Assembly (NCBI RefSeq): GCF_902713615.1 | Contig: NC_052176.1 | Location: 2,976,001 to 3,040,000, forward strand | From: Scyliorhinus canicula | Taxonomy: Eukaryota | Length of the DNA stretch: 64,000 bases | Direction of reading: 5' to 3' | Part shown: in pieces, positions 1-64,000 of the stretch | Layout: every line of letters starts with the position of its first letter | How positions within the stretch are numbered: position 1 is the first letter of the stretch | Notes under the pieces: model-generated | The model's database searches: none | Seen by the model: only the letters and a program-made list of their open reading frames with translations | Told to the model about the DNA's origin: nothing | Program-made: the position numbers and the translations under genes

Positions 1-466
1 GACACAAAGTCTTCCGCAAAAACATTCACGGGAAGAAACAATTTTGCCGACTCTGGGCTTAAAATGGACCCCAAGAGCCACAGGGTCAGGATCGCTGCGC
101 CTCAGGTGGTGCACACAGAAGAGGCCCACGCAATTCCTTTCTTCAGCACTCCCTCCATCACTGAACAAATGGCAGCATTGAGGGCGAAGCAGAGACGGGG
201 AGTGGAGGGTGGAGGTGGTGAAGAGTAGATTACTCCTTTCGGCTGCCCTTGAGATTGCTACACCTGAGCTGCACTGCTGAAGGTTCGCCAGGAACGTCGG
301 AAGGCTGAATGGGCCCATCCGATGAAAATGCCCTGAAGGGATGCCGCGGGAGTTCCTCCAATGAAAGGGGGCTCTGCTCAAAGGGGAGGAGCCCTGCAGT
401 GAAGGACAGTGCGCTGCAGAGCTGCAAGGCCACGACAAGAAATTCAAATACTGTTTCAGCTGCGGC
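1..466 (-). other. Putative internal exon (runs off window) of an unidentified minus-strand gene
   Basis: Minus-strand acceptor ...ctcctcacctgcccctgtgttcag| at 467. One frame (465->1) has no stop over 155 codons and is in phase with the 2541-2428 exon. Protein not recognised; may be UTR. Confidence 0.45.
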
Positions 467-2427
467 CTGAACACAGGGGCAGGTGAGGAGAAATTTGCTG
501 CTTTTAACAAGGTGGGTGTTTAGTCATGCATCATACTCTGAAAATATTTGACATATCTATCATCAGAGTAAAATCTGGTATCCCATCAGTGAGAGACAAT
601 GCAGTACACATTGTATCGCATATACTCCAAAGAATCCCTGAGCAGAACTCATACCATGAACTCACCTCTGATGTGTTAACACTGGGCATTATCGTGTACA
701 GTGACCACAAGCTCCTTCAACGCTGTTACGTTTACTTGGCATGGCGACTTCCTTTATTGTTTCAGGGGATGTGGGTGCCACTGACCATTCGTTGCCCATC
801 CCTAATTACAGTTGAACCGAGGGGCTCGCTGGGCTATTTCAGAGGGGGGCGGTTCGGAGTCAGCCACATTCCGTGGGTCTGGAGTCACGTGTGGGCCAGA
901 CCGGATAAGGACGGCATATTTACTCCCGTGAAGGGACATTAGTGTTTTAACAAAACTCAATGATAGTTTCATGGTGAGATTAGCTTTGTAGATTTTACAG
1001 TATTAATTGAATACATTTCACCAGTTGCCATGGTAGGATTTGAACCTGAGCTATATTCAAGCTTATTTGCCTGCGATCTATTTTTCCCAACCAACCTACC
1101 TTCGGGAGCGACGTCGGCCGACCTTCACAACCCACCATTTCCGTTTACCTTTAATGTGACAGGTAAGCCTGCTTGGTCCCCAAGATCTCACTTGCTTTGT
1201 TGTTGTGTTACATTTCTGATAATGGCTTCAGCTGATGATTTAAGATCTCACTGTGTCCGTTGAAAGAAAAATCAAGAGGTTTGTCCAATGCCTTTGAAGT
1301 TTTGAGGGTTTCAATCTTTCATTTGCCAGTACTTCCCTGCATATAACACACATGGGCTTTGCACCCTGATTTCCAGTGGCACAATTAATAAACCCACACC
1401 TCAAGTAATCAACTTTACGCTGCTTTGTTCCTGTTTTCAGCTTCTACATTGGTTGTTCACCAGAGGCCCTGAAGCTCACACCAGCATTGCCGGCAGCTAC
1501 AAAGTGGAGGAATCTCTCTCGCCGCCCATAGCACATGAATTCAGTGTACGGCACTCATGACCTGCTCTCTGCCGCCTCGCCAGACAGGAAGACTCCGTAG
1601 ATTTTTAAAAATCTGTGTTTGTGTTCAAAACAAAAACTTTTTTTTTCCAATTAAGGGGCAATTTTAGCATGGCAATTTTACCTACCCTGTACATCTTTGG
1701 GTTGTAGGGGTGAGACCCACGCAGACACAGGGAAAATGTGCAAACTCCACACGGACAGTGACCCGGGGCTGGAATTGGAACCGGTTCCTCGGCGCCGTGA
1801 GGCAGCAGCACCGACCACTGCGCCACCTTTTTAAAAAGAAACTCTGCTCCTGGGCCAGTGCGCTTACGTCAGGAGGAGGCATACTGTCCCGGCTGGTCTC
1901 CGGGCCTGTGCTGAGGGGGCCACGCATTCCTCGGATGGCCAGCGTTCTGAAAGCATGTCACAGCCAGCATTTTTAGAAGCCAGTTGGGCACTACTTCCCG
2001 CAATCGGGAACGCCCCCCCCCCCCCCCCCCCCCGCGGGTCCTGACCCTGACTTTGCGAATGACTGCAGTAACATTACCACTATGCCATCCTGGTAACTTG
2101 CTGACACACATTATATTGCATATATAATGCATCTTTCCAACATATGTATCTTTTAACACTTGCTAAAAGATTGCAACAGATACACGTTGCTGTGGTTTTT
2201 CATCTTGGAATTCATGAGGACAAATGCAAGAATGCCAAATTTCAAACTACAACAATTTGTACCACAGGGAAAGGGGTGTGGATTGGTTGGCAAGTTAAAT
2301 CTGATTGGCTTAGGTGTTACCAAGGAGAAAGCAACTGCCGTTTGGGAAGCAGATAGTTCCTCCCCAATGAAAAACGTTCAGCAACGTGTCTGCCTTTTCA
2401 GCAATATTATCAAGTGATTACATTTAC

Positions 2428-2541
2428 CTTTCCAATGTGCTCGTAGGAGACTGCAAGTAACTGGAGGATAACAAGAGGATACCAAACGGGTCACAATATC
2501 CTGCAACCATGACTTCCCATAGGATAAGAGCTTTGGAGATC
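2428..2541 (-). other. Putative 114-nt exon of the unidentified minus-strand gene
   Basis: Branch-like CTAAC, pyrimidine tract and CAG acceptor; donor AAG|GTAAAT. ATG at 2510 (GTCATGG) is in frame with the 466-1 exon. Confidence 0.5.
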
Positions 2542-3464
2542 CTGGGCATAAAGAATGTGAGAACAGCAGTTAGGGGAGATGGTAGCGGAGTGGTAATGCT
2601 GCTGGATTAGTAAACCAGAGGCCCCGGGCTAATGTTCAGATGACACATGTTCAAATCCCACCATGGCAGCACGGTGGTGAGCATTTCTGCCTCACGGCGC
2701 CAAGGTCCCAGGTTCGATCCCGGCTTGGGTCACTGCCTGTGTGGAGTCTGCACGTTCTCCCCCTCATGTCTGCGTAGGTTTCCTCCGGGCGCTCCGGTTT
2801 CCTCCCACAAATCCCAAAAGACGTGTTTGTTGGGTGAATTGGACCTTCTGAATTCTCCCTCCGTGAATCCGAACAGGCGCCGGAATGTGGCGACGAGGGG
2901 CTTTTCACAGTAACTTCACTGCAGTGTTAATGTAAGCCGACTTGTGACAATAATAATGATTATTATTAATTGTCCTTGAACTGAGTGGCTTGCTAGGCTA
3001 TTTCACATTACTACGTGTCTGGAGTCACAGGTAGGCCAGGCCAGGTAAGGACGGCAGATTTCCTTCCCTAAAGGACATTCGTGAGCCAGATGGGGTTTTG
3101 CAACAATCGAAGATAGGTTCATGGTCACCATTCCTGAGAGTAGCTTTTCATGCCTGATTTTATTTGAACCCTCACTTCCACCCTATCCCCGTAACCCAAT
3201 AACCCCTCCTACCCTTTTTGGTCACTAAGGGCAATTTATCATGGCCAATCCACCTAACCTCTCATAGTACATTCTCCCCGTGTCTGCGTGGGTCTCACCC
3301 CCACAAACCCAAAGACGTGTAGGGTAGGTGGATTGGTCATGCTAAATTGCCCCTTAATTGGAAAAAAAATAATTGACTGTTCTAAATGTAAAAAAAAATA
3401 AAGGATCTGGATCGGCGCAGGCTGGGAGGGCCGAAGGGCCTGTTCCTGTGCTGTAATTTTCTTT

Positions 3465-3981
3465 TGGAAGAGCGAACTGAGAGCATTATTGCTAAGTTTG
3501 CAGATGATACAAAGGCATGTACAGGGACAGGATGTGTTGAGGAAGCAGGAAGGGTGCAGATGGACCTGGATCGACTAGGAGAGTGGCAGAGGGAATACAA
3601 TGTGGAAAAGTGTGAGGTTATGCATTTTGGCAGGAGGAATTGAGGCACAGACTATTTTCGAAATGGGAAAGGGTTTCGGAAATCAGAAGCACAAAGTGCA
3701 CTAGAGAGTCCCAGTCAGGATTCTCTTAAGATTAACAAGCAGGCTCAGTTGGCAGTTAGGAAGGCAAATGCAATGTGTGCTGTTGAGGCTGTTTAAGTCT
3801 TCGGTCAGACCCCATTTGGAGTATTGTGAGCAATTTTGGGTCCCGTATCTAAAGAAGGATGTGCTGCACTTGGAAAGGGTCCAGAGGAGGTTCACAAGAA
3901 TGATCCCTGGAATGATGAGCTTGTTCCGGATAAGGAACGGTTGAGGACTCTGGGTCTGTACTCGGAGTTTAGAAGGATGGG

Positions 3982-4038
<57 letters not shown>

Positions 4039-4420
4039 GGTCCTTATTGAAACTTTACAGGATACTGCGAGGCCTGGATCGAGTGGGCGTGGAGAGGATG
4101 TTTCCACTTGTAGGAAAAACTAGAAGCAGAGGACGCCATCTCAGGCTAAAGGGACGATCCTTTAAAACAGAGATGAAACTAAATTAAATGAATGAAATGA
4201 AATGAAATTCGCTTATAGTCACAAATAGGCTTCAAATGGAGTTACTGTGAAAAGTCCCTAGTCGCCACATTCCGGCACCTGTTCAGGGAGGCTGGTACAG
4301 AATGAGGAGGAGGAGATGAGGAGGAATTTCTTCAGCCAGAGGGTGGTGAATGTGGAACTCTTTGCCGCAGAAGGCTGCGGAGGCCAAATCACTGAGTGTC
4401 TTTAAGACAGAGATGGATGG
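3465..4420 (+). mobile_element. Degenerate CR1 LINE 3' fragment with poly-G run and nested SINE tail
   Basis: RT motif AKFADDTK and [13 protein letters not shown]; frameshifted. Confidence 0.85.
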
Positions 4421-5249
4421 TTTCTGGGGCATGACTTTTTATCTGGGGTTGGTTTAGCACAGGGCTAAATCACTGGCTTTGAAAGCAGACCAGCAGCACC
4501 GGTTCAACTCCTGTTCCAGCCTCCCCGGACAGGTGCCGGAATGTGGCGACTAGGGGCTTTTCACAGTAACTTCATTTGAAGCCGACTTGTGACAATAAGC
4601 GATTTTCATTTCATTGATAGGTTCTTGATCAATAAGGCGATCTGGGGAGAAGGCAGGAGGTTGGGGGGGGGATGAGAAAAATATCAGCCATGATTGAACA
4701 GTGGAGCAGCCTCGGGGCTGGTTTAGCACACTGGGCTAAATCGCTGGCTTTGAAAGCAGACCAGGGCAGGCCAGCAGCGCCGGTTCAATTCCCATACCAG
4801 CCTCCCCGAACAGGCGCCGGAATGTGGCGACTAGGGGCTTTTCACAGTAACTTCATTTGAAGCCTACTCGCGACAATAAGTGATTTTAATTTTAATTTCG
4901 AAGGGCCGGTCTAATTCCGCCCCCATGTCTTACGGCCCGTGTCCTTCCAAGGCGATGGTGGCCGTCGGGTTTGGGAGGAGCTGCCTCGGGAGCCTCGGTG
5001 AGGTGAACCTGTGGAGGTGAGCAGAACTGGCAGCCGTCAACAGTCAACAATACGGGAGCCACCTCGCTTCCCAGGGATGGGAATTCCGGACCCCCCTTGG
5101 AAGTGTGAATAGTGTAGAGGGAGGAAGCTGAGGAACAATCCCCCCCCCCAAAGACCATCAACCCTCCATTCCCCCCCGGGCCTGGGAAGAGGCTCCCGGC
5201 CAATCCGGGAGGGTTGGCAACCAGATGGTCAATCTTGTCTCCCCACCCT

Positions 5250-5575
5250 ACCCGTGTGCGCACACGGCGGGGTGTCAGACGTCGACCTCGCACCGTCCAC
5301 CCTCCTCGGAATAACTGCGCTGTTTATTTATTCATTTCTTTATTTTAAACCGACTTGCCCCCTCTTACCCGCCCTCCGCCGCCGCCTTCGTCCAGTGCGC
5401 GTGCGTGAGGGGAGGGGCGCCCCGAGAGTCGGTCCGCGCATGTGCGCCGGAGGCAGCCTCCCACCGCCGCGCAGGCGCAGCACTCAAGCTTTGGGCGGCA
5501 AACGGGCGCCCGCCACAGCTTTTCAAATCGACGTTTCCCGTTGGGCGCGCGCGTGTTGGGAGAAGGAGAAGGCAG
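5250..5575 (-). promoter_or_regulatory. CpG island / probable promoter and first exon of the minus-strand transcript
   Basis: CpG-dense; NRF1-like GCGCATGTGCGC (5436) and GCGCAGGCGCA (5469); minus-strand donor CGG|GTAAGA at 5369/5368. Confidence 0.55.
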
Positions 5576-8535
5576 CCCTCTCCTCCTCTTACCACAGCCC
5601 CTCCCCCTTCTTACCACCGCCCCTCCCCCTTCTTACCACCGCCCCTCCCCCTTCTTACCACCGCCCCCCCACTTCTTACCACCGCCCCCCCCACTTCTTA
5701 CCACCACCCCTCCCCTTCTTACCACCGCCCCTCCCCCTCCTCTAACCACCGCCCCTCCCCCTCCTCTAACCACCGCCCCCCCCACTTCTTACCACCCGCC
5801 CCCCCCACTTCTTACCACCGCCCCTCCCCCTTCTTACCACCGCCCCTCCCCCTTCTTACCACCCGCCCCTCCCCCTTCTTACCACAGCCCCTCCCCCTTC
5901 TTACCACAGCCCCTCCCCCTTCTTACCACCGCCCTCCCCCTTCTTACCACCGCCCCCCCCCTTCTTACCACCGCCCCTCCCCCTTCTTACCACCACCCCT
6001 CCCCCTTCTTACCACAGCCCCTCCCCCTTCTTACCACCGCCCCTCCCCCTTCTTACCACAGCCCCTCCCCTTCTTACCACCGCCCCTCCCCCTTTTTACC
6101 AACGTCCCTCCCCTCTAACCGCCGCCCCTCGCCTCCTCTAACCACCGCCCCTCCCTCTCCGCTAGCCGCCGCCCCTCCCTCTCCGCTAACCACCTCCCCT
6201 CCTCTAACCACCACCCCTCCCCTCCTCTAACCACCGCCCCTCCCTCTCCGCTAGCCGCCGCCCCTCCCTCTCCGCTAACCACCTCCCCTCCTCTAACCAC
6301 CACCCCTCCCCTCCTCTAACCACCGCCCCTCCCCTCCTCTAACCACCCGCCCCTCCCTCTCCGCTAGCCGCCGCCCCTCCCCCTCCTCTAGCCACCACCC
6401 CTCCCCCTCCTCTAACCGCCACCCCACCCCCTCCTCTAACCACCGCCCCTCCTCTACCACCACCCCTCCCCCTCCTCTAACCACCGCCCCTCCTCTACCC
6501 ACCACCCCTACCCCTCCTCTAACCACCGCCCCTCCCCCTCCTTAACCACCGCCCCTCCCCCTCCTTAACCACCGCCCCTCCCCCTCCTTAACCACCACCC
6601 CTCCCCCTCCTCTTACCCCCCCGTCCCCCCTCCTCTAACCCCCCCACCGCCCCTCCTCTAACAACCGCCCTCTCCCCCTCCCAACCACACGCCCCTCCCC
6701 GCTCCTTCTACACAACAACCCTCCCCCTCCTCTTAACCACCGCCCCTCCCCCTCCTCTACCACCGCCCCTCCCCCTCCTCTATCCACCCCCCGCCCCCTC
6801 CTCTAACCACCTCCCTCCCCCTCCTTAAACCCCGCCCCTCCCCCATCCTCTAACCACCACCACTCCCCCTCCCTAACCCCGCGCCCCCCTCCCCCTCCTC
6901 TAACCACCACGCCCTTCACCCTCCTCTAAACCACCTCCCCTCCCCCTACCCTAACCACCGTCCACCTCCCCCATCCTCTACCCACCGCCCCTCCCTTCCT
7001 CTAACCACCACCGCCCCTCCTCCTACCCACCACCCTCCCCCCTCCTCTAACACGCCCCCTCCCCCTCCTTAACCACCACCCCTCCCCCTCCTCTACCCAC
7101 CACCCGCCCCTCACCCCTCCTCTAACCACCCCGCCCCTCCTCTAACCACCCGCCCCTCCCCCTCCTCTAACCACCGCCCCTCCCCCTCCTCTAACCACCC
7201 CCCCCCCCCCTCTAACCACCGCCCCTCCTCTAACCACCGCCCCTCCCCCTCCTTAACCACCCCCGCCCCTCCCCCTCCTTAACCACCGCCCCTCCCCCTC
7301 CTCTACCCACCAAACCCCCTCCCCCCTCCTCTAACCACACCCCTCCCCTCCTCTAAACAACCGCCCCTCCCCCTCCTCTAACCACCCGCCCCTCCCCCTC
7401 CTCTAACCACCCGCCCCTCCTCTACCCACCACCCCTCCTCTACCCACCACCCCTCCCCCTCCTCTAACCACCACCCCTCCTCTACCCACCACCCCTCCCC
7501 CTCCTCTAACCACCACCCCTCCTCTAACCACCGCCCCTCCTCTAACCACCACCCCTCCTCTAACCACCGCCCCTCCTCTAACCACCCGCCCCTCCTCTAA
7601 CCACCCGCCCCCCCCCTCCTCTAACCACCGCCCCTCCCCCTCCTCTAACCACCCGCCCCTCCCCCTCCTCTAACCACCGCCCCGCCCCCTCCTCTAACCA
7701 CCGCCCCTCCCCCTCCTCTAACCACCGCCCCTCCCCCTCCTCTAACCACCGCCCCTCCCCCCCTCCTCTAACCACCCGCCCCTCCCCTTCCTCTAACCAC
7801 CGCCCCCCCCCCTCCTCTAACCACCGCCCCTCCCCCTCCTTAACCACCGCCCCTCCCCCTCCTCTAGCCACCACCCCTCCCCCTCCTCTAACCACCACCC
7901 CTCCCCCTCCTCTAACCACCACCCCTCCCCCTCCTCTAACCACCGCCCCTCCTCTAACCACCGCCCCTCCCCCTCCTCTAACCACTGCCCCTCCCCCTCC
8001 TCTAACCACCGGCCCTCCTCTAGCCACCGCCTCTCACCCCCTCTAACCACCGCCCTCCCCCTTCTTACCACCACCCCTCCTCTAACCACCGCCCCTCCCC
8101 CTCCTCTAACCACCGCCCCTCCCCCTCCTCTAACCACCGCCCCTCCCCCCTCCTCTAACCACCGGCCCTCCCCCTCCTCTAACCACCACCCCTCCCCCTC
8201 CTCTAACCGCCGCCCCATCCTCTAACCACCACCCCTCCCCCTCCTCTAACCGCCGCCCCATCCCTCCTCTAACCACCGCCCCTCCCCCCTCTTACCACCA
8301 CCCCTCTTACCACCGCCCTAACCCCCTATTGCAACCGCCCCTCCCCATCCCCTTACCACTGCCCCTCTTATCACCACCCCTCCCCTCCTCTTATCACCAC
8401 CCCTCTTACCTCCACCCCTCCCCTCCCATACCGCCACCCCTCCCCTCCTCTTACAACCGCCCCTCCCCCTCTTACCTCCACCCCTCCCCTCCCACACCGC
8501 CACCCCTCCCCCCTCTTACCACCTCCCCCACCACT
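5576..8535. repeat. ~3 kb C-rich minisatellite (~20-25 bp units, e.g. CTCCTCTAACCACCGCCCCTCCCC)
   Basis: Direct tandem repetition with variant blocks; noisier in ~6600-7400. Confidence 0.95.
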
Positions 8536-8555
8536 GCCAACACCCATTAAACAAG

Positions 8556-8576
8556 ATGGAGTCAGCGGTCCGCCAG
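8556..8576 (+). CDS. TOP6BL: TOP6BL exon 1 (MESAVRQ)
   Basis: AAGATGG start, CAG|GTAATG donor, phase 0 matches exon 2; at edge of a CpG island. Resembles mammalian ..AV(F/C)E|ILR. Short, so less certain. Confidence 0.7.
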
Positions 8577-9200
8577 GTAATGGAAGCAGAGGGCAAGCTG
8601 GCTCTGCTCCACTGCCGGCCGTGTGAGATACAGAGAGAGAACGGGAAACTGCGCCCGGAGACCACGGATGGAGTTATCAGGGGGCAGATTATTGGGGCTG
8701 TTGACGTTTTAAAAAATCTGAAACGCCTAAAAAAAAGGGGGGGAATGTCACGTCAAGTGTCGTCACGTGTGCCGGTGGGGGGACGATTCACCCCGAAGCG
8801 GGGTTCGCGGGGACGGTACGTCCCGCTCTCCGGTCGGCGCGAATGGGATCCCCACTCGGCCAGGCCGAGAACCCCATCACGCCTCGGACGCGTGCATTAC
8901 GATCTCGGCGCAATCGAAGTCGAATGCTGCGGCAGCCACTGCCCAGCGGAGTCGCCGCCAACCCGTCCCTACCCCCGGGGAGTCACCCCCGACCCCGTTG
9001 CCCCCCCCCCCCGTCAAGTGGGAAGTTGCACAGGCGCCGCTCCACGAAAGCGGGGAGCGTGCCCCGTGGGCGCCGCAGGGGATGGAGGAGGTGAGTGGCC
9101 CTCCCCGATTACCTCCGTGCAGCTCAAGGGCAACCGGAGCTGCTGGCCCGGAGGTTGAGGGGGGGCCTCTATTGGGGGGGTGGACAGCAGGGGACCAGCG
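8577..9200 (+). promoter_or_regulatory. CpG island in TOP6BL intron 1
   Basis: High CpG density; TCACGTCA (8748) and E-box GTCACGTG (8762). Confidence 0.6.
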
Positions 9201-9717
9201 CTGGGGATAGTTAAGGGGGTAGGTTTTGAGGGCAGCACTGTGGCACAGTGGGTTAGCCCTGCTGCCTCACGGCGCCAAGGACCCGGGTTCGATCCCAGCT
9301 CTGGGTCACTGTCCGTGTGGAGTTTGCACATTCTCCCCGTGTCTGCGTGGGTTTCACCCCCACAACCCAAAGATGTGCAGGGTAGGTGGATTGGCCACGC
9401 TAAAATTGCCCCTTTGTATCCAAAGATGTGTAGGTTAGGTGGATAATAATCTTTATTGTCACAAGTAGGCTTACATTAACACCGCAATGAAGTTACTGTG
9501 AAAATCCCCTCGTCGCCACATTCTGGCGCCTGTTCGGGTACACAGAGGGAGAACTCGGAATGCCCAAATTCCCTAACAAGCACATCTCTCGGGACTTGTG
9601 GGAGGAAACCCACGCAGACATGGGGTGAATGTGCAGACTCCGCACAGACAGTGACCCAAGCCGGGAATCGAACCCGGGACCCTGGAGCTGCGAAGCAACA
9701 AGTGCTACCGTGCTGCC

Positions 9718-9970
9718 ATGCTAAATTGCCCCTTAGTGTCCAAAGATGTGCAGGTTAGGTCGATTGACCGTGCTAAATGGCCCCTTAGTGTCCAAAGATA
9801 TACAGGTTAGGTCGATTGACCGTGCTAAATGGCCCCTTAGTGTCCAAAGATATACAGGTTAGGTCGATTGACCGTGCTAAATGGCCCCTTAGTGTCCAAA
9901 GACGTGCAGGTTAGGTCGATTGACTGTGCTAAATGGCTCCTTAGTGTTGAAAGATGTGCAGGTTAGGTGA
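9718..9970 (+). repeat. 52-bp tandem repeat (~5 units) amplified from SINE internal sequence
   Basis: TGCTAAATGGCCCCTTAGTGTCCAAAGATATACAGGTTAGGTCGATTGACCG repeated. Confidence 0.9.
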
Positions 9971-10096
9971 GCTTAAGGAGATGGGGCAGGGGAGCGGGCC
10001 CAGGTAGGGTGCTCTTTCAGAGGGTCGGAAGAGAGCTGATGGGTCGAATGGCCTCCTGCACTGTAGCGAATTAAAGTTACATGCATTTAACCTAAA

Positions 10097-10491
10097 GGGC
10101 GGGATTCTCCGTCAGCGGGCTTCTCCGTTCTGCCAGCAGCCCTCCCACGCCCGCAGGTTTCCCAATGGCGTGAGGTGGCTGCAGCGGGAAATCCCATTGT
10201 CAGGTGGCCGGGATGGAGAATCGCGTGGATGGTGAGGAACACACGGCTGGGCGGGATGGAGAATCCGGCAGAAAGTATTCAAAACAAGCCAGGGCGGGAT
10301 TCTCCGACCCCCCCCCCCCCCCCCCCCCCCCCCGCTGGCGCTCCCGCACGGTGCCAACCCCTCCAGCGTCCGCCTCGCCCCCGAAGGTGCAGAGGATTCC
10401 GCACCTTCGGGGCGGCTCGACGCCGGAGTGGTTCACGCCACTCCTTTGCGCCGGTACAGCCCGCCCCACCGGTTACCGGAGAATCCAGCCC
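10097..10491. mobile_element. GC-rich MITE-like element
   Basis: GGGCGGGATTCTCC...GGAGAATCCAGCCC inverted termini. Confidence 0.65.
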
Positions 10492-10569
10492 CCTGTGTTT
10501 ATTATTAGCCATGATATTTGAAATGATTCGCAGTAATCAATTGGACACAGCAGTGTGTTTTCTTTACAG

Positions 10570-10717
10570 ATTATAGAGCACCTTATTATTCATATTAAAA
10601 ATGACAGCGGAAGATTGAGAAGATCGGCTGAGCTGGGAGGTGACCTGATTGTATTGGTTAATGCAGTGAACCCAACCTTACGCTTCCACAGGGAACGTCT
10701 CTTCTGTGTAGTAACAG
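10570..10717 (+). CDS. TOP6BL: TOP6BL exon 2 (IIEHLIIHIK...RLFCVVT)
   Basis: ttacag| and |gtagac; aligns with mammalian ILRFLIIHWK...LHCVTT. Confidence 0.9.
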
Positions 10718-10875
10718 GTAGACACACAAACAGGCGCTCAAAGTTGACAGCAACCAAACTGAAACTTAAGATTTGGGATTTTCCAGTCCCACGGTGGATA
10801 AATCCCGCCCATAATCTCTTATCTGTTTTTTTTTTTGTCATGGTGTTACTTTTTTAATGATTCCAATTTGTCCAG

Positions 10876-10929
10876 TTGCAGCTGCTGGACGATGGATCTC
10901 CAAAAATCGAATAGGTCATTTTCACAAAG
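10876..10929 (+). CDS. TOP6BL: TOP6BL exon 3 (VAAAGRWISKNRIGHFHK)
   Basis: tccag| and |gtaaga; phase 1-1; matches VASAG...KFLK. Confidence 0.85.
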
Positions 10930-11619
10930 GTAAGAACTAATCGCTGAGTCTTATTCTTTCGGCTTTCTTGGGATCGTCACAATGCCGGCTGAACACCCTT
11001 CGTGCCACCTCCTCCTGTCAGTCACCCGTTCCTCTTCCACTCCTCTTCTCCTTCCTCCATCACTCACCCCCCCCCCCCCCCCCCCCCCGGCATTTCCTCT
11101 CTCTGCAACAGATGACCTTACCAGTGGATTAGCCCTACTGCCTCATGGCGCCAGGGTCCCAGGTTCAAACCCGGCCCCGGGTCACTGTCCGTGTGGAGTT
11201 TGCACGTTCTCCCCGTGTCTGCGTGAGTTTCGCCCCCACAGCCCAAAGATGTGCCGGGTAGGTGGATTGGCCATGCTAAATTGCCCCTTAATTGGAAAAA
11301 GTGAAGTGGGTTCTCTCAATTAATTAAAAAAAATATGACCATACCATGTCAATCTCTTCCCAGCTAATTTCTTCACTAACTTCACCGATCTCCTGATGTG
11401 CTGATTTTGTTCCTTCTCGTTTCGCCACACGTCCGGCTGGTTTAGCACAGGGCTAAATCGTTGGCTTCGAAAGCAGACCAAGGCAGGCCAGCAGCACGGT
11501 TCAATTCCCGTACCAGACTCCCCGAACAGGCGCCGGAATGTGGCGACTAGGGGCTTTTCACAGTAACTTCATTGAAGCCTACTCGTGACGATAAGCGATT
11601 TTTATTTTCATTTAATTTC

Positions 11620-11880
11620 AGTTGCATCTGTTTAATGCTAAGTCATCATTCCTCTGTACTCCACGTTGCTCAAGTTTCTGCAGTATAACCACAACGCTGG
11701 TCTCTTGTAGATTCTTCCTTTCCGTCTCAACAATACTTTTCCCTCACATAACGCTCGGCTGCACTTCTTCCAATGACTCCAACAGGAGCTAATCTGTTGC
11801 TTAATTTCCATTTCTATGCTTGCGTCATCTGCCACCACTGACCTCAGGTACTTAAAACTATTCAGTTTCTCCAAGTCTTA
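11620..11880 (-). mobile_element. RTE-like LINE remnant
   Basis: EKLNSFKYL...EIKQQI...W...KGRIYK resembles the post-RT region of RTE-clade elements. Confidence 0.6.
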
Positions 11881-12936
11881 AACCATAAATCAATAAATCT
11901 CATCCTTCCAAAACTTCCTTAGTTCCATGCCTGTCTACTTTACTTTTAACGCCCAGGTTTCGGTCGGTACGGATGTATAACTTGCCCACGGTGATTCTCC
12001 AACTTTCGTTCCTCTTCATAGAGAAATATTTTTCTCTTTGCAACAGTTGTAGTAGAATTGTAAATAGGTTTGCAAATTTTCTGCACCTTTTACAAAGAGA
12101 AAATCTCTGTCTCCCCCCCTCCAAATAGAAGCAATTGCCCATTGCTGTGTTTTAGGGGCTGGTTGAGCACAGTGGGCTAAACAGCTGCTTGTAATGCCAG
12201 AACAATGCCAGCAGCGCGGGTTCAATTCCTGTACCAGCCTCCCCGAACAGGCGCTGGAATGTGGCGACTAGGGGCTTTTCACAGCAACTTCATTGAAGCC
12301 TACTCGTGACAATAAGCGATTATTATTGTTCCCCAAAACAGGACAGAATAGATCAGTGATTCTTTATGGGAGGGCCGAGAGGCCTTACTCCTAGTCACTG
12401 TGTTGCTGAAACAGACTGATGATATTTACTCTCATTACTATTTTTAGTCAAGTGACACTTTTACGGGCGGCACGTCGGCACAGTGGGTTAACCCTGCTGC
12501 CTCACGGCGCCGAGGTCCCAGGCTTGATCCCGGCTCTGGGTCACTGTCGGTGTGGAGTTTGCACATTCTCCCCGTGTTTGCATGAGTTTCGTCCCCACAA
12601 CCCAAAGATGTGCAGGGTAGGCGGATTGGCCATTGTAAATTCCCCCTTAATTGGAAAAAATGAATTGGGTTCTCTAAATTTATTTTTAAAAAATTGACAC
12701 TTTTACAATTTTTCCAAAGCACACAATGTGGCAATACCAAAGTGGCATTCTACTGCTTTATCTTTCATGCATTGTTCCTCAGAATTACACCAACATATTT
12801 TATTTCTGACAACATTGCCCCTGCACTTCATTCAGACCGAAAACCCTTCCAGTTCCTAAAACTGTTGGGCCCGATAGAATCAAATTATTTCAATGGACTT
12901 CTGCTTGTTCCAGTAAACACTGATCTCTTCCATCAG

Positions 12937-13046
12937 TAATAGAAAAGCTCTTGCTCCAGCTCTCCTTAAGCGTGGTGCAAACGGATGTGGAGAACGCTGA
13001 TTTGAATGGGAAGATCAATTCTCCAGGGCTCAAGATGACGTTTGAG
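12937..13046 (+). CDS. TOP6BL: TOP6BL exon 4 (VIEKLL...LKMTFE)
   Basis: catcag| and |gtacga; phases consistent; ends MTFE like mammalian FQM(I/T)FE. Confidence 0.85.
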
Positions 13047-13285
13047 GTACGAACAGTGTAATCGGCCGCCACTAGATGCCAACAGCTATTTTTTAATTCC
13101 TTGAATTTGTCATGATTTGAGGAGGAGGAAGAGCGTAAGAGGGAAAGTAGCAAGATTTATTGATAGTCTCGTGTATGGGCTGAATATAAATGGATATATA
13201 CGTAAAATAAAGGCCCCAGATGAATGGCTCAGCTGGTTAATGCAATGAATAGCAAGAAGCAGCTGTATAGAACCTTAGACTATAC

Positions 13286-15050
13286 TTGGAGTATAGGGTT
13301 AAGGAAAATCCCAAGGCTTTTTACACGTACATAAAAAGCAAGAGGGTAGCCAGGGAAAGGGCAGGCCCGCTGAAGGACAGGGGAGGGAATTTATGTGTTG
13401 AGCCAGAGGAAATGGGCGAGGTACTAAATGAATACTTTGCATCAGTATTCTCCAAAGAGAAGGAATTGGTGGATGTTGAGTCTGGAGAAGGGTGTGCAGA
13501 TAGCCTGGGTCACATTGAGATCCAAAAAGACGAGGTGTTGGGCAGCTTGAAAAATATTAAGGTAGATAAGTCCCCAGGACCTAATGGGATCCACCCCAGA
13601 ATACTGAAGGAGGCTAGAGAGGAAATTGCTTAGGCCTTGACAGAAATCTTTGGATCCTCACTGTCTTCAGGTGATGTCCCGGAGGACTGGAGAATAGCCA
13701 ATGTTGTTCCTTTGTTTAAGAAGGGTAGCAAGGGCAGCACGGTGGCCTAGTGGTTAGCACAACCGCCTCACGGCGCTGAGGTCCCAGGTTCGATCCCGGC
13801 TCTGGGTCACTGTCCGTGTGGAGTTTGCATATTCTCCCCGTGTCTGCGTGGGTTTCGCCCCCACAACCCAAAAATGTGCAGAGTAGGTGGATTGGCCACG
13901 CTAAATTGCCCCTTAATTGGAAAAAATAATTGGGTAATCTAAATTTAAAAAAAAAAAAAAAAAAAAGAAGGGTAGCAAAGATAATCCAGGGCTCTACAGG
14001 CCGGTGAGCCTTACGACAGTGGTAGGAAAATTACTGGAGAGAATTCTTCAAGACAGGATCTACTCCTATTTGGAAGCAAACAAACTTATTAGCGAGAGGC
14101 AGCATGATTTTGTGAAGGGGAGGTCGTGTCTCACTAACTTGATAGAGTTTTTCGAGGAGGTCACAAAGATGATTGATGCAGGTAGGGCAGCGGATGTTGT
14201 CTATATGGACTTCAATAAGGCCTTTGACAACAAGGTCCCTCGTGGCAGACTGGTACAAAAGGTGAAGTCACACGGGATCAGGGGTGAGCTGGCAAGATGG
14301 ATACAGAACTGGCTAGGTCATTAGAAGGCAGAGAGTAGCAATGGAAGGGCGCTTTTCTGATTGGAGGGCTGTGACTAGTGGTGTTCCGCAGGGATCAGTG
14401 CTGGGACCATTGCTGTTCGTATTATATATAAATGATTTGGAGGAAAATGTAACTGGTCTGATTAGTAAGTTTGCAGACGACACAGAGGTTGGTGGAATTG
14501 CAGATAGCGATGAGGAGGTTACAGCAGGATTTAGATCGTTTGGAGACTTGGGCGGAGAGATGGCAGATGGAGTTTAATCCGGACAAATGTGAGTTAATGC
14601 ATTTGGAAGGTCTAATGCAGGTAGGGCATATACAGTGAATGGCAGAACCCTCAAGAGTATTGACAGTCAGAGAGATCTAGGTGTTCAGGTCCACAGGTCA
14701 CTGAAAGGGGCAACACAGGTGAAGAAGGTAGTCAAGAAGGCATACGGCATGCTTGCCTTCATTGGCCGGGGCATTGAGTATAAAAATTGGCAGTCGTGTT
14801 GCAGCTGTATAGAACCTTAGTTGGGCCACACTTGGAGTATAGTGTTCAATTCTGGTCGCCACACCAGAAGGATGTGGAGGCTTTAGAGAGGGTGCAGAAG
14901 AGATTTACCAGGATGTTGCCTGGTATGAAGGGCATTAGCTATGAGGAGCGGTTGAATAAACTCGGTTTGTTCTCACTGGAACGACGGAGGTTGAGGGGCA
15001 ACCTGATAGAGGTCTACAAAATTATGAGGGGCATAGACAGAGTGGATAGT
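13286..15050 (+). mobile_element. CR1 LINE ORF2 (reverse transcriptase) remnant
   Basis: [29 protein letters not shown] and KFADD motifs; stops and frameshifts. Confidence 0.92.
13732..13964 (+). mobile_element. Short poly(A)-tailed V-SINE (representative; others at ~1633, 11120, 12465, 21926, 24733, 25990, 29959, 44941, 45946)
   Basis: tRNA-like A/B boxes, V-domain, A-tail, 14-bp TSD AAGAAGGGTAGCAA. Confidence 0.9.
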
Positions 15051-16261
15051 CTCGATTTCAAAACGTTGATGGGACTGAGGATATCTCTCCAACTCATGTG
15101 GGTTGAGGCCTAGAATTAGGCTTTGGCACTTCGCCTTATTCAGCTGTGCTGCTGAATTTCAATATGATCCGGGATTTTATTAAAAAGCCATGCAAAATGA
15201 AAATGTAAATACAAATCTCAAATTAGAAATACAAGTTGCCAAGAAAGCACAGCCAACATCTGAATAGCCAGATTAATGATTCATGGTCAATGTAAATAGA
15301 TCTGTTCCCCTTTTGCATGTTGGTAGATATGGTGCCTACCCTCTCCCCAGGATGTCAGGTCGCCAGGGACCCAGGTTCAATTCCAACCTCCAAGTGACTG
15401 TCTGTGTGACGTTTGCACGTTCTCCCCATGTCTGTGTGGGTTTCCTCCGGGTGCTCCGGCTTCCTCCCACAGTCCAAAGACGTGCAGGTTAAGTGGATTG
15501 GCCATGCTAAATTGCCCCTTAGTGTCCCAACTTTACTAATAATAATGATCTTTATTGTAACAAGTAGGCTTACATTAACACGGCAATGAAGCTACTGTGA
15601 AAAGCCCCTCGTCGCCACATTCCGGCGCCTGTTCGGGTACACAGAGGGAGAACTCGGAATGTCCAAATTCCCTAACAAGCACATCTTTCGGGACTTGTGG
15701 GAGGAAACCGGAGCACCCGGAGGAAACCCACGCAGACACGGTGGGGGGGGGGGGAGAACGTGCAGACTCCGCACAGACAGTGACCCAAGCCGGAAATCGA
15801 ACCCGGGACCCTGACGCAGTGAAGCCACAGAGCTAGCCATTGTGCTACCGTGCCGCCCACACAGGTGGAGTGATGGTGATTGGGCCTAGGTGGGATGCTC
15901 GTTCGTAGGGTCGGTGCAGACTCGATGGGCCTAGTGGCCTCCTTCCGCATTGTAGGGATTCCATAATTCTCTGATACCAAGAGGGAACCTTGAATGGGAA
16001 CATATTTTTGTTCTGCAATTGTTTTGATGAGATTAGGCCAATCAGCGCGCAAAGCCATTCCATGCGGCCCCTGGGGCCAGTTTCAATGTCAAACAGGTCA
16101 CTTGGAGTGGAAGATTCTGCAAAGACCTGCTCCTCCAATCATAGACCAATCCTCTCCTGCGTTTCCTCGCTAGAATTATCAATTATTAGTTAATCCCTTT
16201 AGTGCTGCATTTAAAAAAACAATCTTCCTTGAGGTCAATCTTTCTTTTCTGTGTTGAATAG

Positions 16262-16345
16262 ATGTCTGAGGATAGCTGCATTGTGATGACAGATTGCTTA
16301 ACAATCGAGCGTTTCTTGCGCAGGATCGGAATTGTGCACCCGCAG
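16262..16345 (+). CDS. TOP6BL: TOP6BL exon 5 (MSEDSCIVMTDCLTIERFLRRIGIVHPQ)
   Basis: aatag| and |gtattg; strong match to LMTDCLVIKHFLRKIIMVHPK. Confidence 0.95.
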
Positions 16346-16581
16346 GTATTGAACATGAAGCGACTGGGTGAGCTCGGGGGGGGGGGGGAATTAAACCTCA
16401 AATCACAGTTGAATTTTGTTCCTTCACACGAAGGCCCACGCATTGAGCCTTCGAATATGGAGCATCAACTGGGGGATCATGAAAATAGGAATAGGCCTCA
16501 GGCCTGTTGCCCTCCATTGAATGAGATTGTAGCTGGTCTGCATCTTGGCTCCATTTGCAGGCATTGACTCCATTTACCAGA

Positions 16582-16814
16582 TGAGGCACTCTCAATTACG
16601 ATGCGAGAGCGAGGTCGGTAATCAAAGGCTTTAATATACAGAGAACAGGACAGCATTCGAGAGAAGTGTGCTCGCCACATGGAGCCTTATCCTATATACT
16701 GTTTCCTGGGGGCGTAGCCAGAGGCGGAGTCCCCCAGGGTTCCAAGCCTCTTAAAGGGGCAAGGTATTAAAGGTCAGGTACCGTTTACGGTAGTTATTAA
16801 TACCGTTCATCACA
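16582..16814 (-). mobile_element. Short solo LTR (233 bp)
   Basis: TG...CA ends; 5-bp TSD CCAGA. Confidence 0.75.
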
Positions 16815-16898
16815 CCAGATATCCTTCACCAGAAAATAAATCCATCATTTTCAGATTTAGAAATAGAATTATTAATTGAGAATGAATTACTGTCCTTC

Positions 16899-17480
16899 AT
16901 AGAACATCGAACAGTACAGCACAGTACTTCGGCCCACAATGTTGTGCTGACCATTTATCCTAATCTAAGATCGACCTAACCTACACCCCTTCAATTTGCT
17001 GCTGTCTATGTGCCTGTCCAAGAGTCACTTAAATGTCCCCAATGACTCTGACTTCACCGCCTCCGCTGGCAATGCACTCCACGCACCCGCCACTCTCTGT
17101 GTAAAGAACCAACCTCTGACATCTCGACTATACCTTGCTCCAATTATGTCCCCTCGTGACAGCCATTTCTGCCCTGGGGAAAAGTCTCTGCCTATCCACT
17201 CTATCCATGCCTTTCATCACCTTGTGCACCTCTATCAAGTCACCTCTCTTCCTTCTTTGCTCCAGTGAGAAAAGCCCTAGCTCCCTCAACCTTTCTTCAT
17301 AAGACAGGCCCTCCAGTCCAGGCAGCATCCTGGTAAATCTCCTCTGTAACCCCTCCAAAGCATCCACATCCTTCCTATAATGAGGCGCCTAGAACTGGAC
17401 ACAATATTCCAAGTGTGGGCTAACCAGGGTTTTATAAAGCTGCAGCAAAACCTCACGGCTCTTTAACTCAATCTCCCTGT
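16899..17480 (-). mobile_element. CR1 LINE 3' fragment
   Basis: RFTRMLPGL..SYEERLRELGLFSLE plus microsatellite-type tail. Confidence 0.88.
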
Positions 17481-17792
17481 TCGTGTAAAGAAATGTTTTC
17501 TAACTTCTCTCCTGAACGGCCTAGTCTATGAATTTCATGTTTTGTCCCTTTTGTCCGAGATTCTGCCACTGCTTTACTCCATCCACCCTATTAATTCCTT
17601 GCAAAATCCTAAGTGCTTCAATTAAATCGTCCCTGAATCCTCTGCCTTCCAGGAAATACAAGCCTAGTTTATGTAATCTGCTCGAAATGTAACTCTGGTA
17701 ATGTTCTGGTGAATCTGCGTTGCCTTCCTTCCCAGGCCATTAAATTCTCTCTGATGTGTGGTGCACAGTTAGTCAAGGTGTGGACTAACCAG

Positions 17793-18150
17793 GGGCGAAT
17801 CGCCCAGGACCGGCGAAAATCCCGCCCCCGCCATGGCCGGAATCCTCCGCCACCCGGGAATTGGCGGGGGCGGGAATCGCGCCGATCGGCGTGCCCTCCG
17901 CGCTGATCGGCGAGCCCCCTCCGCCGATTCTCCGGCCCCCGATTGCTCGAAGTCCTGCCGCTGAGAGGCCTCTCCCGCCGCCGTGGTTTCAACCACCTCT
18001 GGTGGTGGCGGGATTGGCGGCGCGAGCAGGCCCCCGGGGTCCTGGGGGGGCGCGGGGCGATCGGATCCCGAGTTGTGCCCCCACAGTGGCCAAGCCCGCG
18101 ATCGGGGCCCACCGATCGGCGGGCGGGCCAGTGCCGTGGGGGCACTCTTT
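17793..18150. mobile_element. GC-rich MITE half copy
   Basis: Shares internal motifs (CCGATCGGCGGGC, GATTCTCC) with the full copies. Confidence 0.6.
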
Positions 18151-18780
18151 TTCTGATAGTCATTTGCGATTATTTCTCATACCTGACCACTATAATTTAG
18201 TGCCTTGTGTACGCAGAATCCCAAATCTCTTTGGATCTTCACCACCCAGCTTTTTAACCATTTCAATAATAAAGATGTGGAATTATCCGGAGTACGGATT
18301 TGTAGGACTGGGGATGTGCCATAGCTTGTGGAGGGGATGGGAAGAAAAGAGGGGGAAATTGAAGGGTAATCGATTTATTGTAAGTTTTATATGTTTGCGA
18401 CGTGATTAATAAGTGCAGGTACGCAGAGGGGGAAGGATGGGGAAAACCATCGTTGGTGTATCTCAATTTGTGTTTTTACGAGAATTACATTTTTGATGAG
18501 AAGGCTTTGAGGGCAAATTGGAAATGGCGTGAAGAATTTTACACCGTATGATTGGTGAACGAGACTAATGGAAAATAGCCAAGTAGGAAAAAGTGCTGAG
18601 ACGTTCCAGCCCCATTGTGGCGGGACCCGCCGTGGGCGATTTAACGGCCCAGCCAAGAATCCATTGGCTTACGGCAGAGCCGGACGATCCCAGAGGCAGG
18701 CAAGCCCGGAAGATCCCACTCAAGACAAGTGCAAGTGACAAATGAAAATGAAGACAACATATTAGTCAGTGGGGATATTT

Positions 18781-19115
18781 GGGTGGCACGATGGCACAGA
18801 GGTTAGCACAGTTGCTTCACAGCTCCAGGGTCCCAGGTTCGCTTCCAGGCTTGGGTCACTGTCTGTGCGGAGTCTGCACGTTCTCTCCCCGTGTGTGCGT
18901 GGGTTTCCTCCGGGTGCTCCGGTTTCCTCCCACAGTCCAAAGATGTGCGGGTTAGGTGGGGTTGGCCATGTTGAATTGCCCTTAGTGTTCAAAAAGGTTA
19001 AGCGGGGATTACAGGGATAGGGTAGAGATGTGGGCTTGAGTAGGGTGCTCTTTGTAAGGACCGTTGCAGACTCGATAGGCCGAATGGCCTCCTTCTGCAC
19101 TGTAAATTCTATGAA
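18781..19115 (+). mobile_element. HE1-type SINE with CR1-like tail (representative of ~20 copies, e.g. 19768, 20507, 23818, 39626, 43300-45888 cluster, 53308, 54427, 55725)
   Basis: tRNA head, V-domain, tail GGCCGAATGGCCTCCTTCTGCACTGT shared with CR1 3' ends. Confidence 0.9.
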
Positions 19116-19252
19116 AATTGGCAGTCACAATAGACAAAAAAACAATTTCATTAAAACGGCTATACTTTCATATATAGGTGCAGTGCTTCTTTTTCTATTG
19201 GTTACAAACATTCTTCTTAAGACTAAAGTAAGAAAAAATATTTATCTTACAG

Positions 19253-19308
19253 GTAAAAATCCAGTTTGATGTTGAAGTAAATGGTAACCTATCGACTCAC
19301 ATCTTTGG
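19253..19308 (+). CDS. TOP6BL: TOP6BL exon 6 (VKIQFDVEVNGNLSTHIFG)
   Basis: ttacag| and |gtaaga; matches VRFHFSVKVNGILSTEIFG. Confidence 0.95.
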
Positions 19309-20151
19309 GTAAGAATATACACTTCCTAGCACTAGCTCTTGTGTGTGGCATTTCACTATTTTTTATTATTGGTGTCAAATATTTCTTGAGGAGCTCTCAA
19401 TCTCGTTCCTCTCAAACTTCTGCTTATCAAGAACTGTATGATTCATAATACTCTCTGCATTTAAACCAAAACACCATCACACCAATGCTTGTCAGCTCCA
19501 CCGGTTCCTTATGCAATGGCTGCAAGATTGACGTTACTCAGTGGAGTGGACAGGTTGTAGGGGCAGTGGTAATCTGGAGTCAGAAGGACAGGAATATATG
19601 GGCTACTGGGGCAACGAGTGATTTGAGCGTGAGGTGAGGATTTTGATGCTGATTAGCTGGGGCACAGGGAGTTGCAATAGCATGGGGTGACGCGTGTCCG
19701 GGCCGTTATATGGAAGAAGATATGGAAGACGCGGTCCTATATGGCTCGCGTTCAAAACCTGTTGATTGGGTGGCACGGTAACACAGTGGTTAGCACCATT
19801 GCTTCACAGCGCCAGTGACCCGGGTTCGATTCCCGCTTGGGTCACTGTCTGTGAGGAGTCTGCACGTTCTCTCCGTGTCTGCGTGGGTTTCCTCCGGGTG
19901 CTCCGGTTTCATCCCACGGTCCAAAGATGTACGGGTTAGGTGAATTGGTCATGTTAAATATACCCGTAGTGTCCAAAACTTAAGGGGTCGCTGGGTTACG
20001 GGGATAGGCTGGAGGTGTGGGCTTAGGTAGGGTGCTCTTTCAGGGGGCGGTGTAGACTCAATGGGCTGAACGGCCTCCTGCACTGTAAATTCTATAATTT
20101 TTATTGCATCAAGTATAGATTTTTAATCAGTCTTCACCATTCACAAGTATC

Positions 20152-21104
20152 TGTTATAATACTGTTTGGTAATATATCGTTACTCATTGCTTCGTAATCC
20201 AGAATGGTCTGATGGTGTGATTATAAAGAAGCCACCAATCTCTAACTTAAAGCAAAACTGATTTATTGAATAACGATTAAAATATATTGAGTTTGCACAC
20301 TCCACAGAACTGTAACTATTATTAAAGTAATCTATGTTTAAGTAATAACTGGGGCTGTTTAGCTCACAGGGCTAATCGCTGGCTTTGAAAGCAGATCAAG
20401 GCAAGCCAGCAGCACGGTTCGATTCCCGTAACAGCCTCCCCGAACAGGCGCCGGAATGTGGCGACTAGGGGCTTTTCACAGTAACTTCATTTGAAGCCTA
20501 CTCGTGACATAGAACATAGAACATAGAACAGTACAGCACAGAACAGGCCCTTCGGCCCTCAATGTTGTGCCGAGCCATGATCACCCTACTCAAACCCACG
20601 TATCCACCCTATACCCGTAACCCAACAACCCCCGCCTTAACCTTACTTTTATTAGGACACTATGGGCAATTTAGCATGGCCAATCCACCTAACCCGCACA
20701 TCTTTGGACTGTGGGAGGAAACCGGAGCACCCGGAGGAAACCCACGCACACAGGGGGAGGACGTGCAGACTCCACACAGACAGTGACCCAGCCGGGAATC
20801 GAACCTGGGACCCTGGAGCTGTGAAGCATTTATGCTAACCACCATGCTACCCTGCTGCCCCTAACAATAAGCGATTTTCATTTTTTCATTCATTTCATTT
20901 CATAATAGCTAATGAACTACACGTGCTACTTCAATCTAGTCTTCACGATGCTGTGATCTATCTCTGTCTCTGCTGCTAACTCTTAACTGACTACCCAAGA
21001 TTCCCTGAGTTCTTATATTTATACTAGCGGTGCCCTCTAGTGTTTGTATTACCCTGAGATGTAATAATTAACCCTTTACTTGTATACATATACATATCAT
21101 TACG
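20152..21104 (-). mobile_element. Solo LTR carrying two nested SINEs
   Basis: TG...CG (mutated CA); 5-bp TSD GTATC. Confidence 0.65.
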
Positions 21105-21167
21105 GTATCTACTAATCTAGAACTGCATTTTCCATTAATATGCCTAACCTTGATGCTTTAATTTTAG

Positions 21168-21236
21168 GAATGAGAACCTGGACAAATTCTGCAGCGATGG
21201 ACACACTTTACTTTGTGGCAGCACTCACTATGTAAG
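21168..21236 (+). CDS. TOP6BL: TOP6BL exon 7 (NENLDKFCSDGHTLLCGSTHYV)
   Basis: ttttag| and |gtaagt; phase 2-2; matches VENE...GIALLVDSQHYV. Confidence 0.88.
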
Positions 21237-21874
21237 GTAAGTATCAGGTCTTGTGCTGTGCACAACCTGTTTCTACCGAGAGGTTGGCGGTGGACCAATC
21301 ATTGGCGCGCATGCACAGTGCGGCCGCGTGTTTTTTACATGTTCGCGGCCATTTTGAAGGCCGCTTGCAGCCGGCATAGTTAAAAGCCGGCTGCTGCGCA
21401 CGGATTTGCACAATCGGGAGCGCCCCCCGACGGATGGCTCCGCGACCCTCCCGACACCCACCCGCCGGTCGCCCCCACCCCCCCCGAGTTTGACAGTGCC
21501 TGCCCTAAGGGACACCTGGTGACCCAGTTGTGTTTTTTATGATGAACTGGCAGTTTTGAGAATAAGTTTTCTCCAGTGCCAATGCAGGATTCAACCAGAT
21601 TTACTGAATTCAAATTCACAACTTGTCACAATGGGGCCTTTTTAAGTTGCTATGCATATATTAGTAATTAGTGTGAGAACACGTATCTGACTTGTGAGTG
21701 CCAAGATCGCGACACTCAATCTGGAGGTCACACAATGGATTAAACATTGTGTGGGCCAATATCGGATACAATTAAGCTGACAGTCCAAATTCCAGAGAAT
21801 CACTTGGTTAAAGCGGTGTTTTATGCCAGGAATGTTCAATCACAGAATAGACCTTTGTTATTATCTTAAGTTAT

Positions 21875-22359
21875 GATGTGGAGATGCCGGCGTTGAACCG
21901 GGGTGGGCACAGTAGGAAGTCTTACGGGCAGCACGGTGGCACAGTGGTTAGCACTGCTGCCTGCAGCATTGAGGACCCGGATTCGAATCCCGGCCCTGGG
22001 TCACTGTCCGTGTGGAGTTTGCACATTCTCCCCGTGACTGCGTGGGTTTCACCCCCACAACCCAAAAGATGTGCAGGGTAGGTGGATTGGCCACGCTAAA
22101 TTGCCCCTTAATTGGAAAAAAATTACTGGGTACTCTAAATTTAAAAAAAAGAAGTCTTACAACACCAGGTTAAAGCCCAACAATTTTGTTTGGAATCACT
22201 AGCTTTCGGAGTGTAGCTCCTTCATCAGGTGACTCAGATCCTGAGGAAGGAGCAGTGCTCCGAAAGCTAGTGATTCCAAACAAACCTGTTGGGCTTTAAC
22301 CTGGTGTTGTAAGACTTCTTACTGTGCCCACCCCAGTCCAACGCCGGCATCTCCACATC
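21875..22359. mobile_element. Penelope-like palindromic terminal element (SINE inserted in left arm)
   Basis: Long inverted arms; each arm contains a CTGANGA...GAAA hammerhead core. Confidence 0.75.
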
Positions 22360-22482
22360 TCACTTTAATGGCATTCCTACCTTTCCACCACAGTGTTACT
22401 TTGATTAATGCAAGTTGCCTTTGTAAATATTAATAACAGTTAAATCTCTATCTTATAAATATACTCTTTTTTTTCTGAGCAG

Positions 22483-22675
22483 AGACTTTGCGTATGCAGA
22501 TGATTCACGTTGTTGCAGACTCCATCCTATTGCTGGGAAGCCTTTTCCTCTTTCTATTCCTGACAAACTCGCAGAAGATGGGGTGTGCGGAGTGCTTGAG
22601 ATATTATCAATCGCAGCCATTTGTCCTTGCCTGAAAAATTACCCCAACAAACCCACTAGAGTTTCAAACCTATCT
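22483..22675 (+). CDS. TOP6BL: TOP6BL exon 8 (RDFAY...CCRLHPIAGKP...AAICPC...RVSNLS)
   Basis: gagcag| acceptor; matches CSRIHPVLGHP...AAALCP...RISSVS; ends at U12 donor |GTATCCTT. Confidence 0.93.
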
Positions 22676-24406
22676 GTATCCTTCGTTGAAAGGTTAGACA
22701 ATACATGTAGATGTAAATAGGAAACAACAAGGAAATAATCATTTTTCATATAGTCACAAGTCGGCTTACATTAACACTGCAATGAAGTTACTGTGAAAAT
22801 CCCCTCGTCGCCACATTCCGGCGCCTGTTCGGGCACACAGGGGGATAATTCAGAATTCTCAGCTGGTCCGGGAATTGAGCCTCCGCTTCTGACCTTATTC
22901 CGCATCACAAACTAGCTGTCTAGCCCACTGAGCTAAACCAGCCCCTGCGAGGTGATTCTCTGCTGAAGTGCGTGTGAGCCTTGTGACATGCTTCCATTTT
23001 GTGTACCGTCCACCATATTGTTAAGATGGCTATGGGGGCAGGTATGATCAATCTGACTTTACGCCCGAGCACTGGGGAAGTGCGAATCAATGTCACTTTT
23101 CCTCAATCACTGACCAGACAGTCGCTTTGGCTGAATACCTTTGACAGCCTAGCACTTGAACTGTGTTTTCCTTGCGCGTTTCAATGAATATTTTTGTTTC
23201 GTTAGCTGGCACTGATTGGAAAGCATGTAAATGGGGTGCCACATTAGGATTAAAAATTAGGATTAAATGCTGTTTATTCACGGAATGTTGGTATTGTTGC
23301 CAAAGCCAGCATTTCTTGCGGGGGGGGTTCCGACCACGGGGGGTTCCTCCGATGTGGCCTGCCCCGCGGTCGGGACCCACCGATCAGCGGGCCGGCCTCT
23401 CTGTCTCCTGGCCTCCTTTCTACCGCGCTGGCGCCTGTACTCCTGCGGCATGTTGGGTCGAGGCCGGCGCGGACAAGGGAGACACCGCGCATGCGCAGAA
23501 ATCGCACCGGTGGGACTGCGCATGCGCGCATCCCCCGACGCATGGGAGGGGGTGGTGAAGTGGGAGCCTAGTTCGGGAGGCCGGCGGAAAACACCAAAGG
23601 GAGGGGAAGGGTAGGTAACCTTTGATGGGGAGGTGCCTCTAATGAGCTCAGTGGGTCCACGAAAGAAGTTCTCCCATTCCTGACATCAGCCCACGCGGGT
23701 AAAGTTGCCAGCTTTCCTGCATGTTCCAGCGCTGGTGGGGGCGAGGCCTTAAGTGGCCATTCATTGGCCTCTTAAGGGCCTCATTAAGCCCAAGGATGGG
23801 CAGGCTGCACGACAGTGGACCGCACGGTTGCACAAGTGATTAGCACTGTGGCTTCACAGCACCAAGGTCCCAGGTTCGATTCCCTGCTGGGTCACTGCCT
23901 GTGCAGAGTCTGCACGTTCTCCCTCGTGTCTGCGTGGGTTTCCTCCGGGTGCTCCGGTTTCTTCCCACAGTGCAAAGACGTGCAGGTTAGGTGGATTGGT
24001 CATCTTAGCGACCACAAAAAAGGTTAGGAGGGGTTATTGGGTTACGGGGATAGGGTGGAAGTGAGGGCTTACATGGGTCGGTGCCGACTCGATGGGCCAA
24101 ATGGCCTCCTTCTGCACTGTGTGTTCTATGTTCTAACACCTTCCCCATAAAGTTTTAGCTAGGTCATGGGCAGGCAAGTAGGTGGCTTGAGGGTCACCTG
24201 CTGGAATTTACATGCCCTCACGCCTTCAAACCCACCGGCAGAGGAGCGTGAGATCCAGCCTTATGAGTGAGATTTAGCCATTAGACCATGGAGTAGAGGT
24301 GGTGAAGGACTATGACATTTGGTATATCATTTTGGATCTTGCAAATAGTTTCTACTGGTCAATGATATCTGCAAACGATAAAACAGCAATCCTTGACTTG
24401 ACACAT
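22676..24406 (+). other. TOP6BL: U12-type (minor spliceosome) intron with GT-AT termini, TOP6BL intron 8
   Basis: 5' GTATCCTT; U12 branch box TCCTTGAC at 24390-24397; in-frame, homology-supported junction ...ACACAT|ATATTT. Confidence 0.8.
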
Positions 24407-24554
24407 ATATTTATATATGGACCATCTGACTTGCCTATATTGTTCAAGCACAGCAAAAATGCTTTGTCATTCTTCACGGATCCATCTCATCTAGCAGACT
24501 GGAAGCAATATGAACAATATCTGACCCAAAATCCAGACTTCAAGACAGTAGAAG
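24407..24554 (+). CDS. TOP6BL: TOP6BL exon 9 (IFIYGPSDLP...FFTDPSHLADWKQY...NPDFKTVE)
   Basis: Matches IFLYGPLGLP...FFKDTSSLVDWKKY...NLD. Both boundaries are non-canonical (AT| and |GA). Confidence 0.88.
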
Positions 24555-25529
24555 GAAAGTTTATATTTGTTTATCAAAACCTGATATCCTATGGTGGTTA
24601 AAGTACTGTTTATGTAAAGTTGTTGGGTTTTTTTGTCATTAAAACCGGCAATGTGGATAACATAGGTACAAAATACTTTCCTTCTTCCCGGGTCCACCAA
24701 AGCCTTGGGACATGGGCATACGTATAGACCTGAGAGCAGCACGGTGGCGCAGTGGGTTAGCCCTGCTGCCTCATGGCGCCGAGGTCCCAGGTTCGATCCC
24801 GGCTCTGGGTCACTGTCCGTGTGGAGTTTGCACATTCTCCCCGTGTCTGCGTGGGTTTCACCCCCCCACAACCCAAAGATGTGCAGAGTAAGTGGATTGG
24901 CCACGCTATATTTGCCCCTTAATTGGAAAAAATGAATTGGGTACCCTAAATTTAAAAATAAATAAATAAAATAAATATAGAACTGAAGCTACTCAGAGAA
25001 CCCTTTGAATAAGGATGATGGAGGTTTGCACACAGTAGTACTTACTGACAAAACAACCGCCTGGTCATTATATTTCACCATCTTTAATTATCTTCTATCC
25101 TATTTCCACACATTTCTCACCATTTCTAGACCCCCGAGGCGGTTTGCCCTGGCTAGGAAATGGCTTTAGGGGCACCCCCCAATCTTTCCTAAATGGCCAC
25201 TCATCAAATATACATTTACAGTGGATGTTGGGTTATCAACTCCGAGAGTGGTCCAAATTTGCGACGCGTCTTTCTCTGTGGGTAGAAACATGGGAGATCC
25301 TTCTCCTTCCTTGCCCCTGAGGAGAGAGGCTCGTTGAGGCACCTCAATTGTCACCAAAATCAACCAGGAATCAAGCTTGGGATCTGCCTGCTTTGTTATT
25401 CAACCAGCTAATAATGAGCGGAAGTTATAAGCTGAACGCATGCATCATGTCATCGCACCGAGGGTTTTAATGGTGACTAAGATGTTTTTTTCGGTCTTCG
25501 CTGACTGTTTTGCAAATGCAATTAACAGC

Positions 25530-25543
25530 CCACTAGGAGGCGC
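25530..25543 (+). promoter_or_regulatory. Candidate CTCF site
   Basis: CCACTAGGAGGCGC, close to the CTCF core consensus, in non-repeat intronic DNA. Confidence 0.45.
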
Positions 25544-26474
25544 TGTGAGTATGCAACACGAATAGTGGCCATTCAATGAGTTCCATTGATAGAAACGTCC
25601 AGTCAATCTGTTTGAGCTATAATTTGCAGTCTGATTATTTTTACTTTATGCAAGAAGTCCTTGAAATACCAGCCTCAGTTTGTCGAGACTGAAGTAATTT
25701 GCAGTGAAAATTACTCTCGGCTTAATTGTAATTACTGTAATTAGTATTAAAGCCACTACAGCTACGTACATGGCCTCATAATAGGTTACTTGTTCAGGTC
25801 TGTAATTAAGAATTTAAATTGCTCATTTTAAACAAAAATCACTGGTAATCCAACACAGACAAAACTTCCTGAACTGACAAGGAGTAAAAATACTGGGTTG
25901 GATTCTCCGCCTCACGACCCGGGAAATGTGTATTGCGATTGGGCGGAGTGCTAACCATTTCGCCACCGTGCCACCCAGACAGTCTGTCTTTTTTAAAAAT
26001 ATAAATTGAGAGTACCCAATTAATTTTTTCCAATTAAGGGGCAATTTAGCGTGACCGATCCCCCTACCCTGCAAATCTTTGGGTTGTGGGGGTGAAACCC
26101 ACGCAGACACGGGGAGAATGTGCAAACTCCACACCGACAGTGACCCAGGGCCGGGATCGAACCTGGGACCTCGGCGTCGTGAGGCAGCAGGGCTAACCCA
26201 CCGTGCTACCCTGATGTCTGTCTTTTAAACGCACCCCTTTTTATACTACTCCCAGGCTCCTGGTTGCTCACACTGCTGAGGGCTGCCTGTGTCCTTTAAA
26301 TGTTCAGAAGGCCTCTGGTCATCCGGGAGCCCACCCAGGCCGCCCTTCTGGCCGCCCTCATACCCCAGCTGTATCATCTAGGGGAAAACTCAATCAGGGG
26401 CCCACCAGGTGTTGGCCCTTCTCAGCGGCGCTGCCCCATTGCATATAAATGTTTCTGGAACATACCACTCCATT

Positions 26475-26509
26475 CACCTGAGGAAGGAGCAGTGCTCCGA
26501 AAGCTCGTG
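26475..26509 (+). ncRNA. Minimal hammerhead motif in a single Penelope-like arm (26471-26570)
   Basis: cac-CTGAGGA-A-GGAGC-agt-GCTCC-GAAA-GC-TC-gtg. Confidence 0.65.
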
Positions 26510-27115
26510 TTTGAAACAAACCTGTTGGACTTTAACCTGGTGTTGTCAGACTTCTTACTGTGCTCACCCGAACCAGAGGACACCTGTACCACAGCCTTGA
26601 GAACCACCTCCCTGGTTCCCTGCCCCCTCTCGGGTCAGAGGCCTCACCAGTGACCCCCAACCCCGCCGGATCCCCGGTTGTCTCCTCCTAGTGAGACTGG
26701 CAGTGCTGACTGCCTCTGCCACCACCTCTCAGGCAGTGTTCAGGACGGCAGGCTTGAGTCTGCATTAGCCCCGGCGAAGACGGTGTCCCTCCACTCCTCA
26801 CTGACATGGAGCTGTGGGTCCACCTCGGACTTCCCACCTCGCGGGGGGGGGGGGGGGGGGGGGGGCAGGTTTTCTGTGAGATGTCTTGATGGCTTCAGTG
26901 GGTGTGTGGTAAGTGGAACGCTTAAAAACCCTCCAGCTACCAGGTTCTTTAGCTCTAACTCTGGCCTTAGTGGTTAGAACGTCTGCTGGGCTGGGAACTG
27001 CTCTAAATTTGCGCCGGCAGAGTGCTAGCCCATTAGCATGACCCGAATCACTCCCCAAATAGCGCTCCTAATGGGAACGTGAACTGCACGCAATTCAGTC
27101 TCGGCATCAACACTT

Positions 27116-27786
27116 TGGCGCGATTCTCCGCTGCCCACGACGGGTCGGAGAATAGCGGGAAGGCCTTCCCGACAATTTTCACGGCCTCCTGCTATTCTCC
27201 CCCCCTCCGGCCGCCCCCCGACACGAATCGCTGCTCGCCGTTTTTTACGGAGAACAGCGATTCTCCGCAGGCCGATAGGCCGAATACCGCGGAGTTTACG
27301 GCCGTTTTCACGGCCGCGATCATACCTGCTTTCAGCGTTCGTGAAAACGGCCGCAAAGTGCCCGTCCCGGGCAACCATGGCACCGATTGGCACGGCCGCA
27401 CCGATCACGGGCAGCGGGTCCGATACCCGCGCACTATTTGTTCTTCCGCCGCCCCGCAGGATCAGTCCGCGGGGCGGCTGAGGGGCATGACGGCCCGTGC
27501 ATGCGCGGGTTTGACGCGTCTGCGTGATGACGTCATGCGCGGGTTGGAGCCACCCATCCCGCGCATGCGCGGATTACGTCATTGTGCGCGTCAGCCGCTG
27601 TGACTCTTGGCGGGCGGAGTTAGCGACGTTCGCTAACTCCGCGTCACCGTGATTCCCTGGGCCCCGATACTAGCCCCGCCCGGGGGGGAGAATCGGGTCC
27701 CGGGACGGAGCTCCGAGGCTGGCGTGAAACACGGCCAGTTTCATGCCAGCCTTCACGGCACGCCGGATTTGCGGAGAATCGCGCCC
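27116..27786. mobile_element. GC-rich MITE (PIF/Harbinger-like, non-autonomous)
   Basis: TIR GGCGCGATTCTCCGC / GCGGAGAATCGCGCC. Confidence 0.78.
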
Positions 27787-29207
27787 TTAGTCTCCCAAAC
27801 GGAGAATCCTGCCCACTGTCTACTGACTCGAAAGAAAATAACCTTTTCAAATTTCAGGGAGAACAAAGAACAAAGAAAAGTACAGCACAGGAACAGGCCC
27901 TTCGGCCCTCCAAGCCAGTGCCGACCATGCTGCCCGTCTAAACTAAAATCTTCGACACTTCCTGGGTCCGTATCCTGGGTCTGGAGACAATGGCTCGTGG
28001 TAATGTCACAAGACTAGTAATCATAAGGGTCAGGCTAAATGCTCCGGGGAAACGGGTTCAAATAAAATCAGGCATGAAAAGCTACTCTCAGGAATGGTGA
28101 CCATGAACCTATCTTCGATTGTTGCAAAACCCCATCTGGCTCACGAATGTCCTTTAGGGAAGGAAATCTGCCGTCCTTACCTGGCCTGGCCTACCTGTGA
28201 CTCCAGACACGTAGTAATGTGAAATAGCCTAGCAAGCCACTCAGTTCAAGGACAGTTAATAATAATCATTATTATTGTCACAAGTCGGCTTACATTAACA
28301 CTGCAATGCAGTTACTGTGAAAAGCCCCTCGTCGCCACATTCCGGCGCCTGTTCGGGTTCACGGAGGGAGAATTCAGAATGTCCAATTCACCCAACAAGC
28401 ACGTCTTTCGGGATTTGTGGGAGGAAACCGGAGCGCCCGGAGGAAACCCACGCAGACATGAGGGGGAGAACGTGCAGACTCCGCACAGGCAGTGACCCAA
28501 GCCGGGAATCGAACCTGGGACCCTGGTGCTGTGAAGCAACAGTGCAGCAAATCCTTTCCAGCGATGCCCATGATGAAATTACTAAAATACCTTGGCTGTT
28601 TAGCACAGGGCTAAGTCGCTGGCTTTGAAAGCACACCAAGCAGGTCAGCAGCACGGTTCGATTCCCGTAACAGCCTCCCCTGGACAGGCGCCGGAATGTG
28701 GCGACTAGGGGCTTTTCACAGTAACTTCATTGAAGCCTACTCGTGACAATAAGCTATTTCCATTTTCATTTCCTTTGAGAGATTTTCACCTCGAATGCTC
28801 AGTGCATTAATAACTCTTAAATGAACAGGCAAGGGAGCATCAGTATGATTTTCAACCTAAAAGTCACGATTATCTCAACATTTTAGACTCCATGGCCTGA
28901 ATTTTACGTTCGGGCGGGAACGGATGTTAAACCTGATCCTGCCCGAGATCACGTTGTTGAGGCGATATTACGCTGGCTGGCCAATTAATGGCCATCCAGC
29001 ATGAAATGCGCTCTATGAAAGGCTGAGCACTGCCGGGGAAAGTGGGAGGAGGGTGGGCGCTAGGAGAAGGGAGCTGGCACTTCCAACGTGCTCTGTTGGG
29101 ACGGCAGCCGTTGCAGAGTTGTCTGAGGGAGCTGCTGACTTGCTTAAAAAAAGAAATACCAGTGGAAAAACTATGCGACGAGTGTCCGTGTCGTACAGTA
29201 CACAGAC

Positions 29208-29793
29208 TGTCATGGGAGAAAGGCTTTTGTCTTATCGCATGGCTTCAGTGATGTCATTGTGTGGGTGGAGCTGGGCTGTGGCTCAGTGAGCTGTTTTACT
29301 TTCACTTTTGATTTGGCTGCTGTGGACTCGGGCAGGAGAAAGAAGTGTTTTGGCCTGTCTCTCTCTGTTTTCATTTTAAATAATCTGGTCCAGTTAAAAA
29401 TCACCTCGGTGGTGGTTTTCGATTTAGTTTGCTTTCCGGCAGGGTTTAATCCTGCTGGTGAGACTGGGTCAGAATCTCAGGGAAAGTCAGTCTTATTCAG
29501 GTGAGAATGCGGAGTGCTGGGCCACGCCCTTGAAAAGGTGGTTTATGGGATTTTGTTTTTGAATTGGAACAGTTAAGGGGGAATTCATTAAGTGTTATAC
29601 ATAGATTACTGTAGCTGTGTGGGGTCTTTATGTTTGTAATTGATAAAGATTCTGCTGTTAAATCTTACTAAGTTCTTGAGCTTATTTTGATTAAAGTGTC
29701 TGGGAAGACTGTTGAATCGCACCTGAAGGGAAGACTTTTGTGCTCATCGTAGCCAAATTCAACAAAAAGTTACAGGACAGGTGACCCATAACA
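29208..29793 (+). mobile_element. Solo LTR, 4-bp-TSD family
   Basis: TGTCATG...CATAACA; TSD AGAC; homologous to the 36611 and 60175 copies. Confidence 0.8.
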
Positions 29794-30880
29794 AGACCTT
29801 CATCCCCAGACCCACTTGTTAATATTATTTGGGCTTTGACTTGCATCCCACCCCGGACTGAGGTTGCAACTGAAACATAAAGACCGCCTTGCCAATCGGC
29901 CCACCCGCCAACCATATAGGCGACGTAACTCCTAGTCAATTGCTGCTTAATTCATTTAAGGGCGGCACGGTGGCGCAGTGGGTTAGCCCTGCAGTCTCAC
30001 GGCGCTGAGGTCCCAGGTTCGATCCCGGCTCTGGCTCACTGTCCGTGTGGAGTTTGCACGTTCTCCCCGTGTTTGCGTGGGTCTCACCCCCACAACCCAA
30101 AGGTGTGCAGGGTAGGTGGATTGGCCAGGCTGAATTGTCCCTTAATTGGGAAAAAATGAATTGGGTACTCTAAATTAATATAATTTTTTAAAAATCATTT
30201 AATTCATCCCGAGGTCGTGAAAGTCACTAAATAAATGCAAGTCTTTAAAAATGTATTGTGATGAAATGTTATGCTGGCTGCACTTGTTGTATGCACTTGT
30301 TTACTGTGACTCGATGAGCTGCATATATATGTAAACTGTTGCTGGAATAGCCTGCCCCAAAAGTGATTTCCTGATGGCCCACTGGGTAACTTTGTCAGAT
30401 GTGTGGTGCTAAGCTACAGGATGGAAGGCCCCGGATTCAACACCAGACCAAAAATTGGTCCCGGCGCCCTTGGTCAATGAACGGGAACATTCAGCCACTC
30501 CTAATCCCTACGCAGTTAGTGTACGCTGGAATGTGTCAGTTTAGTGAGGACAGGTGTGATGCATGGCATGAACATAGAACATACCGTGCAGAAGGAGGCC
30601 ATTCGGCCCATCGAGTCTGCACCGATCCACTTAAGCCCGCACTTTCACCCTAACCCAATAACCCCTCCTAACCTTTTTGGACACGAAGGGACAATTTAAT
30701 GCAGTCAATCCACCTAACCTGCACGTCTTTGGACTGTGGGAGGAAACCGGAGCACCCGGAGGAAACCCACACAGACACGGGGGGGGGGGGGGGGGGGGAG
30801 AACGCACAGACAGTGAAGCAGCGGGGAATCAAATCTGGGACCCTGGCGCTGTGAAGCCCCGTGCTAGACCGGGTGCTACC

Positions 30881-31358
30881 TGTCTTGTTATGCTCTTGAC
30901 GTAGCATAAACTGCTTCCTTGATGTTCACCCTGACAAAGGAAGGTTCAGACGTGGAGATAACTTCAACACGTTTATTGAACTATTTACAATTCTCCTACT
31001 CGGGTCCGCCACTACTGTTAATCCTTCTATAGCTACTCAGACTGACGAACCAGTCTGCTACAATCCATGTGGTGGGTGTGATGTTGAATCAACCCTGTGT
31101 CTGTACTCACTGACTGTCTCCACTGGAAAGAGGAAGATCATGTGTGCTGTGTCCTTTATATATGGGTTGGTGTAATGCCCCCCCTGTGGTAGTGTCACCT
31201 CTGTGTGTATCGTGAATGCTCATTGGTCGTGTCCTATCTTACTGTCCTATTGGTTGAGTGTCTGTGTGTCATGTCTCTGGTGCTCCCTCTAGTGTCTAGC
31301 TAGTCTACGTGTATTTACATTAACCCCTTGTGTATCTACAGTGATGCATATCACCACA
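30881..31358 (-). mobile_element. Solo LTR (478 bp) inserted in an HE1 SINE
   Basis: TG...CA; 5-bp TSD CTACC. Confidence 0.85.
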
Positions 31359-31433
31359 CTACCGTGCTGCCCAATTGATAAATTTAGGTGAAAAAAAGAT
31401 ATGGTTAAGATTGTGCTGCTGTGGTCCCCTCAG

Positions 31434-31770
31434 ATGCGGGCAGGTTGTTTCCACTGGCGGGTGAAAGCAGAACTAGGGGACATAGCCTCAAAATACGGGG
31501 AAGTAGATTTAGGACTGAGTTTAGGAGGAACTTCTTCACCCAAAGGGTTGTGAATCTATGGAATTCCTTGCCCAGTGAAGCAGTTGAGGCTCCTTCATTA
31601 CATGTTTTTAAGGTAAAGATAGATAGTTTTTTGAAGAATAAAGGGATTAAGGGTTATGGTGTTCGGGCCGGAAAGTGGAGCTGAGTCCACAAAAGATCAG
31701 CCATGATCTCATTGAATGGCGGAGCAGGCTCGAGGGGCCAGATGGCCTACTCCTGCTCCTAGTTCTTATG
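31434..31770 (+). mobile_element. CR1 LINE 3' end
   Basis: TRGHSLK...RRNFFTQRVVNLWNSLP plus 3' UTR. Confidence 0.85.
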
Positions 31771-31889
31771 TGACACACTGGAGGGTTCGTGTCCCCACAG
31801 GAATTGCACCTCTGCCGGATAATAAGGAAAGAAATGGGAAAACAAGTTTTAAAAGCCAGTTCCACCGTATACGTATGTGTTTGTTACAG

Positions 31890-32033
31890 GATTGGCCTGC
31901 CCAGATATCAGTTACATTCTTCGATCAACCCTGGAGGATGTCTGCTCCGAACGCGGTGAAACCCAGACACTGCTTCTTTTTCTCTTCATTAAATACTGGG
32001 ATGACTTTCACTTGGAGCTGGTGGACATGGCAG
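31890..32033 (+). CDS. TOP6BL: TOP6BL exon 10 (GLACPDISY...QTLLLFLFIKY...DMA)
   Basis: ttacag| and |gtactt; matches LVLPDVSY...QTLLLFLFVDF. Confidence 0.93.
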
Positions 32034-32315
32034 GTACTTTCCCACAGCCGGGTCTATGAGCTTCTTTTAGTTTAGAGTTGTATTTGTATCACTGCCTCGT
32101 TGTTTTTTTTAAAATCAGGATTGTTATGGGCCAGGATTTAGAGAACCCCAAAGTATATCATGGAGTTCACCTGACCCAGAAATAGATTTTGGTTATGGGG
32201 AACACAAGGACCCACTCTACAGATGTGATGCAACAGAGATCTAAAGTACTTTTAAAACAAAGCAATGTTTATTCTATGATTCCAGTTAACATTTTATAAA
32301 CACACAGTAAACGTC

Positions 32316-32838
32316 TTTTTTTTTAATGAACATTTTATTGAGGTATTTTTGGTATAGTAACAACAACAAAATAAACAATATACATGAAACTATAAACATA
32401 GTGCAAAAGCCTCTCGTACCCGTCCCACCCTTATTACCCCCTACTCTAACCTAAACTACTCTCCCCCCCCCCCCCCCCCCCCCACTCCGTCTGCTGATGA
32501 TTAATTTTCCACAAAGATGTCGACAAACGGTTGCTACCTCCGGGTGAACCCTAACAGTGACCCTCTCAAGGTGAACTTAACTTTCTCCATACAAATAAAG
32601 CTCGCCAGGTCTTCGACTTTGGGGGCTTTGAGTCCCTCCATGCCAATAGTATCCGTCTCCGGGCTACCAGGGAAGCAGAGGCCACAACATCTGCCTTTTT
32701 CTCCTCCTGGATTCCCGGATCTTCCGACACCCCGAAAATCGCCACCACTGGACTCAACGCCACCCTTGTTTTTAAAACCTTGGGCATGACGTCCGCAAAC
32801 CCCTGTCGAAATCCCCTAAGCTTTGGACATGTCCAAAC
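32316..32838 (-). mobile_element. L1/Tx1-type LINE 3' end with poly(A)
   Basis: WTCPKL and ARRRILLAWRDSKPP (L1 ORF2 C-terminus); AATAAA and A-tail on the minus strand. Confidence 0.75.
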
Positions 32839-33188
32839 TCCACACGGACAGTGACCCGAGATCGAACCTGGGACCTCGGCGCAGTGAGGCAGCAGTGCTA
32901 ACCACTGCGCCACCGTGCTGCCCCCAATTGCCCATTTTTGATATACCCAGTGGCCTTTTGAAATCATTAGCAGGCTTATACTCTGAGAATCCTTCTTATG
33001 ATCGCAAATTTGTTGATTATTTTCTTTGTATTTGAATGTAAAAAAAAAGGTTATTGACAGTGGAACTCTGGCCTTGATTTTGCAATCATGGTGCCAGGGG
33101 CATTCTACTCGGTGTAATGATCATGGAATCTAGAACTCCTTGAAATAGGTGTTTGTGAGAATCTTTCATAGACTTCCTTTGTTGATAG

Positions 33189-33307
33189 GACAACAGGCCA
33201 TTGTTGATCATCTGGACCAGATTCTTCATTATAACAAAGATGTTGTGAGGAAATCAATTCAACCGGTGCTTCACCAAGTCCTGGATGACTACCTACGTTT
33301 CAAGAAG
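33189..33307 (+). CDS. TOP6BL: TOP6BL exon 11 (GQQAIVDHLDQIL...SIQPVLHQVL...KK)
   Basis: gatag| and |gtacca; matches HLNAIL...SIQFTVDKVL. Confidence 0.9.
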
Positions 33308-33718
33308 GTACCAGTGGCTAACTGTAAAGTGCTGAGGAGTTGTGGGTTACGATTATATCCCACGAGTGGGTTAACCTGATACTTTACAAGAAACATGGGT
33401 TATAGACCTCATCTTGCAACTCCCAGTCATGCATTCAGTCAGTAGCACATTACAAGTGGACGGCACAGTAGCGCAGTGGTCAGCACTGTTGCTTCACAGC
33501 TCCAGGCTCCAGGGTTCGATTCCCGGCTTAGGTCACTGTCTGTGCGGAGTCTGCCGTTCTCCCCGTGTCTGCGAGGGTTTCCTCCGGGTGCTCCGGTTTC
33601 CTCCCACGAGTCACGAAAGATGTTAAAAATTACCTTTGATTTTGCCGATGTGATTGGGAACAGGAAGGCGTTTTGCAGTTGGTACAAACCGGTGGTTATT
33701 TAACTTTTTTCTCTGTAG

Positions 33719-33829
33719 AATCAGGGAAGAATTCAGACTGCAACCACTGTCATCTGTGATGCTCTCCAGAGTATATTGTCGATGAGTACAAATCGTGACT
33801 TTCGAGCCAAGTCTCTACAGCTCCTGAAG
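33719..33829 (+). CDS. TOP6BL: TOP6BL exon 12 (NQGRIQ...SILSMSTNRDFRAKSLQLLK)
   Basis: tgtag| and |gtacac; matches SILTGSTRSSFRKMCLQTLQ. Confidence 0.92.
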
Positions 33830-33965
33830 GTACACGGGGGAAGTTCTGTGAAGGCAAACAAATGCATCATTTTAAGCAGCCATAGGGGGTAATAAGACAA
33901 TAACAAACTGCACCATACCAAATATGAAGGTATCAAAGCTTAATACCATCTTCTGCATAAATAGG

Positions 33966-34672
33966 GGGCGAGATTCTCCGCACATGCGGAGAATCGTAAA
34001 GGCTGCCGTGGGACAGGCCGTGACCCACGGCAGCCTTCACGGCCACTTCCGGGGCAGATTCTCCCCCCCGGGCGGGGCTAGGAGCGTGGCCCCGTGCGTC
34101 ACGGCGGCGCGGCCTTGACGACAGTCGTCAAGGCCGCACGTCAAGCGTCAACGGCGGCTGACGCGGCCGATGTCGTCAGTCGCGCATGATGTCGTCAGTC
34201 GCGCATGCGCAGGTTGGACAACGCCAACCCGCGCATGCGCAGTTAGCGTCTTTCTCCTCAGCCGCCCGGCAAGACGTGGCGGCTTGATCTTGCCAGGCGG
34301 TGGAGGGGAAAGAGTGCGTCTGTTTTGGACGCTGGCCCGACGATCGGTGGGCACCGATCGCGGGTCTGTCCCCTCCCGAGCACAGTCGTGGTGCTCCCCT
34401 GCCAGTCGGGCCTCTAGACGCCCCAAACGGGCATCTGGCGCCCGTTTCACGACGGCAGCGAGCAGGTGTGTTTGCTGGCGTGTTGAAACGGGCGTGAAGG
34501 CCCGGCCGCTCGGCCCATCGGCCTCGGAGAATCGTCGCTCGCCGTAAAAAATGGAGATTCGTGGCGTGGGTCGGGCATGGGGGGGCGGGGAGAATAGCGG
34601 GAGGGCATGAAAAATGTCGGGAGGCCCTCCCGCTATTCTCCCACCCGGCGTGGGGGGCGGAGAATCGCGCCC
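33966..34672. mobile_element. GC-rich MITE (PIF/Harbinger-like)
   Basis: TIR GGGCGAGATTCTCCGC / GCGGAGAATCGCGCCC. Confidence 0.78.
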
Positions 34673-34811
34673 ATGATATCTGAGTAGTTTGGAGTACAAA
34701 GGCCCTGCTCGGTACAGGACCGAACACACAGACAGGTTCAGTTCCAGACACAGAGCCGATAGACTGCATGAGCTGTCTCTGTTCTGTAACCAATTCTGTC
34801 GTCTGGGTCGC

Positions 34812-35036
34812 CATGATGTGGAGATGCCGGCGTTGGACTGGGGTGAGCACAGTAAGAAGTCTTACAACACCAGGTTAAAGTCCAACAGGTTTGTTTCAAA
34901 CACGAGCTTTCGGAGCACGGCTCCTTCTTCAGGTGAATGTGAATAGATTCACCTGAAGAAGGAGCCGTGCTCCGAAAGCTCGTGTTTGAAACAAACCTGT
35001 TGGACTTTAACCTGGTGTTGTAAGACTTCTTACTGT
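34812..35036. mobile_element. Penelope-like palindromic element
   Basis: ~90-bp perfect inverted arms; flanking direct repeat CTGTCGTCTGGGT (34796-34808 / 35033-35045). Confidence 0.8.
34950..34984 (+). ncRNA. Minimal type-I hammerhead ribozyme motif (mirror copy on - strand at 34901-34935)
   Basis: cac-CTGAAGA-A-GGAGC-cgt-GCTCC-GAAA-GC-TC-gtg. Confidence 0.7.
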
Positions 35037-35169
35037 CGTCTGGGTTGAGTGAGCTGATCTCAATGGGGAGCCAGTGAGGTGCCGACCTATTGCGGTTGCT
35101 CCATGCTCCTCCCCTTGCACATTATTCCCACTGCCAACATTGCTCAGAAAATTGAAAACCAAAATGATT

Positions 35170-35637
35170 CCAGGATGTTGCCGGGTATGGAGGGCATTAG
35201 CTATCAGGAGAAGTTGAATAAACTCGGTTTGTTCTCACTGGAACGACGGAGGTTGAGGGGTGACCTGATAGAGGTCTACAAAATTATGAGGGGCATAGAC
35301 AGAGTGGATAGTCAGAGGCTTTTTCCCAGGGTAGAGGGGTTAATTACTAAGGGGCGTAGGTTTAAGGTGCGAGGGGCAAGGTTTAGAGGAGATGTACGAG
35401 GCAAGTTTTTTTACACAGAGGGTAGTGGGTGCCTGGAACTCGCTGCCGGAGGAGGTGGTGGAAGCAGGGGCGATAGTGACATTTAAGGGTCATCTTGACA
35501 AATACATGAATAGGATGGGAATAGAGGGATACGGACCCAGGAAGTGGAGAAGATTTTACTTTAGACGGGCAGCATGGTTGGCACAGGCTTGGAGGGCCGA
35601 AGGGCCTGTTCCCGTGCTGTACTTTTCTTTCTTCTTT
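35170..35637 (+). mobile_element. CR1 LINE 3' end
   Basis: RMLPGMEGISY...LGLFSLERRRLRGD. Confidence 0.88.
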
Positions 35638-35668
35638 GTGTCATTTATTTTGCTTATTGACTTTCTAG

Positions 35669-35767
35669 GTTTCAAGCACCCAAGAAATGAGGGCATCTCT
35701 TCAGAATACTCTACAAAATGTTGTCCAGAACAGATTTCTCCCGAGCAGAGTCTGTTACACAAAGCGG
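35669..35767 (+). CDS. TOP6BL: TOP6BL exon 13 (VSSTQEMRASLQ...RFLPSRVCYTKR)
   Basis: ttctag| and |gtatgt; matches AADTQEFRTKL...QFLHHCSC. Confidence 0.9.
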
Positions 35768-36144
35768 GTATGTTATTAAATACCTGGAGGGTTGATTAAG
35801 ACTGAGTGATGCAGAGGATTTGATTTGTTTCCTGGATGTGGTTGATTTCATGATGTGGTAAATTATGTGCGTTTCACGAACCTCAGTGAGCTGGCTGTGA
35901 TGATATTCTGTGATGATTTATGTACCGTATTAACTGAATGGGGAATGCACGACTCTGAGAAAGCTTCGAACGTTATCTGTACATTTTATTCAATGTTCAC
36001 AATTTATAACCTTCAGGAGAGAGTGGATGGGGCACCCGTTATTCCCCATGAGATAAATCCTTGATCTTGCTTGGGTCGATACTGTGATTGATGTCAAAGA
36101 CGTCTAACTGCACAGGATTAATATTGATTGTCCTTTGACTGAAG

Positions 36145-36274
36145 GTTCATTCAGGAGATGGTGACCGTGTGCAGTCCGGCACTGATTCAGCTACTCCAGG
36201 GGCCAGCCAAGAGAATCGATGTGACACGGACCAGGGCCAGAGGATCCATGCTGAGCTTAGCCACTCTGAGTCAG
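36145..36274 (+). CDS. TOP6BL: TOP6BL exon 14 (low-complexity linker VHSGDG...SHSES)
   Basis: tgaag| and CAG|gtacaa; open frame; supplies the phase 0->1 change required between exons 13 and 15. No recognisable homology. Confidence 0.7.
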
Positions 36275-36454
36275 GTACAAGTCTATCGTCGAACGAACCT
36301 TCTAATCCACACTATGATCCCACCCCTCCCCTGTGCCATCTTTGTGTCTCTAAATATGTCTGGACTCACTGGGCGAGATATTCCAGTCTCGCATGGCGGG
36401 ATCCAGGACTGCTCAAGTCTATGGTGTTTTGCCAGCACCGGGGACCCGCCGTGT

Positions 36455-37615
36455 TTGGGTTTGGATTTTGTTTATTGTCACGTGTACCGAGGTACAGTGA
36501 AAAGTATTTTTCTGCGAGCAACTCAACAGACCATTAAGTACATGAAAAGAAAATGAAATAAAAGAAAATACATAATAGGGCAACACAAGGTACACAGTGT
36601 AAATACATTGTGTCGTGGGCCAGGGTTTAGAGAACCCCAAAGTGTATCATGGAGTTCACCTGACCTACAACTTTTAATAGATTGTGGTATGGGGAGCACA
36701 CGGCCCACTCTACAGGTGTGGTACAGCAGAAATGGAAAAGTATTTTTTCAAGCAAAACAATATTTATTCCATAAACTCAAGTTAACCTTTTTAAAACATA
36801 CAGTGAACATCTTAGCAACCATTAATTCAAATACAACCCCCAAAGAATACAACGCTAAGTAATCCTTAATAACTTCCCAAACAACATCCAGAAGACGGAA
36901 GAAACACCTTTTAACAGAAGCACATCAGGTTTACATTCACTACTGAGAACATTTATAATTCTGAATTCACCAAATGATCAAGAGATAGTCTTTTGATGGC
37001 AGAGAGATCAACAGTACACCTGCTCTGTCTGGCTTCAGCTCCAACACTGAAAACGAAAGTAAAACACACCCTGCAGCAAAGAGCCGGAAACGAAAGTAAA
37101 AAGCTGACAGACAGCCCAGCTCCACCCACACTCTGACATCACTGATAAACACCCATTTGTTAAAGGTACATTTCTTAAACACCAATTTCTTCAAGGTGCT
37201 CTCACATGACAATAGACACCGGCCATCGGGTGAAGCATACAGGGTGTAGTGTTAATCAGGTCAGTCCATAAGAGGGTCGTTTAGGAGTCTGGTAACAGCG
37301 GGGAAGAAGCTGTTTTTGAATCTGTTCGTGCGTGTTCTCAGACTTCTGTATCTCCTGCCTGATGGAAGAAGTTGGAAGAGTGAGTAAGCTGGGTGGGAGG
37401 GGTCTTTGATTATGCTGCCCACTTTCCCCAGGCAGCGGGAGGTGTAGACGGAGTCAATGGATGGGAGGCGGGTTCGTGTGACAGACTGGGCGGTGTTCAC
37501 GACTCTCTGAAGTTTCTTGCAGTCTGCGGCCGAGCAGTTGCCATACCAGGCTGTGATGCAGCCCGATAGGATGCTTTCTATGGTGCATCTGTAAAAGTTG
37601 GTAAGAGTTAAAGTG
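36455..37615 (-). mobile_element. Rex1/Babar-like LINE 3' end (split by a solo LTR)
   Basis: LTNFYRCTIESILSGCITAWYGNCS...LLPSGRRYRSLRTRTNRFKNSFFP. Confidence 0.8.
36611..37211 (-). mobile_element. Solo LTR, 4-bp-TSD family
   Basis: TG...CA; TSD ATTG/ATAG; truncated relative at 32122-32315. Confidence 0.8.
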
Positions 37616-38253
37616 GACGTGTCAGCTTCAGTGGGACCGGACGATTGCACCAGTGCGAAGGACTTGAAAATCCCGCCCTCTGTTTTAGATCTCCCGTCTG
37701 CCTTATGTTTCTCCATCCCTGACCCTCTGCGTGAGCCCAGGCAATTCTGCCATCATCTAAGCCAGTGTTCTTCAAAGTCGGGGATGCGATTCGCGGGCGA
37801 GTGTCAGGAGAGTCACGGAGCTGTTGTCCACGGTGCTCCCGATCGCGCAGATCCCCTCGCAGCAGCCGGCTTTTCATAACGCCGGCTGCAAGCGGCCGGG
37901 AACATGTCAAAAAAAATAATTTGCCAGCATTGCGCATGCGAAGGTCGCGAAGATGTGCAGAGTAGGTGGATTGGCCACGCTAAATTGCCCCTTAATTGGA
38001 AAAAATTAATTGGGTACTCTAAATTTATAAAAGAAAACAATGCTACCCAACTGTGCTACCGTGCCGCCCAACTACACTGTAGGGATTCTATGATCCTATT
38101 CCAATTTCCCCTTGGCCAGCCTTCCACCTTTGGCTCAACTAAAACTTAATTGCCAATATGCCACACAAATAGGGTACTGGTGCAAACAGGGGGGACAAGT
38201 GACCGTTTTCAAGCCGCAACCACCTAACTACACTAAACAGACACCTATACAAT

Positions 38254-38492
38254 TGTGGTAGTATGACTAGGGGTATTACGGTACCTGGGAGGGTGAGCTG
38301 CCATTGGTGCAGAGGGCTCGCTGCCCATTGGCCCAAGTATCGTGTCCTCTGTATTCTCATTGGTCGAGAGGAAGGTAGCTCCGCCTACAAGGCGGGGTAT
38401 AAGAACCCGTGTTCCCCTGGGCACACTTCTTGCTGATTAAAAACCTTTGCTTCGGACTCTTCCTTCATTTCGTGTCCATTGATTGTGCATCA
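38254..38492 (+). mobile_element. Short solo LTR (239 bp), related to the 16582 copy
   Basis: TG...CA; 5-bp TSD ACAAT; TATA and ATTAAA. Confidence 0.78.
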
Positions 38493-38762
38493 ACAATGAA
38501 CCTGTGTGGGATATCAGAGCCAGCTTCATTCCAACAAGCAGAGGAGCAGGGATGGACAGTGGAGAGGCGGAAATGAATTAATATTCTGGAGATTTGCTTT
38601 CTAATCGTTCGGTAATTTTGTCTCGGGAAATGACATAGTTGAGATAGGTGAGTATAAAATGGAAATGTTAACTGATGTGCTTTGCACTGTTGATGGGAGG
38701 CTTGACAAGGAGCTATTGGATTGCAAGTTTTGAACATATATTTTACATATTGCATTTTTCAG

Positions 38763-39124
38763 ACCCTTTGTTCACACTGGTGGATTCAGACGGGCTGGAT
38801 TGGAGTGCTGATCCTTCACAAGTGACAGCAGAAACCGATTCTCGTTTCGGCAGCTTTGAACGCAGAATAGGCACGAGAAAAAGACAGCCGGAAGCGGATG
38901 GAATGAAGCCCGGTACAAATCCCGACAGCAGCCCTTTCAAAAAACCAGTGGATGGATCATACAGCCAGCCAAGGCCGGAAAACATCAGCACGGGCCACAT
39001 CGCCTCGCTGAAACCAGACGTCCAGGTCCCAATCCCTCCTAGACTAACATCGGAGACAACCGACTCCGTGGGGGCGCAGTGCAGCCCGAAGCAAACAATC
39101 AACAGAAAGCCAACTGAAGATCAG
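38763..39124 (+). CDS. TOP6BL: TOP6BL exon 15 (disordered S/P/D-rich linker DPLF...TEDQ)
   Basis: ttttcag| and CAG|gtttgt; 362-nt open, non-repeat frame; phase 1->0. Confidence 0.8.
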
Positions 39125-39737
39125 GTTTGTGACTGTATCCTAGTTTATTTTCATAGAAATTCTTTTTTTTTTTGACCGACTAAGCGTCTGCTAAACGTGA
39201 AAGCCCATCGCCATATTTATGCGACTGGACTGGTGAGCCACTCACGTCGCCTGTCCAAATCCCCTTCAAGCTTCCTTGCATCCCCCTCGCAACTTACATT
39301 CCCACCTGGGTTTTGGGCCGTCAGCAAATTTGAAGATATTACATTTGGTCCCTGCATTCAAAATCATGTATGTACATTGTAAAGAGCTGTGGTCACAGCA
39401 CTGATACCTGCCGGTTTAGCTCGGTGGGCTGGACAGCCGGTTTGTGATGCAGAGCGAGGCCAGCTTCGCAGATTCCCGTACTGGCTGAGGTTATTCATGA
39501 AGGACCCCCACCCCGGCCTTCTCAACCTTGCCCCCCGCCTGAGGTGCGGTGACCCCCCGGTTAAATCACCACCAGTCAGCGCTCCCTGTCAAAGGGCAAA
39601 ACAGCCTATGGCCATTTGGGACAACGGTGGCACGCTAGCACAGAGGTTAGCATTGTGGTTAGCACTGTTGCTTCACAGCTCCAGGGTCCCGGGTTCGATT
39701 CCCGGCTTGGGTCACTGTCTGTGCGGAGACTGCACGT

Positions 39738-39769
<32 letters not shown>

Positions 39770-40554
39770 TCTGCGTGGGTTTCCTCCGGGTGCTCCGGTT
39801 TCCTCCCACAGTCCAAAGATGTGCAGAATAGGTTGACTGGCCATGATAAATTGCCCTTAGTGTCCAAAAAGGCTAGGTGGGGTTACGGGAATAGGATCGA
39901 GGTGTGGGCTTACGTAGGATGCTCTTTCCAAGGGCTGGCGCAGACACGATGGGCCGAATGGTCTCCTTCTGCATTGTAAATTCTATGGCGACCTTACTTG
40001 TAGTATGCCCGGTAGTCACAGCCTAACATCCTGAGAATGATCCGTTTAGTTCTTCTGTCTGTCAATCCATGCCAGTATTTTGCCCCTAATGTGCTCTAAT
40101 TTTGCTCACAAACCTCCTGTGTGGGACCTTACCAAAAGCTTTCTGACAATCCAAATATACCAGATCCAATGGTTCTTCTTTGCCAATGCTATAAGTAACA
40201 TCCCCAACACATCTGCAGGGCTCCTGCTGAAATTCAATTGCCTAAACCTGCACACGCTCAGCACATTGAATAGTTACTGCTGATTGTCCAGCTAAGGTCA
40301 CCCTATCCATTTGGGAATTAGCTTATAATACTAATAAACTTCATTGTCACAAGTAGCTAATGCTACAATGAAGTTACTGTGAAAAGCCCCGAGTCGCCAC
40401 ATTCCGGCGCCTGTTCGGGTACACGGAGGGAGAATTCAGAATGTCCAATTCACCTGACAAGCGCGTCTGTGCTGCTTATTAAACCCACCCGGAGGCAAAC
40501 ACTCTGTACCATCCAGGAACAGGTTTCTGAAAATAATTGCAAAATAGTAGCAAG

Positions 40555-41592
40555 ACCATACGACATAGGAGCAGAATTAGGCCACTTGGCCCATCGAGTC
40601 TGCTCCGCCATTCAATCATGGCTGATATTTTTCTCATCCCCATTCTCCTGCCTTCTTCCCATAAACCCTGATCCCCTCATTAATCAAGAACCTCTCTATC
40701 TCTGTCTTAAAGACACTCAGTGATTTGGCCTCCACAGCCTTCTGCGGCAAAGAGTTCCACAGATTCACCCCCCTCTGGCTGAAGAAATTCCTCCTCATCT
40801 CTGTTTTAAAGGATCGTCCCTTTAGTCTGAGATGGTGTCCTCTGGTTCTAGTTTTTCCTACAAGTGGAAACATCCTCTCCACCTCCACTCTATCCAGGCC
40901 TCGCAGTATCTTGTATGTTTCAATAAGATCCCCTCTCACCCATCTAAACTCCAACGAGTACAGGCCCAGAGTCCTCAACCGTTCCTCATACGACAAGTTC
41001 TTCATTCCAGGGATCATTCTTGTGAACCTCCTCTGGACCCTTTCCAAGGCCCCAGCACATCCTTCCTTAGATACGGGGCCCAAAACTGCTCACAATACTC
41101 CAAATGGGGTCTGACCAGAGCCTGATACAGCCTCAGAAGTACATCCCTGCTCTTGTACTCTAGCCCTCTTGACATGAATGCTCACATTGTATTTGCCTTC
41201 ATAACTGCTGACTGAACCTGAACATTAACCTTAAGAAGTGAACAAGTTCTCCCAAGTCCCTTTGTGCTTCTGCTTTCCAAAGCATTTCCCCATTTAGAGA
41301 ATAGTCTATGCCTGGATTCCTCCTTCCAAAGTGCATAACCTCACACTTCTCCACATTGTATTGCATTTGTCACTTCATTGCCCACTCTCCTAGCCTGTCC
41401 AAGTCCTTCTGCAGCCCCCTTGCTTCCTCAATACTACCTGTCCCTCTACAGATCTTTGTGTCATCTGCAAACTTAGCAACAGTGACTTCAGTTCCTTCCT
41501 CCAGATCATTAATGTATATTGTGAAAAGTTGTGGTCCCAGCACAGACCCCTGAGGCACACCACTAGTCACCGGCTGCCATCCTGAAAAAGAC
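40555..41592 (-). mobile_element. CR1 LINE 3' fragment
   Basis: [18 protein letters not shown] and FFSQRGVNLWNSLP. Confidence 0.9.
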
Positions 41593-41759
41593 CCCACGTT
41601 GCAAGAATACGTGGTTTGAACAGCTAATTGAATGAACACGGTCTAACTATTCACTGTCATCACAAAGGGAGAAAATGTTTTCTGTTAATCACTTGTGCCC
41701 AGCATGCGGGCTTCTTTGATAATGATACTAATAATATTTTTGCGTTCTGTTGCATGCAG

Positions 41760-41813
41760 GAGGAATACGTATGGCTTCGGGAAGTTTCTAACTTGTCTGA
41801 TTGGACACAGTGA
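41760..41813 (+). CDS. TOP6BL: TOP6BL exon 16 (EEYVWLREVSNLSDWTQ*)
   Basis: tgcag|; matches the conserved C-terminal WLQEVSNLSEW motif; TGA stop. Confidence 0.95.
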   Translation, partial: EEYVWLREVSNLSDWTQ

Positions 41814-41918
41814 TCATCACCAGATCGAGGTGGGCTGGAGGCATCCCTCAGGCCATCAACTCAAATAAGATAGAAACAAATATTAATAACAGCAGGAGGC
41901 GAGCAATTGAAAATAGCA

Positions 41919-41996
41919 AATAAACCTAAGTGGCTTTTACCAATTGTATAATAACGCAAAAGGGTTATTACCCTTAACGAAAATGTATAAAATAAA
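41919..41996 (+). terminator. TOP6BL polyadenylation signals
   Basis: AATAAA at 41919 and 41991; the second is followed by a GT/T-rich tract. Confidence 0.55.
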
Positions 41997-42441
41997 GTTG
42001 TTTCTGTGTAAGAGGAGGTTTTATTTTGCTTTTAGGATCTTGGCTATACTCCCAGGGAGCACAAGGTGACCTGGAGATGATTATTAACCAGTATATCATG
42101 TATTCAGAGCAAATTGAACAAATATTGAATCTGAATGCACTTTAAATCACGTGCCTCAGTGGCAACCAGTCTGGATCGTACGGTACAATGATCGTACCTC
42201 TTTTTTCATTACTTTTTCTGAGTTACAAAGCCAGGGCTGAGAGTGTGGCCAGGGGCGAATCCTTAATCCAGCTCATGGCCTGCTCCAAAACACAATTCAA
42301 ATTGAATACAATTCATGGTCCCCACAAGAGATACATACCAGATCTGAGCCAAAAGGCAGAGCAGATACTACACTTGCTCTTCGCCAAAAGGCCGAGAAGC
42401 GATCCAATGATCGTACATTTGACGCTACATCATTCGGTTAC

Positions 42442-43040
42442 ATAGAAGATTACAGCGCAGTACAGGCCCTTCGGCCCTCGATGTTGCGCCGACCTGTGAA
42501 ACCCCTCTAAAGCCCATCTACACTATTCCCTTATCGTCCATATGCCTATCCAATGACCATTTGAATGCGTTTAGTGTTGGCGAGTCCACTACTGTTGCAG
42601 GCAGGGCATTCCACACCCTTACTACTCTCTGAGTAAAGAACCTACCTCTGACATCTGTCCTATATCTATCTCCCCTCAATTTAAAGCTATGTCCCCTCGT
42701 GCTGGACATCACCATCCGAGGAAAAAGTCTCTCACTGTCCACCCTATCTAATCCTCTGATCATTTTGTATGCCTCAATTAAGTCACCTCTTAACTTTCTT
42801 CTCTCTAACGAAAACAGCCTCAAGTCCTTCAGCCTTTCCTCGTAAGATCTTCCCTCCATACCAGGCAACATCCTGGTAAATCTCCTCTGTACCCTTTCCA
42901 ATGCTTCCACATCCTTCCTCTAATGCGGCGACCAGAACTGTACGCAATACTCCAAATGCGGCCGCACCAGAGTTTTGTACAACTGCAACATGATCTCAGG
43001 GCTCCGAAACTCAATTCCTCTACCAATAAAAGCTAACACA
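42442..43040 (-). mobile_element. CR1 LINE 3' fragment
   Basis: ORF 42518-42910 is the CR1 ORF2 C-terminus. Confidence 0.9.
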
Positions 43041-46000
43041 CCAGAGGCTACTTGTCAGGAGGGACGTTCCAGAACTCTGAGGCACACATGATCCTGGCAA
43101 ACCCAACATGAATCCTGGAGGGAAAGCATGGCCGTGAATCGGCCACATAACAGGACGCTTCAGCTAAAGAATTCTCTGGGCATTAAGCGGATGGAAGCAT
43201 TTATAAACGTGTTTAATCTTGCTACACCTCCGGCAGGAAAGTTTTTTTTTCTCAAGTGGGTTAACATCCGGGCAGCATATTATCATAGTCATAATCAGAG
43301 AATGTACAGTGCAGAAGGAGGCCATTCGGCCCATCGAGTCTGCACCGGCTCTTGGAAAGAGCACCCCATTTAAGCCCCCACTTCTCACCTAACCCAGTAA
43401 GCCCAACTAACGTTTTTTTGGACACTGAGGGCAATTTAACACGCCCAATCCACCCGACCTGCACATCTTTGGACTGTGGGAGGAAACCGGAGCACCCGGA
43501 GCAAAACCACGCAGAGACGGGGAGAACGTGCAGACTCCGCACAGACAGTGACTCAAGCCGGGAGTCGAAGCTGGGACCCTGGAGCTGTGAACATAGAACA
43601 TACAGTGCAGAAGGAGGCCATTCGGCCCGTCAAGTCTGCACCGAGCCACTTAAGCCCTCACTTCCACCCTATCCCCATAACCCAATAACCCCTCCTAACC
43701 TTTCTGATCACTAAGGGCAATTTGTCATGGCCAATCCATCTAAGCTGCACGTCTTTGGACTGGGAGGAAACCGGAGCACCCGGAGGAAACCAGCACAGAC
43801 ACCAGGAGAACGTGCAGACTCCACACAGACAGTGACTCAGCGGGAAACCGAACAAGGGACCCTGGCGCTGTGAAGCAATTGTGCTAACCACTGAGGGTTT
43901 TAATGTCTGCGTGGGTTTCCTCCGGGTGCTCCGGTTTCCTCCCACTGGTCTCGAAAGACGTGCTTGTTGGGTGAATTGGACATTCTGAATTCTCCCTCCG
44001 TGTACCCGAACAGGCGCCGGAATGTGGCGACGAGGGGCTTTTCACAGTAACATCATTGCCGTGTTAATGTAGGCCTACTTGTGACACTAAAGATTTTTTT
44101 TTTTTTAATCTTGTTTGGAAAAATTCATCTAATTTCCCCTGCAGTGCAAGCTGATTTCCCATGCACTCTTTCATCTCTTCTTGCAAGTGTTTTTTCCTAT
44201 CAGCTTAGGAATTCGCACAGCTGGGATTTATTTCCAAGCTATGTTGTGCTCGATTGCGGAGACTTGTGTTTTATTCATACTTTGACTAATATTATGGCTA
44301 TGCCTGTAGAGATGATTGCAAGCATTTGAAAAGCAGAGCCAGACCGCAAATGCATCTTTGCACGCCGTTCACTTGGGACCCAGCTTCGTTATCCCCCACC
44401 CCCCTCCAGGAGAGGCAAAAAATTGCCACCAACTCAGGGGGGAAAACAGCAGGAAAACCAGCCAATGCCTCGGGGCTCACAGTTAATTAGCTACTGATCC
44501 ACCATAACTGGGCAGCACGGTAGCATTGTGGACAGCACAATCGCTTCACAGCTCCAGGGTCCCAGGTTCGATTCCGGCTTGGGTCACTGTCTGTGCGGAG
44601 TCTGCACATCCTCCCCGTGTCTGCGTGGGTTTCCTCCGGGTGCTCTGGTTTCCTCCCACAGTCCAAAGATGTGCGGGTTAGGTGGATTGGCCATGATAAA
44701 TTGCCCTTAGTGTCCAAAATTGCCCTTAGTGTTGGGTGGGGTTACTGGGTAATGGGGATAGGGTGGAGGTGTTGACCTTGGATAGAGTGCTCTTTCCAAG
44801 AGCCGGTGCAGACTCGATGGGCCGAATGGCCTCCTTCTGCACTGTAAATTCTATGTAAAAATAATTTGAAAATGCGACGTTCCGTTTGAAAAGACTGTCG
44901 CGTCGCTGTATTTCCCACAAGCATTGCAAACATCGTTTAAGGGCGGCATGTGGCGCAGTGGTTAGCACTGGGACTGCAGCGCTGAGGACCCGGGTTCGAA
45001 TCCCGGCTCCGGGTCACTGTCCGTGTGGAGTTTGCACATTTTCCCCGTGACTGCGTGGGTTTCGCCCCCACAACCCAAAGATGTGCGGGGTAGGTGGATT
45101 GGCCACGCTAAATTGCCCCTTAATTGGAAAATAAAAATGATAATTGGGTGGACTAAATTTATTATGGGCAGCACGGCAGCAGAGTGGTTAGCACTGTGGC
45201 TTTACAGCGCCAGGGCCCCAGGTTCGATTCCCTGCTGGGTCACTGTGCGGAGTCTGCACGTTCTCCCTGTGTCTGCGTGGGTTTCCTCCGGGTGCTCCTG
45301 TTTCCTCTCACAGTCCAAAGACGGGCAGGTTAGGTGGATTGGCCATGATAAATTGTCCTTAGTGTCCAAAAAAGGTTGGTAGGGGTTATTGGGTTACGGG
45401 GATAGGGTGGAAGTGAGGGCTTAAGTGAGTCGGTGCAGACTCGATGGGCCGAATGGCCTCCTTCTGCCCTGTATGTTCAATGTTCCATCATACAGGCGTG
45501 AGGCTTCACATTTTTTGACATATGTCTAGATTTTTTTTACGTTTTAAAAATCTGTACAAGCTTCATAGAATTTACAGTGCAGAAGGAGGCCATTCGACCC
45601 ATCGAGTCTGCACCAGCTCTTGGAAAGAGCACCCAACTTAAGCCCACGCCTCCACCCTATCCCCGTAACCCCACCTAACCTTTTTGGATACTAAGGGCAA
45701 TTTAGCACGGCCAATCCACCCAACCTGCACATCTTTGGACTGTGGGAGGAAACCGGAGCACCCGGAGGAAACCCACGCAGACACGGGGAGAACGTGCAGA
45801 CTCTGCACAAACAGTGACCTTAGCCAGGAATCGAACCTAGGACCCTGAAGCTGTGAAGTAACTGTGCTAACCACTGTGCTACCGTGCACGGTTGTTTGTC
45901 TCTCCAAAACCTTTTATTTTGAAGTACAAATATTGAAGTTTTGCATTTTTAAAAATAAATTTAGAGTACCCAATTAATTTTTTCCAGTTAAGGGGCAATT

Positions 46001-46747
46001 TAGCGTGGCCAATCCACCTATCCTGCACATCTTTGGGTTGTGGGGGCGAAACCCACACAAACACGGGGGAGAATGTGCAAACTCCACACGGACAGTGACC
46101 CAGAGCCGGGATCGAACCTGGGACCTCGGCGCCTTGAGGGAGCAGGGCTAACCCACTACGCCATCGTGCCGCCCTGACATTTTGCATTTTAACAAATCAA
46201 GCAACGAAACCACGGGAAGGGTACAGCTCAGCATGTACAAGAAAGTCTCAATGTACATGGATACAGAGGGGGGCAGGAGAACAGCAACATGGCTGGCTCA
46301 ATACAATCATTATCGACCCAATTTGGTGCCTGGAAACACCCCATGAGAGAACAGGGGAGAAATGAAAATGAAAATGAAATGAAAATCGCTTATTGTCACG
46401 AGTAGGCTTCAAATGAAGTTACTGTGAAAAGCCCCTAGTCGCCACATTCCGGCGCCTGTTCGGGGATGGACAAGGCCTTAAAAACACAGCAAAATGCTGA
46501 ATACAGGGTTAAAGGCAGAATTCTTGGAAGTGTGGAGGAACAGAGGGGTCCACCTACATAGATCCCTCAAAGTTGCCACCCAGGTTGATAGGGTTGTTAA
46601 GAAGACGTACGGCGTGTTGGCTTTCATTAACAGGGAGATTGAGTTTAAGAGCCGCGAGGTTTTGCTGCAGCTTTATAAAACTCTAGTTAGTCCACACTTG
46701 GAATATTGTGTCCAGTTCTGGTCACCTCATTTTCGGAAGGATGTGGA

Positions 46748-47603
46748 TGTTAGTGTCGCCATCTGGGATGGCCACTTCCAGAATGCAAAATGAATGTTTG
46801 CAAAGACTATAGGGAAACATGGACAATGTTAGGAAAGCAGGCAGGCACAGAGCCTGGATGCGTATTGAGGAGGCAACTCCCAGACGAGACTGAAACTGTA
46901 AGGCGATTAGCATATTGATGGCTCATCTCCGGGAACAAAGGAATGACTTTCAAGTAACCGATACAATAGCAGACATCCCGGCGCCAGCAAGACACAAACA
47001 AAGCCAGGCCAACGGCCACCTAAGACACGCCCAGCCATCAGGGCACCCACCCCTTTATTGGCCGAGATCGATACCGATGATCACGATGTGGTCCAATTAA
47101 GCGGGGCCAAGTTCAAGGCCCGCCCAAAAGCGCGCGAAGCCCCCTTTGGGTATAAGAAGCCCCCGAGAGAGAATCGCTCTCTTGGGCTCGGCTCTCGAAG
47201 CGGAGAGACCCGTCCATCAGCTGCACCAGAAGCAGTAAGGCCAAGGTCAACGCTCGCCATCAGACGGACGACCTTAGCTGTTCTCCTGTTACACCTTCGC
47301 ACCCAACAGCCTCAGATCCGAACAACGGCCATTGTTCTGACTGAGTGGGCGCCCGAAGTTAAGTATAGGCGTTAGCGTGAGAGATAGTTTAGTTTGTGGT
47401 ATTTGTGCATGAGTAGAGATTACTGTGTGTGTAAATAAATAGTATTGACTGTGAACTAACTAACTGGTGCATTGGTTCTTTGATCAGTATTCGGGTTTGA
47501 ACCTTGTGGCGGTATCGAAAGCGACTCCAGAGCGAACATAATTAGGATTAAGGAAGGCGACCATATTGACTGCTATATTTACAACCAGATAAATATAGCA
47601 ACA
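46748..47603 (+). mobile_element. LTR-like element without TSD
   Basis: Interrupts CR1; TGTT...AACA ends; TATAA at ~47151; AATAAA at ~47434. Confidence 0.65.
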
Positions 47604-47866
47604 CTTTGGAGAGGGTGCAAAGGAGATTTACCAGGATGCTGCCTGGACTGGAGGGCATGTCTTATGAAGAAAGGTTGAGGGAGCTGGGGCTTTTCTCACT
47701 GGAGCGAAGAAGGAAGAGAGGTGACTTGATAGAGGTGTACAAGGTGATGAGAGGCATGGATAGAGTGGATAGCCAGAGACTTTTCCCCAGGGTGGAAATG
47801 GCTGTCAAGAGGGGACATAATTTTAAGGTGATTGGAGGAAGGTATAGGGGTGATGTCAGAAGTAGG

Positions 47867-48568
47867 GGGCGGAATTTTCCGCTCCTGCGCGGCATCGGGA
47901 AGGCCGTCGTGAACTCGGCCAAGTTTCACGACGGCCTCGGAGGCCGCTCCTCGCACCCTATTCACCCCCCTCCCCCCCCCCCCCCCCCCCCAGGTGGCTA
48001 GGAGTGACGTTCCGTAAATCTCGGCCGCCGGTCCTTGACACTTGCGCGCCGAGAATGACGCGACGGCGGCGCCTAAGTGACGTCAGCCGTGCATGCGCAG
48101 GATTGCTGGCTCCAACCCGCGCATGCACGGTTGCCGTCTTCCCCTCTGCTGCCCCGCAAGACGTGGCGGCTTGATCTTGCGGGGCGGCGGAGGGGAATGA
48201 GTGCGTCTCTTAGAGACACTGGCCCGACAATCGGCGGGCACCGATCGCGGGCCAGTCCCCTCCCGAGCACGGCCGTTGTGCTCACTCCCCTCTCCGCCCC
48301 CCACAAGCCACAAACGAACCTTTGGTGGCATGTTCACAACGGCAGCGACCAGGTGTGGTTGCCGCCGGCGTGAACAGGTTGGAAACGTCAGGCCGCCCGC
48401 GCGGCCCATCCGGGCCGGAGAATCGCCGGTCGCCGTGAAAAACGGCGAGCGGCGATTCTCCGAGCGGGGGGGTGAGAGAATCGCGGGGGGTGCCAGGGCG
48501 GCGTGTCGTGAGTCGTCCGGCCCTCCCGCGATTCTCCCACCCGGCGTGGGGAGTGGAGAATCGTGCCT
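47867..48568. mobile_element. GC-rich MITE inserted in CR1
   Basis: TIRs; 3-bp TSD AGG; closely related to the 33966 copy. Confidence 0.82.
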
Positions 48569-49627
48569 AGGATCTTTACACAGAGAGTGATGGGTGTGTG
48601 GAATGCACTGCCAGCAGAGGTGGTGGAGTCAGAGTCATTAGGGACATTTAAGCGACTCTTAGACACATGGACAGCAGTAAATCGAAGGGGTGTAGGTTAG
48701 GTTGATCTTAGGTTAGGATATTGTGGGCTGAAGGGCCTGTACTGTGCTATACTGTTCTATGTTCTGTCTTCCCACACACCGATTGCTCGCAACGACCACA
48801 AGAGTCCAGGATAGATCTTTCGCATCATGTTCAGGCGCACACCAGCATCCATTTCCCTCAACTCCAGCAGGAACCGGGGCATCAACTACACACCGGCATG
48901 TCCTCTCGTCGGATTACAGGGGAGGCCTGTACCCCTTTTAGGAATCCATCTCGGATTCTTTATACCCACCATAACAAAAAAGGACAAACGCAAAGAAAAG
49001 CCACAAGGACCCAGCTCTAAAAGGAGGTTATAGAATTTACAGTACAGAAGGAGGCCATTCGGCCCACTGAGTCTGCACCGGCCCTTAGAAAGAACACCCC
49101 ACTTAAGCCGACACCTTTACCGTATTCCTGTAACCCAACCCAACTTTTTGATTTGATTTGATTTATTATTGTCACATGTCTACAGTGAAAAGTATTGTTT
49201 CTTGCAATACAATGTGTTTTTTGGACAGTAAGGGGCACTTTATCTGGCCAATCCACCTAACCTGCACATCTTTAGACTGGGAGGAAACCGGAGCGCCCGG
49301 AGGAAACCCACACAAACACGGGGAGAGAACGTTCAGACTCCGCATAGACAGTGACCCAAGCCGGGAATCGAACCTGGGAGCCTGGAGCTGTGAAACAACT
49401 GTGCTGACCTCTGTGCTACCCTGCTGCCCACTTATACATCCACCACACCGCGCAACATAAGCCCCACCTCAGGAAGAGAACCGAAAGATCATCATTTCAC
49501 ATACAAGAACCAACAGCTATAGATTCAGTGCCGTCATCGCCTCCTAATAACCTAATCGAAACAGGGTCAAATAAAAGTGGGAGAACTGCCAGAAGCAGAA
49601 GGTCACAGGATAAGAGAGGGCCAGGAC

Positions 49628-50795
49628 TGTGGTGATTATGCATCACTGTAGATACACAAGGGGTTAATGTAAGTACATGTAGACTAGCTAGACACTGGAG
49701 GGAGCACCAGAGACATGACACACAGACATTCAACCAATAGGTCAGTTAGATAGGACACGACCAATGGACATTCACGATACACACAGCGGTGACACTACCA
49801 CAGGGGGGCATTACACCAACCCATATATAAAGGACACAGCACACATGGGGCGCGATTCTCCCAGAGGGGGAGAAATCGTAAGGCTGGCGTCAAATCCGGG
49901 CGGGTTTGACGCCAGCCCCCCCCTCCCCGACCGGGAACCGATTCTGGTCCCCGGTCGGGGCTAGCATGCCGCCGCCGTAAACTCCGGCATCGCGGGCTTA
50001 ATGAATTTCGTTAAGCCTGCTTGCCAGAGTTTGCGCCGGCTGACGCGTCATATGACGTCAGCCGTGCATGCGCGGATTGGAAGACTCAAACCCGCGCATG
50101 CGCGGATGACGTCATCGCGCATTTGCGCGAAACCCGCGCATGCGCGGGCCGGGATGCCCCTCAGTCGCCCCGCGAAGTGATACAGCGGGGCGGCGGAGGG
50201 ACAAAGAGTGTCCGCTGCCCGCGATCGGTGCCCACTGATCGCGGGCCCATGGCACCCTGGCACGGCCGTGGTACTGCCGTGCCAATCGGTGCCATGGTTT
50301 TAAAAATCGGGACTTTACGGCGTTTTTACGAACGGCCAGACCAGGTGTGTTTGCCGTTCGTAAAAACAGCCGTAAAGGGCTGGGAACTCGGCCCATCGGA
50401 CAGCTGAGAATCGCTGATGGCCGTAAAAAAACGGCGGCAGCGATTCGTATCGGGAGTCGGGCGTGGGGGGGGGGGGGGGAGAATAGCGGGAGGGCGTCGG
50501 ACTAGCGTGGCCGGAAAATTTTACGAGCCACGCTATTCTCCGCACCGTCGTGAGTGCGGAGAATTGCGCCCATGATCTTCCTCTTTCCAGTGGAGACACT
50601 CAGTGAGTACAGACACAGGGTTGATTCAACATCACACCCACCACGTGGATTATAGCAGACTGGTTCATCAGCCTGAGTAGGAGAATTGTTAATAGTTTAA
50701 TAAACGTGTTGAAGTTATCTCCATGTCTGAACCTTCCTTTGTCAGAGTGAACATCAAGAAAGCAGCTTATGCTACACCAAGAGCATAACAAGACA
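49628..50795 (+). mobile_element. Solo LTR (same family as 30881) split by a MITE
   Basis: TG...CA; TSD AGGAC; TATATAAA at ~49824; AATAAA at ~50699. Confidence 0.85.
49848..50571. mobile_element. GC-rich MITE inserted in a solo LTR
   Basis: TIRs; 3-bp TSD ATG, confirmed against the empty site in the 30881 LTR copy. Confidence 0.85.
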
Positions 50796-51399
50796 AGGAC
50801 CCAGACAAGGATCCCTATTTCTCCGGCGCATGCCCAACGCCGATTAACAAAGGAAAGAAAATACTATCTTGTTCAGACAAGAGAATGTCCCGAACATAAG
50901 GGGGCAAAAGGCCATAATAATGGACTCGAAACGTTAACCCTGGGACTTTCCGCTCCCGCCGGTTATTCGGCAGCAGAGGGTAGCCCACAGTTGGCCCCCA
51001 GCGGGATCCCACGACCGTGGCTAGGTCGAGGGTGCTTTGTGCGTAACTCGTCACTGCCCAGGCAGGGGGTGGCCAGTGGTGGGGCTGGAAGATCCCACCG
51101 CCGGGAAGGGCTGGAAAGACCCACCCCTTCTGCCTTCCTCTCCTCAGATGCTGCCAGACCGGCTGAGATTTTCCAGAACTTCCTGCTTTTATTCCATGTT
51201 GAGTTTGTGTGTGTTTATTTGGACCTCTGCAGCCCCCCCCCCCCCCCCCGGAATAAAAGATGGGGGGGGGGGCATTTGTCTATTATTGCTTTAATTTCGG
51301 GTATTAGTTTGGGTGTGGGGTACCCAGCAGCCCCCCACTGATTCCATTGACCTGTATCTGCTGCTGTTGCCTTTCCCGCGCTCTGAGGGGTTGTGAATT

Positions 51400-51522
51400 T
51401 ATGAATGGAGCGGCGTGATGACGTCTCCGGGATGAGTGCAGCTCCGATGACGCGACTCGGATGACGCACTAACCCCGCGCCGCGGCTGCCCGGCGCTCCC
51501 CGCCTGCGCCGGAAGTGTCGGT
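51400..51522 (+). promoter_or_regulatory. RCE1 CpG-island promoter
   Basis: CpG-rich; TGACG CRE-type sites at 51419, 51448 and 51462; ETS/GABP CCGGAAGT at 51509. Confidence 0.7.
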
Positions 51523-51653
51523 ATGTCGACGATGGCGGATCACGGCGGCGGTGCCGGGGGCCCTGAGCTGTGCTCCGTCTCGGTCGTCTCCTGCCTGCTG
51601 CTGGCCTGCGGCTACGTGGGCAGCCTGTACGTGTGGAGGAGCCAGTTGCCCAG
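51523..51653 (+). CDS. RCE1: RCE1 exon 1 (MSTMADH...[24 protein letters not shown]); alternative ATG at 51532
   Basis: Matches human [25 protein letters not shown]; donor CAG|GTAACG. Confidence 0.95.
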
Positions 51654-51719
51654 GTAACGCCGCCGCTGCCGCAGCGCTGAGGGCGAGCGAGTTGCCAGGG
51701 GCAACGCTGTTGCCCCGGG

Positions 51720-52630
51720 AGGGGGTCCCCTAATTGTCAATAGAGGGGTCCCCCCAATTGTCAATGGAGGGGGTCCCTCCAATTGTCAATGGAGGGGGTC
51801 CCTCCAATTGTCAATAGAGGGATCCCCCCAATTGTCAGTAGAGGGGTCCCCCAATTGTCAATAGAGGGGTCCCCCAATTGTCAATAGAGGGGTCCCTTCA
51901 ATTGTCAATAGAGGGGGTCCCCCAATTGTCAATAGAGGGGGTCCCCCAATTGTCAATAGAGGGGTCCCCCAATTGTCAATAGAGGGGGTCCCCCAATTGT
52001 CAATAGAGGGGGTCCCCCAATTGTCAATAGAGGGGGTCCCCCAATTGTCAATAGAGGGGGTCCCCCAATTGTCAATAGAGGGGGTCCCCCAATTGTCAAT
52101 AGAGGGGGTCCCCCAATTGTCAATAGAGGGGGTCCCTTCAATTGTCAATGGAGGGGGTCCCCCAATTGTCAATAGAGGGGGTCCCCCCAATTGTCAATAG
52201 AGGGGGTCCCTTCAATTGTCAATGGAGGGTTCCCCCAATTGTCAATGGAGGGGGTCCCCCAATTGTCAATGGAGGGGTTCCCCCAATTGTCAATGGAGGG
52301 GTTCCCCCAAGTGTCAATGGAGGGGGTTCCCCAAGTGTCAATAGAGGGGGTCCCCAATTGTCAATAGAGGGGGTCCCCCAATTGTCAATAGAGGGGGTCC
52401 CCAAATTGTCAATGGATGGGGTCCCCCCAATTGTCAATAGAGGGGGTCCCCCAATTGTCAATGGAGGGGGTCCCCCCAATTGTCAATGGAGGGGGTCCCC
52501 CAATTGTCAATGGAGGGGGTCCCCAAATTGTCAATGGAGGGGGTCCCCAAATTGTCAATGGAGGGGTCCCCCCAATTGTCAATGGAGGGGGTCCCCCAAT
52601 TGTCAATGGAGGGGGTCCCCCTATTGCCAA
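51720..52630. repeat. ~24-bp minisatellite (AATTGTCAATAGAGGGGGTCCCCC)n in RCE1 intron 1
   Basis: Direct tandem array; explains the 8-aa periodic ORFs in the track. Confidence 0.97.
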
Positions 52631-53836
52631 TGGAGTGGGGGGGGGGGGGTTTGACTACTCCGTTGCCAATGAGGGGGTCACTCCACCAATTGCAATGCTG
52701 CTGAGCAAGCAGCATCTGTGCCACCACTAATGCCTACGAATCAATCAGATTGTTAACAATGACCAGTGCGCAAATTGCCAACTTCTCTCCTGACTTACAA
52801 TTTATCTTTGCCAAAAGTGAAGGGTTGGAAAGTTGGAGCAACACCTCAAAAAATTATCCTTCGAATCCCTACAGTGCAGAAGGAGGCCATTCGGCCCATC
52901 GGTGCATCACTGATACACGAAAGAGACCTCGGCCCACGCCCCTATCCCCATCTCCATAAACTTGCGCATTGATCATGGCCAATCCACCTAACCACATCTT
53001 TGGGCTGTGGGAGGAAACAGGAGCACCCGGAGGAAACTCACACAGACACGGGGATAAGACACAGACACAGACTCTGCACAGACAGTGACCCTGCGGGGAG
53101 TCGAACCTGGGATCCTGGTGCTGTGAAGCCACAGTGCTAACCACTGTGCTTCCATGCTGCCCAAATGCTGGACTGGCAGCATCTGAAGTGACAAAGTTCC
53201 TGATAAATTGTCTCAAACCTCAATGGTTCATTTCAGCTCCAAAGTAGAGTCTTGTTAGATTTTGAGTTGCTGATCCTCGGGAGCCTCCAGGGAATAAAAG
53301 ATGGGTTAGAACATAGAACAGTACAGCACAGAACAGGCCCTTCGGCCCTCGATGTTGTGCCGAGCAATGATCACCCTACTCAAACCCACGTATCCACCCT
53401 ATACCTGTAACCCAACAACCCCCCCCCCCCCCCCTTACTTTTTAGGACACTATGGGCAATTTAGCATGGCCAATCCACCTAACCCGCACATCTTTGGACT
53501 ATGGGAGGAAACCGGAGCACCCGGAGGAAACCCACGCACACACGGGGAGGACGTGCAGACTCCGCACAGACAGTGACCCAGCCGGGAATCAAACCTGGGA
53601 CCCTGGAGCTGTGAAGCATTTATGCTAACCACCATGCTACCGTGCTGCCCTCACTGGGTTGCCAGGTCCAGGAATAAACCTCGAGCTGCAGTGGGTGTCC
53701 AGTTTCTCATTGTACGGTCTTTTTTTTTAGCTTCTCTCATTGTAGTTAACAAAAATGCTTGTTTCGATAAAGGTGTAGATTTCGCAGTGAGGTTCAGGTG
53801 CTTGCTGCATGTAATTCCCCGATGCTGTGTGTGTCT

Positions 53837-54015
53837 AGGGCTGTTTAGCACAGGGCTAAATTGCTGGCTTTAAAAGCAGACCAAGGCAAGCCAGCAGCAC
53901 GGTTCGATTCCTGTACCAGCCTCCCCGAACAGGCGCCGGAATGTGGCGACTAGGGGTTTTTCACAGTAACTTCATTTGAAGCCTACTCGTGACAATAAGC
54001 GATTTTCATTTTTTT
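53837..54015 (+). mobile_element. ~180-bp SINE with a different tRNA-like head and the 'GGAATGTGGCGAC' tail (also 4446, 4714, 11435, 12154, 20351, 28594)
   Basis: GGGGCTG(G)TTTAGCACAGGGCTA head, B-box GGTTCGATTCC, TTTCA tail. Confidence 0.85.
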
Positions 54016-55480
54016 CACTCCCAACCTTTTCAGCTGGGGCACGTTGCCAGAATTAGGACACTGATTTTCTCTCCTTATATTTCCACCAGTGACCAATACG
54101 GACATCGTTCCCTCTCTGAGATTTGGCATTGTTATCATTCTGTTTGGTTGAGCACGAGACCCACAGCTTATCTTTTTTCAGCAATGGACAAATATGAATT
54201 GGGGAGGGCAAGGCTATCCCATTGCCCCTCAAGCAGCCGGAAGTGCTACGTAAGGACTGTAGGGTCTGGTGAATATCAATGGTGCGTTATGTGTACTTTC
54301 AAATTCTTCCCCTGGGGATGGTGAGGCGATAAAGCGACTGTAGTGTGGGTGTGGGAATGGAGGTGAAATGAAAGTTGCCACAGTCCGCAAACACTGCTCT
54401 CCCCTTTTGAGAGAGAGCTCATTGGTGGGCAGCATGGTAGCACAAATGGATAGCACTGTGGCTCCACAGCGCCAGGGTCCCAGGTTCGATTCCCCGCTGG
54501 GTCACTGTCTGTGCGGAGTCTGCACGTTCTCCCCCCGTGTCTGCGTGGGTTTCCTCCGGGTGCTCCAGTTTCCTCCCACAGTCCAAAGACGTGCAGGTTA
54601 GGTGGATTGGCCGTGCTAAATTGTCCTTCGTGTCCAAAAAGGTTAGGAGAGGTTATTGGGTTACGGGGATAGGGGGGAAGTGAGGGCTTAAGTGGGTCAG
54701 TGCCGACTCGATGGGCCGAATGGCCGCCTCCTGCACTGTATGTTCCATGTTCTAAACTGAGGGTCACCACATCTCGGGCGTGGGGCAAGGTGGAGAAGGC
54801 GGAGCCTTGATGAATAACCTGAGCCGGTACGGGGATTGAACCCGCGCTGTTGACGTAGCTCTGCTTCACAAACCAGCCGTTCAGCCAACTGACCCCCCCA
54901 CTGGGAGACGAGAGCGGTTGACCAGCAGGTTTGGAATCCATTTCAAATCCGTATTCCAGTCAAACGAAGTTGGGAAGGGCAACCTGAAGACATGGGTTGA
55001 ATTTTCCATCTGTGCGCCCACCGCCCTCAACTCGCAGTTCTCCTCCACCTCTTGTCGACCCTTCAACTGTCTCTTGTGTTGTCGGCCTGCTTGTCTGACC
55101 CACTGTCCTGGAAAGGTCATCATTTTCTTCAGTTAATTCTGATGACGCAACCGCCTCCTTCCTCCAATTGGGCAGAGAATGGTGGTCATCAGTCCCCAGA
55201 GGCTCGGAGAGAGAGAGAGACAGAGACACTGCCTGATTGTAGGTTTGCAGGTACCAACTATAGCGCACTACTGAGGGACTGCGGCACTGTTGGAGACCCC
55301 GTCTTCAGATAAGATGTTGTGCTACTTCCCTGCCTCCCCACCCCACCTTTGAGATGGGACTTGAGAGATCATGTCTTTGACTAATTACAACGTGTCTCCA
55401 ATGTCAAGTGCTCCACACAAATCTTGTCTGTCTGAAAGAATTGCTCTTTTTCTTTTGTTTTGTGTGTGTGTGTATAACAG

Positions 55481-55583
55481 GGATCATCCCACTGTGATTA
55501 AACGGCGGTTCACCAGTGTCCTGATCGTCTCGATGCTATCCCCATTGTGGCTCTGGACATGGCGACAATACACGGGTTTCAAG
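55481..55583 (+). CDS. RCE1: RCE1 exon 2 ([18 protein letters not shown]...TGFK)
   Basis: Matches [18 protein letters not shown]; canonical AG/GT, phases consistent. Confidence 0.96.
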
Positions 55584-56105
55584 GTACGTCAGTACGTTCG
55601 TCAACCAACTGCGGCACCAGGTTGCTGTGATGGGGGGTGAATTTTGCCTGGTGGAGCAGATTCCTATTAAGACGCCTCCAATTCTGGCCTCTTGACCGTA
55701 CATGATTTGCGTCCCTGCGTTATTGGCAGCCATGGTAGCACAAGCGGGTAGCACTGTTGCTTCACAGCGCCAGGGTCCCAGGTTCGATTCCCGGCTTGGG
55801 TCACTGTCTGTGCGGAGTCTGCACGGTCTCCCCATGTCTGCGTGGGTTTCCTCCGGGTGCTCCGGTTTCCTCCCACAGTCCAAGCACGTCCAGGTTAGGT
55901 GGATTGGCCGTGATAAATTGCCCTTAGTGGCCAAAAAGGTTAGGAGGGGTTATTGGGTTATGGGGATAGGGTGGAAGTGAGGGCTTAAGTGGGTCTGTGC
56001 AGACTCGATGTGATGGGCCGAATGGCCTCCTTCTGCACTGCATGTTCTATGTTCATGCCTTCAGCATCCAGGGCCTTAAACTCTGACAAAGAGTCATCCA
56101 GACTC

Positions 56106-56877
56106 AAAGAACAAAGAAAAGTACAGCACAGGAACTGGCCCTTCGGCCCTCCAAGCCTGCTGACCATGCTGCCCGTCTAAACATAAATCTTCTGCACTTT
56201 CGGGGTCCGTATCCCTCTATTCCCATCCTATTCATGTATTTGTCAAGATGCCCCTTAAACTTCACTATCGCCCCTGCTTCCACCACCTCCTCCTCCGGCA
56301 GCGAGTTCCAGACACCCACTACCCTCTGTGTAAAAAACTTGCCTCGTACATCTCCTCTAAACCTTGCCCCTCGCACCTTAAACCTGTGCCCCTTAGTAAT
56401 TGACCCCTCTACCCTGGGGAAAAAGTCTCTGACTATCCACTCTGTCTATGCCCCTCATAATTTTGTAGACCTCTATCAGGTCGCCCCTCAACCTCCGTCG
56501 TTCCAGTGAGAACAAACCAAGTTTATTCAACCTCTCCTCATAGCTAATGCCCTCCATACCAGGCAACATCCTGGTAAATCTCTTCTGCACCCTCTCTAAA
56601 ACCTCCACATCCTTCTGGTAGTGTGGCGACCAGAATTGAACACTATACTCCAAGTTTGGCTACAGCTGCAACATGGCTTGCCAATTCTTATACTCAATGC
56701 CCCGTCCAACGAAGGCAAGCATGCCCTCTGCCTTCTTGATTACCTTCTCCACCTGTGTTGCCCCTTTCAGTGACCTGTGGACCTGTACACCTAGATCTTC
56801 TGACTTTCAATACTCTTGAGAGTTCTACCATTCACTGTATATTCCCTACCTGCATTAGACCTTCCAAAATGCATTAC
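56106..56877 (-). mobile_element. CR1 LINE 3' fragment
   Basis: Same subfamily as the 35170 copy. Confidence 0.88.
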
Positions 56878-58957
56878 CTTCCTCGAAACATTAGCTCCGT
56901 TCTCTGTCCACAGAGGCTGCCAGACCTGCTGAGGTTTGTCCAGTATTTTCTGTTTTGTTTCAGATTTCAGCATCCACAGTAATTTGCTTTTCCCTTAAGC
57001 TCTGGAATCCCTTCATTCAAACTGTCTGCCTCGCTCCCCTCCATTAAGGTTCTGCCTAAAACTCTCTCTGACCAAACTTTCGATTATTTCTAAAGTCTCA
57101 AACGGTAAACCCTGTTTGATGAGACGCCCGGGAACCAGCTGGAAATTTAACGCCATCGCACGCAGTAAGAAGACGATTTAACTTCAGCTTTAGTTGTACC
57201 TCCCTCCAGTCACTCGCTGGCAGCGGCAAATTGAAAGTGACCAATTTGAGCAAGTCATATGACCTCGGAAGATAAGAGATCATGGAATTTTCAGAGCAGA
57301 AGGAGGCCATTTGGCCCATCTGGTCTGCACCGGCCCTGGGAAAGAGCATTCTTACTTAACCCCTATCCCCGTGACCCCATCTAACTTTTTGGACATTAAG
57401 GCGTCAATCCATCTGACCCTGCACATCTTTGGACTTGTGGGAGGAAACCGGGGCACCCGGAGGAAACCCACGCGGACACGGGGGGAGAAAGTGCAGACTC
57501 CGCACAGACAGTGACCCAAGAGCGAGAATCGAACCGGGGACCCTGGAGCTGTGAGGCAGCGGCGCTAATGGCTGTGATGGGGAAACACACTTTTGAAATA
57601 GGCAGGTGTTTTCCCTGACGAGGTAAACTCACAGAAGCCGGTTGATCAGGGAGGTACAGGTCACGGTGATAGGTGTGAAAAGGGGCACCGGTCAGTGAGT
57701 GATAGAGGGGTGTTGGAGGCCATTTTATAACTGAGGTCACGCTGAGAGGCACTATACAAATGCGCATCCTGTAGAATTATCCATTTGAGTCGAGCGCCTG
57801 AAGAGACCTGCCCCGACGGCCCTGGAATTGACATTTGAGCTGTTGAATTTGAATCGCTGATTTTCAATGAGCAGTTTTGCGGGTCCTCTGCACCGACGTT
57901 GGACCGTTTCCGTTCTCCCACTCTGGCGAGCTACACGTTCCCACTGCGGACACTGCTTCTTCCCATTGGGAGCGTCAGTGTGACAGGTTAACCTCCAGTA
58001 CCCCAGTTCGCTGTTGAGACCATAATCCGTTGGAGCAGAGGTCGGCCATTCGGCCCATCGAGTCAGCTCCGCCATTCATTGGGGTCACGACTGATCATTA
58101 CGATAATCCTCACCTCCGCCATCCAGCCTTTCGTCCCCCCATAAACCTCGATTCCCTTACTGATTAAATCCAAATTATTATCGAGGTGTGTCAGCCAGCA
58201 ATCCAGATTTTAGCAATCCAATATTTGGATTCCAAGGTGACCAAGCTAACAGGGTATTAATGTAGCTGTCATAAACAGATAACCTCCATTTGTGCTATTC
58301 CAGTAACTTTATCCTGCCTGTGTTGGAATCAATTCTGTGACTTGGCACCAGTAATGGTCCAGGGGAAAACCTACTTGAATTAATCCCCTTCTTTTTTTTC
58401 TAAACGTTGTGCTTTTTATCTCAGAATTGTACTTTACCCAGTTCCCAGTCCTGTCTTACAGTTCTATAGTGCAGAAGGAGGCCATTCAGCCCATTGAGTC
58501 TGTACCGACCCTCCGAAAGAGCCCCCTACTTCGGCCCAGGCCTCCGCCCGTAACCCAGTAACCCCACCTAACCTTTTGGACACCAAGGGGCAATATAGCA
58601 CGGCCAATCCGCCCTAACCTACACATCTTTGGACTGTGGGAGGAAACCGGAGCACCCGGAGGAAACCCACACACACACGGGGAGGACGTGCAAACGACGA
58701 TCACCCGAGGTCAGAATTGAACCCAGGCTCCTGGCACTGTGAGGCAGGCGCTGTGTACCTCTCCAGCCATGCTTGCCAGTTTAATGGACGGTTAGGTTTC
58801 ACTGATCAAATGTGCTTGCCCAGCTGCTTTGTTGCAATGCTAATGTCGGCACTGTGGCATTAGCACTGGCGTGCAGAGCTGAGGGATCCGGCTTGAGATC
58901 TGTGTTTCGGCACGGCCCTGAGCTGGACAAGGCGAGGCTGGTATTGGACACTGGGTT

Positions 58958-59757
58958 AGAGTTTAATTTGCATAAATGTGAGGTGATGCATTTTGGTAGA
59001 TCAAATCCGGGCAGGACCGACTCAGTTAATGGTAGGGAGTTGGGGAGAGTTACAGAACAAAGAGACCTAGGGGTACAGGATCATCGCTCCGTGAAGGTGG
59101 AGTCGCAGGTGGACAGGGTGGTGAAGAAGGCATTCAGCATGCTGGGTTTTATTGGGCAGAATATTGAATACAGGGGTGGGGACGTCTTGTTGAAGTTGTA
59201 CAAGACATTGGTCAGACCACACATGGAATACCGTGTTCAGTTCTGGTCACCCTATTATAGGAAGGAGATTGTTAAACTAGAAAGAGCGCAGAAGAGATTT
59301 ACGAGGATGCTACCAGGATTTGATGGTCTGAGTTATAAGGAGAGGCCAGATAGACTGGGACTTTTTTCCCTGGAGCGTAGGAGGCTTAGGGGTGATCTTA
59401 TAGAGGTCGATAAAATAATGAGGGGCAGGGATAAGGTAGATAGTCAACATCTTTTTCCAAAGGTAGAGGAGTCTAGAACTGGAGGGCATAGGTTAAAGGT
59501 GAGAGGGGAGAGATACAAAAGAGACCAGAGGGGAAATTTCTTCACACAGAGGGTGGTGAGGGTCAGGGACGGGCTGCCAGAGGCAGTGGTAGAGGCGGCT
59601 ACGATTTTGTCTTTTAAAAAGCAGTTACATGGGCAGGGCGGGTATAGAGGGATATGGGCCAAATGCGGGCAAGTGGAACTAGCTTAGTGATAGCAACTGG
59701 GCGGCACGGACCAGCTGGGCCGAAGGGCCTGTTTCCGTGCTGTGAACCGCTATGACT
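58958..59757 (+). mobile_element. CR1 LINE 3' fragment (the 291-aa ORF in the track)
   Basis: FNLHKCEVMHFG...LYKTLVRPH...RDQRGNFFTQRVV; lacks the RT core. Confidence 0.92.
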
Positions 59758-59848
59758 CTCGGGAATGACGTGGCATCAGTTGGAGTCACGGTGCTTTGTG
59801 TACACCGGACAAGACCAGTGGGCCTGACTGCTTGCATGTTTTGATTAG

Positions 59849-59932
59849 ACAGGTCCATCGCTGCTGATGCTAATGGGCGTTCACTTGGATGGGATCATTG
59901 CCGCAGCCTGCCTTCCGCTCCTGCTGACCATG
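59849..59932 (+). CDS. RCE1: RCE1 exon 3 (TGPSLLMLMGVHLDGIIAAACLPLLLTM)
   Basis: Matches [25 protein letters not shown]; ttag| and |gtgagt. Confidence 0.95.
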
Positions 59933-60174
59933 GTGAGTGCACAGGAGGAGGAAGTAACTTTCAGAATGGCGCTCTGGGGCTGCAGGTTGGCAGGCTCTTC
60001 TGCAAAGCCAGGAGCTAAAACAGTTCCACGCACTTGTGTAGCAAATGTTAAACTTGTGTAGAACGTTTGTCAGGATAATGTGTACATTTCTAATCTCCAT
60101 ATTAAAGCAAGGACATGGAGGAACTGAAAGGTGCAATAACGAATTGACAAGAACAATAACCACAAAATGGGAGG

Positions 60175-61176
60175 TGTTATGGGCCAGGGCTGAGAAACTC
60201 CAAAGTGTATTATGAAGTTCACCTGACCTTTAAAACATAGAACATACAGTGCAGAAGGAGGCCATTCGGCCCATCGAGTCTGCACCAACCCACTTAAGCC
60301 CTCACTTCCACCCTAACCCAGTAACCCCTCCTAACCTTTTTGGTCACTAAGGGGTAATTAATCACGGCCAGTCCACCCTAACCTGCACGTCTTTGGACTG
60401 TGGGAGGAAACCGGAGCACCTGGAGGAAAACCCACGCAGCAGACATGGGGAGGATGTGCAGACGCCGCACAGACAGTGACCCAAGCCGGAATCTAACCTG
60501 GGACCCTGGAGCTGAGAAGCAATTATGCTATCCACTGTGCTACCGTGCTGCCCTACAACCTTTATGTTGAATTTGGGTTGAGCACAAAAGCCTTCGCTGC
60601 AAGTGTGATTCATCAGACTTCCTAGACAATTTAATCAAAACAAAGTTTATTCTAAGAATGTAGTTAACATATATATATAAAATATATATATAAACATAGC
60701 AAGAATTTTTTTATCAATAACCAACATAAAGACACCACACAGGTACAGTAATCTATGTATAACACTTAATGAATTCCCCCTTAACTGTTCCAATTCAGTA
60801 ACAAAATGCAATTAAACCAAAACCCCTTTTCAAGGGCGTGGCCCAGCACACTGTCATCGCGCTTGAATGGGACTTGTCCTTTCCCTGAGATTCTGATCCA
60901 GTTCCAAACAGCACATTCAAAACTCCTTCCGGAAAACAACTCTTATCTTTAAAGTTACCAAGGTAGTTAGCCACAACCAATGTGCTGTTTACTAGAACAG
61001 CTGTGAAAATGAAAACGAGAGAAAAACACTTCTTTCTCCTTCTACAGACCAAAGCAGTCAAACTGAAACCAAAATCTTTTTTTTTAAAAACCCTCTCACC
61101 TGACAGCCACAGCCCAATGTGCTACACGTCGTATGATAAGAGACTAAACGTTTCTTAAAGGGCCACTCACATGACA
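60175..61176 (-). mobile_element. Solo LTR, 4-bp-TSD family, with nested HE1 SINE (60235-60553)
   Basis: TG...CA; TSD GAGG. Confidence 0.8.
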
Positions 61177-61491
61177 GAGGTTCTACCTATCGAGGGAGAC
61201 TGAATATCCTTTCTCAAGAAAAGAGAAGGCTTGAGGGGTGACCTTGAAGGAATCTTTTGAGATGTACAACGTAAATGTTTGTGAGTGGGTTGACGCAGAG
61301 AAGATGTTTCCACTTGTGGGGGTGTCCAAAATGAGGAGCCACCCAGATCGGAGATTCGCTCATCGATCCGAGAAGGATTTCGGGAGGGAGAGGGTGGTGA
61401 GTAGTGCTGAGATTGTGGGACGTGTTGAGGGAGTGGCCGAGGTGCGTGTGGAATTTGTGTCGAATTAAAAGCGTTTCTCTCTGCCCCGCAG

Positions 61492-61570
61492 GTGCTGTTT
61501 TTCGGGCCGCTGATTCAGCTGGTCATGGACTATCCGTGGGATTTGTTCGAAGGGATGAAGACGTTTCTAG
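61492..61570 (+). CDS. RCE1: RCE1 exon 4 (VLFFGPLIQLVMDYPWDLFEGMKTFL); gene continues beyond window
   Basis: Matches ILFLGPLMQLSMDCPCDL; cgcag| and |gtgagc. Confidence 0.95.
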
Positions 61571-62937
61571 GTGAGCCCGGGCCTTCGAGTGGCTGGCTGA
61601 GAAGGGATTGTAGGAGCTTGCGCCACTGTAAGGACAGCGGATCTGGTTTGAAGCACAGTTAGCCAGCATTCTGCGGTTGCTGAGCTTTGAGTGGTGGCTT
61701 GGGGCTGCTGAGTGCCTGCCTGAACCGCAGGTAAAAGCAGATATGGGGGTATCTGGGGAGTATGTATATAACCTCGTCCAAATGCCGTATATCTGACAGT
61801 GCAGCTTTGTTGCACCTTTCCCCTCCTAACGTACCAGGACCTGTGGTGTGGCTAAAACCTATACCACTGACGACTCAAAGATGCCTTAACAGAAACCCAA
61901 GACATTGCATCCCTTTGTTGAGGGCTAGTGGGTCGGACATAGAAGAGGCCGTAAGAGAAATGGAATGGCTACAGCGCAGAAGGAGGCCCTTCAGCCCCTT
62001 TGCTTCCATGCTGGCCCTCTGGAAGAGCAACTCACTTGAGTGCCATTACCTCCCCTGTAGCTCTGTAAATTTTAATTTGCAACTTTAGTCGTTCTTTTCC
62101 AATCCCCGGTGTCCAAAGTAGGTGTCAAGATGTCTTTTTTTTCAAATCATCCTGTGCAACCAACCCTGGCAAAATCAAAACCCAAGTGCTCGTTTGATGT
62201 CTTGAGGAATCTTGCAAAATGGCTGGCTCTTTTTTTTGCGCGCCGCATACAACTGTCTGCCCATCTTCCGTGGCTGCCTTCACGGCCGGGTGTTTCCTGG
62301 AAAGGGGAGCACGCGGTGTCTGCCGGCACGATTGAGATCACCCGTGCCCTGTGGGAACCGCAGGGACTGGGGGTGTTTTGTCGCCACCTTGACTCGCATC
62401 TTGTTTCGATGTTTGAAGTTTCCTTTGGGATGCTTGTTAACTTTGATGCCATGTCCCTTTTAAAGGGCGGCCTTTTAATTCATCCCTCAATTTGTTGATG
62501 CAGTTAATTTGGTTTCCCGGAAAGAAGCGCTCGCATGCACGCAGGACAAGTAGACTTGGGTCGCCAGCTCTGGTGATGTTCCTGGAAATTTCATCACGTC
62601 GTACCACCTCCAAACACTCTGCCCCATGCACCCCTATCACCCCCCCCCCCCACTAACAAACCTGGCCATCCCACCTTCCCAAGGCCAATGGCAAGATAAT
62701 CAGACACTCCGGATGATTCTTGACTGACAGCATTCATCCTCTTGTATCAAATATTTTTATTACCGATAGACTGAAGCATTCTAAGAAGTTTTTTTTTGTT
62801 GAAAAATGCTACTTTTCTTTTTAATGCCCTCGCGGGTTTCTCCCGCGTTTTGCTTGCGGCAGCATCCCGGAGGTGAATCTTTCAACTCCAGCGAAGAGGG
62901 TTGGTCACCTTAAGTGGGCTGCATGTCGAAGCACTTC

Positions 62938-63235
62938 GCACGGTAGCGCAGCGGTTAGCACTGTTGCTTAACACCGCCAGGTTCGATTCCCGGCTTGCGT
63001 CACTGTCTGTGCGGAGTCTGCACGTCCTCCCCTGTGTCTGAGTGGGTTTCCTCCGGGTGCTCCGGTTTCCTCCCACAAGTCCCCGAAAGACGTGCTTGTT
63101 AGGTAAATCGGACATTCTGAATTCTCCCTCTGTGACCCGAACAGGAGCCGGAATGTGGCGACGAGGGGCTTTTCACAGTAACTTCATTGCAGTGTTAATG
63201 TAAGCCGACTTGTGACACTAATAAAGATTATTATA
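62938..63235 (+). mobile_element. V-SINE with alternative 'GGAATGTGGCGAC' tail (also 2663, 9445, 15537, 28258, 43905)
   Basis: Same head as HE1, different 3' module ending in ATT repeats. Confidence 0.85.
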
Positions 63236-63690
63236 GTGAATGAAGCTCTTTAAACACTCACGATAAGGTACTATGTAAATGATTCACCAACCTGGCTGCT
63301 CCAGGTTTACCTTACCCCAGCCTCGAAGCTTATCGACCTTAATGATGCCCTGGGCTGTGGGCCTCAACTCATTACTGGCAGGGGAGGAGTGTTAAATCTG
63401 CGTCCCCTTTCACCCCACAGCGCACAGGTGTAGGGGGGGGGGGGCTTGCAGGATTCGAGCATCCCCTAAATTAGAGCACGCACCGAGCAAAGGTCCGGGG
63501 AGCGGCAGGTGGTCTCCTGTGCCTTCCGGCTTTGGAGATTCCTGGGATTTCCCCTCCGCTACAGGGACACCAATCCCCATCCACGTTGCTAATCGCTCAG
63601 TGAGCGAAGAACGTCTCTCCCCCAGTCCCAGATTTGCCTTCGGTGAGTCACATCCTGTATCTGCTTTTGCCGTTAAAAGTGCAATCTTCC

Positions 63691-63916
63691 GGGCAGCACG
63701 GTGGCGCAGTGGGTTAGCACTGCTGCCTCACGGCGCCGAGGTCCCAGGTTCGATCCCGGCTCTTGGGTCACTGTCCGTGTGGAGTTTGCACATTCTCCCC
63801 CGTGTCTGCGTGGGTTTCGTCCCCACAACCCAAAGATGTGCAGGGTAGGTGGATTGGCCACGTTAAATTGCCCCTTAATTGGAAAAAATGAATTGGGTAC
63901 TCTAAATTTATTTTTT
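63691..63916 (+). mobile_element. Short poly(A)-tailed V-SINE
   Basis: 16-bp TSD AAAAGTGCAATSTTCC at a TT|AAAA site. Confidence 0.9.
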
Positions 63917-64000
63917 AAAAGTGCAATGTTCCACAAAAGGCCTAAAATCTCCACCAACACCTAGTCACATTGCTGTTTACGTGTTCTCGCTCTGTGTAAG

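What the first reader, a model, noticed from the sequence alone, without database searches (positions are those of the whole stretch)
22676..24406. Minor-spliceosome intron with rare GT-AT ends in a meiotic DSB gene
Seen: U12 donor |GTATCCTT and U12 branch box TCCTTGAC with the branch A 10 nt from the junction. There is no pyrimidine tract, and the nearest AG (24385-6) is out of frame and upstream of the branch box. The junction ...CAT|ATA gives RVSNLS|IFIYGP, gap-free against mammalian RISSVS-IFLYGP. Established: U12 introns are rare, often rate-limiting, and occasionally have non-standard termini. Inference: TOP6BL output depends on the minor spliceosome through a GT-AT intron.
Basis: partly seen in the sequence, partly recalled or inferred. 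Interest (0 to 1): 0.8.

Follow-up and report, generated by a model that had tools for sequence, protein, structure and literature searches.

The report
Catshark TOP6BL minor intron, GT-AT ends
The catshark's meiotic gene TOP6BL carries the same minor-spliceosome (U12-type) intron already catalogued in mouse and human, here with the rare but documented GT...AT ends, which a skate and an anole lizard share; it is a real and tidy example, not a new kind of thing.

Summary
GTATCCTT starts at 22676. TCCTTGAC lies at 24390-24397, with its A 10 nt before the intron end. The intron ends ...CACAT|ATA at 24406/24407, with no usable AG and no pyrimidine tract.

The window is Scyliorhinus canicula TOP6BL. 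Its exons translate identically to the NCBI protein of that species where they were compared. Only the junction 22675^24407 (GT-AT), or the same mRNA written one base to the left (TG-CA), reproduces that protein.

The intron is orthologous to the catalogued human and mouse TOP6BL minor intron. Its ends differ between lineages:
- AT-AC in sterlet and anchovy, and by sequence in a turtle
- AT-type 5' site in human and mouse
- GT-AG in an agamid lizard
- GT-AT in Anolis sagrei, little skate and catshark

The skate's last 17 intron bases differ from the catshark's at one position. So the terminal T is neither an assembly slip nor recent.

GT-AT U12 introns are a known rare class, and Top6bl is a known minor-intron gene. 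This is a new member of a known kind.

I saw no RNA reads.

The scan had noted this same stretch before (s1-240151), but nothing like it on other DNA.

The parts
22484..22675 (+). TOP6BL coding exon upstream of the minor intron (64 codons, DFAYADDSRCCRLHPIAG...PTRVSNLS). It is the sixth coding block mapped in the window and is phase 0 at both ends.
   Evidence: One search gives the translation. One search shows that the GT-AG junction 21236^22484 and the end at 22675 reproduce NCBI protein P0025. One search gives Pfam DUF4554 at E 2.4e-8.
22676..22684 (+). U12-type 5' splice site GTATCCTTC (GT subtype).
   Evidence: The same GTATCCTT or ATATCCTT sits at the same protein position in skate, two lizards, turtle, anchovy and sterlet.
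22676..24406 (+). Minor (U12-type) intron, 1731 nt, phase 0, with termini GT...AT.
   Evidence: only 22675^24407 (GT-AT) or 22674^24406 (TG-CA) reproduces P0025; the protein alignment across the joint has no gap.
24390..24397 (+). U12 branch-point box TCCTTGAC. The presumed branch A is at 24396, 10 nt before the last intron base.
   Evidence: The box and the following 9 nt are conserved in little skate, and the box is also present in sterlet.
24405..24406 (+). Non-canonical 3' terminal dinucleotide AT.
   Evidence: The little skate has the same AT in an identical context. Anolis sagrei also has AT.
24407..24554 (+). Next TOP6BL coding exon (148 nt, IFIYGPSDLP...FKTVE plus the first base of a Gly codon).
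   Evidence: One search gives Pfam DUF4554 at E 8.1e-6.
24555..31889 (+). Downstream intron of the same exon. It appears to be GA-AG (gaag|GAAAGT ... TTACAG|ga). It provides context and is not part of the minor intron.
   Evidence: GA-AG is the only placement ending in AG that reproduces P0025. Searches show the same G|GAAAGT donor in little skate. Sterlet, anchovy, turtle and anole have a normal GT there.

Best explanation
The stretch 22676-24406 is the conserved minor-spliceosome (U12-type) intron of the small-spotted catshark TOP6BL gene. TOP6BL encodes the B-like partner of SPO11 in making meiotic double-strand breaks.

Proposed mechanism (inferred, not observed here): U11 and then U6atac pair with GTATCCTT at the 5' end. 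U12 pairs with TCCTTGAC and bulges the A at 24396. No AG lies within reach, so the 3' cut is set by distance from the branch point and falls after AT at 24406. This joins ...AAC CTA TCT to ATA TTT ATA... in frame.

Shown here: the motifs, their positions, the orthology, the only junction compatible with the annotated protein, and the conservation of the AT end in a skate.

The intron was most likely AT-AC in the bony-fish ancestor, judging from sterlet, anchovy, the turtle sequence and the mammalian AT-type 5' site. In the elasmobranch line it acquired G at +1 and T at the last base. This is a case of the known subtype switching of U12 introns. The GT-AT state has been kept since before sharks and skates split.
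For: 1. Motifs and spacing at the stated coordinates.
2. Gene identity: Pfam DUF4554 on both exons. Exon translations equal to S. canicula protein P0025.
3. Exhaustive enumeration of junctions within +/-40 nt: only GT-AT, or the same mRNA written as TG-CA, reproduces P0025. P0025 also crosses a second non-canonical junction, so it was probably built on transcript alignments rather than ab initio (inference).
4. Orthologous intron at the same codon boundary: little skate GT-AT, Anolis sagrei GT-AT, Phrynocephalus GT-AG, anchovy AT-AC, sterlet AT-AC, turtle ATATCCTT...ATAC.
5. Human C11orf80 and mouse Gm960 are listed with 5' site TCC|ATATCCTTT in the Minor Intron Database paper (PMC6717393 supplement). 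Splicing around the Top6bl minor intron was validated as altered in U11-deficient mouse testis (PMC12956336).
6. GT-AT is a tabulated U12 subtype, with 4 human and 3 mouse cases, and was reported as competent for U12 splicing (PMC1557818).
7. Between catshark and skate the intron upstream of the branch box does not align, but the box-to-junction segment is identical at 16 of 17 bases.
8. Weak hint: three runs guessed to be RNA hold 100% of the words sampled from the 157-nt exon stretch 22519-22675, but only 0.15-0.17 of those from 22400-24700. That is roughly the exon share of that stretch.
Against: No RNA read or contig across the junction was seen here.

RefSeq models of three other elasmobranchs (S. 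torazame, Pristiophorus japonicus, Narcine bancroftii) read ...VY|IFIYGP instead of ...VS|IFIYGP. That corresponds to a CT...AC placement whose mRNA differs by one base. I read this as an aligner artefact, because CT/AC is the reverse-strand form of GT/AG, but I could not test that.

The motifs by themselves occur at chance frequency in the window.

The repeated ACACATATAT at the 3' end offers other A-N sites at +8, +12 and +14 from the branch A. These could be used part of the time and would break the frame.
Confidence: 0.85

Rival explanations
1. The intron is U12-type, but the real cut sites are those implied by the RefSeq models of other elasmobranchs. The exon would end two bases earlier (22673) and the next exon would start after AC at 24404. 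This is a CT...AC placement and gives ...NLY|IFIYGP.
For: Three independent RefSeq models (P0024, P0051, P0026) have Y instead of S at this position. AC at 24403-24404 lies 8 nt from the branch A.
Against: The catshark's own NCBI protein has S, which only GT-AT or TG-CA reproduces. Ser is the residue at this position in all four tetrapod proteins aligned. U12 5' cleavage is fixed directly before the RTATCC box (established knowledge), so a cut 2 nt upstream has no known mechanism. CT/AC is the reverse-strand form of GT/AG, which read aligners favour. Misannotation next to non-canonical sites is documented (PMC4176328).
Confidence: 0.05
2. Base 24406 is an assembly error or a rare allele and is really G, which would make this an ordinary GT-AG U12 intron.
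For: None found.
Against: An independent assembly of little skate has the same T in an identical 9-nt context. Gene models in five other elasmobranchs all fail or deviate at this intron, which would not happen with a plain GT-AG. Anolis sagrei also has AT.
Confidence: 0.02
3. The intron is removed by the major spliceosome, or through a hybrid pathway, using one of the upstream in-frame AG acceptors (24298 or 24307). This would add 33-36 residues.
For: Both AGs are in frame, and the frame is open from 24299.
Against: The inserted residues have no counterpart in any of six orthologues or in P0025. The donor GTATCC after TCT is a poor U1 site. There is no pyrimidine tract. The orthologous intron is classed as minor in human and mouse.
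Confidence: 0.03

Closest known systems
The minor intron of human TOP6BL (C11orf80) and mouse Top6bl (Gm960), listed in the Minor Intron Database (Olthof et al. 2019, PMC6717393). Its splicing was validated as disturbed in U11-deficient mouse testis (PMC12956336).
   Same: Same gene and same codon boundary, after the Ser codon that precedes (I/V)F.YxP. Same U12 5' box (RTATCCTT) and a branch box close to the 3' end.
   Different: Human and mouse have the AT-type 5' site (TCC|ATATCCTTT). The catshark has G at +1 and T as the last base (GT-AT). I did not retrieve the mammalian 3' dinucleotide.
GT-AT U12-type introns, such as those conserved between human and mouse in DEADC1 and SLC24A6 (Sheth et al. 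2006, PMC1557818, Tables 2 and 3).
   Same: U12 5' site and branch box with GT at the start and AT at the end. Conserved between distant species. The class was reported as competent for U12 splicing.
   Different: A different gene and a different lineage (cartilaginous fishes, plus an anole). Here the same intron can be seen in three or four terminal states across vertebrates.
Subtype switching of U12 introns between AT-AC, GT-AG and non-canonical ends (Sheth et al. 2006, Table 3; Burge et al. 1998, cited from my own knowledge).
   Same: One orthologous intron is AT-AC in ray-finned fishes, GT-AG in an agamid lizard, and GT-AT in an anole and in elasmobranchs.
   Different: GT-AT here is not a brief transitional state. 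It is shared by a shark and a skate, lineages separated for very roughly 270-300 million years (a date from my own knowledge, not tested).
GA-AG U2-type introns of the FGFR genes (cited in PMC4176328). Relevant to the neighbouring intron only.
   Same: The donor G|GAAAGT keeps the U1 consensus apart from +2 A, and it is conserved between species.
   Different: A different gene. It is not part of the minor intron, and I did not see RNA evidence.

Membership tests
U12-type (minor-spliceosome) intron | 5' splice site matching /RTATCCTT directly at the exon end | tested here: met
   GTATCCTT at 22676-22683, immediately after the last codon of the exon.
U12-type (minor-spliceosome) intron | Branch-point box TCCTTRAY a short, fixed distance (about 10-15 nt) upstream of the 3' splice site | tested here: met
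   TCCTTGAC at 24390-24397, with the A 10 nt before the last intron base. The orthologues show 10-12 nt, and anchovy 16-17 nt.
U12-type (minor-spliceosome) intron | No polypyrimidine tract of the U2 type | tested here: met
   The last 40 nt are 47.5% pyrimidine and contain no run.
U12-type (minor-spliceosome) intron | The orthologous intron is classed as minor in other species | tested here: met
   RTATCCTT plus a branch box at the same codon boundary in six other vertebrates. Human and mouse are listed in the Minor Intron Database paper.
U12-type (minor-spliceosome) intron | Removal requires the U11, U12, U4atac and U6atac snRNPs | not testable with these tools
   This needs knock-down or inhibition experiments. 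Mouse Top6bl splicing responds to U11 loss (PMC12956336), but that is in another species.
GT-AT subtype of U12 introns | The intron begins with GT | tested here: met
   G at 22676 and T at 22677. Read-through gene models of bamboo shark and skate translate VS(L/F), which corresponds to GTATCCTT.
GT-AT subtype of U12 introns | The mRNA junction places AT as the last two intron bases | tested here: inconclusive
   Only GT-AT or TG-CA reproduces the NCBI catshark protein and the gap-free homology. No RNA read was examined, and three related RefSeq models place the junction differently.
TOP6BL / TOPOVIBL (Pfam DUF4554, PF15091) | Sequence match to the family profile and to named orthologues | tested here: met
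   PF15091 scores 33.9 bits on the upstream exon (cut-off 27) and 25.6 bits on the downstream exon. Exon translations equal the S. canicula protein. Congeneric proteins are named 'type 2 DNA topoisomerase 6 subunit B-like'.

The most novel reading that the evidence does not exclude
In elasmobranchs, the 148-nt TOP6BL exon at 24407-24554 is bounded on both sides by non-canonical splice sites: the GT-AT minor intron upstream and a GA-AG intron downstream. Both are conserved between catshark and skate. Ray-finned fishes, a turtle and lizards have a normal GT donor downstream.

If the two weak sites are recognised together by exon definition, this exon could act as a long-preserved, rate-limiting gate on production of the meiotic break-forming protein. 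It would also show that GT-AT can be a stable end state rather than a passing step in U12 subtype switching.
Probability: 0.15. Interest if true: 0.55.

Novelty: new member of a known kind. Interest (0 to 1): 0.3.

Why it matters
This adds a clean, deeply conserved case to the short list of GT-AT minor introns. It shows one orthologous intron in AT-AC, GT-AG and GT-AT states across jawed vertebrates, which is useful for studying how U12 intron ends change.

It also has a practical consequence. Automatic gene models of TOP6BL in bamboo shark and little skate are split at this intron. Models in cloudy catshark, sawshark and an electric ray are altered at it by one residue. The sequence evidence here shows where those models should join.

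It does not change what is known about TOP6BL or the minor spliceosome. The gene's dependence on minor splicing was already documented in mammals.

Tried and rejected
So there is no read-level evidence on the junction or on base 24406.

2. The search for homologous proteins with the downstream-exon ORF found no candidates, so no transcript-derived fragments were recovered.

Three proteins were not on record.

4. Alternative acceptors: the in-frame AGs at 24298 and 24307, AC at 24397 and AC at 24404 were rejected on homology, frame or position.

5. I first assumed the upstream exon started at 22519, after the AG at 22517-22518. The annotated protein requires 22484.

6. The Pfam profile seemed to skip 3 positions at the joint. 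The multiple alignment shows no gap.

7. An Rfam scan of the whole window at gathering thresholds found nothing. The 3' splice region has no unusual fold (z = 0.23).

8. Motif counts alone are at chance level, so I do not use them as evidence by themselves.

9. A literature search for C11orf80 together with 'minor intron' in main texts found nothing. The gene appears only in supplements.

Full report
**What is in the sequence.** On the + strand the codons AGA GTT TCA AAC CTA TCT (RVSNLS) end at 22675. They are followed directly by GTATCCTTC. At the other end, TCCTTGAC occupies 24390-24397, then TTGACACAT. From 24407 the sequence reads ATA TTT ATA TAT GGA CCA (IFIYGP). The A of the box (24396) is 10 nt before the last intron base, 24406. 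The nearest upstream AG is at 24385-24386, before the box and out of frame. The last 40 intron bases are 47.5% pyrimidine.

**Is it more than chance?** The motifs alone are not. RTATCCTT occurs 3 times on both strands of the window against 3.25 expected from shuffles. The branch-box-plus-AT pattern occurs 3 times against 4.0 expected. The signal lies in where the motifs sit: exactly at two exon ends defined independently by protein homology, and at the same protein position in other vertebrates.

**Gene and organism.** Both flanking exons hit Pfam DUF4554 (PF15091), the C11orf80/TOP6BL family. A profile-free search with the upstream exon returned elasmobranch and other vertebrate TOP6BL proteins. 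A word-index search named them:
- Chiloscyllium plagiosum
- Scyliorhinus torazame
- S. canicula
- Leucoraja erinacea
- Narcine bancroftii

The two exons flanking the intron translate identically to the S. canicula protein P0025 (526 aa, from assembly GCA_902713615.2), and the other exons match it at roughly 83-100% in local alignments. The window is therefore small-spotted catshark TOP6BL, running from about 10.5 kb to 41.8 kb on the + strand.

**The junction.** I enumerated every donor and acceptor pair within +/-40 nt of each exon pair and kept those that reproduce P0025.
- Ordinary introns resolved to GT-AG, for example 21236^22484. This sets the start of the upstream exon at 22484.
- For the intron in question only two placements survive: 22675^24407 (GT-AT), and the same mRNA written one base to the left (TG-CA). 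The second is possible only because 22675 and 24406 are both T.

Given the perfect U12 box starting at 22676, GT-AT is the meaningful reading. A multiple alignment of the region from catshark, two lizards, a turtle, axolotl and two teleosts has no gap at the joint. The intron is phase 0 and 1731 nt long.

**The same intron elsewhere.** I located the two flanking exons in fetched loci and read the intron ends.

| Species | Locus | 5' end | 3' end | Type |
|---|---|---|---|---|
| Little skate | L001 | tct\|GTATCCTT | TCCTTAACTTGACACAT\|ata | GT-AT |
| Anolis sagrei | L003 | GTATCCTT | TCCTTAAGCCATCATTAT\| | GT-AT |
| Phrynocephalus forsythii | L002 | GTATCCTT | TTCCTTAGCTAGCAATAG\| | GT-AG |
| Engraulis encrasicolus | L004 | ATATCCTT | CCTTAACCGCACCTCTCCCCAC\| | AT-AC |
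| Acipenser ruthenus | L006 | ATATCCTT | TCCTTGACTCAGCACAC\|ata | AT-AC |
| Pelodiscus sinensis | L005 | ATATCCTT | TTCCTTATCCAGCAATAC\| | AT-AC by sequence |

For human and mouse, the supplement of the Minor Intron Database paper lists C11orf80/Gm960 with 5' site TCC|ATATCCTTT and branch boxes TTTTCTTTAGCA and TTTTCTTTAACA (PMC6717393). Altered splicing around the Top6bl minor intron was validated in U11-deficient mouse testis (PMC12956336).

So this is one ancient minor intron whose end letters differ between lineages. The sterlet's 3' end (TCCTTGAC...CACAC|ATATTC) resembles the catshark's (TCCTTGAC...CACAT|ATATTT). From an AT-AC ancestor the catshark state needs only A to G at +1 and C to T at the last base. 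That ancestral state is an inference from this small sample.

**Is the terminal T real?** I could not look at reads. However, the little-skate genome is an independent assembly of a species on the other side of the deepest elasmobranch split. It has the same T in the same nine-base context. Upstream of the branch box the two introns do not align at all, while the box-to-junction stretch matches at 16 of 17 bases. That pattern indicates selection on the 3' splice region and rules out a local assembly slip as the source of AT.

Gene models in other elasmobranchs give indirect support. The bamboo shark and skate models stop by reading through the donor as V-S-(L/F) and split the gene in two. The cloudy catshark, sawshark and electric ray models deviate at this joint. 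None of this would be expected for a plain GT-AG intron.

**The deviating models.** P0024, P0051 and P0026 read ...VY|(I/V)FIYGP where catshark has ...LS|IFIYGP and skate and bamboo shark have ...VS before the read-through. In the catshark sequence, a Y arises if the exon is ended two bases early and the next exon is started after AC at 24404. This is a CT...AC placement whose mRNA differs from the GT-AT mRNA at a single base.

CT/AC is the reverse-strand spelling of GT/AG, which read aligners reward. From my own knowledge of such aligners, a one-mismatch 'canonical' placement can outscore an exact non-canonical one. [quoted passage not shown] I therefore treat the Y models as artefacts, but this is an inference and I keep it as a rival at 5%.

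The turtle RefSeq protein likewise implies a junction shifted by 2 nt relative to the obvious AT-AC ends. I could not resolve this.

**RNA evidence.** I have none directly. My single read-laying run covered 19100-24900, to include control introns.

Two weak indirect points remain:
- P0025 crosses two non-canonical junctions (GT-AT here and GA-AG on the other side of the exon). An ab initio predictor would not choose these, so the model probably rests on transcript alignments.
- Several runs guessed to be RNA hold all the words sampled from the 157-nt exon stretch 22519-22675, but only 0.15-0.17 of those from 22400-24700. That is roughly the exon share of that stretch.

Neither point fixes the cleavage site.

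**Mechanism.** The following comes from established knowledge of minor splicing. U11 and later U6atac pair with the ATCCTT of the 5' box. U12 pairs with TCCTTRAY and bulges the branch A. The 3' site is chosen mainly by its short distance from the branch point rather than by a pyrimidine tract and AG.

Here no AG exists between the branch A and well into the exon. Of the A-N dinucleotides within reach (AC at +6 and +8; AT at +10, +12 and +14), only AT at +10 keeps the frame and the conserved protein. Sheth et al. summarise experiments showing that GT-AT pairs can splice productively through the U12 pathway, less efficiently than GT-AG or AT-AC. They count 4 human and 3 mouse GT-AT U12 introns, two of them conserved between the species (PMC1557818). 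Non-canonical ends make up about 3.8% of conserved animal minor introns (PMC10639083).

The ACACATATAT context could allow some slippage to neighbouring sites and so yield frame-shifted products. This is untested.

**Comparison and verdict.** The intron is a member of the U12 class. Four sequence and orthology criteria are met; snRNP dependence is not testable here. It is the orthologue of a catalogued mammalian minor intron. Its GT-AT ends place it in a known rare subtype.

What is new is modest. This particular intron is GT-AT in catshark and skate, and therefore old. It is also GT-AT in an anole. Across vertebrates it displays AT-AC, GT-AG and GT-AT states. I rate it a new member of a known kind, with interest 0.3.

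The more interesting reading that the evidence leaves open is that the 148-nt exon is flanked by two conserved non-canonical sites in elasmobranchs and acts as a splicing gate. I give that about 15%.

Noticed in passing
window 24555-31889 (donor gaag|GAAAGT at 24555; acceptor TTACAG| ending at 31889); L001 about 24169 and 26763: The intron on the other side of the same 148-nt exon appears to be GA-AG. It is the only placement ending in AG that reproduces the NCBI catshark protein. The little skate has the same G|GAAAGT donor and an AG acceptor. Sterlet, anchovy, turtle and anole have a normal GT donor there.
   Followed up: partly
proteins P0001, P0002, P0024, P0026, P0051 (other elasmobranchs): Public gene models of TOP6BL break at these two introns. 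In bamboo shark and little skate the gene is split in two, and the first half reads through the U12 donor as V-S-(L/F). The cloudy catshark, sawshark and electric ray models carry Y instead of S at the joint and then read through the GA donor to a stop.
   Followed up: partly
L005 41859-44446 (Pelodiscus sinensis): The turtle intron reads ATATCCTT...TTCCTTATCCAGCAATAC|, an obvious AT-AC. Yet the RefSeq protein has Ile where AT-AC splicing would give Leu. The only placements that reproduce it are TA-CT, AT-TT, TC-TA or CC-AT, shifted 1 to 4 nt. This is either an annotation artefact or an odd real junction.
   Followed up: no
window 34849-35036: A perfect inverted repeat with 90-nt arms, 100% complementary, and an 8-nt spacer sits inside a TOP6BL intron. 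Rfam gave no hammerhead match, even at E up to 1. It gave only sub-threshold hits to microRNA-precursor models on both strands, as any long perfect hairpin would. The palindrome is real, but Rfam does not support the hammerhead reading.
   Followed up: partly
window 6539, 6562, 6585 and 7066-7837, + strand: Seven of the thirteen + strand TCCTTRAY matches cluster here, three of them 23 nt apart. This suggests a short tandem or dispersed repeat upstream of the gene.
   Followed up: no
window 16819-16826, + strand: A second ATATCCTT lies inside the TOP6BL gene, in the intron after the exon ending at 16345. It is not at any exon boundary supported by homology, and the count is consistent with chance.
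   Followed up: no

What the first reader, a model, noticed from the sequence alone, without database searches (positions are those of the whole stretch)
24548..31891. Apparent GA-AG intron on the other side of the same exon
Seen: exon 10 (ttacag|GA TTG) needs a phase-1 donor. The nearby GTs are phase 0 (24548) and phase 2 (24559). The phase-1 position reads AAG|GAAAGT, the ideal AAG|GTAAGT with only +2 changed, and using it gives NPDFKTVEGLACPD, gap-free against NLDLNLDRDLVLPD. Inference: either a genuine, very rare GA donor, a splice-disrupting allele, or a base error. If genuine, exon 9 (148 nt, frameshifting if skipped) is bracketed by two non-canonical sites, a possible splicing bottleneck restricting TOPOVIBL.
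Basis: partly seen in the sequence, partly recalled or inferred. Interest (0 to 1): 0.75.

Follow-up and report, generated by a model that had tools for sequence, protein, structure and literature searches.

The report
Working GA-start intron in catshark TOP6BL
In the catshark's meiotic gene TOP6BL one intron really begins with GA instead of the near-universal GT, is shared with a sister species and is used in the annotated protein: a rare but already known kind of splice site, not an error.

Summary
Exon 9 (24407-24554) ends AAG|GAAAGT. The nearby GTs (24548, 24559) are out of frame, and the acceptor is ttacag|GATTGG (31890).

The NCBI protein XP_038643297.1 (Scyliorhinus canicula) maps 100% onto the window and reads ...NPDFKTVEGLACPD.... 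Every junction has a GT-AG placement except two: the U12-type GT-AT intron 22676-24406, which this scan noted before (s1-240151), and this one. Here the only plausible placement is GA-AG.

Sturgeon and a bat split the same codon in the same phase with ordinary GT, so A at +2 is a derived change.

Exact 31-mers covering base 24556 (A) occur in runs from seven catshark samples (six studies) and eight samples of a second species. That argues against a base error or a private allele. The exon is single-copy. NCBI's S. torazame models break exactly at this intron.

RNA support is therefore indirect: the RefSeq model and the k-mer shares.

Best reading (about 0.8): a genuine U2-type GA-AG intron, compensated by otherwise perfect U1 pairing, like FGFR1-3 and ITPR1. 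It is a new member of a known kind. The "splicing bottleneck" idea is untested.

The parts
22483..22675 (+). It ends ...AAT CTG TCT.
   Evidence: Exact mapping of XP_038643297.1 (P0123) to the window.
22676..24406 (+). Upstream intron 8, U12-type, GT...AT ends, 5' site GTATCCTT.
   Evidence: the only placements are GT-AT or TG-CA. One search finds GTATCCTT at 22676. Earlier finding s1-240151.
24407..24554 (+). Exon 9, 148 nt, encoding IFIYGPSDLP...NPDFKTVE plus the first base of a Gly codon.
   Evidence: Homologous exons in sturgeon and bat.
24548..24549 (+). Out-of-frame canonical GT, 7 nt upstream of the GA donor (ACA|GTAGAA, phase 0).
   Evidence: Compare the FGFR GA site, which depends on a GT 6 nt upstream (PMC4176328).
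24552..24560 (+). Non-canonical 5' splice site AAG|GAAAGT. Cleavage is inferred after 24554. A at +2 is base 24556. GT at +5/+6 is 24559-24560.
   Evidence: The A allele is present in many runs.
24555..31889 (+). Intron 9, 7335 nt, with GA...AG ends.
   Evidence: the junction required by the RefSeq protein has no canonical placement.
24594..24602 (+). Two weak in-frame (phase 1) canonical GT donors, TATG|GTGGTT and GGTG|GTTAAA, just before or overlapping the in-frame stop at 24599-24601.
   Evidence: Not used in the RefSeq protein.
31862..31889 (+). 3' end of intron 9: pyrimidine-rich tract and AG (CCACCGTATACGTATGTGTTTGTTACAG). No U12 branch-site motif.
31890..32033 (+). Exon 10, 144 nt, starting GA TTG GCC (…G-LACPDISYILRS…) and ending CAG|GTACTT.

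Best explanation
Intron 9 of the single-copy TOP6BL (TOPOVIBL, PF15091) gene of the small-spotted catshark is a genuine major-spliceosome (U2-type) intron. Its 5' end is GA instead of GT (AAG|GAAAGT ... TTACAG|GA).

Shown here:
- The A at +2 is real DNA. It is present in many catshark samples and in a second species.
- The annotated RefSeq protein requires this junction.
- Sturgeon and a bat have a canonical GT at exactly this codon and phase, so T to A at +2 is a derived change in the catshark lineage.

Inferred mechanism:
- U1 snRNA still pairs with -2, -1, +1 and +3 to +6, which is every core position except -3 and +2. That compensates for the lost +2 U, as in the reporter site CAG|GAAAGTAT and the FGFR /GA sites.
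- Cleavage occurs after G24554, and the normal AG acceptor is used.
- Efficiency is probably lower than for a GT site and depends on enhancers.
- The flanking GTs (24548 and the +5 GT at 24559) may be used occasionally. Either would shift the frame.
For: Sequence.

RefSeq model: XP_038643297.1 (P0123, found, sequence, accession) carries PF15091 at 249.7 bits. It maps exon by exon at 100% identity. A GT-AG placement exists at every junction except 22676-24406 (GT-AT) and 24555-31889 (GA-AG or four shifted equivalents).

Orthologues: sturgeon has GAAG|GTGATC ... CTGCAG|GT in phase 1 within the same Gly codon. The bat Miniopterus has AGAG|GTATAT ... CTCTAG|AT in phase 1 at the same place. Both GT sites match the consensus less well at +3 to +6 than the catshark site does.

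The A allele: in the 61-nt query 24526-24586 every 31-mer covers 24556. Both sampled words are held by organism A samples S1, S22, S2, S4, S6, S7 and S17 (six studies) and by eight organism C samples (two studies).

RNA-like runs: ten such runs, including one of a third species label, hold 0.35 of the words of 24350-24700. That is what a 148-nt exon (plus the shared GA) predicts: 12 of 34 words seen, 12.7 expected. One of these runs, X15, holds none of the exon-intron boundary words.

S. torazame: the RefSeq models break exactly here. XP_072345472.1 reads through to ...TVEGKFIFVYQNLISYGG-stop, and XP_072345763.1 starts at ...GLACPD. An older model (GCB64347.1) skips exon 9. That is what gene finders do when no GT is available.

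Copy number: the exon is single-copy in the 4.2-Gb assembly.

Literature: GA-AG introns are validated in FGFR1-3 and ITPR1 (PMC4176328). CAG|GAAAGTAT is usable when enhancers are present (PMC6280755).
Against: - No RNA read or contig across the junction was seen.
- The basis of the RefSeq model is not visible here. That Gnomon accepts non-consensus introns only with transcript support is my own knowledge, not something tested here.
- The 'RNA?' labels of the runs are guesses, and the k-mer shares resolve the exon end only to about +/-9 nt.
- Three RNA-like runs (X8, X10, X25) do hold the exon-intron boundary words. This could mean retained intron, use of a downstream donor, or DNA.
- The identity of organism C is coded, and only two words were sampled.
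- In published reporter tests GA ranks low (GC > TT > AT > GA > GG > CT).
Confidence: 0.8

Rival explanations
1. The productive mRNA uses one of the weak in-frame canonical donors downstream (TATG|GTGGTT at 24594 or GGTG|GTTAAA at 24597). This adds 13-14 residues (GKFIFVYQNLISY...). On this reading the GA junction in RefSeq is a homology-driven modelling choice, or only one of two isoforms.
For: - The frame stays open to 24598.
- Both GTs are phase 1.
- Run X10 holds 0.47 of the words (16 of 34), about what an exon ending near 24593-24596 predicts. It also holds the boundary words.
- The 15 read-through residues are identical in S. torazame.
Against: - The RefSeq protein lacks the insertion.
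- Sturgeon and bat align without a gap to the GA junction.
- Ten RNA-like runs hold only the 0.35 share expected for the 148-nt exon.
- Both GT sites mismatch U1 at two or three of positions +3 to +6.
- If a usable GT existed, NCBI's S. torazame model would have spliced rather than run to the stop.
- Identity over 15 residues is not significant at about 92% background identity.
Confidence: 0.08
2. Base-call error, or a rare splice-disrupting allele carried by the reference animal.
For: A single T-to-A change at +2 of an otherwise perfect donor is what a sequencing error or a null allele would look like.
Against: - Exact 31-mers covering A24556 are held by contigs from seven samples in six studies of organism A, and by eight samples in two studies of organism C.
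- S. torazame gene models fail at the same intron.
Confidence: 0.02
3. The transcript uses the GT at 24548 or 24559 together with an unannotated phase-correcting micro-exon or another acceptor.
For: - Both GTs lie within the +/-9 nt that the k-mer shares allow.
- S. torazame XP_072345763.1 begins MHG-LACPD. Those residues cannot lie directly upstream of an AG acceptor, so they imply some exon inside intron 9 spliced to exon 10 in phase 1.
- The only ATGCAYG in the catshark intron is at 30559.
Against: - No AG-preceded acceptor restores the frame for either GT.
- The RefSeq protein has no extra residues.
- The alignment to sturgeon and bat is gap-free.
- The 30559 site is followed by GC, not GT.
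Confidence: 0.03
4. TOP6BL is decaying in Scyliorhinus and the broken donor is one of its lesions.
For: - Two non-canonical sites flank one exon.
- Annotation pipelines repeatedly fail on the gene.
Against: - All mapped coding exons are open, and all other junctions are canonical in S. canicula.
- The S. torazame proteins are also open and 82-94% identical exon by exon.
- The gene is single-copy.
- In mammals it is required for meiotic breaks (established knowledge).
- The U12 GT-AT intron is itself an accepted type (s1-240151).
Confidence: 0.03

Closest known systems
The /GA 5' splice site of human FGFR1, FGFR2 and FGFR3 (Twigg 1998; Brackenridge 2003, as cited in PMC4176328)
   Same: A U2-type intron with G at +1, A at +2 and a normal AG acceptor. 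It is conserved between species, and a canonical GT lies a few bases upstream (6 nt in FGFR, 7 nt here).
   Different: In FGFR the GA site is an alternative donor that competes with that GT and gives in-frame isoforms. Here GA is the only frame-keeping donor, so it must serve constitutively, and the neighbouring GT would shift the frame. Dependence on the GT and on intronic elements is untested here.
Human ITPR1 GA-AG intron (Parada et al. 2014, PMC4176328)
   Same: A validated GA-AG junction that mappers and annotators misplace. The catshark and S. torazame gene models show the same kind of trouble.
   Different: A different gene and lineage. The ITPR1 junction was proven by RT-PCR, whereas this one rests on an annotated protein and k-mer evidence.
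Reporter site CAG|GAAAGTAT (Erkelenz et al. 2018, PMC6280755)
   Same: The same intronic hexamer GAAAGT, with full U1 pairing apart from +2. It shows that such a site can be spliced, and that the GT at +5/+6 can also be cut.
   Different: The reporter was an artificial context that depended strictly on SRSF7/TIA1 enhancers. No enhancers were identified here.
Genome-wide GA donors of Eurytemora affinis and Oikopleura dioica (PMC5714493, PMC7072748)
   Same: The AG|GA-A context around the GA donor.
   Different: In those species GA is common across the genome, and a variant U1 has been proposed. In the catshark 91 U1 5' ends are canonical. The single compensating variant is not an intact U1.
GC-AG introns
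   Same: A +2 substitution tolerated because the remaining positions match the U1 consensus unusually well.
   Different: GC is roughly a hundred times commoner and far more efficient than GA.

Membership tests
U2-type GA-AG intron | Genomic intron starts GA and ends AG, and the bases are real | tested here: met
   31-mers covering A24556 occur in many runs and two species labels.
U2-type GA-AG intron | Mature mRNA joins the flanking exons exactly at that site | tested here: inconclusive
   RefSeq protein XP_038643297.1 requires it, and the k-mer shares fit it.
U2-type GA-AG intron | U1/U2-like consensus at the other positions, with a pyrimidine tract and AG at the 3' end | tested here: met
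   AAG|GAAAGT matches at -2, -1, +1 and +3 to +6. The 3' end is TGTGTTTGTTACAG.
U2-type GA-AG intron | Conserved in related species | tested here: met
   A second species label holds the exact words, and the S. torazame models break here. Sturgeon and bat have GT.
FGFR-type 'parasitic' GA site | Use depends on a nearby canonical GT and on downstream intronic elements | not testable with these tools
   GT is present 7 nt upstream and at +5. Dependence needs a minigene.
U12-type (minor) intron | RTATCCTT at the 5' end and a TCCTTAAC-like branch site 10-15 nt (at most about 25 nt) before the 3' end | tested here: not met
   The donor is GAAAGT. An ATATCCTA motif at 24584 is phase 0, cannot give the frame, and occurs at chance frequency. 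There is no branch-site motif before 31889.
TOPOVIBL / TOP6BL (Pfam PF15091, DUF4554) | Protein matches the family model above its cut-off | tested here: met
   P0123 scores 249.7 bits against a cut-off of 27. The exons align to opossum, human, armadillo, bat and sturgeon TOP6BL.
Null allele or pseudogene | Lesion private to the reference, or accompanied by other disabling changes | tested here: not met

The most novel reading that the evidence does not exclude
The GA donor, together with the U12-type GT-AT intron on the other side of the same 148-nt frameshifting exon, is a conserved double checkpoint in catsharks. Both steps are slow and enhancer-dependent. Productive TOP6BL mRNA would then be made only where the right splicing factors are abundant (meiotic cells), with exon skipping, the +5/-7 GTs or intron retention giving non-productive RNA elsewhere. 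The optimal flanks of the GA site would be a compensatory adaptation that followed the T-to-A change.
Probability: 0.12. Interest if true: 0.6.

Novelty: new member of a known kind. Interest (0 to 1): 0.35.

Why it matters
- It adds a natural, apparently constitutive GA-AG intron in an essential single-copy meiotic gene to a very short list of credible vertebrate cases (FGFR1-3, ITPR1).
- It shows the ancestral state (GT in sturgeon and bat) and the compensated derived state side by side.
- It explains why gene finders split or mis-model TOP6BL in catsharks. NCBI's S. torazame annotation has two half-genes, and an older model skips the exon.
- An exon flanked by a U12 GT-AT intron and a GA donor is a convenient natural substrate for asking how exon definition works when both neighbours are weak.
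- It does not change what is known about how splicing works.

Tried and rejected
- **Exon 9 against the representative library.** Only opossum, a sturgeon fragment and a spurious 3058-aa repeat protein (P0001) came back.
- **Opossum TOP6BL as query.** The list was filled by mammals.
- **Exon 9 ORF as query.** Blank, because of the length window.
- **Alignment with a real scaffold (A1).** In a local simulation it ranked sharks below mammals. I used an unrelated long first row instead (A5), and that found the two catshark species.
- **S. torazame DNA.** The S. canicula record is left out of the look-up of encoding contigs.
- **Compensating U1 snRNA.** 91 U1 5' ends are canonical. The single ATACTTTCCTG copy has no Rfam U1 match. 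Rejected.
- **U12-like ATATCCTA at 24584.** Wrong phase, and at chance frequency in the window: 6 found, 5.3 expected. Rejected as the donor.
- **Alternative acceptors.** CCAG|TT at 31860 and CCCAG|AT at 31905 keep the same phase, so they do not rescue either GT.
- **RNA editing.** A-to-I at +2 would give GG, not GU.
- **EMBO J 2003 FGFR paper (PMC152907).** Not held, so its content is cited only through PMC4176328 and PMC7072748.
Full report
**What is in the sequence**

- The open frame ...AAT CCA GAC TTC AAG ACA GTA GAA G runs into GAAAGT at 24555.
- GT at 24548 is phase 0 and GT at 24559 is phase 2.
- The acceptor is TGTGTTTGTTACAG|GATTGG, with exon 10 starting at 31890.
- Joining 24554 to 31890 gives NPDFKTVE-G-LACPDISY.

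- The letters AGGA stand at both ends of the intron. The same mRNA is therefore compatible with five intron placements (AG-AC, GG-CA, GA-AG, AA-GG, AA-GA), none of them canonical.
- The frame stays open for 15 more codons, with two weak phase-1 GTs at 24594 and 24597 just before or overlapping the stop at 24599.

**Which gene**

- tblastn of mammalian TOP6BL proteins places a series of exons in the window.
- A search built on catshark exon peptides found XP_038643297.1 of Scyliorhinus canicula (P0123). It carries Pfam PF15091 at 249.7 bits.
- It maps to the window exon by exon at 100% identity, so the window is S. canicula TOP6BL.
- The exon is single-copy in the 4.2-Gb assembly.

**What the annotated protein requires**

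I enumerated every junction placement that reproduces P0123 exactly.
- Nine of its eleven junctions have a GT-AG placement.
- The two exceptions flank the same 148-nt exon.
  - 22676-24406 can only be GT-AT (or TG-CA) and starts GTATCCTT. This is the U12-type intron already treated by this scan (s1-240151).
  - 24555-31889 has only the five placements listed above.
- The protein is not labelled low-quality and needs no inserted or deleted base.

To my knowledge NCBI's Gnomon keeps non-consensus introns only when transcripts support them. I could not check that here.

The same pipeline did not join the exons in S. torazame:
- XP_072345472.1 runs through the donor to ...TVEGKFIFVYQNLISYGG-stop.
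- XP_072345763.1 starts at ...GLACPD.
- The older GCB64347.1 skips exon 9.

This shows that protein homology alone does not create the junction. It also suggests that S. torazame offers no GT there either.

**Is the A real?**

Instead I queried the run index with the 61 bases 24526-24586, in which every possible 31-mer covers base 24556.
- Both sampled words are held by contigs of organism A from samples S1, S22, S2, S4, S6, S7 and S17 (six studies).
- They are also held by eight samples (two studies) of a second species label, organism C.

A base error or a private allele is therefore very unlikely, and the GA is shared by a relative. Caveats: only two words were sampled, the names are coded, and presence of A does not exclude a T allele.

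**Indirect RNA evidence**

In one search, ten runs guessed to be RNA hold 0.35 of the 34 sampled words of 24350-24700. They come from five studies, and one is of a third species label.
- An exon 24407-24554 plus the two shared bases predicts 12.7 words, and 12 were seen.
- An exon ending at 24583-24596 predicts about 16-17.
- An exon starting at the AG at 24348/49 predicts about 19.
- One of these runs (X15) holds none of the boundary words.
- X8, X10 and X25 do hold them. These three may contain pre-mRNA, a longer isoform or DNA.

This resolves the exon end only to about +/-9 nt.

**Orthologues**

- The sturgeon locus L001 (Acipenser sinensis, MGH0186632.1) has CTG GAA G|GTGATC and CTGCAG|GT GCA GCC TGT CCT GAT. 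That is the same Gly codon, split in phase 1, with a canonical GT.
- The bat locus L002 has GAT AGA G|GTATAT and CTCTAG|AT ATG GTG, again phase 1 at the homologous place.

The intron position is therefore ancient, and A at +2 is derived. In both GT species positions +3 to +6 match the consensus poorly. In the catshark they are all optimal (AAGT), as expected if the other positions compensate for the lost +2 U. With three species this is only an anecdote.

**Mechanism**

The donor is not U12-like, and there is no U12 branch motif before 31889. An ATATCCTA at 24584 is in the wrong phase and at chance frequency.

A compensating U1 was sought. 91 U1 5' ends in the genome are canonical ATACTTACCTG. 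The single ATACTTTCCTG copy is not an intact U1.

The most likely mechanism is ordinary U1/U6 recognition of a site that pairs at every core position except -3 and +2.

The literature supports this:
- GA-AG introns are validated in FGFR1-3 and ITPR1. The FGFR site depends on a GT 6 nt upstream (PMC4176328).
- CAG|GAAAGTAT is spliced in reporters when enhancers are present, sometimes also at the +5 GT. GA ranks below GC, TT and AT (PMC6280755).
- GA donors with an AG|GA-A context abound in Eurytemora and Oikopleura (PMC7072748; PMC5714493).

The catshark site has a GT 7 nt upstream and one at +5. Either would shift the frame.

**Verdict**

- Error or allele is essentially excluded.
- A downstream in-frame GT isoform (0.08), a micro-exon (0.03) and gene decay (0.03) remain minor rivals.

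This is a new member of a known, rare kind of intron, implicitly present in RefSeq but not described. It sits next to a U12 GT-AT intron. The 'bottleneck' idea is attractive but untested.

Noticed in passing
window 10567-10716 and 12891-13049: The N-terminal residues of S. torazame XP_072345472.1 (MESAVRQIIEHLIIHIKNDS...) map here at 90% and 70% identity. The S. canicula RefSeq protein starts only at MTFEMSEDS (16262), so that model looks 5'-truncated by at least two coding exons.
   Followed up: partly
window 24584-24591 and 39135-39142: U12-type 5'-site-like motifs sit just inside two introns: ATATCCTA 29 nt after the GA donor, and GTATCCTA 11 nt after the donor at 39125. The window-wide count is at chance (6 found, 5.3 expected), so they are probably meaningless. 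Their placement beside donors is still curious.
   Followed up: partly
S. torazame XP_072345763.1 (P0125); window 30559: This half-gene model begins MHG-LACPD. MH cannot lie directly upstream of an AG acceptor, so some exon inside intron 9 appears to be spliced to exon 10 in phase 1. Its start lies 6316 nt after the end of the other half-gene. In S. canicula the only ATGCAYG in the intron is at 30559, followed by GC.
   Followed up: partly
S. torazame XP_072345472.1 (P0124), exon 8/9 junction: It reads ...RVSNVY-IFIYG where S. canicula has ...RVSNLS-IFIYG. The Y suggests that the U12 GT-AT junction was shifted by the annotation pipeline in S. torazame.
   Followed up: no
L001 11162-11341 (Acipenser sinensis MGH0186632.1): The deposited 83-aa sturgeon protein is a fragment that reads through the canonical donor into the intron (…LLEGDLNSSGSK). 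It is flagged UNVERIFIED_CONTAM. The locus nevertheless holds a normal-looking TOP6BL, with an AT-AC U12 intron (CAC|ATATCCTTT) where the catshark has GT-AT.
   Followed up: partly
G000 C13 about 18.7-29.6 Mb (L004-L033): Large tandem arrays of U1 snRNA genes, with at least 80 of the 91 canonical 5' ends on one chromosome. One block repeats at about 900-bp spacing around 28.53-28.56 Mb. The catshark U1 differs from the human sequence I recalled after position 18.
   Followed up: no
P0001 (3058 aa, source unknown): A giant repeat protein (DLTQLVRAKPADxPKLLL units) matched the exon 9 peptide at E = 9e-16 through repeated weak hits. This is a false lead, worth remembering when short exon peptides are searched.
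   Followed up: no
L002 43981-44771 (bat): An Rce1-like gene starts 210 bp after TOP6BL in the bat. Several mammalian RefSeq entries fuse the two genes (PF15091 + PF02517). The catshark ORF at window 55371-55640 gave no Pfam hit, so synteny there is unverified.
   Followed up: partly
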